From positions 137,276,167 through 137,340,166 of the forward strand of contig NC_068982.1 in the NCBI RefSeq assembly GCF_001194135.2: DNA of 64,000 bases, read 5' to 3'. The notes beneath the pieces were generated by a model, which saw nothing but the letters and a program-made list of their open reading frames with translations, had not been told where the DNA came from and made no database searches. Made by a program: the position numbers and the translations under genes. The stretch is from Octopus bimaculoides (Eukaryota). Positions 1 to 64,000 of this stretch are shown in pieces (positions within the stretch are counted from its first letter, which is position 1; each line of letters opens with the position of its first letter).

Positions 1-1747
1 GGTTGAAAACCACTGAGCTAAATGAAAAGCAAAAACAAAAAAGTTATGTGCGGGATCAGGTTAGAGTTATTGAATGAAGTGATGCTTTATAGATATTGTC
101 AGCTCATTATTTTTCAATCAATGCTTTATTCATTCGTTTATGTATAGTTGAAAGCTTATTCTCTTGCATTTTAAACAATATTTTCAGGCTAGTGATTAGA
201 TTTACTTCACAGAGTGTGACTTGTTTTAAATTAGATATGACTCGATAATATCTCCAATTTAATTTACACCTACACATATGAACCAACAGTGCTGATTTTC
301 AGGGGGTTTTTTTTTTGTCTTGGATTTTCTTTAACATGTGGTGGGTGGATTATTATCATTAGTTTTTTTGTTTTTTTTGTTAGTTTTCTTTATTCCTTGG
401 GGAAGTCATCATTATCATCTTTAATTTCTCCCATAAAATAACAGCTGTTGTAAAGTGAAGTCAGCTTATCACTGCTTGTTTTCTATGTTGCCATGCTATT
501 AGTTGTTTTGGTTTCATTGTTTTCTTTTCCTTTCTTTCTTTTTTTTTTTTTTTTTTCATGGAGGTGTGGGCATCTATTTTTAATTCTTTGAATTCTTGTT
601 TTCTATAAAGAAGAGGCTAATTTATAACAAAATAACAAAGCTCCATTGCTGGAATTTCAATAACAATGGTAAAGTTACTTGTTGAATTTTACCAAAACAT
701 TTCATCTTTTTCACTGCTCTGCTTATTGATGGAATTTGCAAAGTGTATTATTTTTGCCGGTCATGTTATCTGAAAAACCCCAGTTTTTCAATATAACCAT
801 TTAGATTAATTAATAACAAAACTAAGTGTACTGATGAATAGTGACACAAATGTAGATCTAGTGTGTGTGTGCATGTGTGTATAAAAAGTTTTTAATTTCT
901 TGACATAGTGGGTGAAGGACATTCAAAACCTGCAGTCTTTTGTTGAATGTTTAGTTGTGTATATTTAACAGAAGATGAACAGGTCTTACACAATTATTCA
1001 CATATATGGATTATTGAATCTTCAAATCTGAAGTTGAATAACTGCTTAATTAATACCCAGCCATGAGATGACTACTGTTTATTTTTCTGGCCAAAGCAAC
1101 TAAAATACTTCACATATAACAACCTTTAGCTCCCAACCTCCCTTTCAATCACCTTCTTGTCCTTTGAGAGTATGCTCTGACGCCTCATCACCAACCATCT
1201 TTATCCCTCCTTCCAGATCCACCCCAGTTGCTCCCACTCGTCCTTATATAGTGTGGGCTGGCTATGTATCTCTTCTGCAGCAACAAACATGTTCCCGCCT
1301 CTTTCTTTAATACCTGAATCTCTTAACACCTGGCAATTAGCTGCCTCCCTGTTGAACTGGTTGGTGTGTTTATGATATTTGGTTGCTGTTTCTTACAGCT
1401 TGAGTGATTATGCAAAAACCACTTCTATTGGTTTGCTAGTCTTTTGTTGATGATGCTGTATGTCTTGTTGGTGTTCTTGTTGAACTCCAGGTCAACCCTG
1501 ATTAATACCTTTTTTTTTTCTTTCTTTTTTTTAGCCACAATGTATCTAGGACCACTTTAGCTAATATGACCTTTTTTTTTTCTTAAGTTGATCAGAAGTG
1601 ATCTGAGGTAGATTTTCCTGGTCTTTCTAGCAGATAGAGTAACTATTATCTAAAGGCTAGCAGATTCAGTTTTGCTTTTTTTTTCTGTTTATACAGGAAA
1701 TATCTTGACCATTACAAGGAAATAAACTTTAAATTCAATTCAAAATT

Positions 1748-1890
1748 AACCCTTTAGCCTTCACATTATTCTGTCAAAAGTAATACTCATTTATTCACAT
1801 TGTTTTCAATTAATATGCATTATTTTGTAAATGAGATTTTGATGAGCTGACTGCTAATTTTTTAGTACGATATTCTAGGGTTGGTGTGAG
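1748..1890 (+). mobile_element. Possible piggyBac-like MITE terminus
   Basis: Begins TTAA|CCCTTTAG. No partner terminus identified. Confidence 0.3.
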
Positions 1891-1900
1891 ATCGAGTATT

Positions 1901-2091
1901 TCTTTTACTTGTTTCAGTCATTTGACTGCAGCCATGCTGGAGCACCACCTTTAGTTGAGCAAATCAAACCCAGGACTTATTCTTTGTAAGCCTAGTACTT
2001 ATTCTGTCATTCTCTTTTGCTGAACTGCTAAGTTAGGGGGACATAAACACACCAGCATCGGTTGTCAAGCGATGTTCAGAGGCACAAAGAC

Positions 2092-2122
<31 letters not shown>

Positions 2123-2459
2123 NNNNNNNNNNNNNNNNNNNNNNNNNNNNNNNNNNNNNNNNNNNNNNNNNNNNNNNNNNNNNNNNNNNNNNNNNNNNNN
2201 NNNNNNNNNNNNNNNNNNNNNNAGTGAGACATTAAGCACAACCACAGGCAGACAAATGCGTGGAATTCAGTGAAGACTCCTTGCTCGACATAAATATAAA
2301 TAAATACGAGCAACAAACCCCCACTAAATCCCAAAAAACATAAAAGTCTTACCTGTAGTTGTACGTCAAAATTCACGACGCTGGCATTTAGCGATGCTAC
2401 AACAGGAGCGAAAACAAACACGTCTGCTTGCTACTTACAACACAGCCACTCCTGCGCCT
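1901..2459 (-). mobile_element. tRNA-derived SINE family A (tail gactgaaacaagtaaaag), interrupted by a gap and foreign sequence
   Basis: Same tail, core and head as about 10 other copies in the window; head reads AGGCGCAGGAGTGGCTGTG on the minus strand. Confidence 0.85.
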
Positions 2460-2689
2460 AATTATGAACATAAAACAAGTAGAATATTTTGGATGGACAT
2501 GGCTGGTTTAAATTCTAAAGTTCAAATATGCTTTTACCCAATACATGAAGAATATAGGTCAGTCAGCATTAAACTTCATTAAAACTTTTCTGAAATTTGA
2601 AGTTTGAAATTTCTTTTACCTGATTGTAATCTTTCTGAACAAAGGCATAATAATAGTAGAATCATTACTGTACCTGACTTTACATTCTG

Positions 2690-2830
2690 AGTTCAAATGC
2701 TGCCAGAGTCAACTTTGCCTTTTATTCTTTTGGGGTTGAGAAAATAAGTACCAGTTGAGTACTGGGGTCGATGTCATTAACTTAACCCCTCTATCAAACT
2801 TGCTAGACTTGTGCCAAAATTTGAAATCAA
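2690..2830 (+). mobile_element. CORE-like SINE fragment
   Basis: ctttgccttttattctttttggggttgagaaaataagtaccagttg, homologous to the copy at 18141. Confidence 0.65.
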
Positions 2831-3559
2831 TAGATACATTAATTTTATAAATCAATCATTTCACATCAAAACATTGTGTTCAAAACCCATTTTATTAGCT
2901 AATAAATGTTTCTAATAATGACTGATAAGAATTGTGACATGAATTGAGTATTTCTCTGTCATGTTTTGTTATACAGACATAACTGATCAATACTTATGGT
3001 GTATAATTCTCTGAAGATTAATTTGACAAGTTATTTATTCTATGTCCAGTCTATTTAGACAGTGGCAAGTCTTTTATTTTGACTATTATTTTTTCGATGT
3101 TATCTGACTTCTTTTTTTGTCTGTGTGTGTGAAAATTTTCTAACAATATAATAATGGACTTTTCTGGGAAGAGAGAATATCTTCATTTTTGTATTGATTC
3201 TTAATGAAAGAGTAAGATGATTCACCAGTATCTTTTCCTTTTAGTTTCTTCTGCCAAGACTAATTTAATTTATAAGCATTGATAACAGATCTTGCCATTC
3301 TATTTTGTTGTAATGTTACATTGATAGAGAAATAAAAAGTGATGTTTAAACGAGACAAAGCTAGAAAGCATTAGCTGTTGTTAAAGTAGAGAGGATGCTG
3401 CTTGGCTGTATACCAAAGAATAGACACATGTTAGTTATTGTTTTATTTATCCCATGAATGTGATCTAATATTTCAGTAACTGCAACACTAAAAATGTTAC
3501 ATCATACTTATATTAAATTGTAGTAATGTAAGATGACATGTGGCAGTTTTTTTTTCTTT

Positions 3560-3973
3560 TCTTTTACTTGTTTCAGTCATTTGACTACGGCAATGCTGGA
3601 ACATCATCTTTAGTCGAACAAACCAATTCCAGGACTTATTCTTTGTAAGCCTAGTACTTATTCTACCGGTCTCTTTTGCTGAACCACTAAGTGACTAGGA
3701 CGTAAACACACCAACATTGGTTGTCAAGTGATGGTGGGGGAGGGTGAATAAACAGACACAAGTAACATTATTATGATTGACCGTTGACTGAGCACTATTC
3801 AATTTTTTTTCTCCGTGTTTTTCTCCTTGTCTCCGTATTCTTTCTGTTGAAGAGCGTAGCTCGAAACGTCAAAGACTTTCCGTATTCCTGAGCGTCATAC
3901 TAATATATACTTTTGTTATTTACACCACCTGTCCTCGTCTGTTGTTATTATTTGTATATTCTCCCAAACATAC

Positions 3974-4011
<38 letters not shown>

Positions 4012-4168
4012 CAAGCTTCCTTCAGTTTCTATCTACCAAATTCACTCACAAGGCTTTGGTTGGCCCGAGGTTATAGTAGAAAACACTTGCCCAAGGTGCC
4101 ACACAGTGGGACTGAACCTGGAACCATGTAGTTGGGAAGAAATCTTCTTACCACACAGCCACTCCTGA
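3560..4168 (-). mobile_element. SINE family A split by a nested ~200-bp insert (3766-3966)
   Basis: Tail half at 3560-3765, head half at about 4008-4168. Confidence 0.85.
3839..3875 (+). ncRNA. Minimal type-I hammerhead-like motif (Penelope-type), core variant CUGUUGA
   Basis: tcttt-CTGTTGA-a-gagc(gta)gctc-GAAAC-GTC-aaaga. Stems I and II pair and stem III is the palindrome ACGT. Confidence 0.55.
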
Positions 4169-4689
4169 AGCACTGATGCTCAGCTTTCATTGAGTAGGGC
4201 TGTACTAAAGAGGCAGCCATCCAAACAGGGTCTTTTCTGACAAGAACATTGTACTTTTTTTGAAGATGGTGGGGAGTTTTAGTTGAGAAACCTTTAGCTT
4301 TTGCTGCAGATTGAGCAACTATAGAGGAGCTCTTCTGGCTAAAGAGGTAGGAGTGATACTTTGTTAATATATTGTATCTGGGTTTGCAAAGACACAAGAG
4401 CAGCTTGGAGGTATATTACCTTTTGTGTTCCATTATGAAAACCTTATACTCTTACATTTACATGCAAGTGCAGGCGTAGCTGCATGGTTTAAGATGTTCA
4501 CTTCCCAATCACATGGCCACAGGTTCAGTCCCACTGCAGCACCTGAACAGTGAGAGGGCCACAAAATATATTTATTCAAATGCTCAAATGACTTGCTAGG
4601 AGTTGATACTTGTGTTACTTAGATGGCTTAATTAGCAGTGGGGGTGGGCTTTCTGGAAACATAATAACCAAAATAAGAACAGTGTAGGA

Positions 4690-4980
4690 GAAGTTCAGAG
4701 GTTTATTACTTCTACTGGCAACAGAGAGATTCTTTCCCTGAATGAAAATCAGATTGTATAATATTTGTGTATGAAGTGTGATATTGCTTAGCAGTAGTGA
4801 AATGTTGGCCATTGGAGATGTAGAGGAAGGAAAGATATGTGATGTTAGTGTGTACAAATGATGGTTGAAAGTGAGCTGAGAGAGAAACTGGGGAAAAAGG
4901 GGCATCAAATGTGGTGTACAAATGAGAAGACTGTGCTGATGTGAACATGTGATATTTGTGGAGAATGGCTTTTAAGTAAA
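4690..4980 (+). mobile_element. Decayed RTE-clade LINE, C-terminal RT region
   Basis: Broken frames give KFRGLLLLL, IVYNICV*SVILLSSSE and ELREKLG..GIKCGVQMRRL, resembling RTE KFRELLPLL, LYDACVRSVMLYGSE and ELRERLG...RRLRWFGHV. Confidence 0.55.
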
Positions 4981-5551
4981 GATTTGCTAACAAACCAAGT
5001 GGAATGAACTTGCTGAATAGGAAAACATGTGAAGTAATGAAGGCTGATCTGAGGAAGCCAAACTTCATGATAAGGAGATTACTGTTAATTTGCTTTAGCT
5101 ATGCTTATCCAGCAGAAATATTTTAATAAACTGGATCTTTGGGGGCGTTAATTGTAGTTAAATTTCTAATATTATTTGTAGTTTCAGTTTTGTTGCTAAA
5201 AGAGTGCCAAGGGTTACTAAAGTACCATATTGACATTTCTGCTTTTTTACTTCAAGACCTATGTGTTATTGACTTTGCTTTTCATATAGATTCAATAAAA
5301 TAAGAACCATACACAGACTGAGGTCAGTTCAGTCAACTATGACAGGTCTCCTTTAAATGTATCTTCTCATGTCAATGTGATAACTCGTTTCTAATATTGC
5401 TGTTAAACACTTTATTCACCTTCTAAAAATACTCTTTTTCACTTTTTTTTTTTTTTTGTATTTCCTTATCGTTACCAGAAGTTCTTTTTCTCCGTTTTGA
5501 CAATTTTTTTCCTTTCACTAAAAAAGCAATTATTTTCAATTTGTCTTGCAG

Positions 5552-5685
5552 GAAATTCATTAATTAAATGTGGCCAAACACATATGCAAATTGGAAATGC
5601 TGAAAAGGAATTTGTACAAACATCCTGCAATAATTTTCTTTCTCCATTGAAAAATTTCCTTGAAGGCGACATGAGAACAATTACA
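5552..5685 (+). CDS. SH3GLB1: Endophilin-B N-BAR exon (G)NSLIKCGQTHMQIGNAEKEFVQTSCNNFLSPLKNFLEGDMRTIT
   Basis: Acceptor ttgtcttgcag and donor gtaagt; 134 nt, phase 1 to 0. Peptide matches endophilin B1 GNALIKCGETQKRIGTADRELIQTSALNFLTPLRNFIEGDYKTIA. Confidence 0.95.
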
Positions 5686-6104
5686 GTAAGTTTCCTTTTA
5701 AATTTTAAAATGCCAACTGCAAAAAAAATTTCAGAATAGCCAAATAATATTTAATTACCAGCTTTAATGAGTTTTGGTTTTTGTCTGTTTTGCTTTTAGT
5801 TAGCTTGTTTAATTTATAATACAAAAGAATTTTGTTTTTTGGTAAACTATGGTATCTTAATGCATTAAATATGAGTTGTATTATATTGCAATAAAACTTC
5901 TCGATGCCTTTTATTTTGTTTGCTTTCAATTTCTGAATTATATAAGAAATTGTAAGTAATTATCTGTCTGGGAACAAGGCATAACATCGAATCCTTATTG
6001 TAATAGACATAATTTGTATCCCTTGTAAACTCAGCCTCTTTACCCATATAAACATCATTCTTTTTTGTCATGTTAATAAATTTGAATTAAAATTAAATTC
6101 TACA

Positions 6105-7560
6105 TCATCATCATTTAACACCTGCTTTCCATGCTTGCATGAGTTGGATGGTTCAACAGGAGCTGGCCAGTTGGAGAGCTGTCCAGACTCCAGTTGTCTG
6201 TTTTGGCATAGCTGGATGCCCTTCCTAATGCCAACCACTTTACAGAGTCTGCTGGGTGCTTCTTACATGCCACCAGCATAGGTGCATTTACGTAGCACTG
6301 GCATGAGTGTATTTTATGTAGCACCAGCACCTGTAAGACAAAGACCTTTCCGATGAGAGAGGGGTTTGGGGCAAGGCCATAAAGGACATGCCTGTATGTA
6401 TGGATGGCTGCGATTTTGCTTAGCTTAATGTCTCTTCTCAAGTACAGCAAATTAACACAAGTCTCAGTCTCTTGTCATCTCCTCAGCAAGGCCCAGTGGC
6501 TGAAGATCCTTTCCCTGGGTATTCCTGTGTCTACCCCTTCCTCAGGTTCTCTTCACATTTAGACATTCCAATTTGTAATTGTAGAAGTTAATGTAAACAC
6601 AAATTATGTGAAGACTTTTACAACAATCAATGACTGCTTGCTTAAGATTTACTATTAACAAAAAAAAATGATGGAATAGACTTTCATGGAAAACAACTGA
6701 GTTACAGACTTAAATTTATTTTTGATTCAGCTATATTAATCTGTTCATCAGCAAATAGGAACTCCCACACATAGCCAGTCATAAACTCCTTTATTATAGC
6801 TTAGAGGAAGGACTGTAATGAAAAGAAATGGGACAGAGAATGAACTTTGATAGATGTCTACCTGAACACCATCAATCATTGCTGATTCTCACCTTGCTGA
6901 CTATTTCAGTACATGGGCTATAGAGTCACACAAGCCATTTTCTTAGCTTCCTCAGTGACCACCAGTCATTGAGTATGGAATCATGTCAGAAGCCCTTTCC
7001 ATGTTGACAAACACCAGATATAAGCGCTTACTGCAAGCGTAGTACTTCCCTTGGTGTTATCTCACTAGGAAGATAACATCAGTAGGACTTTTTCCAAGCA
7101 CAAGGCAACTGCATCTTCTCTAGGTTGATTGCCTTCCTTAACTCTTTCTGCAACATTCATAACCTGATCAGTTTCCTCTCTCTCTAATGCATCTCCTTTG
7201 CTCTTGTAGCAGCTGACAATGATGCTGCTGTGCCAATCATCGTGTGTGACACCTTCCTTCCTTCTGAGTTACTATGCTGGTGACTGGCCTGTGCATTATT
7301 CCATCAGACATTACAAGCATCTCCATAGTAATTCCTAATGGACCAGGTGGTTTCTCTGCTTCATATCCTTAACCTTGTCCTTTCAATTTGAATAATTGCT
7401 CCCTGTGAAGGCCTACATACAGCAGGCCTTCTTTTTCCCCCCATTCAACCACCTCTTGTAATAGCATTTCTATGCCCCTCTCAGCATAAATGCAAGAGCA
7501 TCCTGTCATTCCAGACTCCTTTTTCCCTCAGGACATCTCAATTTTCTCTAACATCCTGCC
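6105..7560 (-). mobile_element. Decayed RTE-clade LINE: RT fragment (about 6740-7560) plus 3' UTR and (GAT)n tail (6105-6510)
   Basis: Minus-strand motifs KPPGPLGITMEML, GKSPTDVIFLVR, LYLVFVNMERASD, IVSKVRISN, EFMTGYVWEFLFADE. Tail contains gtggttggcattaggaagggcatccagc and ends gatgatgat. Confidence 0.8.
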
Positions 7561-7925
7561 TTGCAATTTAGCAGACATCACATCTCTGATCTCATTGTAA
7601 AAACATGGTTTATGCTACCAAATCATATTCACTTTTCAGTGATGGGGGTACACATACTCGCATACACACGACACACATGCACGTGATGATGCGTGCACAC
7701 GTGATGTGCACACAAAAATGACACACGCACACATATACACCCATATAAGTTAGTGTATCATTTAGAAAAGGGTTCAGTACATGGCTGAAGTTACACGTAT
7801 TGAACGACAATCTGCGATGGATGTGTTCTATGCCCATCAAACTTTATGCATTGCTGAGCCAAACTGCAGTTATATATTTCTACATATAGCTTCAAATTCT
7901 ATGTATGTTTTTTTAATTTTTGTAG

Positions 7926-8018
7926 AAAGAAAAGAAAGTTTTGGAAACCAAGCGTTTGGATCTTGATGCTTGCAAGAGCCGTGTAAGGAAGGCTAAAAGC
8001 CAGGCTGGCCAGCAACAG
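7926..8018 (+). CDS. SH3GLB1: Endophilin-B exon KEKKVLETKRLDLDACKSRVRKAKSQAGQQQ
   Basis: Acceptor tttttgtag and donor gtaata; 93 nt, phase 0-0. Matches KERKLLQNKRLDLDAAKTRLKKAK. Confidence 0.95.
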
Positions 8019-8131
8019 GTAATACTTATGCTACAATTTCCCTTTCTCATTTTTATCTCTTGAATGTTTTGAAGTGTCATATATATATATATATATAATA
8101 ATGATAATAATAATTTCTTAAGTATTGAGAA

Positions 8132-8572
8132 GATGGATTTGGCATTAATCTTTATATTGTTCAACAGTCGTTTCAACCCATCCTGCTACTGTGCCTTATG
8201 GTGGGGGGGACTCCTTTCAACATGTGTTGCATCAGTTTTGCAGTCTGGATCTCATCAGATACATAAGGTTTGTGTCTCGCTAAAGATCCTGAGTTTAGAC
8301 TGTCATATTATTATGTGCCCATCTGGTTAGGGAAACATTGTTACAGTTTTAGTGATGCTTCATTCCCTAACCAGACGGGTATATAACAACATGACAGCCA
8401 AAAATCAGGATCTTTAGCGAGACACAAACCTTTATGTATAGATGTACCTGATGAGACCCAGATTGCAAATTAATGCAGCACAACATGTTGAAAGGAGTCC
8501 CACCCATGAGGGACAGTAGCAGGATGGGTTGAAGCACCCATGTACAAAATAAAGATTAATATCAAATCCATC
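8132..8572. repeat. Imperfect foldback / MITE-like inverted repeat
   Basis: 8132-8334 is the diverged reverse complement of 8363-8572; 28-nt spacer. Confidence 0.85.
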
Positions 8573-9035
8573 ATTGTGTTGCTTAAGAAATTATTATTAT
8601 TATCGCAACTAACACTGTGGAATTCCTGAAGTAGATCCAACGGAAATATACCCTGACTGCGGATGATACCAGGTAGCCCAAACTGTGCCAGTGATCTACT
8701 CAACACATCAACACATTGATATATACCCGTTAGTCCAAAAATATTAAATATATATGTATATATGTATGTATATGTGCTTTGCAATTGTTGTAGTTACAGA
8801 TGTATGTTTTCAAAGCTCTCTTTAAAATATTTTAAAACTACTGTTTGTCTTAAAAAAATTTTAACTTCTTGCATTTCAATTACTCTTTTTAAATCAAATG
8901 CATTGTTTCATTAGAATTCTTTCTGAATTTTTAAACTTTTCAATCTTCAAATATTTAAAAAGTAAATGCTGCATTTTATATATTATGTATTGCTTTTAAA
9001 TACTAATTCTTTCGGAAAGTTTTCTCAGCATGCAA

Positions 9036-9051
9036 TTACATTCTCTTCCTT

Positions 9052-9098
<47 letters not shown>

Positions 9099-9260
9099 TA
9101 TGTAACTTCTCTTTCTCTCATGCTTACACACACACACACACACACACACGCGCGCATTCTCTCTCTCTCCCCATACATTTCTTCCCCATGAACATACACA
9201 TTCTTCCACACATGCATACACTTTTTCTCTCACATTCTCACTCAACCATCATTCATCTGT
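9036..9260. repeat. (TG)n, (CA)n and (CT)n microsatellite cluster
   Basis: Seen directly. Confidence 0.9.
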
Positions 9261-9354
9261 ACTTTTCTCTCTCTATTTCACACATTATTATTGGACTCTG
9301 TCATCTCTTCAATAAATGACAGTTGAGCAGGACACAACCACACAGTGTTCTTAC

Positions 9355-9753
9355 CTTTTATCTTTTGCTTCAGTCATTATACTGTGGCCATGCTGGGGCA
9401 CCACCCTGAAGAATTTTTAGTCAAATGAATCAATCCCAGTACCTTTTTTATTTTTTTCTAAACCATTTACGTATTCTTGTTGGCCTCTTTTGCTGAACTG
9501 CTAAGGTATTGAGAAGGAAACACAACAACATCAGTTATCAAGCAGTGATGGAAGATAAACACTCACACAAATACACACACACATACACAGACATCAGGCT
9601 TCTTTCAGTTTCTGTCTGCCAAATCCATTCATAAGGTTTTGATCAACCCAAGGCTATAACAGAAATATTAGCCCAAGGTGCTACGCAGTGGGACTGAGCC
9701 CAGAACCATGTGGTAGGGAAGCAAACTTCTTACCACACAGCCATGTCTGTGCC
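9355..9753 (-). mobile_element. SINE family A, diverged
   Basis: Tail cttcagtcattatactgtggccatgctgg through head ttaccacacagccatg. Confidence 0.8.
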
Positions 9754-9797
9754 TTAGTTCACTGTTTTGTCATGTCATCTCATATGTGACTATAGAC

Positions 9798-10361
9798 CTA
9801 TCTGGGATGAACCTTCTCAAATAGCTCTTCATTGCCATTGACTTGTTCACATGTTTCAACAATTCTTTGAAGAAGATGTCCTTGGTCATGAATCTTTTCA
9901 CAATACACAAGGGATTTAATGTAGTCCCAGAAGAAAAAGTCCATGGGAGTTAAATCTGATGACTGTGGTGCCCATTCAATTGGCCCATGACACCTGAGCC
10001 ATCTCCCTGGAAAATGTTCGTTCAGAAAATCGCAAACCTGTAATGCATAATGGGGAGGAACCCCATCCTGCTGAAACCAGACAGGATTTCCCCTTCCATG
10101 TGAATGCACGTGAGGCATCGTCTTCTTGCCAAGCATGTCCAGATACGAATCACCTGTCACAGTGCCCTCAAAGTAATATGATCCAATTACTTGATTGTGC
10201 CAAATCCCACACCACACCGTTACCTTGCCCCTGCCTTGATGATTATCTGCCCCCATCCAATGAGGATTGGTTTGTGAGTAATACCAGCAGTCAAGATAAG
10301 AAAAGAGAATGTTAGCAATTTCACATATTGCAGGACGGTGCATGACTTTATGGCCACCTTG
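9798..10361 (-). mobile_element. Tc1/mariner DD41D (rosa-type) transposase relic with one TIR
   Basis: ORF contains VWCG, FQQDGVPPH and WAPQSSDLTPMDFFFW, with 41 residues between the 2nd and 3rd catalytic D. Terminus TA|CAAGGTGGCC at 10361 abuts the DDE region, so the HTH and first D are deleted. Confidence 0.85.
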
Positions 10362-10514
10362 TATATGTATATATGCAATGTCCTGTACCCAGATATGCAC
10401 CTATACATACAGGTGGATGTCAATATGCACATATCTGTACGTATATATGCATATACTCATTTACTATTTGTTTATATATATATATATATACATACACTTC
10501 ATACATACTCTTTC

Positions 10515-10916
10515 TCTCTTTTACTTGTTTCAGTCATTTGACTGCGGCCATGCTGGAGCACTGCCTTTAGTCGAGCAAATCGCCGGCAGGACTTATTCTT
10601 TGAAAGCCTAGTACTTATTCTATCAGTCTCTTTTGCCAAACCGCTAAGTTACGGTGACGTAAACACACCAGCATCGGTTGTCAAGCGATGTTGGGGGGAC
10701 AAACACAGACACACAAACACACACACACACACACACACATATGTATACATATATGATGGGCTTCTTTCAGTTTCCACCTACCAAATCCACTCACAAGGCT
10801 TTGGTCGGCCCGAGGCTATATTAGAAGACACTTGCCCAAGGTGCCATGCAGTGAGACTGAACCCGGAACCATGTGGTTGGTAAGCAAGCTACTTACCACA
10901 CAGCCACTCCTGCGCC
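10515..10916 (-). mobile_element. SINE family A, near full length, low divergence
   Basis: Complete tail, microsatellite, core and head. Confidence 0.9.
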
Positions 10917-11237
10917 ATACTTATTATATTTAAATTCCATTTTTAATTTAGTTCATAATTATAAAATATTAATGAAAAATCTTTTTGCAAAAAAAAAAAA
11001 AATAAAAAATAAAAGGTCAGCTATTGTTTACTTTGTCAATGTTTCCACATTTTAAGGAAACAGATCATTAAATTTTAAATACTACTGAGATTTAATTTTA
11101 AAAAGCAATGTATGTGCTCTTGGAAATCAGAATGTTTTCAACCAGATTTAATTTTAGTTCTTATAATAGATAATTATTGGATATTCCCGAGTAGTTTTAA
11201 TCAAGTGTATCATTAGCTTCAGTTGTCGAAATGAAAG

Positions 11238-11270
<33 letters not shown>

Positions 11271-11364
11271 GGTGTAGTTGTATTACTAGTGATTAGATAT
11301 GTGATTTCACCTCTGGCAAGTAGCATGTTATAATTGTGTTGCTACATTGGCACATGTATGGCTG

Positions 11365-11765
11365 TGCAGTTAATAAGCTCACTTTGCAACCATGTGGTTT
11401 TGGGTTCAGTTCCGCTGTGCAGCACCTTAAACAAGTATCTTGTACTGTAGCCCTAGGCTAACCATTGCTTTGTGAGTGTATTTAGTAGATGGAAACTGTG
11501 AAAGCCTGCTATGTGTGTGTGTGTGTGTGTGTGTGTATTCATGTATGTGTGTTGTTGTTTGCCCACCACCACAGTTTGACAACCAGTGTTGGTTTGTTAA
11601 CATCCTCGTAGCTTAGTGGTTTGGCAAAAGGGACCAATGGAATGAGTACTTGACTTTAAAAAATTAAAATAAGTGTTGGGGTTGATTTGTTCCAGTAAAC
11701 CTTTCAAGTTGGTGCTCCAGCATGGTCGCAGTCCAATGACTGAAACAAGTAAAAGAAAAGATAAA
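11365..11765 (+). mobile_element. SINE family A, sense copy
   Basis: Head ggctgtgcagttaataagc, (TG)n, tail gactgaaacaagtaaaagaaaag. Confidence 0.8.
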
Positions 11766-12729
11766 AAAAAAGATAAAAGATGATGATCTTTTAATTACAC
11801 TGAGGCAGTTCTTTTTGTTATTGTTTTTTTCTACCATTTTTTTTTCCTGAGGTTTAGAAAGATTTTTTTGGTGGAGACAAGCATTATATGATGACATTCT
11901 AAACAGTACATCATTCATCGCAAACAACCTCTGCATAATTACTTAAACTGCTGAAAATAACAAAACTCTTTCAAATTGTGTCCTGCCATTTTGAATATGA
12001 CAGACTACACTGGAAAATGTAGTTCTAGAGACACAATTTCTCTTTTTTTTAATGTGTCAAATCTAAAGATTCATTATTTTTCTTGAAGGAAGATAGAGCA
12101 GTGTTTCCTTCTGCTGGTTATTTTCAGTTCCTTCTGCTTATCTCTCATTCTCCTGAGATTTTGTTTACAAGCCTATTTAACCCTTGGGCAGAAGAACTGG
12201 TTCACATGACATCAAGGTATATCCACACATCAGTGGGCCTGTGTGACACATGTCTAAGAGCTAGCCCTTATCCAAGTCCTGTATATCTCAGGCACACAAC
12301 CATGTTCTGTTATTTAACCCATATCCGGACCCTCTGACTGGTAATATCACCCCTGGCCAGAACAGACCATGTAGTATTGGTGACTAAAAGATGACTCCAT
12401 ACTCTCCAAAACTTCTGAACTCTACCAGATGGATGTTTCATGTTTTGCCCTTAGAAAGAAGACAGAATGTTAATGGTTGAAACACTTGTTTACAGTTTCT
12501 GTTCCATTCGGATTGATCTGAGGCAAAACAATGACTGTCTGATTATAGCTAGTCTACTTCTTAGCAACATGTCACAAACTTTTGTATTCAAAAAAGTTTA
12601 GGTTTTTCACTATTTCCATATGCCACTGGCCTACTACTGTTTGGTTTTATAACTTTAATGTTCTAAAAATCTTGGTAGACTTTGCCATAAATTTCGTATC
12701 AAATTAACAGAAGCAATAGTTAATTAGAT

Positions 12730-13470
12730 ACAGTATCAGACAGCCCTTGGTACACTCTAATAAGTTCTTTCACACAACACACTATTTTCTATAGTCTGTG
12801 TTTTTTTTTTGTTTTTTTGTTTTTTTTTTTATTTCTTCCTTCCATCTGTGTCTCTCCAAACATATGTTAGACAACATTGTGAGAGTACTGATCAATATTT
12901 CATTTGTTTCCAACAATTGTGGTAATCTACTGATTGCTCCTCTTAATTACTAATTAGAGGTATCCATTCGTCAAATTAGCTAACTCCTGGAATAACTTTC
13001 ATTCATCTGCTGTGGTATCATTAGAATGTTTTTCACAATGTATGAAGCCATTCCAAATGAAATGCAATGCTTTTGCATGGTGCTCAACATAATGTTGCTG
13101 TTTTGCCTTCTACATATTTATCAACGCTTATTTACTTCTTTATTCTCTTGTGGTTCATTAAAAAAAAACTATTTCTTACATAAGGATATCCTTCAATCCC
13201 ACAATGCAGTGCAGTACATTTCCAAGAGAAGAACTTACAGCAATTCTGCAATATTCTTACTTCATATTGTTCTTGGAAAAAACTGTTTCCTCTCTTTGCC
13301 TTCCTCTGTTTTCATTGTTAATTTATTTATTCTAATTCCAAAGATATTTAGAAAATGTCTGGCTTATTTGTTTCTAGCATGGCATACTCTTTTCAACAAT
13401 CTCATTCCCCACCTTACTGTGTTTTTATGTATGAAATCGATGTCCTGTTGTACTCCTTCATATTTTCCAT
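12730..13470 (-). mobile_element. Highly decayed CR1/L2-like LINE 3' fragment
   Basis: Minus strand reads GVQQDIDFIH..RWGMR..KRVCH (compare LQxDLDxL..WGMxFNxxKC), followed by a frameshifted KVIPG-like segment. Confidence 0.4.
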
Positions 13471-14836
13471 TCTGTTCCCTTAGTTTTTATCAAAAAATCT
13501 AATTTGTGGATGTGTATACACACATACGTATGGAAGAGAAATTATGACAAAAAGAGAAGTTATAATAAAACATAAGATGCAATTTATATCACTTGTTCCC
13601 TACACAAGTTTCACCATTGTGGTTATTTGCGACTGCTGTATTGGATGCTCTCGGTACAATTGGATGTTGAGCCATGGCAGCTCATCAGGGGAACACTCTA
13701 TTTTATTATGTTACACAAATCAAAATGCCTATATTCTACATGGAGCTTGAAATTCATCAGTAGCAGCAGTACATTTAAATGCACCCACAACATACTAATA
13801 TGCATACATACATTTATGTATGTAAATGTGTGTGTGTGTAAAGTGGGATGTAAGAAATATGCTATTCTAGCTGAAATGAATTTTATATTCTTTCTACAGT
13901 AATTCTTTCCAAACCATTCTACCATTGTACCACCTACACGTGAATATTTTCTTAGTGACCAAGTTTAAAGAAAATAAGACATACTTTTGAAAAGGATTTG
14001 AAAGAAGAATGTAAATTAGTAATCTTAAACAATGGCAATATCATGTAAAGAATTGTTGATTATTCCAACAGATCATTGCAATTTCTTTTTCTTTTTGTCC
14101 CCCCCCCTCTTACTTTAACAATTATCTTCTTCCATCTTTTCTCCATGTTAGGTTGTTAGGTGAATCTCTTTTCTCCTAGAATGACAAATGGAAAAGACAG
14201 TAATGTAGTTCTTCCACTCTCTATTATATATACATATGTTTGTGTCATATCACGTCTATATTACATTATAACAAATGATTTTATTTTTTTTATAGACAAC
14301 GAAGCAAAATGACTCTTTTTGAATCGCACAGTATTTTCATCATCACATGCATCAGTGTTTGTTTTTGTTTGTTTCTTTTTTTTTTCTTTTTCTTTGGAAG
14401 TTTTATAAGATATATTTATTCAATTAGCCTGCAAGCAAGATCGTGTGATAACTATAGTCATATTATTATAGTAGGCAGTCATGTCACGAACATCCCACTG
14501 TAAATATTGGTAACAGTTGAAATTACAAACCATAGGAAGAATTGTCAAGCTTTCTAATAGTAACTTTATTGATTTTTTTTTTCTTTTCTTTTTCCTTTTC
14601 TTTTAAGACTAGGAATCAAGATGAAGAACATACAGCTAATTTTATTTCTCCATAGTCAATAAACATCTGGCTAGCTACCCATAGATATTGAATGTAAAAA
14701 CCATTTTGTGTTTATCATCACTTAATTTGTAGTGTTAATTACTGTTAAAACAATGCAAATAATTTAGATATCAGTCATAATAGAATTTATTTAGTTAACA
14801 TTTGTTTTTTAGTTTTTCTCTTTTTATTTGTTGCAG

Positions 14837-14857
14837 GGCGTAAGTAATGAAGATATG
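14837..14857 (+). CDS. SH3GLB1: Candidate alternative microexon GVSNEDM (or a 3-nt GGC exon using the gtaagt donor at 14840)
   Basis: Long polypyrimidine tract ending ttgcag. Both donors (gtttgg at 14858, gtaagt at 14840) keep phase 0. Confidence 0.45.
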
Positions 14858-15104
14858 GTTTGGAATTTAGAGATTATTTTGGAAGATTACTTATTTGCCT
14901 CACATAAATTTGCCTTTCCTTTTATTTTTATTTCCTGCAATGTAAGTTATCTGCACAGAAAAATACTGCTTCAAGTAATGTTAACACATAAAAATGATAA
15001 ACACTGTAGAACTATAGTAAGCAAAGAAGAACCAGGATGCAAAAATATTCATATTGAAGGGTGTCATAAGAAAACTGATAAATCAAATAATATATATTTA
15101 TGAT

Positions 15105-15540
15105 GACAGCACCGCATGACTGGCATCCATGCTAGTGGAGTGCTGAGAGCACCATCTGAGTGGGATCGTTGCCAGGGCTGATGACTGGCCCCCGTGCAGG
15201 TGGCACGTAAAAGGCACCATTCGAGTGTGAGCGTTACTAGCGTCACCTTACTGGTACTTGTGCTGGTGGTATGTGAAAATTGACATTCGAGTGAGGGCGT
15301 TGCCAGTGCTGCTGGACTGGCTCCCATGCAGGTGGCACATAAAAACACCATTTGAACATGGCCGTTGCCAGTACCACCTGACTGACCCTCATGCTGGTGG
15401 CACGTAAAAGCACCCCCTACACTCTCGGAGTGGTTGGCATTAGGAAGGGCATCCAGCTGTAGAAACTTTGCCAGATCAGATTGGAGCCTGGTGCAGCCAT
15501 CTGGCTTGCCAGTCCCGAGTCAAACCGTCCAACCCATGAT
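15105..15540 (+). mobile_element. RTE-tailed non-autonomous element with 5 internal ~60-bp subunits
   Basis: Subunits gccagt..ctgg..ggtggcacgtaaaa followed by the tail cactacactctcggagtggttggcattaggaagggcatccagc. Confidence 0.85.
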
Positions 15541-16887
15541 GAACTATTGCTTCATCAGATGTTTTGGACCTTGCAAGGAAGTTTCACTGGGTCAATCAAT
15601 TGTTTATTGAATTTTTAAGTAAGAGAGGGTTTAGAAGGAAGGGCGTTATGCTTTTGGCTCTTGATTAATTGTATCTTATTCTACAAGATACATCTAACTA
15701 CAGCCTCTCACTAATTGATTTGTAGTCATATGAATGGATGAAGGAAGTGCTTATCTAGTATTGACTTGGTATCCAATAAGGAGAGAAGACATGTACAGTT
15801 TTGAAGGCATTTCACTATTTTATGCTGCTGTGATTTGTATGCATTCTATAAAGCACTGTTGTTGCAACAGTCTGCCTTCCATAATGAAAACTTAAAATGC
15901 ACAATCCTAAGAGCTCAAATTTGGAACTGAGTTGAATTAGATTGATGTTGAAATGTGAAGTATTTGTCCAGTGTAGATGGCAAACCACATGATTTTTATC
16001 AGATTTATGCTTTGTAAGATAGTTCATTCTTTCTTTCAAATCCACCTTGATGTAATTTATGTCTGTTAAAGGTTGTAAGGAAAGAGTTTAATTCAAGCTA
16101 GTTTTATTGTGTGTGTGTGTGTGTGTGTGTGGTTTTAAGTACAAGCTGCTGTAGTAATTATACTTGTTTAAAGAAATTGGTCTGTCTCCCGACTTTGGCT
16201 GCAGCTTGTCATGGTTTTGATAGTGTTTAAATGGTTGAGAGTATAAGACTATTCCCTGCACAGTGTTAGTTTATCAAAAGGTTATTCCTTCGCTGTCACC
16301 AGATGCTCATTGTTAGTTGAGTGGACTGAGCAACATGAAATATTATCAGGCAAACACTTAAAGTACCAGGCTATGTGCTTTCACGTAGTATAGTGCTATT
16401 AGTAGTAGTAGTTGTTGTTGTTGTTGTAATAGTGGTAGTATCAGTGGTCATGGTAATAGTAGCAGCAATAGTAGTCTGAGGAAGTGATGCAGATTTGAAT
16501 TACACATGAGCAGATGTTACAATATTGCATTGCTATCGTAGAAAAACTACTTAAGTTAAAACTGCAACAGTGATGATGCACTAATGATGACAATACTGTC
16601 AAAAAGAATACATGATGTACTTCTTTTTTATTTTTTTATTTTTATTTTTACCTTTAATACTGATGCAAACCTTTCAGGTGTTCAGTGAATTTTGAAAATA
16701 AGATTAAGAGAGCTCATATGAAAACATTTTCTGTTCTGTTCAACAGTTTGTTTTTTCCTCTATATTTAATATTTTAAAAAATGTCATTTCATGTTGACAT
16801 TTTATTTTGTCTGTTTCTATTTTTCTATTTTTAATGAATTTTATCAATATTTTGTGTATTTCATCTTATATCTAATTTCCTCCCTCC

Positions 16888-16922
<35 letters not shown>

Positions 16923-17040
16923 CTTTGTCTCTACTTTTCCTTCTTTTCTTGCTTTTTCTCTTTCTAATGATGTTTGCATTTACTTTTTAAAATTGTTAAA
17001 ATTATGATTTTTAGGTTATAAATCAGTTTCTGAATAATCT

Positions 17041-17082
<42 letters not shown>

Positions 17083-18048
17083 NNNNNNNNNNNNNNNNNN
17101 NNNNNNNNNNNNNNNNNNNNNNNNNNNNNNNNNNNNNNNNNNNNNNNNNNNNNNNNNNNNNNNNNNNNNNNNNNNNNNNNNNNNNNNNNNNNNNNNNNNN
17201 NNNNNNNNNNNNNNNNNNNNNNNNNNNNNNNNNNNNNNNNNNNNNNNNNNNNNNNNNNNNNNNNNNNNNNNNNNNNNNNNNNNNNNNNNNNNNNNNNNNN
17301 NNNNNNNNNNNNNNNNNNNNNNNNNNNNNNNNNNNNNNNNNNNNNNNNNNNNNNNNNNNNNNNNNNNNNNNNNNNNNNNNNNNNNNNNNNNNNNNNNNNN
17401 NNNNNNNNNNNNNNNNNNNNNNNNNNNNNNNNNNNNNNNNNNNNNNNNNNNNNNNNNNNNNNNNNNNNNNNNNNNNNNNNNNNNNNNNNNNNNNNNNNNN
17501 NNNNNNNNNNNNNNNNNNNNNNNNNNNNNNNNNNNNNNNNNNNNNNNNNNNNNNNNNNNNNNNNNNNNNNNNNNNNNNNNNNNNNNNNNNNTTTTTTTTT
17601 TTTTTTTCTGTACTTGCTTTTATATAAAACTTACATGAAAGAGATGCTAGCTTGCATGGACAGCCAATGATCTTGGTTAGTTTTTTTTGACAGAAATCAA
17701 CAACAATAACAGCAAAATGTTCAATCGAAAACTGAGGTGTTGCTCTCTGTCAGCTGGTGACTGATCATACAATTTATGTACACACACACTTTCAGAACTA
17801 GTATTTATTAGATAATCATCATTTATATATTTTCCTTTTAATATTTCTTTTATGTTAAATTATAGTATTACAGTTTGTAGAGAGTATTGTAACATATTTT
17901 GTCACCATCAATATTTTTTCCTTTCCATTTTTTTTCTTTTTTTTTTTTCTGTAAATAACCAGTCTGGAATTTATTTATCAAACTAATTACACAAGATTTG
18001 TTGCCATCAGTTTTCCGTTTCACGTACTTGAATATCACTATATTTTAG

Positions 18049-18090
18049 TCAACCGCACCCATTAAATTTAATCCAACCAGTAATGGAAAA
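18049..18090 (+). CDS. SH3GLB1: Candidate alternative 42-nt exon STAPIKFNPTSNGK
   Basis: Acceptor tattttag, donor AAA/gtatgt, open in phase 0, length a multiple of 3. Confidence 0.4.
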
Positions 18091-18140
18091 GTATGTGCAT
18101 ATATATGTATTACATAATATTATATATATATATATATTAT

Positions 18141-18357
18141 AAGCGGCGAGCTGGCAGAAACGTTAGCAATCCAGGCAAAATACTTAGTGGTATTTCGTCT
18201 GTCTTTACGTCCTGAGTTCAAACTCCACCAAGGTCAGCTTTGCCTTTCATCCTTTTGGGGTCGATAAATTAAGTACCAGTTGCATACTGGGATTGATCTA
18301 ATCAACTGGCCCCGTCCCCATAAATTTCAGGCCTTGTACCTAGAGTAGAAAAGATTA
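18141..18357 (+). mobile_element. CORE-like tRNA SINE, near full length
   Basis: tRNA-like head ggcgagctggcagaaacgttagc, B-box gagttcaaact, core tttgcctttcatccttttggggtcgataaattaagtacc, tail agattat. Confidence 0.75.
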
Positions 18358-18804
18358 TATTATGTATTATATAATATTGTTATATAATATTATGTATTAT
18401 AATATATATATATTATATTATATATATTATGATATTGTATATATATCATATAATATATTATGTTATATACATGTATGTATTAATGAACTGGTTACAAATT
18501 TTACAAAATAAAAACGTCTTATTCCTATTTTTGAAGATTTTGCTGATACCACTCTCTCATTAAAAATAATTTGGAGATGAAATGGAGTTGACTATCATCA
18601 AAATCTTTTTTTCATGTTGTGCCTCAAGAACAGTTCACTTAGCAGAGCCTATCCCCAACAATCGATATTTTACAATGATACATCAATGTTTTTGATACCA
18701 ACTTGCACAAGACTATCCTGGTTCTATGCTACGAACTTCCCTCATTTAAATTTCAATGTCACATTAATTTATGTTCCAAAAATCAGCTTAATTATTCTTT
18801 TATT

Positions 18805-19155
18805 CTTTTACTTGTTTCTGTCATTTTGACTGCAGCCAAATAAATCAACCCCAAGACTTTATTTTTTTTAAAGCCTAATATTTATTTTGTCGGTCTCTTT
18901 TGCTGAACCACTAAGTTACAGGGATGTAAACACACAAACATTGGTTATCAAGTGGTGATAGACAAACACACACACACACACACACACATACATGATGGGC
19001 CTCTTTCAGTTTCTGTCTACCAAATCCACATGCAAGGCTTTGGTTAGCCCAGGGCTACAGTGGAAGACACTCGCCCAAGGTGTCACTCAGTGGGACTGAA
19101 TCTAGAACCATGTGAATGGGAAGCAAGTTTTTTACCACACAGCCACGCCTGCCCC
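18805..19155 (-). mobile_element. SINE family A
   Basis: Tail, (CA)n, core and head. Confidence 0.85.
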
Positions 19156-19534
19156 TATTCTTCATTATTTTGAAGCATAGTAAAGAAAGTTTTAACTGGG
19201 TTAAACTTACCTGTCAGACTTGGTTCACCAAAAATGTGTCACTGTTCTAAGATTTTAAATGATAAAGGTTTTTGATATATCAGAAAATAAAGGGGAAGAC
19301 TCTGATTTCTTAGCTTTGTGGAGACCAACCATGTAATTGCCAGTCATTTTGTATCTAAGTTTAATTATTTCTGGTGAATAATGCAGTTTAAAAAAATAAG
19401 TATTTTGCTTAATGCTAGTTATGATCATTATACTCATTGCAAGTATCATTTGATTTGTTTTTTTACATATTCTTTTTTAAGTATCATTATCGTGAAATAG
19501 GTTTATGGAATTGTAAAAAGCATCATCCAAGTGT

Positions 19535-20265
19535 GGTCCATGCCAGTGCTGCCTGACTGGCTCCTTTGCTGGTGGTACGTAAAAAGCATCCACTGCACTC
19601 TCAGAGTGGTTGGCATTAGAAACATTGCCAGATCAGATTGGAGCCTGGTGTGGCCTCCTGGCTTGCCAGTCTCCAACCCATACCAGCATGGAAAACAGAC
19701 TTTAAACGATGATGATGATGTATCCTATTGTTGGAATGGTTACAATGTCATTAATGTAATATTCTTAGTTTCTAAATTTAGATATAAATAAAGATTTAAT
19801 TTTTTATTAAATACAAGAGTACCTCTGATGTGTCGGGTGATATGATATGCTTGAGAAGACCTGTTGAGTCAAGTAAAACCAATACTGTAGCTGTAGCCAA
19901 TGCCCCCTGACTGGCTCCAATATCACTACCACGTAAAAAGCACCATCCAAACATAGTTGATGCCAAGTCTGCTTGACTGGCTCCCATGCCGGTGGCACGT
20001 AAAAAGCGCAATCCAAACATGGCCGATGCCAGTACCCACTGTCTGGCCTCTGTGCCAGTGGCACGTAACAAGCACTATCCGAATGTGATCAATGCCAAGC
20101 CCACCTGACTGGCTCCTGTGTTGGTGGCACATAAAAAACACCCACTACACTCTTGGAGTGGTTGGCATTAGGAAAGGCATCCAGCTGTAGAAACATTGCC
20201 AGATCTGATTGGACCCTGGTGCAACTGCTGGCTTTCCAGAACTCAGTTAAACTGTCCAACCTACG
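19535..20265 (+). mobile_element. Two adjacent RTE-tailed elements; the second has about four ~62-bp subunits
   Basis: Repeated gccagt..ctggctcc..gtggcacgtaaaaagc and two tails. Confidence 0.8.
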
Positions 20266-20534
20266 CCAGTAGAGAAAACACTTATGTAAATGTTCCACTT
20301 TCTTCCTTACCAAAATAGTAATAATTATCATTAGTGGTGGCAACAAGATTGCATATATCAGTGTACATTTTGTAAAGAACTAGGTGTTAAGAAAGGCAAA
20401 TTGCCAATAGACACCATGCTAAAAATAGGAAGATGATGATTGAATAACTGCTAAATTGAGCTGTATTATCTGGGACATGGAACAATGGTGAAGCAGTAAT
20501 CATCATTTTTTTTTTTTTTTTTTTGCCTCAAAAT

Positions 20535-20960
20535 CGTGATGGCACCTGTACTAGTGGAGCACTAAGAGCACCGTCCGAGCGTGATCATTGCCAGAGCAGC
20601 TCTCTGGCTTCCATGCCAGTGGCACGTAAATAGCCCCATTTGAGCTTGATCGTTACCAGCGTCACCTTACTGGCACTTGTGCCGGTGGCATGTGAAAAAA
20701 TATTCAAGCAAGGTCATTGCCAGTACCGCTGGACTGGCTCCTGTGCAGGTGGCACGTAAAATACACCATTTTGAGCGTGGCTGTTGCCAGTACCGCCTGA
20801 CTGGCCCTCGTGCCGGTGGCACGTAAAAGTACCCACTACACTCTCGGAGTGGTTGGCGTTAGGAAGGGCATCCAGCTTTAGAAACTCTGCCAAATCAGAT
20901 TGGAGCCTGGTGTAGCCATCTGGTTTGACCAGTCCTCAGTCAAATCATCCAACCCATGCT
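20535..20960 (+). mobile_element. RTE-tailed element, 5 ordered subunits
   Basis: Colinear with the copies at 27728 and 48180. Confidence 0.9.
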
Positions 20961-21084
20961 AGATGTCATAGTTTATGAGTGGGTGGGTGGGTTTATGGTG
21001 AAACGTGCCATAATAGAGAAAGTGAAATGCATGTGTATGTATTTATTGCTGTGTGTGTGTGTTTTGAGGGAAGTATACTCTTTT

Positions 21085-21476
21085 TTTTTCTACTTGTTTC
21101 AGTCATTTGACTGTGGCCATGCTGGAGCACTGCCTTTAGTCAAGCAAATCGACCCCAAGACATTCTTTGTAAGCCTAGTACTTATTCTATTGGTCGCTTT
21201 TGCCGAACCGCTAAGTTACATGGACGTAAACACACCAGCATCGGTTGTCAAACGATGTTGGTGGGGGGCAAACACATACACACACACACACACACACACA
21301 TATACATATATACGACAGGCTTCTTTCAGTTTCCGTCTACCAGATCCACTCACAAGGCTTTGGTCGACCTGAGGCTATAGTAGAAGGCACTTGCCCAAGA
21401 TGCCACGCAGTGGGACTGAACCCGGAACCATGTGGTTCGTAAGCAAGCTACTTACCACACAGCGACGCCTGTACCT
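21085..21476 (-). mobile_element. SINE family A containing a 66-nt in-frame cryptic cassette (21103-21168)
   Basis: Full copy; tttcag acceptor and gtaagc donor on the + strand. Confidence 0.9.
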
Positions 21477-21734
21477 ATGTTGAATATTTTTACTAGTAGG
21501 AACAGCTGTGGTTATGTGAAAGATTAACTGTTACTCACAAATAAGCCAAGAAATGGAAGTACCATAGTGTTATATAAATTCCGTTAAAATGAACAGTGGA
21601 AATGAGCTGGAGAATTAAAATAGCAAGCCGTTGGTATAAAGGATCCAGTATTGTTGCATTGGTTGTCCAACAATGACCAGCCAACCTCCCACCAACTTTA
21701 TCCTCTCGCCTATATTTCATCCCTTAACACTTAA

Positions 21735-21920
21735 AAGGCACTGGTGCTGGTGCCATGTGAAAAGTACCCTGTACACTCTATAAAGTGGTTGGCATTAAAA
21801 AGTCCATCCAGCAGTAGAAACCAAGCCAAAATAGATTATGGAGCCTGGAGGGGCCCCTGGCCTTGGCAGATCCTGTGAAACCATGCAAGCATAGAGAACA
21901 GACTTAAATGATGATTTTGA
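21735..21920 (+). mobile_element. RTE-tail fragment
   Basis: gtggttggcattaaaaagtccatccagc..gacttaaatgatgat. Confidence 0.7.
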
Positions 21921-22244
21921 TGACAGTAAACAATTGCTGATATTTAATGGAGATGGAAATTTTGGAGGTGAAAGTGGTCTGTAACATGGAAAGATGACCT
22001 GGGTTTATGTCAGCTGATGGTATTCTAGGTGAAGGGACAGGTGTTTGAAGCAGCAACAGGTAAAAAAAATCTAGGCTAGCTAGGTATGAGAGGAGGTGAA
22101 GGAACTGTAGATTAAAAGGTTACATATTTTTAGGTTTTTATCAAATAACATTCTCTGAAATGTGCAGATAGATATCCTGTCTTTGAGATTAATTGACCTT
22201 GTGCTTAATCTGATGCTACAATTCTTAAACTGTGGCTAGAGATA

Positions 22245-22655
22245 GCTGTAGCTTGGTTGTGTAGTCGAGAAGGTTGCTTCCCAACTAGTTGGTTTCACAT
22301 TCACTCCCACTGAATGGCACCTTGTGCAAGTGTCTTCTACTACAGCTCCAGGCTGACCAAAGCCTTGTGGGTGGATTTGGTTGGCAGAAACCAAAAGAAG
22401 CTTGTTGTATATATATGTATGCATGAATGTGTGTCTGTTTGTCTTAACATTGTGGGACTGTTGTAAATGAATGTTCTTCATTTCTGATATTCTGTGAAAA
22501 TATGTCTGGCCATGAGAAAATGTTTGGCCATACAGGAGGGGCATCTGGCTGACATGAAGAACATCAGGCCATAGAAAATCTGCCTCAGTAAACTCTATCT
22601 GAACTACAAAAGCATGGAAAAGTGGATATTAGAACAATGAATATAATGATGATTT
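22245..22655 (+). mobile_element. SINE with family-A head/core and an RTE-like tail
   Basis: ggcaccttgtgcaagtgtcttctac..., TA/TG tract, then ..catcaggccatagaaaatctgcc..agcatggaaaagtggatattag..atgatg. Confidence 0.7.
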
Positions 22656-24867
22656 TTAATTGAAGCACAATTAACAGAAGGTTGTTTTGTTAAGTAAATC
22701 CATTTACCTTTCTTGATTATTTCTGTAATATGAAAGCCAGAATCTACGAAAGAATGGATGTTAAGCTCAAGATATTTAATCAATGGCAACAAAAATTTTC
22801 TTTTGTTTTAAGCAGTTTTCTTTTACCTTTTAAGTTCAAAATAGGCCAATTGGAAGACAAATCCACAACTTATGGTTGCTTTTATTCACTTTATACGAGT
22901 TTCCAGTCTTTAAATTTTGGTTACATTTAAAAGCCATCTTAATAATGAGCCTCGTTTCCTTTTTTTTTTTCTAGTATTTTAGGAAGAAGAAACTGTTGGT
23001 GACATTCAACAGAAATCTTATAAATTATGAATCTTGATTTTATTTTTTTAATTTTAGTAACCCCCTTTGAAAGACATTGAGCTAAATTAATACTTAAAAC
23101 ATTTTCTTTTCCATTGTTTTCATGTTTCCCTTTATTGTTTTATTAAATTATCGATCAGTCATCTAAAGAAAGTTCTATTATAAATTTTATATTAATAATC
23201 TTATTATTAGTAACTTTAACCAAAAAATTAGGTGTCCCATCAACTTATTAACATTTGGTTAATCAAAATTTCCCTTTTTATTTATCTACATTCAAATCAA
23301 GACCAAATGTGTCACAGTTAATTTTGTATTTGTCCCTATTATATTAATATAGAGTGAATAAATTATCACACCTCTAATTACATTTTATGTCGTTAAGAAC
23401 CCATTAAACAAGATCCAATATTGTATACAGCAAGATATCTGTTTTCATACTATTTTATATATACTGGTTATCTTACATTGCATACCATTCATAATTTGCA
23501 TTTAACCTTATGTAAACATTTTATCTCTTAACTTGTTAGATCAGTCTTCAACAAAATATATAATATATACTGATGTATAAGTTGCAGAGGTACATAAGTT
23601 GCACCCTCTTTGTGTTTATAGTATTTCAGCTTCAGCTTTTAACCCATATATAAGTAACATGATGCTTTTTACAACTTTGCTTGTTATTGTATTTAAATAA
23701 GAACTAAAAAATAAAAAAAATAATAACAATTAGCTGAAATAATCCCAATCATTGCCAATACAGTCTAGCAAAGTCTTGCAACTATAGACACTGTGGCAAT
23801 GTGTTTCTTTGCTACATGCCTGGAATTGTCAGATTAATTCATGCTTTTAAATTACCTTTACTTATTGACTGGCAATACATGCAGCATCTCATGAGCATTG
23901 CCTTATTACAGTCGGCCAATAGAAAGCTGTGCATATCTTTCATACAAGATCTCTTTTACATATGTTTGTTTACTGCACTGATATTCATATAGGCTGAGTA
24001 ATGACATGATCAACCTGCTTTATATATGCAATCAATTCCTGAGGGTGTGTATGTGTATATATCTTAGTGCATGCTGGGAAGTTCAAGCCCAGTACATGGT
24101 TTTATATATTCGCTTGTTGAGTAAATACCTGCAACTTATCTATGAGTATATATGGTATTGTTTCTTAGAGGTTTAATTTGCAAATTGTCCTAAATTCATC
24201 ATATCTATATGATCACCCCCTCTAGACACTGCCTGTACCTTTCACAGCTTTAATTTTTAGCCTGTATAGATATCTCCAGCTTCCATAAACTCTGTGGCAT
24301 CTGATTGTGTTGTGAACATGTCATGAAGAGCTTGACCCTGAACCTTGCTGCCAACAATAACTAAATTGATATCTTGTTTTTTTTTTTTTGCTTTAAATTC
24401 TGTTCCTTATTCTCTAACCCATCAAAGAGATCAATGTTGTGTTCCTTATCTGACAGTAATAACATTCTTTTTCAAGCTCACAGGTTACAAGACATTTTCT
24501 TTGTTTGAAAGCCTTTGCAACCCTAAGCCAACAATAGCAACCTCACCAAATATTCATATGATTGGCATTTGGTTTACTAGCAGATTTTTCTGAAGCAGTT
24601 AAAATGAGCAAATATTTCTAGCCAGCCCCTTACTCTTCTAACATAGAACAACTTAGGTTCATGATATACCAAACCTGATCTGAAAGCACCGACAGAGCTC
24701 ATATTGATAGTAGTTTGAATCATACTAAGGCTGAAAATTATTAAGTTTGAAATTTCATATATATAATCTTTGCTACTCCAAGCGATTGAACCTATTTAAA
24801 GTAAATTATATTAGTTAAAGAGGTCTTAGAAACGAAGTAAGTTATTTGTTGCTAGTGAAAATCTTAT

Positions 24868-25165
24868 GTGTAGTATATTGCCACTTAAGTGTGGCTGACC
24901 CCTAGGGGTGGATGTTACTGTTGCTTTTAGCCCCAGGAGGACATCTCCTCCAGCTGGCTTATCGACACACGACTGTGTCCTGTTTGCCAAGGGTAGTTAT
25001 CCCTCTCACCAACATCTGCAGCGGTGAGAGGGATAACTACCCTTGGCAAACAGGACACAGTCGTGTGTCGATAAGCCAGCTGGAGGAGATGTCCTCCTGG
25101 GGCTAAAAGCAACAGTAACATCCACCCCTAGGGGTCAGCCACACTTAAGTGGCAATATACTACAC
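24868..25165. repeat. Perfect inverted repeat, 143-bp arms, 12-nt spacer
   Basis: 24868-25010 is the exact reverse complement of 25023-25165 (checked base by base); spacer aacatctgcagc. Confidence 0.98.
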
Positions 25166-26409
25166 TTTATCGTGCAGTTACTGTTAATACTTCATTTAGA
25201 GAATTAACATTGAAAATCTTATGTTTTTAAACTTTTTTTTTTAAAATTTAAATTCATCTAATTTAATAAATATTTGTTCCTGGTTTTCCCTTTACTTATA
25301 AAATTTATAAATAGTTGACAATAATTCAAAACAGAAAATTAAGTGTATCACTTTGTTTTATGAACTATAAAAAAAAATGTTCTTTATTGACATATATCAG
25401 ATATTTTCTTTAATAAACAATGTGAATTGTTTTTCATTGCACAACATTTTTCTTTCCTGTACATTGTTCTTTCATTTCAATGCAGTAACCATAACATGAA
25501 CATGTTTTGGGTTGTTTTTTTTTCCCTTCCACAAAACAATGTTTTGTGACATATAAACTTGCATGTGCATGATATGATTAATAATGTCTGATATTCCCTT
25601 GTAGAACTAGTTCACTCTCCGTTAAATCACCACCTTGTAGCTGAATGTTTAGTGACATCAAATAGCTTAGTAAACACTTTCAACATCCACAATTAATGTG
25701 TGTTTCTTACTGAACAAAACTTGCTTTCACATTTATATTGGACTGCACAAATATTATCCATGCTTTATTTTCAGTCTCTGACAACTTTGCCAAAACTTAA
25801 ACAATCAACTAATTCTATTGTAAGATTACATTGGATCTGAAACAATGGTTCAAAGAGAAGAAAACTGCATATTTTTTTTTATAATTTGTTAGATTTTTTT
25901 TTTTTTTAATGTTAACTTTGAATATAAATTGAGTCAATTTACTTTGTTGACCTTTCTTTATATAAATATTTATCTGGATAACAGAAAATTATGTGCATTT
26001 TGAAATTTCTATAAAATATATGCTTGTATGTTGCAGTTGCTATTTTCATCATTACTTACTTCAAGTGTTGCACTGTAATGATAAATATAACCTAATACAT
26101 TCCACACAGACACACACACACACATATATTGCCAGACTGTAAACAACATTTATTTTGAAAATCCATACTTGTTTGTGTAATAGTGTATCTGGAAATGAAT
26201 GTTACTTATCAAGTATATAATGCTTTATACATGACAACTTCTACATTAACAGAAATATGAAAATTTAAATAGAATTTGTAGCTTCTAATTTCTTTTGTTT
26301 TGTTTATTGTTAAATAAGATATTTTAGAATCTAAAATGTTCTTAACGGATATACTTAATATTTTGACAAAGCATTCTTATTAAAATTTACTTGAAAATGG
26401 AATCTGTTG

Positions 26410-26640
26410 CTGGTACCACTCAGAAAAAGTACTGGTGCTGGTGCCACAGAAAACGCACCCATTCTGGTGCGACAAAAAAAAAAAAAAAGCACTGGTGCTT
26501 GAGCCATGTAAAAAGCACCAGTACTTTCTGTAGAGTGGTTGGCATTAGAAAGAGCATTCAGCTGTAGAAACCAAACCCAAAGCAGACAAGGGAACAGCTC
26601 CTGTCAAACCACCCAACCCATATCATCATGGAAGACGAAT
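26410..26640 (+). mobile_element. RTE-tail fragment with degenerate ctggtgc..aaaagcac subunits
   Basis: Tail motif gtggttggcattagaaagagcattcagctgtagaaac. Confidence 0.7.
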
Positions 26641-26647
26641 CTTGCCA

Positions 26648-26652
26648 TCTCT

Positions 26653-26704
<52 letters not shown>

Positions 26705-27020
26705 ACATTCACATTCTGATTCTTGTGTGATAATTGCATCAGCTGTGTCTTGTAACCAATACTCTCCATCATCACCTTTTTCTGCTGCTATTTATCACCC
26801 TCCGTTCCTCAAATCGCTTATTGACATCCAATGTTCTTACTACATCCATCTCTGAGACTATCCATCACCTGCTCGTCTGTCTCTATCTCTTTCCCTCTTT
26901 CCCTCTTTCCCTCTCTCTCTCTCTCACTCACTCACTCTCACTCACTCACTCACTCACTCACTCACTCACTCACTCTCTCTATCTCTCTCTCCCTCCCTCC
27001 TTCTTTCTATCTCTCTCACA
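26648..27020 (+). repeat. (CT)n and (CTCA)n pyrimidine-rich microsatellites
   Basis: Seen directly. Confidence 0.9.
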
Positions 27021-27727
27021 CACAAACATCCACCAGTAAATTTGAAGCTACCATCACTGCCTTTCTTCCATTACTTCTTGTACTGTTTTTTTTTTCTCTC
27101 TCCTCCACCATTCTTCTATCCTGATTGCTCAGTTTGTTCATCACTTCTCTCACCTTCTCACTCTCGTCCAACTCTATCTTCCCTCTGTCGGCTACATTGC
27201 CTTGAATGAGTAGAGACAACATGGAGTAATGAAGACTCTATCTTCTGTGCGATACAAAGTCACCTCAGTAGAACTGGTGCTGCCATAAACTACACCAAGT
27301 GCACTCTGGAAACTGATTCCAAATTAGCAGCAGCAGCAAAATAGGACTGAGAGGATCCTTTACTTTACCCAAAGACATGACAATTTCTGTAATATTGAGG
27401 GCATGATAAAATGCACCTAATACACTGTGTCACGAAGAACATCCAGCTGTAGAAACCATAGTAAAAGCAGAGTGTATGAGCAGGACACAGTCTTCCAAGT
27501 CATGTATAATGGCAGTAATTTTTAAAGAATTGACTTCATCTCTGACAATCTGTCCAACTTATAACAAATCCCTGCATGGAAGACGGATGTAAAAGGATGA
27601 TAAAGATGATGAGAATGTCTTCAATTTCTTTCCATAAGTAATATTGTTTATTTCTCGACATAACAATTAAGAATAATAAATAATAACTCTCAAGATAGAA
27701 ATAACAAATGTACAACAAAAGAAATAT

Positions 27728-28190
27728 TCGTGATGGCACCTGTACCAGCGGAGCGCTAAGAGCACCATTCAAGCATGATCATTGCCAGAGCAGCTGTCTG
27801 GCTTCTGTGTCAGTGACACATAAATAGCACCATTTGAGTGTGATCGTTACCAGCGTCCCCTTACTGGCACTTGTGCTGGTGGAACGTGAAAAAACATTTG
27901 AGCAAGGTTGTTGCCAGTGCCGCTGGACTGGTTCCTGTGCAGGTGGCACATAAAGTACACCATTTTGAGCATGGCCATTGCCAGTACCGCCTGACCAGCC
28001 TTTGTGCCAGTGGCACATAAAAGCACCCACTACACTCTCGGAGTGGTTGGCGTTAGGAAGGGCATCCAGCTGTAGAAACTCTGCCAAATCAGATTGGAGC
28101 CTGGTGTAGCCATCTGGTTCACCAGTCCTCAGTCAAATCGTCCAACCCATGCTAGCATGGAAAGCAGACGTTAAACGTTGATGATGATGA
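27728..28190 (+). mobile_element. RTE-tailed element, 5 ordered subunits, complete (GAT)n tail
   Basis: Colinear with the copies at 20535 and 48180. Confidence 0.9.
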
Positions 28191-29699
28191 AAGATGTCAT
28201 CTCTAAGACTGCACCTTCAGTGCTACCTAGGTGGACTTTACCCCATTTTAGAAATCGAAAGCAGCAAATTAGAAAATTTTTTTTTAAAGAATTTGTTTCA
28301 TAGTTTTCTTTGAACTTCCAACAAAATAACTGTGGAATTTCCACTAGTTCTGCAAGTGTTGATTATTCTTGTATAGCAGCATTAATTTATTGATCTTTAT
28401 GACACTGATCACCTTTATAAACTAAAGGTGTTTGATCCAAAAGTATCTCATGCCACTAGTAACATTATAAGTTTCTTTCTATGGCATATTGATAATACAA
28501 GACAATAATTTTATTGCCACTAATAATACTGAAACAGTCATCCTTGGCAAGATTTGATCTGAAAGGGACTTAACTAAATTCTGAGAACATTTATTTCAGC
28601 ACTCTATCTCGGGTCATACCACTACTTTACTCTTTCTATGAAATAACAGCAAGCAAGAAAACAAGGGTGCCTATGACTTTGGATTCAACATTTTAAGCTG
28701 CATGATTAAGCTGTTTGATTTATGAAGCTTAGTAAGACCAAAACCTGCCTAAAGATGTCACTGCACTGCTAAAGATCAGACTACTCTTCATTACATTTCA
28801 TATTCAATTAACTCTTAGTGGAGTCTCTCCTGACATTTTTCATCAATTATTATCGTCAATTAAAAATCATTGTTCTCAACCCTAAGGGTATTATTTTAAT
28901 TAGTTAAAATATACCAGTTTATCATATCAAGTATACTAGTGTTCACTTTATCATTTCAAATTAGTATTCAACTGCTTTAAACAGTAAGATTCTTTATAGA
29001 TAAATAGATCAATAGAATGATTTCTCAAAATAAGTGATATTTCACTATATCTTGTAGGTATTTTATAATGGTTAGAAGAATGCCTTGTTTTCTGACATTT
29101 TGATTAATATCATGCAATCATATACAGATCATTTAAATGCAGTAACTTTTGTACCTTCTTTAATTCAATATATACAGTATATGTACTTGAAACAGTAGAG
29201 ATCAAAATAGCAATTGTTCATCATTTGTAATGTTTTTGTACTCACAAACATGGAGTGGCATTCATTGTGGGATTTCGTCTTGGAGAATTTCTCCTTAAAG
29301 AACTTCTCCTTAAATATGCTCTGCTAAAAACACTTGATTCAAATATCATCTACAGACATCAATATTTCAGTATGATTTCCTAGCTAGCTCCAGATGTCCA
29401 GGGTATTATCTGTGACTGAAGAGGGGAAATTACATACAAAACACTTGTGTCAGACAGTCTGCTGACATCACTCAGAGTTTGTTGCATTTTTTTTAATACT
29501 AGTCTCTAACACTCTTTTCCAAGACTAAATCACATGTGCCATTTTACATTTGTGTGTACATAAACGTATAATATAATCATTGATATTATTTAATATCCAT
29601 ACTAAGGTCTGCTTGGAATTAATTATGCAATTCTGGTTCAATGCTCCTGAATATGTTATGCAATAACCTGCTTACTGTGATTTAAGTGATGGGTTAAAA

Positions 29700-29900
29700 A
29701 GCACTGATGATGGTGCCACGTAAAAAAGCACCCATTACCCTCTGTAAATGGTTGGTGTTAGGAAGAGCATCCAGCTGCAGAAACCAAACCAAAACAGACT
29801 ATGGAACTTGGTGCAACTCTCCAGCTTGCCAGCTCTTGTCAAACTGTTTAACCCATGCCAACATGGAAAAGAGACGTTTGATGATGATGATGATGATGAT
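29700..29900 (+). mobile_element. RTE-tail fragment ending in (GAT)n at a gap
   Basis: Tail motif seen directly. Confidence 0.8.
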
Positions 29901-30223
29901 NNNNNNNNNNNNNNNNNNNNNNNNNNNNNNNNNNNNNNNNNNNNNNNNNNNNNNNNNNNNNNNNNNNNNNNNNNNNNNNNNNNNNNNNNNNNNNNNNNNN
30001 NNNNNNNNNNNNNNNNNNNNNNNNNNNNNNNNNNNNNNNNNNNNNNNNNNNNNNNNNNNNNNNNNNNNNNNNNNNNNNNNNNNNNNNNNNNNNNNNNNNN
30101 NNNNNNNNNNNNNNNNNNNNNNNNNNNNNNNNNNNNNNNNNNNNNNNNNNNNNNNNNNNNNNNNNNNNNNNNNNNNNNNNNNNNNNNNNNNNNNNNNNNN
30201 NNNNNNNNNNNNNNNNNNNNNNN

Positions 30224-30268
<45 letters not shown>

Positions 30269-30814
30269 TGCATACACACACACACATATATATATATATA
30301 TACACACATACATATATATATATATTTATACACATACATACATATACATATATCCAGTAATAAGATGACTATCAGATCAAAAGATAACGTAGATTAATTA
30401 TCAAAAATATATTCCATTTTTAAAAATGATGTTGATAGCAAAACAAAAAAAATCTTATAAACATGTAAAAAAATATATTCTTTCTAAAAATGTCTATTAT
30501 TGAAAAGATTTCAGATTAATATCTCTGTCATCTCTTACATTATCATATTCCTCATTGTTAGTTTTTCTGTTTATAAAACTTTAAGATTATCAAAAGCAAT
30601 ACTGCCTTCGATGGTACTTTTAATAACCATGCTTGTGTGAGCCATCTTCAGTTTCATAATTCATATTATTCATTCATATTCTAGAATATCAAAAATGTAC
30701 AACTATATAATCAAAAAAAATATATATAAAATGGGTATATATAAATGTTTATGAATGAAAATATCCTTTCATGCTAATTTGAATTTTCCCTTCTTTTTAT
30801 GCTCTTCTTATCAG

Positions 30815-30832
30815 GATGATGCTGTTGCTAAA
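30815..30832 (+). CDS. SH3GLB1: 18-nt microexon DDAVAK
   Basis: Branch-like tgctaat at 30772, pyrimidine tract, TGC at 30800, cag acceptor and consensus donor AAA/gtaagt; phase 0-0. Position resembles the vertebrate WAEEVTK/WNDEVDK segment that precedes (S/A)EQELR. Confidence 0.7.
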
Positions 30833-31989
30833 GTAAGTTTTAAACAATCTGACAGACCATATGTAAATGGTGATGGTTTTCAATTGGTGTTTGATATTCT
30901 ATAGTCGTTGATGCTACCGTTGTTTATGTTGTTTAAAAGTTGTATTTTTTCTCATATTATTATTTTTTTTCATTATAGTAATTTACATTTGGCTTTATCA
31001 TAACTGTTTAAATTCTTAAGTTATGGGCTATTTCATGAAAATGCATGGCCAATTTTCAATTACTATTCAGTTTCTTTCTGTTTCTTTCTTCTTTCGTTGA
31101 TTTCTAGATTTCAAATATAAAATACTTTTGAAAATGATTACCATTTTTGCTATAAAAAGCACAAAATCAAAAAAAAAAAAAAAAAAAAAAAATCAAATGA
31201 TTTCATTAAATAAACTAATTAACATATTTTTGTAATTATTTATTAGGTTTGAAATGAAATTGACCCTGTAAATAGCTTTCAACAACTGTAGACATTTAAT
31301 TATAAATCTCCTTCATTTATCAAGTTTAGTTTTGTAGTTAAAATTTTCATTTACAAAATCTCTTAACCCTGAAATTTTGTACTTGGAGCCTAACTACTTA
31401 AATTTCTCATCACATTAATCTCTAATAAAATTCCCTTCATAGCATTTCGTGCATTCTAAGCTCAGACCTTCCTTAGGTTGGCTAGAAATAACAATAAAAT
31501 ACTGGGATCATTATAATTTAACCATTCCTTCCTCCCCAAATTTCTTGCTTTGTACTTAAGTTAGAAACAAATATTTTCTTTTTTTTCCTTAATTAAAAAA
31601 CCCGGAATTAAAAGAATGTCTAAACTAAAATTTTATGTTCAAGCCCAAACTAAGTAGCTTGTGATAATCCTCCATAATTTTATATCAACTAATCAAATTA
31701 GCGTATATATGACAAAACTCATGTGCCAGCAAATTTTATTCTAGTACAAATGAAATCACACAAGCTTTGCATTCATTATCTTTTGGTATTCACTATTATT
31801 GTCTGCATGTTCTTTTAAGTTAGGAATTTTTTGTTTTGTTTTGTTTTGTTTTTCTGCTGCAGTCATTTTCATTTAAGTTGGGGATACAGTGCTTGCTTCT
31901 CATTTTTATATTTGGTTTTGAGTCTCAGTAAAATCATTGGTGGTTGGATTTTTCTTCTTTCTATATTTCCCAATCACTATATAATCCTC

Positions 31990-32385
31990 ATGGAGGCGCA
32001 ATGGCCCAGTGGTTAGGGCAGCGGACTCGCGGTCGTAGGATTGCAGTTTCAATTCCCAGACCGGGCATTGTGAGTGTTTATTGAACGAAAATACCTAAAG
32101 CTCCATGAGGCTCCGGCAGGGGATGATGGCGAACCCAGCTGTACTCTTTCACCGCAACTTTCTCTCACTCTTTCTTCCTGTTTCTGTTGTACCTGTATTT
32201 CAAAGGGCCAGCCTTGTCACACTCTGTGTCACACTGAATCTTCCCCCGAGAACTGCATAAAGGGGTACAAGTGTCTGTGGAGTGTTCAGCCACTTACATG
32301 TTAATTTCACGAGCAAGCTGTTCCGTTGATCGGATCAACTGGAACCCTCGTCGTTGTAACCAACGGAGTGCCAACAACAACACAT
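31990..32385 (+). mobile_element. tRNA-derived SINE family B, full length, (CAA)n tail
   Basis: Head ggaggcgcaatggcccagtggttagggcagcggactcgcgg with A/B boxes; tail ggagtgccaacaacaac; homologous to the copy at 57329. Confidence 0.85.
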
Positions 32386-32624
32386 ATAATCCTCTTTTGT
32401 CTAAGCTTAAACGAAAACAATGATTGACAAAGCTATGCTCATGAGTTTTAGTTTGTCAGCCAATGGTACAGGTATGGCTGTGTGGTTTAGAAATTCAGTT
32501 CATAACTATGTGGTTCCAGTTTTGATTCCACTGCATTGCACTGGGTGTGAGTATCTTCTACTATACTCCCAGGTCAACCAAATCCTTGTGAATGATTTTT
32601 AGTTGACTGAAACTGTACGGAAGC

Positions 32625-32664
<40 letters not shown>

Positions 32665-32986
32665 TGTGAGTGTGTCTTGTATGTTCTTTCATTAACACTG
32701 TTGAGGCAGTGGTGACATTTGTTTGTCTTATAGCTTGATGGTTTGCTATACAAAGACCAATAGATTAATGAACCTCTCTTGGAAACTGCCCCTTCCTTGA
32801 CAATACATAAGGGTCAGTATCAGTAAAGCCATCCAGCCATAGATTATTGCCAAAGACATAAAGCAGCAATGGTGATGATACTTGGCACCAAGGTCTATAG
32901 CATGTAAGGTACTTTGATAACTTGATAAAACAAAAGCTTAATCCTTTAGCACCCATATTATTGAGGGTTGAGAGTTTTAGATTTAC

Positions 32987-33311
32987 CTTTTACTTGTTTC
33001 AGTCATTAGACCTTGGCCATGCTGGGGCATCACCTTGAAGAGTTTTTAGTCAAATGAATCAACCCCAGTACTTATTATTTTAATCCAAGTATTTATTCCA
33101 TCAGTCTCATTTGCCAAACTGCTTTGTTATAGGGACATAAACAAAGTGACACCAGTTGTCAAGCAGTGCTGGGGGACAAACACAGACACAAAGATACACA
33201 CACATGCACATATATGTAGATGTACTTATATACAGTGGGCTTCTTTCAGTTTCCATCTACCAAATCCACTCACAAGGCTTTGGTTGGCTCAAAGCTATAG
33301 TAGAAGACACT
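32987..33311 (-). mobile_element. SINE family A, head truncated
   Basis: Tail tttacttgtttcagtcattagacc and core. Confidence 0.8.
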
Positions 33312-34424
33312 ATAAGGAATATAATTAGGATTGGTCAGCTTGAATGAATCACTTCCTTCAGAAAACAAGACTTAAGTTATCTTCAATGCTAGAAAATTAA
33401 AAAATATTCAACTATAAACTTTTAATAAGCGATAAAACTTAGTTAAAATAGTAGTTTAAAATAATTAGCTAAAACAAATTGTATAAGTATTACAAAGATT
33501 TCTTGAAAAGAGTAACATTATCTTGTTTCTAAAATCAAGAATTTGAAAGTGTTTTTGAGATATATTTGAGTTTTGAATTATTTTTATTTATTAACTGGTG
33601 TGGGCGTTTTTTTTATTTTGCTCAATATTTTGAAGCTTTGTCTGTGGGAATGTATGGTTTTTTTTTGTTTTTTTTGCGTCTTTGCACCTTTTGTATCTGC
33701 ACTGAAATACTGGTTTGCTGGTCAAGTTTCCAATTTTTTTTTTTTTTGATGTGTTTAATTCGGTTGAATTTTTAAAAAAAATTCAGATGACTATATAATA
33801 GTCTAATTGTAAATGCTTTGATTTCTTAAAACGACCTGTTAAATTATATAATTATTATGTCAAAGTGAACTCATGTTCTTAGCTTAAAATTATGTTTATA
33901 ATTTTAACTAACATAAATATGAAATCAAAAGTATTTAAAGAATCAATATTGGAAAATATTTTATATTTTCAAACATAATTAGAATTACAATACTACAATA
34001 GAATTTGTTTGCAATAAAGAATGTAATAGAAATACATACATGTGTGTTTTTAAGACTAGAGTATATTGCAGATGGTTATTTCATAAAAAGTATATAAAAA
34101 TTAATCTCATGTATAACAGCTAATAAATGCTCTGTTAGATCAAAAATCAATCTACAAAATACATAAAGAACATTGACAGTTCTTATGGATGAATTTCAAA
34201 ATGTGGTGGCAGAAAATATTGTATTTTTATATTGTGTTACTTGAATTCTGTGATTATATTGCTGTGCTAATTTTTTTCATTTTTATGAAATAGCTGATAT
34301 TTAAAAATGTTTTTGTGCATGGATTCAGTTTTTGTTTTATTTTTATTTTTCACAACGAATGTGTTTGTTTCATTACTAATAGTGACCTTTTTTGTTTTTT
34401 GTTTTTTTTGTATAATTTTTGCAG

Positions 34425-34514
34425 GCAGAAGCTGATTTGAGAGTAGCTCAATCTGAATTTGATCGCCAAGTTGAAATTACCAAGCTGTTACTAGAGGGAA
34501 TTAGCAGTACACAT
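34425..34514 (+). CDS. SH3GLB1: Endophilin-B exon AEADLRVAQSEFDRQVEITKLLLEGISSTH
   Basis: Acceptor tttttgcag and donor gtatgt; 90 nt. Near-identical to SEQELRITQSEFDRQAEITRLLLEGISSTH. Confidence 0.97.
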
Positions 34515-36311
34515 GTATGTATCTCCTGTTCTCCTGTACTTGTTACTTTTCATATAGAGCAGAATTTTGAGATTTTTCTTCTCATCATTATATCATTATC
34601 TCCCTACCTTTTCTATTTATTTAGAATTATTATTAACCACATATAGAGAGGTGTGCAGTTGGGAGCAGGGTCTTTTGTTTCCATAGTAGTCATTTCTGAT
34701 CATTAGTAAATTTTTTATAGATAATATTAAACACATGTATATATGTTTTTAGTTTAGATCGCTTACACACATGCATGTTTCTTAATTCTATAGAAGCCAA
34801 CACATTGCATTGTTTTCTCTATTTTGTATGAAATCTGAAAGTTATTCACATAAGCTGTGAATAACTCAAAATAATGAATGTTTTGAAACGTATGCTATTT
34901 ATAGTGTTCGATAATCATTTTAGCTCTGAGCAGTAGTTGAGGTTTTCTCATAATTTACCCTCACCACCACACACCGACAAAAAACTATTTCCTTTTTCTT
35001 CCCGTGAATCATTAAAAAATCTCTATATTTTTAATGAGAAATTTCAATAAAAATATTTTAAAATATTCTACTAAAGGAAGTTTACTACTTTGAAGAATAT
35101 ATAAAGCATTTGAACTGTTTTTGATATTATTTCTAAATTGCTTACGGTTCTAAAGATCACATACTTTGTTTAAATCTTAAAGAGGAAATTATTATTTTGA
35201 AATGGATATTATTTACATATCAAAATAAATTTGAAGAAAAATCAAAGCTGAATGTTAGGATTATTTTTGTGACATTGGCAAACGCTTAAAGCATTATTTC
35301 TAAATATTATGATGTATGAAAATGTGTTATTAAAATATGTTGATACTTAAATACATATCACTTTGTTAAATAAAGTCTGGTTGTGTGAATTTAATATCTA
35401 ATTGGAAAGCATTTTCAAATTCCTTTTGTGATTTGAAATTATATTAAACAGTTTATAATTGGCATTTTAAATGGATAATATCATCTTGTCTGTATAATGT
35501 GGTTTCCAGTTATTTTAAATATCCAATTAAGAGATTCATTGCTTTATTTTTCTTCGAGAAACAAAGTCTGAAAAAGTTGTTTCTTTAACATAGTTTTTTA
35601 AAAAGTTGTTTATTTATCTCAAGACATCACATGATTAATTTAGAAAAGTTAATTTAATTTACTTGATTTAAATGCATTTACTTTAGAGAGTTACCTCATT
35701 CAGTATTTCTTCCAAACTCTGCAAGTTTGTAATCTCAAAAAGAAGTTTTTGGTAATTGTTATTTTAGTAATACACACACCTGTTATAGTGCGTTATGTTG
35801 CATGACCAACCTGGTTGAATAGATGTTATTTTGCTTCAGAAATACAGTTTCACAAGTTCAATTGAGGCTGTTAAGACAAATATTCTTTGACTACTCTGGG
35901 TTTTTTTGTTTTTTTTTTTGTTTTTTATAGATCTTATCATATTTTGTCTCTGAATTAACACTCACAGATAATATCAGTTTGTGTTGAATTCATTTTTCTC
36001 TGTGTATACATTTATTCATTTTTCCCTCAGACTTGCACAATTCACATTTCGCTGTATCTGTGGATTGCAATTTTTGTCACATTTTTAGTAGCTGCCAATA
36101 TTAATTTTAAGATACTCTTACCTAGCAGCTCTTCACTCCATACTTGTCAAGCTCAGTGTTAACTAAAATTGATATGCAGAGGTTTCTTCACAAGTCTTTT
36201 CTATGCTTCAAACAAATTGTACAAGACATAATTATCAAATAAGTAATAATAAGCAGTACTTTCTTTTCAAGTGCAGTAGCATTTAACTTACAATTTTATT
36301 TTATGATTTAA

Positions 36312-36355
<44 letters not shown>

Positions 36356-38471
36356 CAATGCTATTTTCAGTCAGGTGTTGCTCAATTTAATTTTCTTTTT
36401 CTTTCAAGTTTCTTGTATTAAATTATCTTGCTTTACAAAATGGATTTCTAAGTTATCGCTCAACTCGATGAAAACCTTATTAGCTACGGTATGTTAGTTT
36501 TAGTTTGTATTTTCATCTCATTTATTAGAATGCAGCTGGTCCCAAGATTTTTCAGTTTCTTTTTAATCAAATGTATCAGTATTTAATTTGAAGTAAATAT
36601 TGATGCAAGTCTAAAGGTATCCCAAGTTTTAAACTCACCAAACACAACACACTGTAAGCTTTATGGTTGCTGAACTCAACCACTGCCATAGTGCAGAAGC
36701 CTTAAAACATTGATTAAAATATATTTATACTTTGAATATGTTTACATCTCCCCAGCTAATTTCTATAGTCCATATGCTGTATACTGCTTCCTCTTTTTGT
36801 GTGTGTGTGTGTGTTTTTTTTTTCTCCATGAAAATTGTTGATGTGATGTTTTAACATTTCTCAATTCTGTCATTGCCAGAAATAATTTTACGGGTAGCGG
36901 GTAAAGAGATTCCAGATTCACTTGAAGTAGAATGGGTCTCATCAGTTTTAGAGTTGGGTGGCCCATTTAGGATGGTTAATATCATTCAGAACGCCTGCAG
37001 TGATAATTTTTATACACCTTTTCAGAACCATCCAATATGAAGAAATTAAATAGTTGTAAGTCAAATAGGAAAAGAAAATATATTCCTTTAGATATAATTG
37101 AAATTAGTTTCATTCTCTGCACCTTATCACTTGTTTATGTTCATATGGAGGTATTCAGACATATACATTTACACAAACATTTTTCACTACCATTCCTTAA
37201 CAGCTGTCACTTCTTTTCTTTCAATTGTCATATTTTTTTTTTTTTGAAGACCTTATGTGCATTTGTGCAAGCTCACACTCATATGTGTAAGAGTGTGTAT
37301 GTGGATGTGTCTGTCTGTTTTAAATACTCCATCTTTACACACCACTGTCTGTACATCAATCAACTCCCTTTGGCTAAAATCTCACAAAAATGAAAGTACC
37401 CCTCGCATATTCAGAAGTCACTTTCAATGAAATATATTTAAAACATATTGTCTGTAGTGTGTAAATAAATAATCATTGCTGTTAATTTATGATAATTTAG
37501 GAATCTGGAAGTAAAGTTCAGGTATGTATTGCCTTAGTTGGAGAAACCCCACTGTTCAGTTTAGGTAGATCAAAAGATTACAGATCTACTCTGTGTCTGC
37601 TTTGTCATGCTTTAGTGACACTTTTATTGCCTGTTTGCCATAAAGTAACTTTTTTTTTTTCATTTATATTTATTTTATCAGTTTCTTCGCCCCATCTATG
37701 TCTTAGAAGTTAAAAAAAAAAACATTGTGTTCCTTGTTCACTTGCCTTTTGTTGTTTGCTGTCTGTTGGTGCTGCCAACTTTAATTAGTATAGTGCAATT
37801 TACATTTAATATAATTCAGTTGTCACTTATTTTTTTTTAATTCTTGAGTAAATAAGCAACTCTTTAGGAAGTAACTTCTTATTTTGTTCTATAACATGTT
37901 TTTCTTATTTACCCTGGCACAAACTGAATGCAATGGGCCTACATCTTATGGTTTAGTTTACCATTGTAGATACCTGTGTTTTTTTGTTTTGGGGAGTTTT
38001 TTTCCGATATCTTTCTTATGTGTGTGTGTGTGTATTTAAATATGTATGTATATATATATATAATCAATCAATTCACTTTGATTCTTAATTTTTATGCACT
38101 GATCACTTGAGTTAGTTAGCTGTCATTAACATTTTCTCTCACCACAATAAACACAGAATTCTTGTTATGATTCAGTTTTCTTTTTTCATGTTTAAAATGA
38201 ATATTTATTTTCTTGATCTCACTGAATCAGATGTATATTTGTTGTCTAAATAATGTATCCAGCAATTTGGGTTATTTGCTTTGGGCTTTTTTTTTTTTTT
38301 TTCTATCTCCCCTAATACAAAATCTTTTAAAATTCGTTTGTGACTACTCTTAATGCTGTACTAATGAATTTCCTTAAAAGTTTTACCATCCAAAGAATTA
38401 GTGTTGTTATGAACACAATCAACCTGGTTTCTTTTGCTTCTTTGTACTTTTCTGTATCTTAGGTATATTTC

Positions 38472-38535
<64 letters not shown>

Positions 38536-39469
38536 GAAAAAGATGCTAAATTAAATAACAGCTAGAAACTAGTATTAACGTTTTCTGCTATTTTAACTTC
38601 TTAGGAATTTTGTTGGATCTCCTTTTTTAATTTGGTCTTTAATGTTCTTTACTGAGTGGTTAACTTTCATAGATCTATTCCCTTTTTTCTTCTTTTATAA
38701 TCTACAAATTTTTAATGAAACTCCTGGGCCATGGCACATTTGTGTATACTGCATATGGTCCATAGGTGTGTTTTGAGGTGAGTCAAATAAAATGCCAGGG
38801 TATTTAGAAAGTTTAACTGTTTTGAATGCACTGTACAAATGCATTTGTGCTAGTGCACTGCACTTGTGCATTTCTATTCCTTTGTGGCAGAGTGCAATAT
38901 CTGCACTAATTTTTCTTTTTAAAGCCATTTTAATACTTGTTTCTTTATAGAAAACATTTAAAAAGCTGATGGTGGGCCATAACAGTTTTAGTACTTGGTT
39001 CCGTGTTCTGTAGATTGAAGAAATGGTTGAAAATCACTAATATAAAAAATTAAGAAAATAATCTAATGATTATTTTCTTGATTGTTTGTCTTTTAATTGG
39101 CTGCTTTTAAGCATTTAAGTTGATTACTTTTCAGTCTTTGAATTGAGTTTTAGTGTTATTGTAATGATTCATATATAAAAATATATATCTTCCAATCACA
39201 GAGATTTTTTAGGGTTTTTTCCTAATTTAAAAGGAAGAAGTGATAGAGGATGGTTCTTTCGTTAGTTATTGTAAAAACTATTTGGTTGTGTTTATAAGTA
39301 GAAAAATTCTCTGAATGTTAGGCTATATTTTTATTAACAATATAGATGAGAGATAAACCACCAAAGGATTAGCATGGCCCATGTAAGAATGGCTCACAAA
39401 TTCATGAAACATTTCATTTTTTTTTTTTTTTTGGTCCCAAGTAAGACTTTAAACTGCATCTGGTAGTGG

Positions 39470-40040
39470 GGCCTTGGTATGGGACTTCCAGTGTTTTGAG
39501 GAGTGTCTTAGCCATTATTGTTCTCAGGTCTACTCTGACCCAGAGTAGTAGCACCTGTTAGGATTCCAGCTACTGGCATGTGCACTATCCCCTCTTCAAA
39601 CTCAGGCTACATCTCCTCTGATAGTTGGTGGCGACTTGGTTGGTGAAACCTCTGCAGCAGTTGACAATTGACAGCAAGATGGGCTGTGACTGAGGACCAC
39701 ATGTGAACTTGTATTCCAACAGAAACTCTGAATACAAACTCTACACCTCAACAATGAATCATAATTACAAGTACAGTGTCTGCACTGTCCAATGCAATGC
39801 CCTCCCAATAGGGCATTTGTCAAATTTGCTGGATTGATTTTTGAGCTGCAGGCAGAAACACTCATTTGCCTGCTGGAACATTAGGGCCAACGGTCAGATG
39901 TGCTCAGCATTCATGAGGGATGTGGTGAACTTATTGGTCAAAGCTGGCTCAATCCACATGGATGCTGATGCAAGTACAAGTGGGTACCAAAGGGAGATCT
40001 GCTACAGTCTGAACACAAATACAGAAGGGTTTCACATATG
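39470..40040 (+). mobile_element. Possible decayed LINE 5'/endonuclease-start fragment
   Basis: GC-richer island; RQKHSFACWNIRA resembles the endonuclease start xWNVRT. Weak support. Confidence 0.3.
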
Positions 40041-40090
40041 TCATATAGTGAATTGACAAAAATTTTATCAATTTTTTAAAATTTACTGTA

Positions 40091-40158
<68 letters not shown>

Positions 40159-40226
40159 ATTTACTTTTCATAATGAGATAAAAAAAAACCCCAAGGCTGT
40201 GTATAATATAGAACATTTATAAATAG

Positions 40227-40273
40227 GTCTTACAGCTGTTTCCAGGATATTTATTATATACCTTCATCCGAGA
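40227..40273 (-). ncRNA. Degenerate Penelope-type hammerhead-like motif (core CGGAUGA)
   Basis: Minus strand: tct-CGGATGA-aggtatataataaatatcctg-GAAAC-AGCT-GTA-agac; palindromic stem III ACAGCTGT. Confidence 0.45.
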
Positions 40274-41021
40274 TGGTGTAAGAGGATGGTTAAGCAATAG
40301 TTAGTTTAGATAAGATAGGAAATAGAGAGTGAATGTAAAGATACTGTATTTGTAAATCCATTGTTGTTGGAGCTTAACTATGGTCTATCCATAGCACTTA
40401 CTCAGCATTACCTGAAACCTCTGGGTCTAATTAACACCACTATCGCTTATAACCTATATTTATATATATATATATAAAGACCCTGTAACTTTATTGATTG
40501 GTATTGTCATTTATACAGAATGTCATACAAGGCCATTGTTTTATACTGTCTTACTAATAAATCAAAATAGAAACTTGTAAATAAGGGACAGTGAGAAAAT
40601 CTATTCTGTGAAAGGGATTTCTTTTTTTACTTATTTTTATTTGTAATTATAAATATCTAATGTGTATAAATTTTCATGAGATAACTTATGGATAAAAAAA
40701 AAAAAAATGACATTGTTTTATTTGGCACCTACATGTTACCAGTTTATGGCTTGTTGAACTCATTGAGATTTCAGTGTTTTAGTTACAAATACCATGCAGT
40801 GCTATGACCAATATTATAATCTTCCAGCCAACTGACTGTTAACAGTGGCATGCTGTTACTTTGGCTAACCTGTTTCCAAACACCTAAACTTCTGAGAAAT
40901 CTTATTTGTTGCAATGAAGTACGGAGTATTTAATTCAGTGTTGAGGAAATTTTGTTTTTGAGTATGGTAAGATGTCTAAAAAGTTCTATGACCCTTTTGG
41001 TTATTTTCGTATAATCTTTTA

Positions 41022-41171
41022 CTCATTTACTTGTTTCAGTCATTTGACTGCGGCCATGCTGAAGCACCACCTTTATAGTCGAGCAAATCGACCCCAGGAC
41101 TTATTCTTTGGAAGCCTAGTACTTATTCTAAACACACCAGCATCGGTTGTCAAGCGATGCTGGTGGGGACA

Positions 41172-41228
<57 letters not shown>

Positions 41229-41389
41229 CAGACTTCTTCCAGTTTCCATCTACCAAATCCACTCCCATGGCTTTGGTCGGCCCGAGGCTATAGTAGAAGA
41301 CACTTGCCCAAGGTGCCACACAATGGGACTGAGCCCAGGACCATGTGGTTGGTAAGCAAGCTACTTACCACATAGCCACTCCTGTGCCT
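41022..41389 (-). mobile_element. SINE family A with internal deletion and long (CA)n
   Basis: Seen directly. Confidence 0.88.
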
Positions 41390-43039
41390 ATATTATCATT
41401 CATTTTATCAATAAGAATAAGTTGAGTTCACTTTTATATGTGGAGTGATGGACATGTAGATATGATGGAATTGGTTTAACAAAGCGAGAAGACTTGAACT
41501 CCTCTCTGCTGGCTTAGTAAACATTTATCAAATAGACATTACATCCTGTAACTGTTTCACATGAGGAGACTTCTTATACTTACGTGTAGCTGTTTACAGC
41601 TAAGTAGACTGAGTCCTGAGAAAGGAAGTTAAATATTAGACTTGCTCACTGTATGGTCTCAGTGGTAGGATACGATATTCATTAACTCAACTCTTTGTTC
41701 ATTAATAGATGCACTTTCTCAAATTAGTTAAATGAATTAAGTATTTAATTTGCTTAGAAAGAAATTAATTTCAAGAATATTTTGTTTCGAAAAAAAAATT
41801 TCTTTAATTATTTTTACTCATTTCTAATGAGTTATTTGAGTTGTTTTAAAATTTAATTTCTATAAATTCACTGAAAAATTACTAATTGGCAAACACACTA
41901 GAGAATGTAACTGAATACTTTACTGCACTTAGTCATATCTTTTACATAGTCTTAGTTCCAAGATGAACTTTTGCCTGTCATCCTTTCTGGGTTGATAAAG
42001 CAATTACTAAAGCAATGGAAGTCAACTCTTAGAATATTTGGCCTTGAATATTCAACAATTCACCTTATAATAATTTATATCTAAAACTGAAAAACTATTT
42101 TTTTTTAATAGTATTATCCCATTAGAGAGAAATTGCTTTTGTTTAATTTATAACATGTAAATTTTACCCCCCTTCACCAATTTCAAGGCATGTTGCAAAC
42201 AAAACTCAGTATTAAGAAGGTTATTAATGATATATATATTATATATAATGTCATTATATCCTATAGATTGCATGCAGATTTTTAAGCTGTGTTCTTTTTT
42301 TTTTTTTCTTTTTTTTTATTACTAGTGATTTCTAGTTTTTGGTTCTTTACGTCATAACAAAGCTTTTGTTCGCATGATGTAATTTATGTTTGCAGTTCTG
42401 TGGGGAATGGGTTGAGTTATTCGTTTATTTCAATTTTGTTATATTTAATTTTTTTTTAATTAATTATCTGAAGAGAGTTAAGCTTATGTCAATCAAATTT
42501 GAATCAACCTGGGGGAAAAAAGGGTGATTACTGAAGGGCATGATTTGTCTGATTATAAATAATAATGTCAAAGTTTTATCTTTTAATAAGTTTTTTCATG
42601 GGATATCATTAGTAAGTTTTTACAAGATAGCATTATATATATATTATGATATCTACTTTTATTATTCTTAATGTGAATCATCAAAACATCATTCTTTACT
42701 CATATGACAAATTAGTATTTGAATGTATTTCTGACCCTCGGGCAGTTAATGCATATGATAAGACCAAATCAAAAGGTATTGTAGTATCAGAGATATGTAC
42801 GATGCCACAAAATAGGCACCCAGTGCACTCTGTAAAATGATTTATAATAGGAAGGATATCCAGTCATAGAAACCTTGTCAAAACTGAAGCATTGGAGTAA
42901 GATGTAATCCTCCAGCCTGGTGGGTCCTGTTGTACCATGGAAAGCAAATATAAAATAAGAATAATGATGTAGGGTAGCTCAAAGAATCAACATTCATTCA
43001 ATAAACATGTTTCACAGAGGCTATGACAAGTGACTGACT

Positions 43040-43805
43040 CCTTTAGCGATAAGCCATTGCTTGAGCAGACCCATCAAGCCAAGTGAAATCACAGCCATGG
43101 CCGATTCCAGTGTCACATAACTGATACCCATGCTGGTGGCATGTAAAAAGCACCCTTCTAACGTTGGGTGATATGCCATGCTTGAGAAGACCCACCAAGC
43201 CTAGTGAAATTGCAGTCATGGCCAATGCCAGTGTTGTGTAACTGGCACCTGTGTTGGTGGCACATAAAAAGTGCCCTTTGAACATTCGGCAATATGCCGC
43301 ACTTGAGAAGACCTGTGTAGCCAAGTGAAATTGTAGTCATGGCTGATACCAGTGTCGCATAACTGACGCCTGTGCCAGTGACACATAAACTCCCTTCAGA
43401 CATTAAGAAATATGCTATGCTTGAGAAGACCCATGTGAAATCGTAGTTATGGCCAATGCCAGTGTCACATAACTGGTACCCATGTTGGTGGCACATAAAA
43501 AGCATCCTTCAAATTTTGAGCCTCACAGAGACAGTAACAAGTGAACCAAGACCCTTGATGATATACTGTACTTGAGAAGACCTGTCAAGCCAAGTGGTTG
43601 TGGCCAATGCCAGTGTTACATGACTGGCACCTGTGTCAATGGCACGTAAAAAGCACCCACTGCACTCTTGGAGTGGTTGGGTTTAAGAAGGGCATCCAGC
43701 TGTAGAAACCTTGCCAGATCAGATTGGAGCCTGGTGCAGCTCTCCAGCTTACCAGTTTTCAGTTAAACTATCCAACCCATGCCAGCATGGAAAGTAGATG
43801 ATGAT
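43040..43805 (+). mobile_element. RTE-tailed element with about five ~115-125-bp tandem subunits
   Basis: Repeated ttgagaagacc..gccaagtgaaat..gccagtgtc..actggcacc..gtggcacataaaaagc, then the tail. Confidence 0.85.
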
Positions 43806-44233
43806 AAATATCATATTTTGAGAAGTAATTAGTGAAAAACGGACAAAAAATGCTTTGAAACTGGGAAACAGGTTGGTTATGGGTTGGTGAATGAGGGAAT
43901 CCAAGGGAAAAAAATCTCTTTTCAAAACACTTTTGTATGAATCAAAATATGATGGATGTGTTTTTAATAATTATATTTAGTTTATATGCCAAATATTTTC
44001 TTCTTACCTCTTTGTTACATTGGAGTGTATACTTAATGAATGAGCAGGACTATAATTTCATGATTTAAGTTAGATCAAACTTCTGTAGAACTGAGCATTG
44101 ATTATCGGCCCCTGCAATACATAAAAACACAAAAGTTTAAAAATTATTAGCCTTCTTATAGACTTGGGGTGTGTTTTTTTGCCTTTCTAAGTTGACTATT
44201 ATCAATTATGAATAATTTGTTTGTAACCTAGAA

Positions 44234-44291
<58 letters not shown>

Positions 44292-44974
44292 ATTTTGCTA
44301 TTCAGTAGAAATGGATCATCCTCAAAGTTCTGAAGTTTCTAATTTATCTCCTTTCTTTCTGTGGACTTTTGTCACAGACTTAGATATTTTGATGTTCTGA
44401 GTTTATTGTTGTAAGTTGTTGAATTTAATGTTTCAATAATATTATTCTTAATGCTCGTGTTTTCACATCTTATGGTTTAACTCTATCAAACAGTTCTTCT
44501 CATTATAAGATATAGTTTTTCTCTTTCATAACATTTTGAAAACTTAGATGTTTACTTATGTTTATTTAGCACTTTAGCTTGTTCTTGGGTAGGAAGGTTA
44601 TCTATTTCCATTTATAGGCTGTTGCATCATTACAAATCTCACAGATCTGAATGGCCCTACATTCAACATCTTTAAGGCTTGTTTTGTATTCTTAATCAGT
44701 TCGCCTTTCTCTACCATGTCCTTTTAAACAAGTTAGTACTTACAAAACTCATTACTCACCTTTCACTACATCTTCCCTCATCCCTACCCAATCTCTAAAG
44801 ATATCCTCTACTCTTCCTGTCCTCCATTACATATCATCTACTCAGCACTTGCTCTTCAATATATTCCCAATCTCACTCATTCTCTATTTCTTATTCTCCC
44901 ATGCACTTTTGCAACCTCCACCCACACATCCCTGTTCTTCTGCCCCCCCCTCCCACTTCCTTCAGTTCTCATCA

Positions 44975-45330
44975 TCATCATCACCATCATTTAACATTCG
45001 TTTTCCATGCTAGCATGGGTTGGACGGTTTGACTGAGTACTAGTGAACCAGATGGCTACACCAGGCTCCAATCTGATCTGGCAGAGTTTCTACAGCTGGA
45101 TGCCCTTCCTAACGCCAACCACTCTGAGAGTGTAGTGGGTGCTTTTTACATACCACCAGCACAAGAGCCAGTCTGGTGTACTGGCAATGGCCATGCTCAT
45201 ATGGTGTTTTTTTACATGCCACCTGTACAGGAGTCAGTCCAATGTTTTGTTCACATACCACCGGCACGAGTGCCAGTAAAGCGAAGCTGGAAACGCTCAA
45301 ATGGTTCTTTTTACTTGCCACCAGCATTGG
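44975..45330 (-). mobile_element. RTE-tailed element, antisense copy
   Basis: catcatc..ttaacattcgttttccatgctagcatgggttggacg..ggatgcccttcctaacgccaaccactc. Confidence 0.85.
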
Positions 45331-45589
45331 TCTTATATGTTGAGGATCCACAGATGCCTCATTACGGGTTTTTTCATCTCATCTCTGCTTTTTTTCATCC
45401 CGTCTCCCTCCACCCTGATCACTCTCCATCCTCTCTTCTAAAATGGGAATAGCCCTTTTAACAGCAAAACAGCCTGTTCTGCTCTGGTCCCTTCTCTTAT
45501 ACTTGAACTCCTCACCTCTTAGGATAAAGCCACCTCTCTCAGGGTTCATAGCCTTGCAAGCTGCATGGCAATCTCACTAGTGTCAGTGT

Positions 45590-45765
45590 CAGTGTAAAAA
45601 CACCCGTTACACACAATAAAGTGGTTGACGTTAGGAAGAACATCCAGCCATAAAAAAACGTCCCAAAGTAGACAGGGAACACAATAATGCTTTTGGACCC
45701 ATCAGATCCTGTCAAACCAGCTAATTCTTGCCAGCATTCAAACAAGGACTTTAAATGATGATGAA
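45590..45765 (+). mobile_element. RTE-tail fragment
   Basis: gtggttgacgttaggaagaacatccagc..ctttaaatgatgatg. Confidence 0.65.
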
Positions 45766-45991
45766 TTAAAATTAGAATTTTAAAATTTAACAGTAAATTT
45801 GGGCATCGTCAACTAACGTATCCTATGAGGAGTAAAAGAGTACCTTCCTTATTAGTAACTCCAGATATAATCTATGTCCATTTTAATTGATGTCAAATCA
45901 CCTATTTTTAAAATTAAAAATAAATAGAACCTTTTCTTCAGCCCAGTTTTGTGAACCAATTGTTAAAGGTCCAAACAGGAGTGAAGTTGGG

Positions 45992-46173
45992 GTAAATAAA
46001 GTGTTTGTCTTTCAATGAAAGTGTTGAAGGTAATGAAGTGGTATGAAACTCTCTAGAGAGCAGAACAGCAGATCTTTCCTTTAGGCAAGTGTTTCAGTCC
46101 TTAACTTCTAAGAGTTTCTCTCCACTTCATTACATACAAAGCATTCATTGAAAGATGAACACATTTTATTTAC
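45992..46173. repeat. Imperfect inverted repeat, ~60-bp arms
   Basis: gtaaataaagtgtttgtctttcaatgaa..gtaatgaagtgg..gaaactct pairs with agagtttc..ccacttcattac..ttcattgaaagatgaacacattttatttac. Confidence 0.75.
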
Positions 46174-46214
46174 ACCTACTTAACGCTTAATGTTTTGCTA
46201 TGAAAATGTTCAAT

Positions 46215-47688
46215 ACATAAGATCGTTGCCAGTGCCCATGGACTGGCTCTTGTGCGAGTGACACATGAAATCGTTCAAGCGGAATCGTTGCCAGTGCCCC
46301 TGGACTGGCTCATGTGCGGGCGACACATGAATCTTTCGAGCGGGATCGTTGCCAGTGCCCCTGGACTGGCTCATGTGCGGGCGACGCCCCTGGGCCGGCT
46401 CTTGTGCGGGTGACACATGAGGTTTTTCGAGCAGGATCATTGCCGGTGCCCCTGGACTGGCTCATGTGCGGGCAACACACGAAATCCTTCGAGCGAGATC
46501 ATTNNNNNNNNNNNNNNNNNNNNNNNNNNNNNNNNNNNNNNNNNNNNNNNNNNNNNNNNNNNNNNNNNNNNNNNNNNNNNNNNNNNNNNNNNNNNNNNNN
46601 NNNNNNNNNNNNNNNNNNNNNNNNNNNNNNNNNNNNNNNNNNNNNNNNNNNNNNNNNNNNNNNNNNNNNNNNNNNNNNNNNNNNNNNNNNNNNNNNNNNN
46701 NNNNNNNNNNNNNNNNNNNNNNNNNNNNNNNNNNNNNNNNNNNNNNNNNNNNNNNNNNNNNNNNNNNNNNNNNNNNNNNNNNNNNNNNNNNNNNNNNNNN
46801 NNNNNNNNNNNNNNNNNNNNNNNNNNNNNNNNNNNNNNNNNNNNNNNNNNNNNNNNNNNNNNNNNNNNNNNNNNNNNNNNNNNNNNNNNNNNNNNNNNNN
46901 NNNNNNNNNNNNNNNNNNNNNNNNNNNNNNNNNNNNNNNNNNNNNNNNNNNNNNNNNNNNNNNNNNNNNNNNNNNNNNNNNNNNNNNNNNNNNNNNNNNN
47001 NNNNNNNNNNNNNNNNNNNNNNNNNNNNNNNNNNNNNNNNNNNNNNNNNNNNNNNNNNNNNNNNNNNNNNNNNNNNNNNNNNNNNNNNNNNNNNNNNNNN
47101 NNNNNNNNNNNNNNNNNNNNNNNNNNNNNNNNNNNNNNNNNNNNNNNNNNNNNNNNNNNNNNNNNNNNNNNNNNNNNNNNNNNNNNNNNNNNNNNNNNNN
47201 NNNNNNNNNNNNNNNNNNNNNNNNNNNNNNNNNNNNNNNNNNNNNNNNNNNNNNNNNNNNNNNNNNNNNNNNNNNNNNNNNNNNNNNNNNNNNNNNNNNN
47301 NNNNNNNNNNNNNNNNNNNNNNNNNNNNNNNNNNNNNNNNNNNNNNNNNNNNNNNNNNNNNNAAGATCGTTGCCAGTGCCCATGGACTGGCTCTTGTGCG
47401 AGTGACACATGAAATCGTTCAAGCGGAATCGTTGCCAGTGCCCCTGGACTAGCTCTTGTGCGGGTGGCACATAAAAGACACCATTTCGAGCGTGGCCGTT
47501 TTCGTGCGGGTGACATGTAAAAGCACCCACTACACTCTCTGAGTGGTTGGCGTTAGGAAGGGCATCCAGCTGTAGAAACTCTGCCAAATTAGATTGGAGC
47601 CTGGTGTTGCCATCCGGTTTCACCAGTCCTCAGTCAAATCGTCCAACCCATGCTGGCATGGAAGGCGGACGTTAAACGATGATGATGG
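46215..47688 (+). repeat. ~60-bp minisatellite array spanning a gap and ending in a complete RTE tail
   Basis: Units atcgttgccagtgcccctggactggctc(a/t)tgtgcgggtgacacatgaaatc on both sides of the N-run at 46504-47362; tail at 47520-47688. Confidence 0.9.
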
Positions 47689-48060
47689 CATAACAATTTG
47701 TATTTCCTAAGAAATATATTAATTCTCGAGTAAGTAATGTTGAATATGAATAAGATATTGGCAAGCCAAGCCAGACTTTACTTAATTCTCAACCGTACTA
47801 TCTATTTCACTTGCCATTGGTTTTTGGAATCAGCTCAAATATCAATGATTGCTGCTCAGTTAGGAATATTCAAGAAGCAAATTCAAACAGTTGATGTTTG
47901 ATTTTATTCATGTGTGTGTGTGTGTGTGTGTTGTAAATTGGATCAGATTGCTTTTCTACATTTTCCTACATTTGTGGCATTAAGGTTCAACATTTGCTTG
48001 AGATCTATTTATAACTTCATTTAAGCTATCATATATGAGTCACATTCCTTTTGTGCTTAT

Positions 48061-48648
48061 ATCGAACCAAATTCGATGACTGGCACCCATGCCAACCTCT
48101 CTTACATTGGACACTAAACTCGGCTTGCGAAGACCTGTTGGGGCAAGTGAAATCAAAATCGGGGTTGAACCAAATTCAATGACTGGCACCTGTGCCAGTG
48201 GAGTGCTAAGAGTACCGTCCGAGCGTGATCATTGCCAGAACAGCTGTCTGGCTTCCGTGCCAGTGGCATGTAAATAGCAATAGCATCATTTGAGCATGAT
48301 TGTTACCAGCGTCGCCTTCCTGGCACTTGTGCCTGTGGCACGTGAAAAAACATTCAAGCGAGGTCGTTGCCAGTGCCGATGGACTGGCTCCTGTGCAGGT
48401 GGCACATAAAATACACCATTTGAGGATAGCCGTTGCCAGTACCGCCTGACTGGCCTTCGTGCCAGTGACACATAAAAGCACCCACTACACTCTCGGAGTG
48501 GTTGGTGTTAGGAAGGGCATCCAGCTGTAGAAACACTGTCAAATCAGATTGGAGCCTGGTGTAGCCATCTGGTTCGCCAGTCCTCAGTCAAATCGTCCAA
48601 CCCATGCTAGCATGGAAATTGGACGTTAAACGATGATGATGATGATGT
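48061..48648 (+). mobile_element. RTE-tailed element with the longest 5' extension plus 5 ordered subunits
   Basis: Extra 5' repeat gaaccaaattc(g/a)atgactggcacc twice, then colinear with 20535 and 27728. Confidence 0.9.
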
Positions 48649-48854
48649 GTGTTGAAACAGATATTGTTATATTTCAGGAGGAGCGTTTTTTTTTTTTTTT
48701 TTTTTGCTAAATAAACATGCATATGTTTATTACTCGTTAAACAATGATGATGATAATGATTCTGGCATCAACCTTTGATCTATATTTTAGTTGCATGTTG
48801 CTTTCCATGAATAATGTTTGTAACTTTGGTTGTTTTTAAATAATAAACGCATTA

Positions 48855-49165
48855 GGCACAGGCATGACAGTGTAGTTAAGAAGCTTGCTTTCCAACAATG
48901 TGGTCTTAAGTTCAGTCCCACTGCATAGCACCATGGGCAAGTGTCTTCTATTAAAACCCCTTTCCTGGACATCAGATGATGGTTTTAAATGAGCATTATC
49001 GTATAAGTGAGGTTGTTCATTTCCAGTCTTCTGTAAAAGAACCTCTTTGACTATGGGAAAATATTTCCTTGCTTGGCAACAGGTATCTAGCCAAACAAAA
49101 ACTGTTTCAACATATTTGATTTGACCCATAGAAACATGGAAAAGTGGATGTAGAATGATGTTGAT
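48855..49165 (+). mobile_element. SINE with family-A head and a decayed RTE-like tail
   Basis: Head ggcacaggcatgacagtgtagttaagaagc; tail gacccatagaaacatggaaaagtggatgtagaatgatg. Confidence 0.6.
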
Positions 49166-51170
49166 AGTTATGATGCTAAGCAGAAATAATCTCAATCATT
49201 GCCTATACAGTCCAGCAAAGTTCCAGAATTCAAGACATCATACCAGTCGGTGTTTTTAAATCACTACTCTAGATTAATAAAAAATATTCACAGCATCTAA
49301 TCAGAATTAGGCTAGCAACTAATTTGGAATTGTGTATATAGATTTCGTACACATGGATTGCAGGAATATTTAAATTCCTGAAACTGTATTAGAATGAAGT
49401 AAATATTTATAAACTGATTTTTATCAATTATATTAATTATATCTCCTAATGGTTTCCTGATTCTGCAGAATTCTTGAGCATAGTCTAAAGCCAACCATTG
49501 GTACCAAATCCTAAAATTTCTGTCTCAAACACACATCATTTCATCATCATCATCATCATCATCGACAACAAAGTAAACTGTAAACTTTACTTTCATAAAA
49601 ATCCTCACTTGTTTGTCTTCTATGTTAGACAGTTGTTCATTCTCAGGTCCTGAAAGCTCCTCATAAAACAATTCTTCATTGGTTCCATCATAAAACAACT
49701 CCTCATCTGTTCCATTCATTGCATTGTAAACTTACAATAAATTCCCACACTTCTTTCAACCATTGTATAACAATATCTAAGTATAGACATTTCCAAGTAC
49801 CCTCCCCTTTCGTTAGTTTTTTGTTTGTTTGTTTGTTTCCAGATACCATCCACGTGTTNNNNNNNNNNNNNNNNNNNNNNNNNNNNNNNNNNNNNNNNNN
49901 NATATATTTAAATGTCTCGTTTAGTGTAACTTCTTATAGCTGTAGAAGTGATGTGCAACTTCTGAGAGATCAATGCCTGCCTTTTTTCAGTTTCCTATAT
50001 CTTCATCTTTACAGATTTACTCAACTGTGAATAGAACTGATCACATATAAGCAATGATGTTGGCTCAAGAAGAGATCCAGGTCTCTTCCTCCAGCTAAAC
50101 ATGTGTTAATATCTTGTTATTCCCTTAGTGAGTTTTCCAAATGGTGTGCTCTGACAAGCACACCACCTGGAAATTTTCCCTTTGGAATAGATTTTCTTTC
50201 TTTTAATTACCATTAATTTACATTTTGTGCCATCAACTAAGCATGCTAAAAGTACCATAAAATGTTGCTTTTCATGTCCAGCTGTTTTTATTCTAACAGT
50301 TCTGTTTCTTCAGTAGTCTTTAGTGCTATAACCAGGCATGTATAAAAAAATAATAATAAAAAAAGAGAAAACATTGGAGTTTTGTCCATGTTTCCTATTG
50401 CTGACAAGTCATGCCCATAATGTTTGCATTCAATAATTACAAATTTATGGAATTACTGTACTTTATTGTCCACATTTTTTGCTAGTTTTGTAGAATGTGG
50501 GTTTACTGATGTAATGATAGTCCAGTTCTATAAATGAATCATCACGCTGATGTTGTGCAGATTTAATAGATTAATTAATATTATGTTTGCCTGTATCCAT
50601 GGATAACTGGAAAGCTTTTGTTCCAATAACCATATAGGTGACAAATCCATCAATCCATCCTTGTATAATCTACACACCCAAGTGTGTAGAGTTCTCTCCT
50701 GCTTTCATATGGGAGAAATGTTATATTATTTACTAGATTTTATTTCTGACACTTTTTGAGTGTCCCATTTTCATTTTTAACTGTCCTTTGCTACTTCTTC
50801 CAAACATACACACACACAAAAAAATTATTCTTTCTCATAATTACAATTTCTATGCTGTTTAGCATATTCAATGACACAGTCCAGTAACCAATCTTTTGTC
50901 TTTTAGAGTTCATAGTTTACTCTTTGTCAGCTTTTTCCTATGAATTTTTTTTTTAATACTTCTTCCACCAAATCTGTGCTTATACAGGCTAGAAATTTAG
51001 ACAGATATGAATAATATGATATGTTTGTTTTGTAGCAGAACTGAATTCTGCTTAAACAGGTGGGTTTGTTTTCTCATGTGATGTTACCAACATACATTAG
51101 CTTGCAACTAAACTGTTCTTACAAACTGCATAGTGACCTGATGAAACTACCTCTATATTCAATTATTTGC

Positions 51171-51216
<46 letters not shown>

Positions 51217-52490
51217 NNNNNNNNNNNNNNNNNNNNNNNNNNNNNNNNNNNNNNNNNNNNNNNNNNNNNNNNNNNNNNNNNNNNNNNNNNNNNNNNNNNN
51301 NNNNNNNNNNNNNNNNNNNNNNNNNNNNNNNNNNNNNNNNNNNNNNNNNNNNNNNNNNNNNNNNNNNNNNNNNNNNNNNNNNNNNNNNNNNNNNNNNNNN
51401 NNNNNNNNNNNNNNNNNNNNNNNNNNNNNNNNNNNNNNNNNNNNNNNNNNNNNNNNNNNNNNNNNNNNNNNNNNNNNNNNNNNNNNNNNNNNNNNNNNNN
51501 NNNNNNNNNNNNNNNNNNNNNNNNNNNNNNNNNNNNNNNNNNNNNNNNNNNNNNNNNNNNNNNNNNNNNNNNNNNNNNNNNNNNNNNNNNNNNNNNNNNN
51601 NNNNNNNNNNNNNNNNNNNNNNNNNNNNNNNNNNNNNNNNNNNNNNNNNNNNNNNNNNNNNNNNNNNNNNNNNNNNNNNNNNNNNNNNNNNNNNNNNNNT
51701 TTTTTTTTTTTTTTTTTCTATTTCTTCCACTTACATTTTCCTAGTTCCCATGTTCCAATCAATACCTAGCATTCACCAAACTATTTACCATTTGTCGGTA
51801 TAAATGTATTAAATTTCCTGTCTTTTGATATCCTAAATTCTTTAATGATTCAAAAAGAATTTAATCCTTTTGTTTTATAACATCAATAAATTAATAAATT
51901 CATAAACATTGACATATTATTGGTTGATTTCTGTCCTTTTAGTTCAAATTTCATTTATATCTGCTGTAACTCTGTTAGATTGTCATCATTAGATAAACTC
52001 TATGGACATTCTTTAAATTTCTCAAATATTTTCCATTACTTTTGGTGTGGTTGGCAATGAATGTTTGAAATAGTAAAAAACACCTGTTGTTATTACTGTC
52101 TATTGCAAATCCAATTACAAAATATATATTTTTCAATTTGGTTTGGGTCGATTGTTTTGGTAACAGACACTAATTTTCATAGTTATTATTATTCCTAAAT
52201 ATTTAGCATGTAAGTATTCTGTAATGAAATATGTATTCTAACTACATGATTTCGCATTAAAGAGGAATTTTTTTTCTTTTTGAGATTTAACCATGAATTT
52301 GTAGGTGTCTGTATGTGTCTATCTATTTATCTCTATCTTTCTATCGCTATCTATCTATCCCTATCGCTATCTATCTATCCCTATCGCTATCTATCTATCT
52401 ATCTATCTATCTCCACACATACATACACATGCATATACAGAGAGAGTCCCTTCTCCAAGTTAATTATTCTATTGTAATTTTTTTTTCCAG

Positions 52491-52591
52491 GCCCATCATC
52501 TGCGCTGCATAAATGACTTCATTGAAGCTGAGATGAATTATTATGCTCAGTGTCATCAATATATGCTAGACCTACGCAAGCAGTTGGGCGG
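52491..52591 (+). CDS. SH3GLB1: Endophilin-B exon AHHLRCINDFIEAEMNYYAQCHQYMLDLRKQLG(G), end of the BAR domain
   Basis: Acceptor ttttttccag and donor gtaagg; 101 nt, ends in phase 2. Matches AHHLRCLNDFVEAQMTYYAQCYQYMLDLQKQLG. Confidence 0.97.
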
Positions 52592-52925
52592 GTAAGGCAT
52601 TGTTTTAAATTACTTATTTTGTTTTTGTTGGCGTTTTTTGTGTCCTGTTTTTAAAACATAAATTTGACTATTTTGAAATTTTATTATGCAATATATTTGC
52701 ATATTGCATTTTTTTTCTTCAAAATAGCATCTTTAATGGGAGTCTGTTGTACCTTATTTTGGAAGTGATTTGCTAGTATCTCTCATAACATGGATTCCTT
52801 TCCTCTTTTTGTTTTTCCATTTTTCTTTATTTATTCATGATTGTTCTGATGTAATATGTTTTTAATAATAATCACCTATATTAAAGATTCGAGCCAAAAC
52901 GCTGTCTGCAACAACAACAACAACA

Positions 52926-53009
52926 ACGCTTTCATGTGACAAGTATAATTGTCACAGTTTTGATTTATGTACGCATGTGGCTGATGAGACCGTAAAAGGT
53001 TGAAAGTGT
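52926..53009 (+). ncRNA. Candidate type-III hammerhead ribozyme with an intact core
   Basis: CTGATGA (52981-87), stem II GACC-gtaaaa-GGTT, GAAA (53002-05). Stem III acgct/agtgt and stem I tcatgtg/catgtgg can both form. Confidence 0.5.
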
Positions 53010-53454
53010 GAATTTTCTGGCTTTCTTAACTGACTGTTTTTTTTTTCCATGCTTTCAAAAAAGCTTGCTGTATGTTGTTAGCCACTCTTTCTTGACCCCA
53101 GTACTGGTCAAGCAGAGAAATTCTCTCATGATTATTAATACATTACATGAATGCAGTAGCTGAATTCATTTTTAACATTTATCATTAGTAATCTACGCAT
53201 TGGAATTTTAGAAAATTGTATTTGTATATGCAAGAACTGCGGTTATCACTAAAAATATCCGTGAATCAATAAACTTGACAATACTTTCATTGGACACACT
53301 TAAAAATTTGTATTTTCACAAATGATTATTGTAATTGTTGAAATTACAGAATTTGTTTGGCACCCATAAAATAATTTTGAATATTTTAAAATTTCAATGA
53401 GCAGCATTTATTACAGTAGATGCAATTAACTTTAGTTGAGTGCTTGTGAAGGCA

Positions 53455-53720
53455 TGTGGCTCAGTGGTTAGGGTGTTTGGGACATGTTTGTAATGCTTGG
53501 TTTCTGGCAGCATTTGTGTCCTTCATCAAGGCACTTTATTTCACATTGCTCCATTTCACTCAGCTGGTGAAAGGAAGTCGTGTCTGTCACACTATCATGC
53601 TGAATCTCCCAGTGAACTATGTTAAGGGCATGTATGTCTGTGAAGGACTCAACCATTTACACGTTAATTTCATGGACAGGCTGTTCCATTGATCGAACCC
53701 ACTGTAACACTAATCACAAT
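53455..53720 (+). mobile_element. SINE family B, decayed
   Basis: ggcatgtggctcagtggttaggg..ctgaatctcccagtgaactatgttaagggc..cacgttaatttcatggacaggctgttcc. Confidence 0.7.
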
Positions 53721-53994
53721 AACTGATAGAATGCCAGGTCAGTTGACTGCTGATATATATANNNNNNNNNNNNNNNNNNNNNNNNNNNNNNNNNNNNNNN
53801 NNNNNNNNNNNNNNNNNNNNNNNNNNNNNNNNNNNNNNNNNNNNNNNNNNNNNNNNNNNNNNNNNNNNNNNNNNNNNNNNNNNNNNNNNNNNNNNNNNNN
53901 NNNNNNNNNNNNNNNNNNNNNNNNNNNNNNNNNNNNNNNNNNNNNNNNNNNNNNNNNNNNNNNNNNNNNNNTATATATATATATATATTTATTA

Positions 53995-54338
53995 TGTAGG
54001 AGGGGCTCCGAAAGAGGTCTTAGGGAGTAGTGTCCCTGCCTTCTTAAGATAGTTTTCCACCACATTTTTTATAAATCGTGGTAGAGGCCTTGGCCTCGGG
54101 ACCATTCATGTCTAGAAACTGAGGTTGGGGGGGTTTGGTAAGCAAGGGCATGCTCCCTGTAGAAAATCCAGCTCCAAAAAAGCCTCATGATAGCAAAGGA
54201 GAATGGGTACCAGCCAGCCCAAAGGTTGGGATGGGCTGCACCTACCTACCTCAGTTGCTATGACATTGAGATAGATCCAGCCACCCCTGTCAACAGGGAC
54301 AAAACCCGGATTTAAAACATTTGATGATGATGATGATA
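53995..54338 (+). mobile_element. 3' end of a different (GAT)n-tailed retroelement
   Basis: aagcaagggcatgctccctgtagaaaatccagc..ggatttaaaacatttgatgatgatg. Confidence 0.55.
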
Positions 54339-56984
54339 TTACATGATTTTGTTTAGATTTGTTTTTAAATTGTTTATCATATTTCTCATGAGAAATATGC
54401 ATTATACATGGAATTTGCAAGCATAACTGAAATGCAAACACACACATGCACACGCAGTCTTTGCAGCCCTTCTTCTTTAAGATTCAGCAATTCAATGCTA
54501 CATGTATTCCATGTGTGATCATTTCCAGTTTATCAATATGATCAGAAAATATAGGAAATCAGAACACAAAATTCTATGTTAGCCTTGCTTGAACTAAAAG
54601 ATTTTAACATTTAAAAAAAAAAAAACATTTATATGAAACAATGTGTTTAATGTGTTTATAAATGACTGTTTATATATTTGATAATATTCTCATCTTTCTA
54701 TTTGTATATATCCCTGCAACTTAGAAAATGTTCTACTTAACATTAAACTATTTTGATTTTTTTTTTTTTGTTTTCCTTTTAATATTCTAGGCCTTCTTAA
54801 TACATCTGTTCATCTAGCCTGATCTCTTAAGCTGATTTGTCTCTCCCTATTTTTTAAAATCTATTTGTTGTCTATTCAATATGTATCCCCCCACCACCAC
54901 CCCACTTTTTCTATTCGTTTATAATGCACTGCTCATTAATAGATCTCAACAGTATTGATTTCTGTCACCCTGCCCTGAACCCATTTGTAAATGTTTTGTA
55001 TACTGTTGCTATGTTCCACCTGTTATTGACATTGACTTCAATATGCTCCTTTGAATAACTTCCCTTCAAATGTCTCTGATTAGAATTGTTCTGTAATCAA
55101 CTTTTTCATCTCTGATAAACATATTCTTCATTTTTTTTTTTTTTTTTTTTTTTTCATACCATGAGCAACATTTTAAGACTAAAGCTATCGATTCATTTCA
55201 CTACTTTGGAGCATAGTAGTTTAACTAACGCATAAATAAGGTACCCAGAGTCTTGATTCTTGTAACACAAGTTAATACCCCAGAATACTTTAATTTTTGT
55301 CTCTAGAAAAATACAATACAATTAACATTACTTATGTAACCTTAGGATTAATTAAGAAATTATTATTAGTATTATTGTTATTATTAAATGAAATTATCAA
55401 ATTATCAATATTAGCATAATTAAAAGAAATTATCATTATTATATTACAAAGTCATAAAAAATTCTTGGCTTTGTAGCTCCTTCTAATTAATTTAAGGCCA
55501 AGGAATGATTTCCATAAGTCTTTAACATGAATATTTCAATTATATATTTTTTCTTTTTCGCTTTGTTTCCATTGATCTTTACCATTACTTTTTCAGCAGG
55601 CTACTTTCAAATAATTTCTGTAATAATTTCCTAATTTGTGGAAAATGGTTTAAGAATTATTAAAAAAAAAAAAAACTAATTACAAATGATAATGATAACA
55701 ATAATAATAATAATAATTTTTACATGATATATTTATTATGCAGACATGAACATCTTGTATTATTTGACTACTATTATTATTATTGTTGTTGTTGTTGTTT
55801 CATAATTTAGCTCTTTTGTGTCTCTCCTTAAAAAAAATTTTAAAAAAACATGTCATAAAGTTCTCCAAATGTTACTTGATTTGCTACCACTCTACTGAAG
55901 CCCCCCTACCCTTTCCTGTTGCAGTATACCTGCTGATAACTGATTGCAGGACCATCATGTAAGATGTAGCATATTTTTCGGCCTACTATGGTATGCTATG
56001 TATATCCATTTAAAGATTATCTCAGTCTGTTACTCCCTGAGTTTCTTAGCTAAACCCTTTTCATCGCTATCACTAATTATCATTTCTGCTTGTACTTTTT
56101 GCTTCAGGTGGGAATGCACATTTTATTTCTTGTAATTCATGTTTTCTTTTCTCCTTTCTTTCTTTTTTAACAATATGATATTTTATTACTGTTTAAGTTT
56201 TGGTTTTGGGTTTTTTATTTTTCCCTAATTAAAACTCAATTCTCGCCCTTCTTCCCCTCCCTTTTAGCATGCTTCCAATCCAATATAGTATGCAGTAGAT
56301 ATATAAGGATCCTTCTTTTCATCTAGTAATAAGTTGAGGCTAAGCTTATAGAAATAAGTAAAAAATCAGCAACGTTTGATTTTTCCTTCCTCATTATTTT
56401 TTAGTTTTCCTTCCATTTAGCTATTTCTAATTAACATACGGTGAAAAAAAGGACTTCCTGTTGATAGAAATTATATTGTTGGTTCCATAGAAGCTTTAAA
56501 TTTATTTATCTTTCATCAGTTGTTCGTGTTTAGTATCTGATTTTCTTATTTTCTTATTTAGTTAAATTACAGAAGCATTCAGAGTTTTATCTTACGTTAC
56601 TATTTTTTCTTTTATTCTGTCATTATTTCTACCTTGTGACTTTTCAGTAGAAAAGATATTCTCTAGCTTGCTGTTTTAGATGTTGTACCTTAGCTCCATG
56701 TACTAAGTTTCGTATTTGTGTACAATTTAGTTTTATTCAGAGCTAGTTTAGACCGTTGCATTTTTTTTCTTCGTCTGTTTTTTGGGATTTGTCTTCTGTT
56801 CAAAAGAAAATAATGAATTATTATTTTCTCTGTTTATTTTCTTAATATTTATAACATGTAACTAACAAATTGTTTCATGCAAATTCAATTGAATCATGTG
56901 TATGTATATGTAAATATGTATTTATGTGTAGCCGAGTCAAGTACATCGATATCAGCAATATCAAAATTAGATCAATGGAAATTG

Positions 56985-57247
56985 TAGTTGTGAGCCCCGT
57001 GTCGGTAGCACGTAAAAAGCACCATCCGATTGTGGTTGATGCCAGCTCCTCTGGCCTCTTGTGCCGGTGGCACATAAAAAGTACCCACTACACTCTCAGA
57101 GTGATTGGTGTTAGGAAGGGCATCCAGCTATAGAAACACTGCCAGATCAGATTGGGGCCTGGTGCAGCCTCCTGGCTTCCCATACCCCAGTCAAACCGTC
57201 CAACCCATGCCAGCATGGAAAGCAGATGTTAAACGATGATGATGATG
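56985..57247 (+). mobile_element. RTE-tailed element, 2 subunits
   Basis: Seen directly. Confidence 0.85.
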
Positions 57248-57328
57248 TACATGTGTATATATGTATTTAAGCATGCATATGTATTATGTAAATATTTGTG
57301 TGTTTTTGCATATATGTATGAATAACAG

Positions 57329-57710
57329 TGGAGGCGCAATGGCCCAGTGGTTAGGGTAGCGGACTCGCGGTCATAGGATCGCAGTTTTGATTCCCAGACC
57401 AGGCGTTGTGAGTGTTTATTGAGCGAAAACACCTAAAGCTCCACGAGGCTCCGGCAAGGGATGGTGGCGAACCCTGCTGTACTCTTTCACCACAACTTTC
57501 TCTCACTCTTACTTCCTGTTTCTGTTGTGCCTGTAATTCAAAGAGGGTCAGCCTTGTCACACTGTGTCACACTGAATATTCCCGAGAACTACGTTAAGGG
57601 TACACGTGTCTGTGGAGTGCTCAGCCACTTGCACGTTAATTTCACGAGCAGGCTGTTCCATTGATTGGATCAACTGGAACCCTCGACATCGTAAGCGACG
57701 GAGTGCCAAC
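57329..57710 (+). mobile_element. SINE family B, full length
   Basis: Homologous to 31990-32385. Confidence 0.85.
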
Positions 57711-58204
57711 ACACATATGAATAACAATCTAAGAATCCATGACTCAGAAAAAAATTTGCTCATATATTCGTCAATGGAGTGGGGTATATTAATCAAAGTT
57801 TGCAGTATTATAGATCTCTTAAAGCTGGCCTTACCAATCAGTTTCACACTGGGTATTAAAACCAGCCATTAGATAACTGCATAGTTAATACCATGTGCTC
57901 TTCAGAGTTGGTAGAGCTGTCACTGTATTTATATAATATTTATATAGTAATATGTATAATACGTGAAACAGTCAGCAAGTAAGAGTTGATGTTAATGCAA
58001 AGAAACATTATTTATTATTTTTACTTGATAGTGAGTTTCAAAAGTGACCCAAAGGCTGAGAGTTTCATGCGTGACACTTACCATAAATGGAACCCTGAGT
58101 CTGTGAGTCACTTTCAAAACTTTCTGCCAAGTAAAAGTAATAAAAGTATATATGCTCATATGTTTAACCTCTCTCCATTTTTAATTAGTGCTCAGGTGTA
58201 CTAC

Positions 58205-58511
58205 ATGTGTATACATGTTTTTATATATGTATGTATATGTGTAAATGCCTGTGTATGTATATGTTATACATGTACATGTATGCATGTGTATGTATATGGT
58301 ATATGTGTGTATATATGGTATATGTGTGTATATATGGTATATGTGTGTATATATGGTATATGTGTGTATGTGGTATATGTGTGTATGTGGTATATGTGTG
58401 TATGTGGTATATGTGTGTATGTGGTATATGTGTGTATGTGGTATGTGTGTATAGAGATGTATATACATGTAGATGTATATATGTATATATATATATATAT
58501 CTGTATATATG

Positions 58512-58544
<33 letters not shown>

Positions 58545-58634
58545 GTGTATATATGTGTATATATGTGTATATCTGTGTATATCTGTGTATATCTGTGTAT
58601 ATATGTGTATATCTGTGCATATGTGTAGATATCT

Positions 58635-58677
<43 letters not shown>

Positions 58678-59000
58678 TGTGTCTATATAGATGTATATAT
58701 GTGTGTGCGTTTATATGTATGTGTGCATGTATCATCATCATGACCACCTAATGTCTATTTTCCATGCTTGCATGGGTTGGATGGTTGGACAAGAACCAAT
58801 GAGCTACAGTACTCCACCAGTGTCTGAATATATATATGTTTGTGTGTGTGTATGTATGTATGTTTGTATGTATGTATGTATACATATTTGTGTATGTATA
58901 TATGCATGTATTTGTGTGTATACATGTGTATGTATATATGTCCATATATGCATGTATATGTGTGTATGTGTATATATGTATGTATATATGTATATAAAAT
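58205..59000. repeat. Compound TA/TG low-complexity tract with 19-, 17- and 10-bp minisatellite units
   Basis: atatgtgtgtatatatggt about x3, atatgtgtgtatgtggt about x5, then gtgtatatct units. Confidence 0.9.
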
Positions 59001-59079
59001 TTGAAAACTTTCGTCTGATTTGAGAAATTCTCAATATTATTGAACACCAATGTATTCAGACACATTATACACCAGTATA

Positions 59080-59891
59080 CAAGGAGGTACCCAAAAGAAA
59101 CCGGAATTTTGCAATATTATTTTGTTCATTTAGTTTTACACTTTTATCACCTTCAAAGTATTCTCCATTTGAAGCAATGCATTGGGCCAGGTGTGTTTTC
59201 CACTATTCGAGGCACTGCTGGAACTCCTGTGAAATGATGCCTTTTAACACCTCCAGTGTTTCTTTTCTTCACTTCCTCCACATCTACAAATTCCATAGCT
59301 CCAGGTTTCCTCACCTTTGAAATCAAGGTCCAGATCAACTTCTGGCAGTTCTTTCAGTCCGTGACACGCATTCAGTTGTGACTGCTTTTGATCTTCCGTG
59401 AGCAAGTGAGGCAAAAATTTTCCTGCAACTCTTTTCATTCACAACTCCTCACTCAAAATTTGTTGGCTGGAGCTCCAGTACACACCATTAATATCAACAA
59501 CTTTGTCAATTGTTTGGTAACAGTCTTCCAAGATCAGTTCATGATGTTTTCGTTTGGGAAGTCAGTGGTTGCCTTGAACAAGGTTGGACTTCAAGTGACC
59601 ATTTTTAAAGCATGGAAACCACTCATAAACTTGGCAGCATCCTTGTAAGCTGTTTGAAGCATGACAACTGTTTCAGCCACTGTTTTTCCCAGCAGAAAAC
59701 AGAATTTCATGGAAACATGCTATTACTTCGATTCAGCTCTTGCAAAATACAAACAGGAGAGAAACACTGCAAAGCAAAGATGCAGACTGATGCCTAAGGA
59801 TCACATCAAGTGTCTTCTAGCGGCAGAAGCCTGAACTACAATGGGTTTGTCCAACATTAAACATTTCCGGTTACTTTTGGGTACTCCCTCA
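59080..59891 (-). mobile_element. Internally deleted mariner element with both TIRs and TA target duplication
   Basis: TIRs TA|CAAGGAGGTACCCAAAAGAAACCGGAA and TTCCGGTTACTTTTGGGTACTCCCTCA|TA. Minus-strand peptides MKRVAGKFLPHLLTEDQK..GEETW and EFQQCLE*WKTHLAQCIASNGEYFEGDK; most of the catalytic domain is deleted. Confidence 0.9.
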
Positions 59892-60054
59892 TATTTGGAT
59901 TAGTAGTCTCCTCTCAGTTGTTGTACTCACAACTCTAGCCTTCATCAGGTACTTCCTGTATTTCATCATGTTCTCATAATTTGGAACAAAACCCTTTATT
60001 AAACTCCATGCAAGTTGGGATGTTCTTCTTATCATTTTACTACTTGTGTCAGAT

Positions 60055-60282
60055 TTATGCTGTACACTTTCACCACAACTTTCTCTCACTCTTTCTTCCT
60101 GTTTCTGTTGTACCAGTATTTCAAAGGGCCAGCCTTGTCACGCTGAGTATTCCTGAGAACTACATTAAGGGTACACATGTCTGTGGAGTGTTTAGCCACT
60201 TGCATGTTAATTTCACGAGCAGGCTGTTCCGTTGATCGGATCAACTGGAACCCTCATCATCGTAACCAACGGAGTGCCACAT
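60055..60282 (+). mobile_element. SINE family B, 5'-truncated
   Basis: tgtacactttcaccacaactttctctcactc..ggagtgcca. Confidence 0.85.
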
Positions 60283-60826
60283 AATATACATGTAACATGA
60301 TATATGTATATAACATCAAGTTAGATTTTTATTCGGTATATCTCAAAGTTTTAAAATATGGTGCTATCACACTTGGTAATGGTGGTTGTGTTATGCTGTT
60401 CGAAGATTGAGATTAAACATGTTGAAGTGCTGAAGTTTGTCATCAATTTCTTGTGTTGGATTCTTCAAGTGCCAGTCAAAGTGTAGAATGGCAGATGGTT
60501 TTGCTTCTTCTTCTCTCTTCCTCAATGATAGCAGTGTAATTAATTTGACATAAGTAATTGATCTTAAATATTTTTGAATAGGGGTTTATCTCAACAAAGT
60601 AATTATTGACAGTTGAGGTCAAGAAACTCTACTTCAGGTTAAGATTTTTTAAATATATCTCTATATTCCATTCAGTTTATTTCTTCATATTCACTTTTGA
60701 AGATTTTGAAGTTTCTCCCTGTCATGATGTGTTCTTTGAGCGTTAAACCTTTTAAAAGCTTTTAATGTAGAATGACAATCAAAGATGTAATCAAGCTCTC
60801 TAAATTACCGAAACAAAGTCCAAGTA

Positions 60827-61254
60827 CCGTAAATCCTTGAGTATAATCCGTACTTTTTCCCCAAAATTTAAAGGTCAACATTTCTAGTGCATACTATATA
60901 CGAGATTAAAAATGAAAAAATATTTTCTAAGCAAAATTTTCTAAGTGATAAATATGTAAAGGCAATTTACTTAAAATTTTTTTTTCCCTGATGTTATTAC
61001 TGTTATTTCTTTATTTTCTGCAAACAAAGTGCACAAAAAAGCTACACGTTTGCATTATGTTATATATATACAATGATAATAAAGGACGTTACCGTATATA
61101 CGTTTACAAACCAAGGATGTTATATAGACCTCCTTGACTCAAGTTAGAGAAGGGGTGCGTATTATACACAAGGTTTAGGTTTTTCAGAGGTACAGCCCCC
61201 TAAAAATCCCCTGCGTATTATACTCAAGAGCGGACTATACTCAAAGATTTACGG
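60827..61254. mobile_element. Tc2/pogo-like MITE, 428 bp
   Basis: TA|CCGTAAATCCTTGAGTATAATCCG ... CGGACTATACTCAAAGATTTACGG|TA; no coding capacity. Confidence 0.85.
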
Positions 61255-61759
61255 TATTAAGCATTCAACAATCTTTTAACTACAAAATGAAATGGAAAAC
61301 ATCATCATAGTGTAATGAAAATAGTTTTGTGTGTTGTGCCTCAAACGATCGTAAATATGGAAGTACATCAAAGACCTAATCAGAATCTTTACCGTAACAA
61401 AACAATGCTATGAAGATCTGTAACTTTATGCATCAGAATGGAAAAGAAAGAAATATTGATAAAATGTGGAATTTCTACTGTTTTCATAGTTAATAATATT
61501 ACCCATTGAATGATCCATATTTCATAAGTTATATTCAGTTGTATTGATATTATATTGATGAGAATCATTAGTATTCAGTGTAGATAGCCACCTTATGATA
61601 GATGCCTGTGCGTGATGGGTTTACTGTCGAATGGACTTTTGCACACTACCTCTCATATGCAGCCTGTAATGTGTGTTCGCACGCGTGTATTTAGGAATGT
61701 TTCAGCCTCTGACCAGAGTCTGTTAATAATCTTGTTACTAGATCTGCATTTTATATATC

Positions 61760-61995
61760 ATCATCATCGTCATCATTGATTTAGCGTCTCTTTTTCTGTG
61801 CTTGCATGAATCGGATGGAATTTATTGAAGCAAATTCTCTTTGGTTGGATGAATGCCTTTCCTGTCACCAACCTTCACATGTTTCCAAACAATATTTCCC
61901 CATAATTAGACTCATTTTCTCACAGAAGACTGAGCATAAACAACCTCATTTGTATGACAATGATGCTTCTTTGCAACCACCATGTGTTGTCTAGT
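61760..61995 (-). mobile_element. Antisense RTE-like tail of the same type as 22420-22655
   Basis: catcatc..gtgcttgcatgaatcggatgg..aatgcctttcctgtcaccaacc..aatatttccccat. Confidence 0.6.
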
Positions 61996-62289
61996 CAAGG
62001 GTAACCCCCCCCCACACACACACACACACACATATATATGATACACTCTCCTGTCATTAGACGACATATGAAGGTTCAACAATTTCTTACTGAACAACTA
62101 CACAGATGATTTTATAATGATCAAATGTTTGTGTACACATAAGTTCACTCCCTCTATCAAATCGACATTACCTGCACAGGTACAACAGGTGCCACATGTC
62201 AGATGAAATGATCACAGAGCAACATGATATGAAGTACTTTGCTCAAGGAGACAATGCCCTGTCTGGGAATTGAACCCACAATCTCGCAG

Positions 62290-62641
62290 TGGTCGTTGCC
62301 AGTTTTGCTGGACTGGCTCCCTTGCAGGTAGCATGTAAAAAACACCTTTTGAGCATGGTCGTTGTCAGAACTGCCTGACTGGCCCTCATGCCAGTGTCAC
62401 GTAAAAGCACCCACTACACTCTTTGAGTGGTTGGCGTTAGGAAGGGCATCCAGCTGTAGAAACATTGCCAGATCAGATTGGAGCCTGGTGCAGCCTCTAA
62501 GCTCACCAGTCCTCAGTCAAACCGTCCAACTCATGCCAGCATGGAAAGCGGACGTTAAATGATGTGTTTATGCCCCATAACTTAGTCGTTCGGCAAAAGA
62601 GACCGATAGAATAAGTACTCAGCTTACAAAGAATAAGCTCT
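62290..62641 (+). mobile_element. RTE-tailed element (2 subunits) followed by a sense SINE-A tail fragment running into a gap
   Basis: Seen directly. Confidence 0.8.
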
Positions 62642-62794
62642 NNNNNNNNNNNNNNNNNNNNNNNNNNNNNNNNNNNNNNNNNNNNNNNNNNNNNNNNNNN
62701 NNNNNNNNNNNNNNNNNNNNNNNNNNNNNNNNNNNNNNNNNNNNNNNNNNNNNNNNNNNNNNNNNNNNNNNNNNNNNNNNNNNNNNNNNNNNNN

Positions 62795-62836
<42 letters not shown>

Positions 62837-63271
62837 TTACTCATTTGTCATTGTGCTTAGATTTGTTTCTCTTCATTTGTCTTTAATCAGTATTTATATT
62901 CAACTCGTGATTCATATTCCTATTCCTTCATAGCATCTAAAGAAATCATACTATCATCATCATCATTATTATTGTCATTGTCGTCGTCGTCGTTGTCGTC
63001 ATCATCATCATCATTGTCATCGTATGCTTCCTCATTTGATGCTACATAAAACAACTGGTGTGTTTGTGCAATACTGCAGTTAGTTTATTACTAAATATGA
63101 TACAAATTTCTTGAAGATTCTCTTATGATGCCAGGTCGAGAAAGTGTTTGTGTGTGTGCGCATGCGTGTGTAGATGTCTTTTAGATTATTTTCGGTTTTT
63201 CTATGAACCTTTCTCTCTCTCTACCCCAACCTTACTATTACTTGCTTACACATCACTTGCTCTCTCTCCCG

Positions 63272-63330
<59 letters not shown>

Positions 63331-63524
63331 ACACACACTTTTGGCTCCTTCCTTATACTCTCTTTTTCCTCCTTCTCTCCTCTGTATATTGATTCTCTCA
63401 CTTCTGTTTCTCATCCTTGTATATATATATATTATTTTCCTTTCCTATCTTTGATGGCTGTCAGCACCATCTATCAAATAATTTCCTCTCAGTATTTGTT
63501 CTCTCTCTCTCTCTCTGGTTTATA

Positions 63525-63564
<40 letters not shown>

Positions 63565-63580
63565 CATTAATATTTAACAG

Positions 63581-63668
63581 AAATAACAGTGACTCAAGAT
63601 CCAAGAGTTTTGTGCATTACTGTGCCAACGCATGAAACTCTTGGACCTTGAGTCACTCTGTCATATTT
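63581..63668 (+). ncRNA. Pre-miRNA-like hairpin (or collapsed MITE)
   Basis: 63588-63610 pairs with 63635-63657 with a single A.C mismatch; additional loop-proximal and basal pairing. Confidence 0.4.
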
Positions 63669-63710
63669 TGAGTTCTATTTTTCCAGTTTGCATCAAAATA
63701 CCTGCATATA

Positions 63711-63990
63711 TGTATGTATGCATGTGTGTATGTATGTATGCATGTGTGTATGTATGTATGTATGCGTGTATGTATGTATGCATGTGTGTATGTATGCATG
63801 TGTGTATGTATGTATGCATGTGTGTATGTATGTATGCATGCATGTGTGTATGTATGTATGCATGCATGTGTGTATGTATGTATGCATGTGTGTATGTATG
63901 TATGCATGCATGTGTGTATGTATGTATGCATGTGTGTATGTGTATGTATGCAGATATGTATGTGTATATATATATATATACATATACATA
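63711..63990 (+). repeat. (TATG)n(CATG)TG minisatellite rich in TGCATG
   Basis: About 13 TGCATG hexamers counted by eye. Confidence 0.9.
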
Positions 63991-64000
63991 TCTATGTATA

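What the first reader, a model, noticed from the sequence alone, without database searches (positions are those of the whole stretch)
30772..31047. 18-nt microexon (DDAVAK) with neural-microexon signatures in the endophilin-B BAR tip loop
Seen: an isolated 18-nt exon with branch-like tgctaat, a pyrimidine tract, TGC 12-14 nt upstream of the exon start, a consensus gtaagt donor and TGCATG 210 nt downstream (31042). Established: a UGC near the 3' splice site is the SRRM3/4 (eMIC) motif, a downstream UGCAUG is an Rbfox enhancer, and vertebrate endophilin B1 has neuron-specific inserts at this same junction. Inference: a neural-regulated cephalopod microexon that lengthens BAR helix 3 and is easily missed by annotation.
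Basis: partly seen in the sequence, partly recalled or inferred. Interest (0 to 1): 0.7.

Follow-up and report, generated by a model that had tools for sequence, protein, structure and literature searches.

The report
Conserved octopus endophilin-B tip microexon
The 18-base stretch is a genuine, already annotated alternative mini-exon of the octopus endophilin-B gene that is conserved across molluscs. It sits where fly and mammalian orthologues carry neuron-specific mini-exons, but its neural regulation in octopus has not been tested.

Summary
Window 30815-30832 (GATGATGCTGTTGCTAAA, DDAVAK) is an AG/GTAAGT-flanked, phase-0 18-nt exon. It lies between endophilin-B exons 7926-8018 and 34425-34514.

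- **Not a chance decoy.** It is the only one of 754 in-frame AG..GT candidates in the 26-kb intron with comparable splice signals.
- **Already annotated.** Its peptide is in current RefSeq O. bimaculoides isoforms X1 and X3 and is skipped in X2 and X4. It is also in O. sinensis and O. vulgaris isoforms, so annotation did not miss it.
- **Conserved.** DD(A/V)(V/I)A(K/R) variants occur in annotated isoforms from bivalves, gastropods and a chiton, and in a probable annelid transcript. A spliced oyster mRNA contig carries the exon.
- **Same junction as known neural exons.** These are the eMIC/SRRM4-dependent 24-nt mouse Sh3glb1 exon (xWAEEVTK) and the fly EndoB exon.
- **Regulatory motifs.** A UGC 10-15 nt upstream is kept in all four mollusc genomes examined (joint chance about 6e-4). 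A downstream UGCAUG is kept in three of four (p about 0.01). The octopus UGCAUG at +210 alone is weak (8-18% by chance).
- **Structure.** AlphaFold models place DDAVAK in the helix 2/helix 3 hairpin at the distal BAR tip.

Neural specificity is plausible but could not be tested here. It is a new member of a known kind, of moderate interest.

The parts
5552..5685 (+). Constitutive endophilin-B exon (BAR helix 2, GNSLIKCGQ...MRTIT)
   Evidence: tblastn and reading of splice sites; identical to O. bimaculoides RefSeq protein
7926..8018 (+). Constitutive exon upstream of the microexon (KEKKVLETKRLDLDACKSRVRKAKSQAGQQQ); donor CAG|gtaata, phase 0
30772..30778 (+). Branch-point-like tgCTAAT (CUAAY), about 38 nt upstream of the exon, inside a 130-nt AG-exclusion zone
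   Evidence: Sequence; AG-exclusion zone measured. A strong CUAAY branch point plus a long AG-exclusion zone is described for eMIC exons in PMC8797185. Branch-point use is inferred.
30785..30814 (+). Pyrimidine tract and 3' splice site (ttttcccttctttttatgctcttcttatcag), with UGC at 30800-30802 (-15..-13)
   Evidence: A UGC at -10 to -15 is also present at the orthologous exon in oyster, ark clam and Aplysia.
30815..30832 (+). 18-nt cassette microexon GATGATGCTGTTGCTAAA = DDAVAK
   Evidence: Exact peptide at this junction in RefSeq O. bimaculoides X1/X3, skipped in X2/X4. Unique best candidate in the intron. Conserved across Mollusca.
30833..30838 (+). Consensus 5' splice site gtaagt
   Evidence: gtaag is also the donor of the oyster, ark clam and Aplysia orthologous exons
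31042..31047 (+). TGCATG (Rbfox-type hexamer), 210 nt downstream of the exon
   Evidence: Present. Chance expectation is 8-18%. Counterparts lie at +16/+100 in oyster and +56 in ark clam, with none in Aplysia. Function is inferred.
34425..34514 (+). Constitutive exon downstream of the microexon (AEADLRVAQSEFDRQVEITKLLLEGISSTH), phase 0 at both ends
37501..37521 (+). Second cassette microexon, 21 nt, GAATCTGGAAGTAAAGTTCAG = ESGSKVQ (ag|...|gtatgt)
   Evidence: in RefSeq X1/X2 of O. bimaculoides and in O. sinensis/vulgaris isoforms
52491..52591 (+). Constitutive exon (AHHLRCINDF...RKQLGG), end of the BAR domain
55925..55943 (+). Coding part of an alternative terminal exon ((G)IPADN, stop) that gives a BAR-only isoform
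   Evidence: matches the old RefSeq isoform X5 (P0091) and the Sepia pharaonis model ending SIPADN

Best explanation
Window 30815-30832 is a genuine, frame-preserving 18-nt cassette microexon of the octopus endophilin-B gene, the SH3GLB1/Bif-1/EndoB orthologue. The sequence matches Octopus bimaculoides.

**Shown**
- It is spliced between exons 7926-8018 and 34425-34514.
- It is included in some annotated isoforms and skipped in others.
- It encodes DDAVAK.
- It is conserved at the protein level, with synonymous codon changes, across bivalves, gastropods, a chiton and cephalopods, and in a probable annelid.
- It occupies the junction where mouse Sh3glb1 carries eMIC-dependent 39-nt and 24-nt exons and fly EndoB a 36-nt eMIC-dependent exon.

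**Modelled**
- The six residues enter the helix 2/helix 3 hairpin at the distal tip of the BAR arm and push the turn outwards by about three residues.

**Inferred mechanism**
- The exon is too short for normal exon definition.
- It has a consensus GUAAGU donor, a long AG-exclusion zone with a distal CUAAU branch point, and a UGC 13-15 nt upstream of the AG.
- In neurons the eMIC-containing isoform of Srrm234 would bind that UGC region and promote 3' splice-site recognition.
- Rbfox at the downstream UGCAUG may assist.
- Neurons would then make an endophilin-B with an altered BAR tip, in parallel with vertebrate Bif-1b/c.

Confidence that it is a real, conserved alternative microexon is about 0.97. 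Confidence that it is neural-enriched and eMIC-dependent is about 0.55-0.6. The overall confidence below refers to the full statement.
For: **Sequence and splice signals**
- Coordinates and splice signals were read directly.
- It is the unique best of 754 candidates in the intron.

**Annotation**
- RefSeq O. bimaculoides X1/X3 contain QQQ|DDAVAK|AEADL and X2/X4 skip it.
- O. sinensis X1, X2, X4-X6 and X9, and O. vulgaris X1 and X4, include it.

**Conservation**
- Variants in annotated isoforms: DDAVAR in oysters and Mytilus; DDAVSR in Ostrea; DDVIAR in scallop; DDVIAK in Mercenaria and Haliotis; DDVVAK in Gigantopelta; DDAVAK in Patella; DDVAK in Aplysia; DDIAK in Biomphalaria; DDLAK in Physella; DTDAVAK in a chiton.
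- DEDVIAK occurs in a metatranscriptome contig whose protein is closest to the leech Helobdella.
- The Logan contig L001 aligns at 100% identity to the M. gigas locus as a spliced mRNA that carries the 18-nt exon.

**Genomic motifs**
- UGC lies at -15, -12, -10 and -15 in octopus, Tegillarca, M. gigas and Aplysia, against a background of 13-19% per locus.
- AG-exclusion zones are 130, 44, 54 and 64 nt.
- UGCAUG lies downstream at +210, +56 and +16/+100, with none in Aplysia.

**Vertebrates and literature**
- Vertebrate isoforms carry [I/V/M]WAEEVTK immediately before the same constitutive exon.
- SRRM4 drives the neural isoforms Bif-1b/c (PMC6013970).
- Mouse Sh3glb1 24-nt and 39-nt exons and the fly EndoB 36-nt exon are listed as eMIC-dependent. 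EndoB is one of only four exons shared in position between fly and mouse (PMC8797185).
- UGC motifs near the 3' splice site are the SRRM3/4 signal (PMC10551640).

**Structure**
- AlphaFold2 with and without the exon; PDB mapping to human endophilin-B1 6UP6.
Against: - No octopus RNA-seq, tissue PSI or junction reads could be examined, so neural enrichment is inferred only.
- RefSeq isoform models show that inclusion and skipping both occur, but say nothing about tissue.
- The octopus UGCAUG at +210 is expected by chance in 8-18% of cases, and Aplysia has none within 330 nt.
- UGC near an AG is common: 13-19% within -18..-3.
- A 2026 comparative study that included O. bimaculoides inferred only two bilaterian-ancestral neural exons (APBB, MADD) and does not mention SH3GLB1/EndoB.
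- The four-species motif test was designed after the motif had been seen in octopus.
- The AlphaFold models are monomers with pLDDT of about 78-82 at the tip.
Confidence: 0.58

Rival explanations
1. It is a real alternative microexon, but it is not neuron-specific. Inclusion would be broad, stochastic, or enriched in another tissue such as secretory or endocrine-like cells. Control would come from general splice-site strength or from factors other than eMIC and Rbfox.
For: - Inclusion and skipping combine freely with the other cassettes in the RefSeq isoforms, with no tissue information.
- The oyster transcript that carries the exon comes from a run of unknown tissue.
- The 3' splice site is not weak: 85% pyrimidines and C at -3. 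The donor is consensus, so the exon might be recognised without a neural enhancer.
- In mammals the SH3GLB1 microexon is also used in pancreatic islets under SRRM3 (bioRxiv 10.1101/2022.04.02.486809).
- Motif evidence in octopus alone is weak.
Against: - The UGC at -10 to -15 is conserved in four molluscs (joint chance about 6e-4), together with long AG-exclusion zones.
- Exons at the same junction in both fly and mouse are eMIC-dependent.
- An 18-nt exon normally needs a dedicated enhancer. This is established knowledge, reviewed in PMC10551640.
Confidence: 0.33
2. It is effectively a constitutive exon. The annotated skipping isoforms would be artefacts of model building.
For: The exon has good splice signals and is deeply conserved.
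Against: - Skipping isoforms are annotated independently in three Octopus species, in Argonauta, in Sepia and in most other molluscs.
- The probable annelid has separate include and skip transcripts, P0008 and P0092.
- Many mollusc gene models lack the exon entirely.
Confidence: 0.05
3. It is a chance AG...GT open stretch in a long AT-rich intron, a decoy that is never spliced.
For: The intron holds 754 in-frame AG..GT candidates. The flanking motifs are individually common.
Against: - The exact peptide is present at exactly this junction in RefSeq isoforms of the same species and two congeners.
- The peptide is conserved across mollusc classes with synonymous codon differences.
- A spliced oyster mRNA carries the orthologous exon.
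Confidence: 0.01

Closest known systems
Vertebrate SH3GLB1 (Bif-1/endophilin B1) neural exons: the 24-nt microexon (mouse MmuEX0042195, peptide xWAEEVTK; 'exon 7' of Bif-1b/c) and the 39-nt upstream cassette
   Same: - Same gene family and the same phase-0 junction, seven residues after the conserved KAK and directly before the [A/S]E(A/Q)(D/E)LR exon.
- It is likewise the last cassette before that constitutive exon, and is preceded in O. sinensis, O. vulgaris and oysters by further cassettes.
- The peptide logic is similar: acidic-acidic-(x)-V-(A/T)-K (EEVTK against DDVAK or DDAVAK).
- There is a UGC upstream of the 3' splice site. SRRM4 is recruited there in human (PMC6013970).
   Different: - 18 nt against 24 nt, and no tryptophan.
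- Peptide similarity over 5-6 residues cannot prove homology.
- Neural specificity and SRRM dependence are demonstrated in mammals (PMC6013970, PMC8797185, PMC13387927) but untested in octopus.
Drosophila EndoB eMIC-dependent exon (DmeEX0004286, 36 nt)
   Same: - Same junction in the orthologous gene. Insect isoforms insert 11-13 residues between ...GQP(x) and AERDL.
- It is eMIC-dependent and neural, and is the only fly-mouse shared eMIC exon found in all the insects studied (PMC8797185).
- The described cis features (UGC near the 3' splice site, long AG-exclusion zone, CUAAY branch point) are all present at the octopus exon.
   Different: - It is twice as long. Its peptide (...SPEVALEQ type) resembles the upstream mollusc cassette (PDPYMNPVLVE, ...NVLMMVE) more than DDAVAK.
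- It may therefore be orthologous to a different member of the cassette cluster.
- Fly eMIC exons have very weak 3' splice sites, whereas the octopus tract is pyrimidine-rich.
Annotated mollusc endophilin-B DD(A/V)(V/I)A(K/R) microexon (for example Magallana gigas, Patella vulgata, Haliotis, Aplysia RefSeq isoforms)
   Same: Same exon: same position, 15-21 nt, near-identical peptide, gtaag donor and a UGC 10-15 nt upstream. Patella encodes the identical DDAVAK.
   Different: - Only species-level differences: K/R at the last codon, and 15 nt in heterobranch gastropods.
- The octopus intron is far longer (22.8 kb upstream and 3.6 kb downstream) than in oyster.

Membership tests
Endophilin-B (SH3GLB1/EndoB) gene | Encodes an N-BAR domain of the endophilin-B type | tested here: met
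   Window exons translate to a BAR segment identical to the O. bimaculoides endophilin-B1 RefSeq proteins. Hits carry Pfam PF03114. phmmer of P0218 against the PDB hits human endophilin-B1 6UP6 at E = 1e-128.
Endophilin-B (SH3GLB1/EndoB) gene | C-terminal SH3 domain | tested here: inconclusive
   The SH3 exons and the first ~116 codons lie outside the 64-kb window. The full-length RefSeq proteins that match the window do have SH3. The gene spans 163 kb.
Alternative cassette microexon (3-27 nt, frame-preserving) | Length of 27 nt or less, a multiple of 3, canonical AG/GT, flanked by introns of the same phase | tested here: met
   18 nt, ag|...|gtaagt, with phase-0 junctions on both sides.
Alternative cassette microexon (3-27 nt, frame-preserving) | Both inclusion and skipping isoforms exist | tested here: met
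   RefSeq X1/X3 include it and X2/X4 skip it in O. bimaculoides. The same holds in O. sinensis and O. vulgaris. This evidence is annotation, not reads seen here. The orthologous oyster exon was seen in a spliced transcript contig.
eMIC (Srrm234/SRRM3/SRRM4)-dependent neural microexon programme | UGC motif close upstream of the 3' splice site | tested here: met
   TGC at -15..-13. It is conserved at -12, -10 and -15 in Tegillarca, M. gigas and Aplysia, with a per-locus background of 13-19% and a joint chance of about 6e-4.
eMIC (Srrm234/SRRM3/SRRM4)-dependent neural microexon programme | Long AG-exclusion zone with a distal strong branch point (CUAAY), as described for fly eMIC exons | tested here: met
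   The AG-exclusion zone is 130 nt in octopus and 44-64 nt in the other molluscs. ctaat lies at 30774-30778. The feature list comes from PMC8797185.
eMIC (Srrm234/SRRM3/SRRM4)-dependent neural microexon programme | Positional orthology to a demonstrated eMIC-dependent exon | tested here: met
   It is at the same junction as the mouse Sh3glb1 24-nt and 39-nt exons and the fly EndoB 36-nt exon.
eMIC (Srrm234/SRRM3/SRRM4)-dependent neural microexon programme | Neural-enriched inclusion | not testable with these tools
   No octopus RNA-seq or PSI data were reachable. No octopus transcript contigs covering the junction were found in the protein collection.
eMIC (Srrm234/SRRM3/SRRM4)-dependent neural microexon programme | Loss of inclusion without the eMIC domain, or gain on its expression | not testable with these tools
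   This requires a knock-down or a minigene experiment.
Rbfox-enhanced exon | (U)GCAUG in the downstream intron, typically within about 300 nt, and conserved | tested here: inconclusive
   It is present at +210 in octopus, where chance is 8-18%. It lies at +56 in Tegillarca and at +16 and +100 in M. gigas, and is absent within 330 nt in Aplysia. At least three of four by chance is about 0.01, but the test was post hoc.
Rbfox-enhanced exon | Rbfox binding and dependence | not testable with these tools
   This requires CLIP or perturbation.

The most novel reading that the evidence does not exclude
The octopus DDAVAK exon may be the lophotrochozoan orthologue of the vertebrate SH3GLB1 24-nt neural microexon (xWAEEVTK). 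It would belong to the same ancestral cassette cluster as the fly EndoB eMIC exon. On that reading, an eMIC-controlled microexon at the BAR-domain tip of endophilin-B existed in the last common bilaterian ancestor and has been kept for more than 600 million years in all three bilaterian superclades. It would join the only two such exons so far inferred (APBB, MADD) and would point to a neuron-specific tuning of BAR-tip geometry.
Probability: 0.35. Interest if true: 0.6.

Novelty: new member of a known kind. Interest (0 to 1): 0.35.

Why it matters
Neural microexon programmes are thought to have been almost completely rewired between flies and mammals. EndoB/Sh3glb1 is the one eMIC-dependent exon position for which common ancestry was considered plausible (PMC8797185).

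This work shows a short, strongly conserved exon at the same junction throughout Mollusca, including octopus, and in a probable annelid. It has a conserved UGC element and a peptide that resembles the vertebrate microexon. That supplies the missing third bilaterian superclade and gives a concrete candidate for an ancestral neural microexon.

It also gives a testable link between splicing and membrane-curvature protein geometry, because the insert sits at the BAR tip, the same site as the inserts that distinguish the vertebrate Bif-1b/c isoforms from Bif-1a. PMC6013970 reports opposite effects on apoptosis: Bif-1a is pro-apoptotic and Bif-1b/c are anti-apoptotic.

The exon itself is not a discovery, since it is already in RefSeq models. 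The added value lies in the comparative placement and the regulatory prediction.

Tried and rejected
1. **Cephalopod genomic DNA for intron-flank conservation.** The O. bimaculoides, O. sinensis and Argonauta genes span 163, 194 and 123 kb, so the tool returned no DNA. The smaller isoform products were not on record. All look-ups are now used.
2. **Metagenome scan.** The pattern GAYGAYGCNGTNGCNAARGTAAG gave 15 hits. All sit in GC-rich or prokaryote-like coding context with no AG acceptor, so they are chance matches.
3. **Extra cassettes in the window.** The O. sinensis and O. vulgaris cassettes PDPYMNPVLVE and ELPGIYQ were sought by exact, regex and fuzzy peptide matching and by listing candidates that end in VE, EQ or YQ. 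Nothing convincing turned up. The one 'PVLVE' hit at 20545 lies in a repeat-like element with no splice sites.
4. **The extra Gly in the old RefSeq models (QQQ-G-DDAVAK).** No canonical splice choice in the window yields a GGN codon. This is unexplained and was not pursued.
5. **First protein search.** The 146-aa query returned only proteins of 256 aa or less and hid the full-length isoforms. A 366-aa chimeric probe (Tegillarca N-terminus, window exons and oyster C-terminus) was needed.
6. **Human SH3GLB1 recalled from memory.** It was used only as a tblastn probe to locate exons and is not used as evidence.
7. **Other genes near the exon.** A search for ORFs and tandem repeats on both strands around the exon found only microsatellites and an assembly gap.
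8. **Literature.** No paper in the library describes this cephalopod exon.
Full report
**1. The observation**

- tgctaat lies at 30772-30778.
- The tract ttttcccttctttttatgctcttcttatcag ends in the acceptor AG at 30813-30814, with TGC at 30800-30802.
- The 18-nt exon GATGATGCTGTTGCTAAA (DDAVAK) lies at 30815-30832.
- A consensus gtaagt donor lies at 30833-30838.
- TGCATG lies at 31042-31047.

A tblastn probe and direct reading of splice sites place endophilin-B exons on the + strand at 5552-5685, 7926-8018, 34425-34514 and 52491-52591. The introns on both sides of the candidate are phase 0, so an 18-nt insert keeps the frame. The first ~116 codons and the SH3 exons lie outside the window. The window contains N runs, so it comes from a draft-type assembly, and one gap (29901-30223) lies 600 nt upstream of the exon.

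**2. Is it more than chance?**

The 26,406-nt intron 8019-34424 holds 754 in-frame, stop-free AG..GT candidates of 3-51 nt. Only the reported one combines a donor score of at least 4.2 bits, at least 85% pyrimidines at -23..-4 and a pyrimidine at -3.

The two 'neural' motifs are not individually significant.
- A TGC occurs in the 28 nt upstream of 32% of all AGs in the window.
- A TGCATG within 215-300 nt is expected 13-18% of the time.
- That figure falls to about 8-11% if 18 of the 41 TGCATG copies, which sit in microsatellites at 58.2-59.0 kb and 63.7-64.0 kb, are set aside.

**3. What it is**

Two protein searches and a cluster listing settle the identity.
- The window's exons are 100% identical to Octopus bimaculoides endophilin-B1.
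- Current RefSeq isoforms X1 (XP_052821587.1) and X3 (XP_052821589.1) read ...KAKSQAGQQQ|DDAVAK|AEADLRVAQ..., which is exactly the proposed splice.
- X2 and X4 skip the exon.
- O. sinensis X1, X2, X4, X5, X6 and X9, and O. vulgaris X1 and X4, also include DDAVAK. Other isoforms of those species skip it.

The exon is therefore real, alternative and already annotated. The gene is very long: 163 kb in O. bimaculoides and 194 kb in O. sinensis.

**4. Conservation**

The same junction carries a near-identical mini-exon in annotated isoforms across Mollusca.

| Peptide | Taxa |
|---|---|
| DDAVAR | Crassostrea, Magallana, Saccostrea, Mytilus |
| DDAVSR | Ostrea |
| DDVIAR | Mizuhopecten |
| DDVIAK | Mercenaria, Ruditapes, Haliotis |
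| DDVVAK | Gigantopelta |
| DDAVAK | Patella |
| DDVAK | Aplysia |
| DDIAK | Biomphalaria |
| DDLAK | Physella |
| DTDAVAK | the chiton Liolophura |

- A JGI metatranscriptome contig encodes DEDVIAK at the junction, and a skip form exists from the same organism group. Its protein is closest to the leech Helobdella (68.5% identity), so it is probably from an annelid.
- Logan contig L001 aligns at 100% identity to the M. gigas locus as seven spliced blocks, one of which is the 18-nt exon. This is direct transcript evidence in oyster.
- At the DNA level the exon is GATGATGCTGTTGCTAAA in octopus, GACGATGCAGTGGCTAGA in oyster and GACGATGTGGCCAAA in Aplysia. Most differences fall at third codon positions, as expected for a coding sequence under purifying selection.
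- In the ark clam Tegillarca granosa the deposited gene model lacks the exon. The orthologous intron nevertheless contains ctttctaaag|GACAATGGAGTAGCGAAA|gtaaga (DNGVAK) at L003 28620-28637. So annotation does miss it elsewhere.

**5. Regulatory signals compared across species**

Four genomic loci were compared.

| Locus | Upstream UGC | AG-exclusion zone (nt) | Downstream UGCAUG |
|---|---|---|---|
| Octopus (window) | -15 | 130 | +210 |
| Tegillarca | -12 | 44 | +56 |
| M. gigas | -10 | 54 | +16, +100 and +323 |
| Aplysia | -15, also -24 and -31 | 64 | none within 330 nt |

- Only 13-19% of AGs in each locus have a TGC within -18..-3. The joint chance for all four is therefore about 6e-4.
- The chance of a UGCAUG in at least three of the four loci is roughly 0.01.
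- All four donors begin gtaag.
- These tests were designed after the octopus motifs had been seen, so they are supportive and not decisive.
- The combination of a UGC near the 3' splice site, a long AG-exclusion zone and a CUAAY branch point is the architecture reported for eMIC-dependent exons (PMC8797185; PMC10551640).

**6. Comparison with what is known**

- Vertebrate SH3GLB1 isoforms carry [I/V/M]WAEEVTK directly before the constitutive SEQE(L/V)R exon, at the same position seven residues after KAK. Longer cassettes often lie upstream of it.
- Human Bif-1b and Bif-1c (+21 and +37 aa) are neural-specific and SRRM4-driven. [quoted passage not shown]
- The supplement of PMC8797185 lists mouse Sh3glb1 exons of 24 nt and 39 nt and the fly EndoB 36-nt exon as eMIC-dependent.
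- The main text of that paper says EndoB is one of only four exons shared in position between the fly and mouse programmes. It is the only one of the four found in all the insects examined.
- Insects, a crustacean, nematodes and the brachiopod Lingula also have inserts at this junction.
- The octopus exon is the last cassette before the constitutive exon, as the mouse 24-nt exon is. Its peptide follows the same acidic-acidic-(x)-V-(A/T)-K pattern. This suggests orthology, but six residues cannot prove it.
- The insect exon (...SPEVALEQ) resembles the upstream mollusc cassettes (PDPYMNPVLVE in O. sinensis, ...NVLMMVE in oysters) more than it resembles DDAVAK.
- A 2026 preprint covering 20 bilaterians, O. 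bimaculoides among them, inferred only two ancestral neural exons (APBB, MADD) and does not mention this gene.
- No paper in the searchable library describes the cephalopod exon.

**7. Structure**

AlphaFold2 models were made of O. bimaculoides X3 (with the exon) and X4 (without it), each with a 33-sequence alignment.

| | Helix 2 ends | Loop | Helix 3 begins | Tip pLDDT |
|---|---|---|---|---|
| Without the exon (X4) | K183 | AKS | Q187 | about 90 |
| With the exon (X3) | S186 | QAGQQ | Q192 (DDAVAK = 193-198) | 78-82 |

- The insert therefore lies in the distal-tip hairpin.
- In the models it moves the turn outwards: helix 2 gains 3 residues, the loop 2 and helix 3 gains 1. It does not simply lengthen helix 3.
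- In the alignment to solved human endophilin-B1 (6UP6) the microexon falls in a gap between ...KAKAAETRN and SSEQELR.
- These are monomer predictions. Their effect on dimer or lattice contacts is inference.

**8. Mechanism proposed**

- **Shown:** a conserved, alternatively used, coding 18-nt cassette at the BAR tip.
- **Inferred:**
  - Inclusion needs an intronic enhancer, because 18 nt is too short for exon definition.
  - The conserved UGC 10-15 nt upstream, the long AG-free stretch and the CUAAU branch point fit recognition by the eMIC isoform of Srrm234 in neurons.
  - The consensus GUAAGU donor and, in some species, a nearby UGCAUG (Rbfox) would add to it.
  - I put this neural/eMIC reading at about 0.55-0.6.
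- **Main rival (about 0.33):** the exon is alternative but not neural-specific.
- **Other readings:** constitutive use and a chance decoy are both contradicted by the isoform and conservation data.

**9. Verdict**

The exon is a new, lophotrochozoan member of the known SH3GLB1/EndoB tip-microexon class, and it is already present in RefSeq models.

Interest is moderate. The exon is ordinary as an annotation item. It is nevertheless a good candidate for a third bilaterian-ancestral neural microexon, and public octopus tissue RNA-seq would test that directly.

**10. Dead ends**

- No cephalopod genomic DNA could be obtained, because the genes exceed 100 kb.
- The metagenome pattern scan gave only chance prokaryotic hits.
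- The extra O. sinensis cassettes were not found in the window.
- The extra Gly in the 2015-era RefSeq models (QQQ-G-DDAVAK) cannot be derived from the window sequence.

Noticed in passing
window 37501-37521 (+): A second cassette microexon of 21 nt, GAATCTGGAAGTAAAGTTCAG = ESGSKVQ (ag|...|gtatgt). It is in RefSeq X1/X2 of O. bimaculoides and in O. sinensis and O. vulgaris isoforms. It inserts exactly seven residues in the middle of BAR helix 3, after H228 in the model. It was not seen in any non-octopus mollusc isoform examined. A TGC lies at -24, and there is no GCATG between 37100 and 38000 (about 400 nt upstream and 480 nt downstream).
   Followed up: partly
window 55925-55943 (+): An alternative terminal exon (ttgcag|TATACCTGCTGATAACTGA) completes ...QLGG-IPADN-stop and would give a BAR-only endophilin-B without the SH3 domain. 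It matches the old RefSeq isoform X5, and a Sepia pharaonis model ends SIPADN.
   Followed up: partly
window intron 8019-30814; N gaps 17083-17591 and 29901-30223: O. sinensis and O. vulgaris have two further cassettes at the same junction, upstream of DDAVAK: PDPYMNPVLVE (33 nt) and ELPGIYQ (21 nt). Neither is detectable in this window, and neither is annotated in O. bimaculoides. They may be hidden in assembly gaps, diverged or absent.
   Followed up: partly
window 8010-8025 and 30805-30835: The 2015-era O. bimaculoides RefSeq models (XP_014770726, XP_014770739, XP_014770755) read QQQ-G-DDAVAK, with an extra glycine. No canonical splice choice in the window can produce it. Current models lack it.
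   Followed up: partly
L003 28620-28637 (Tegillarca granosa, GCA_029721355.1 CM056606.1): An unannotated orthologous 18-nt exon, ctttctaaag|GACAATGGAGTAGCGAAA|gtaaga (DNGVAK), with UGC at -12 and UGCAUG at +56. The deposited gene model skips it.
   Followed up: partly
L004 11386-11427, 12896-12922 and 15138-15155 (Magallana gigas): The oyster has three consecutive cassettes at this junction: 42 nt (SSQNSPQNVLMMVE), 27 nt (EENPVRFHL, with UGC at -9) and 18 nt (DDAVAR). They are combined in many RefSeq isoforms. This architecture parallels the mouse 39-nt plus 24-nt exons.
   Followed up: partly
window 63709-63963 and 58196-58996 (+): Microsatellite arrays (periods 20-24 and 4-36) rich in TGCATG hold 18 of the 41 TGCATG copies in the window. 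They inflate any background estimate for Rbfox motifs.
   Followed up: yes
L002 (JGI 3300036412, Ga0393292_001362) 4-498: A metatranscriptome contig encodes a BAR-only endophilin-B with a 7-aa DEDVIAK insert at the junction. Its closest named relative is the leech Helobdella, so the exon probably predates the mollusc-annelid split.
   Followed up: partly
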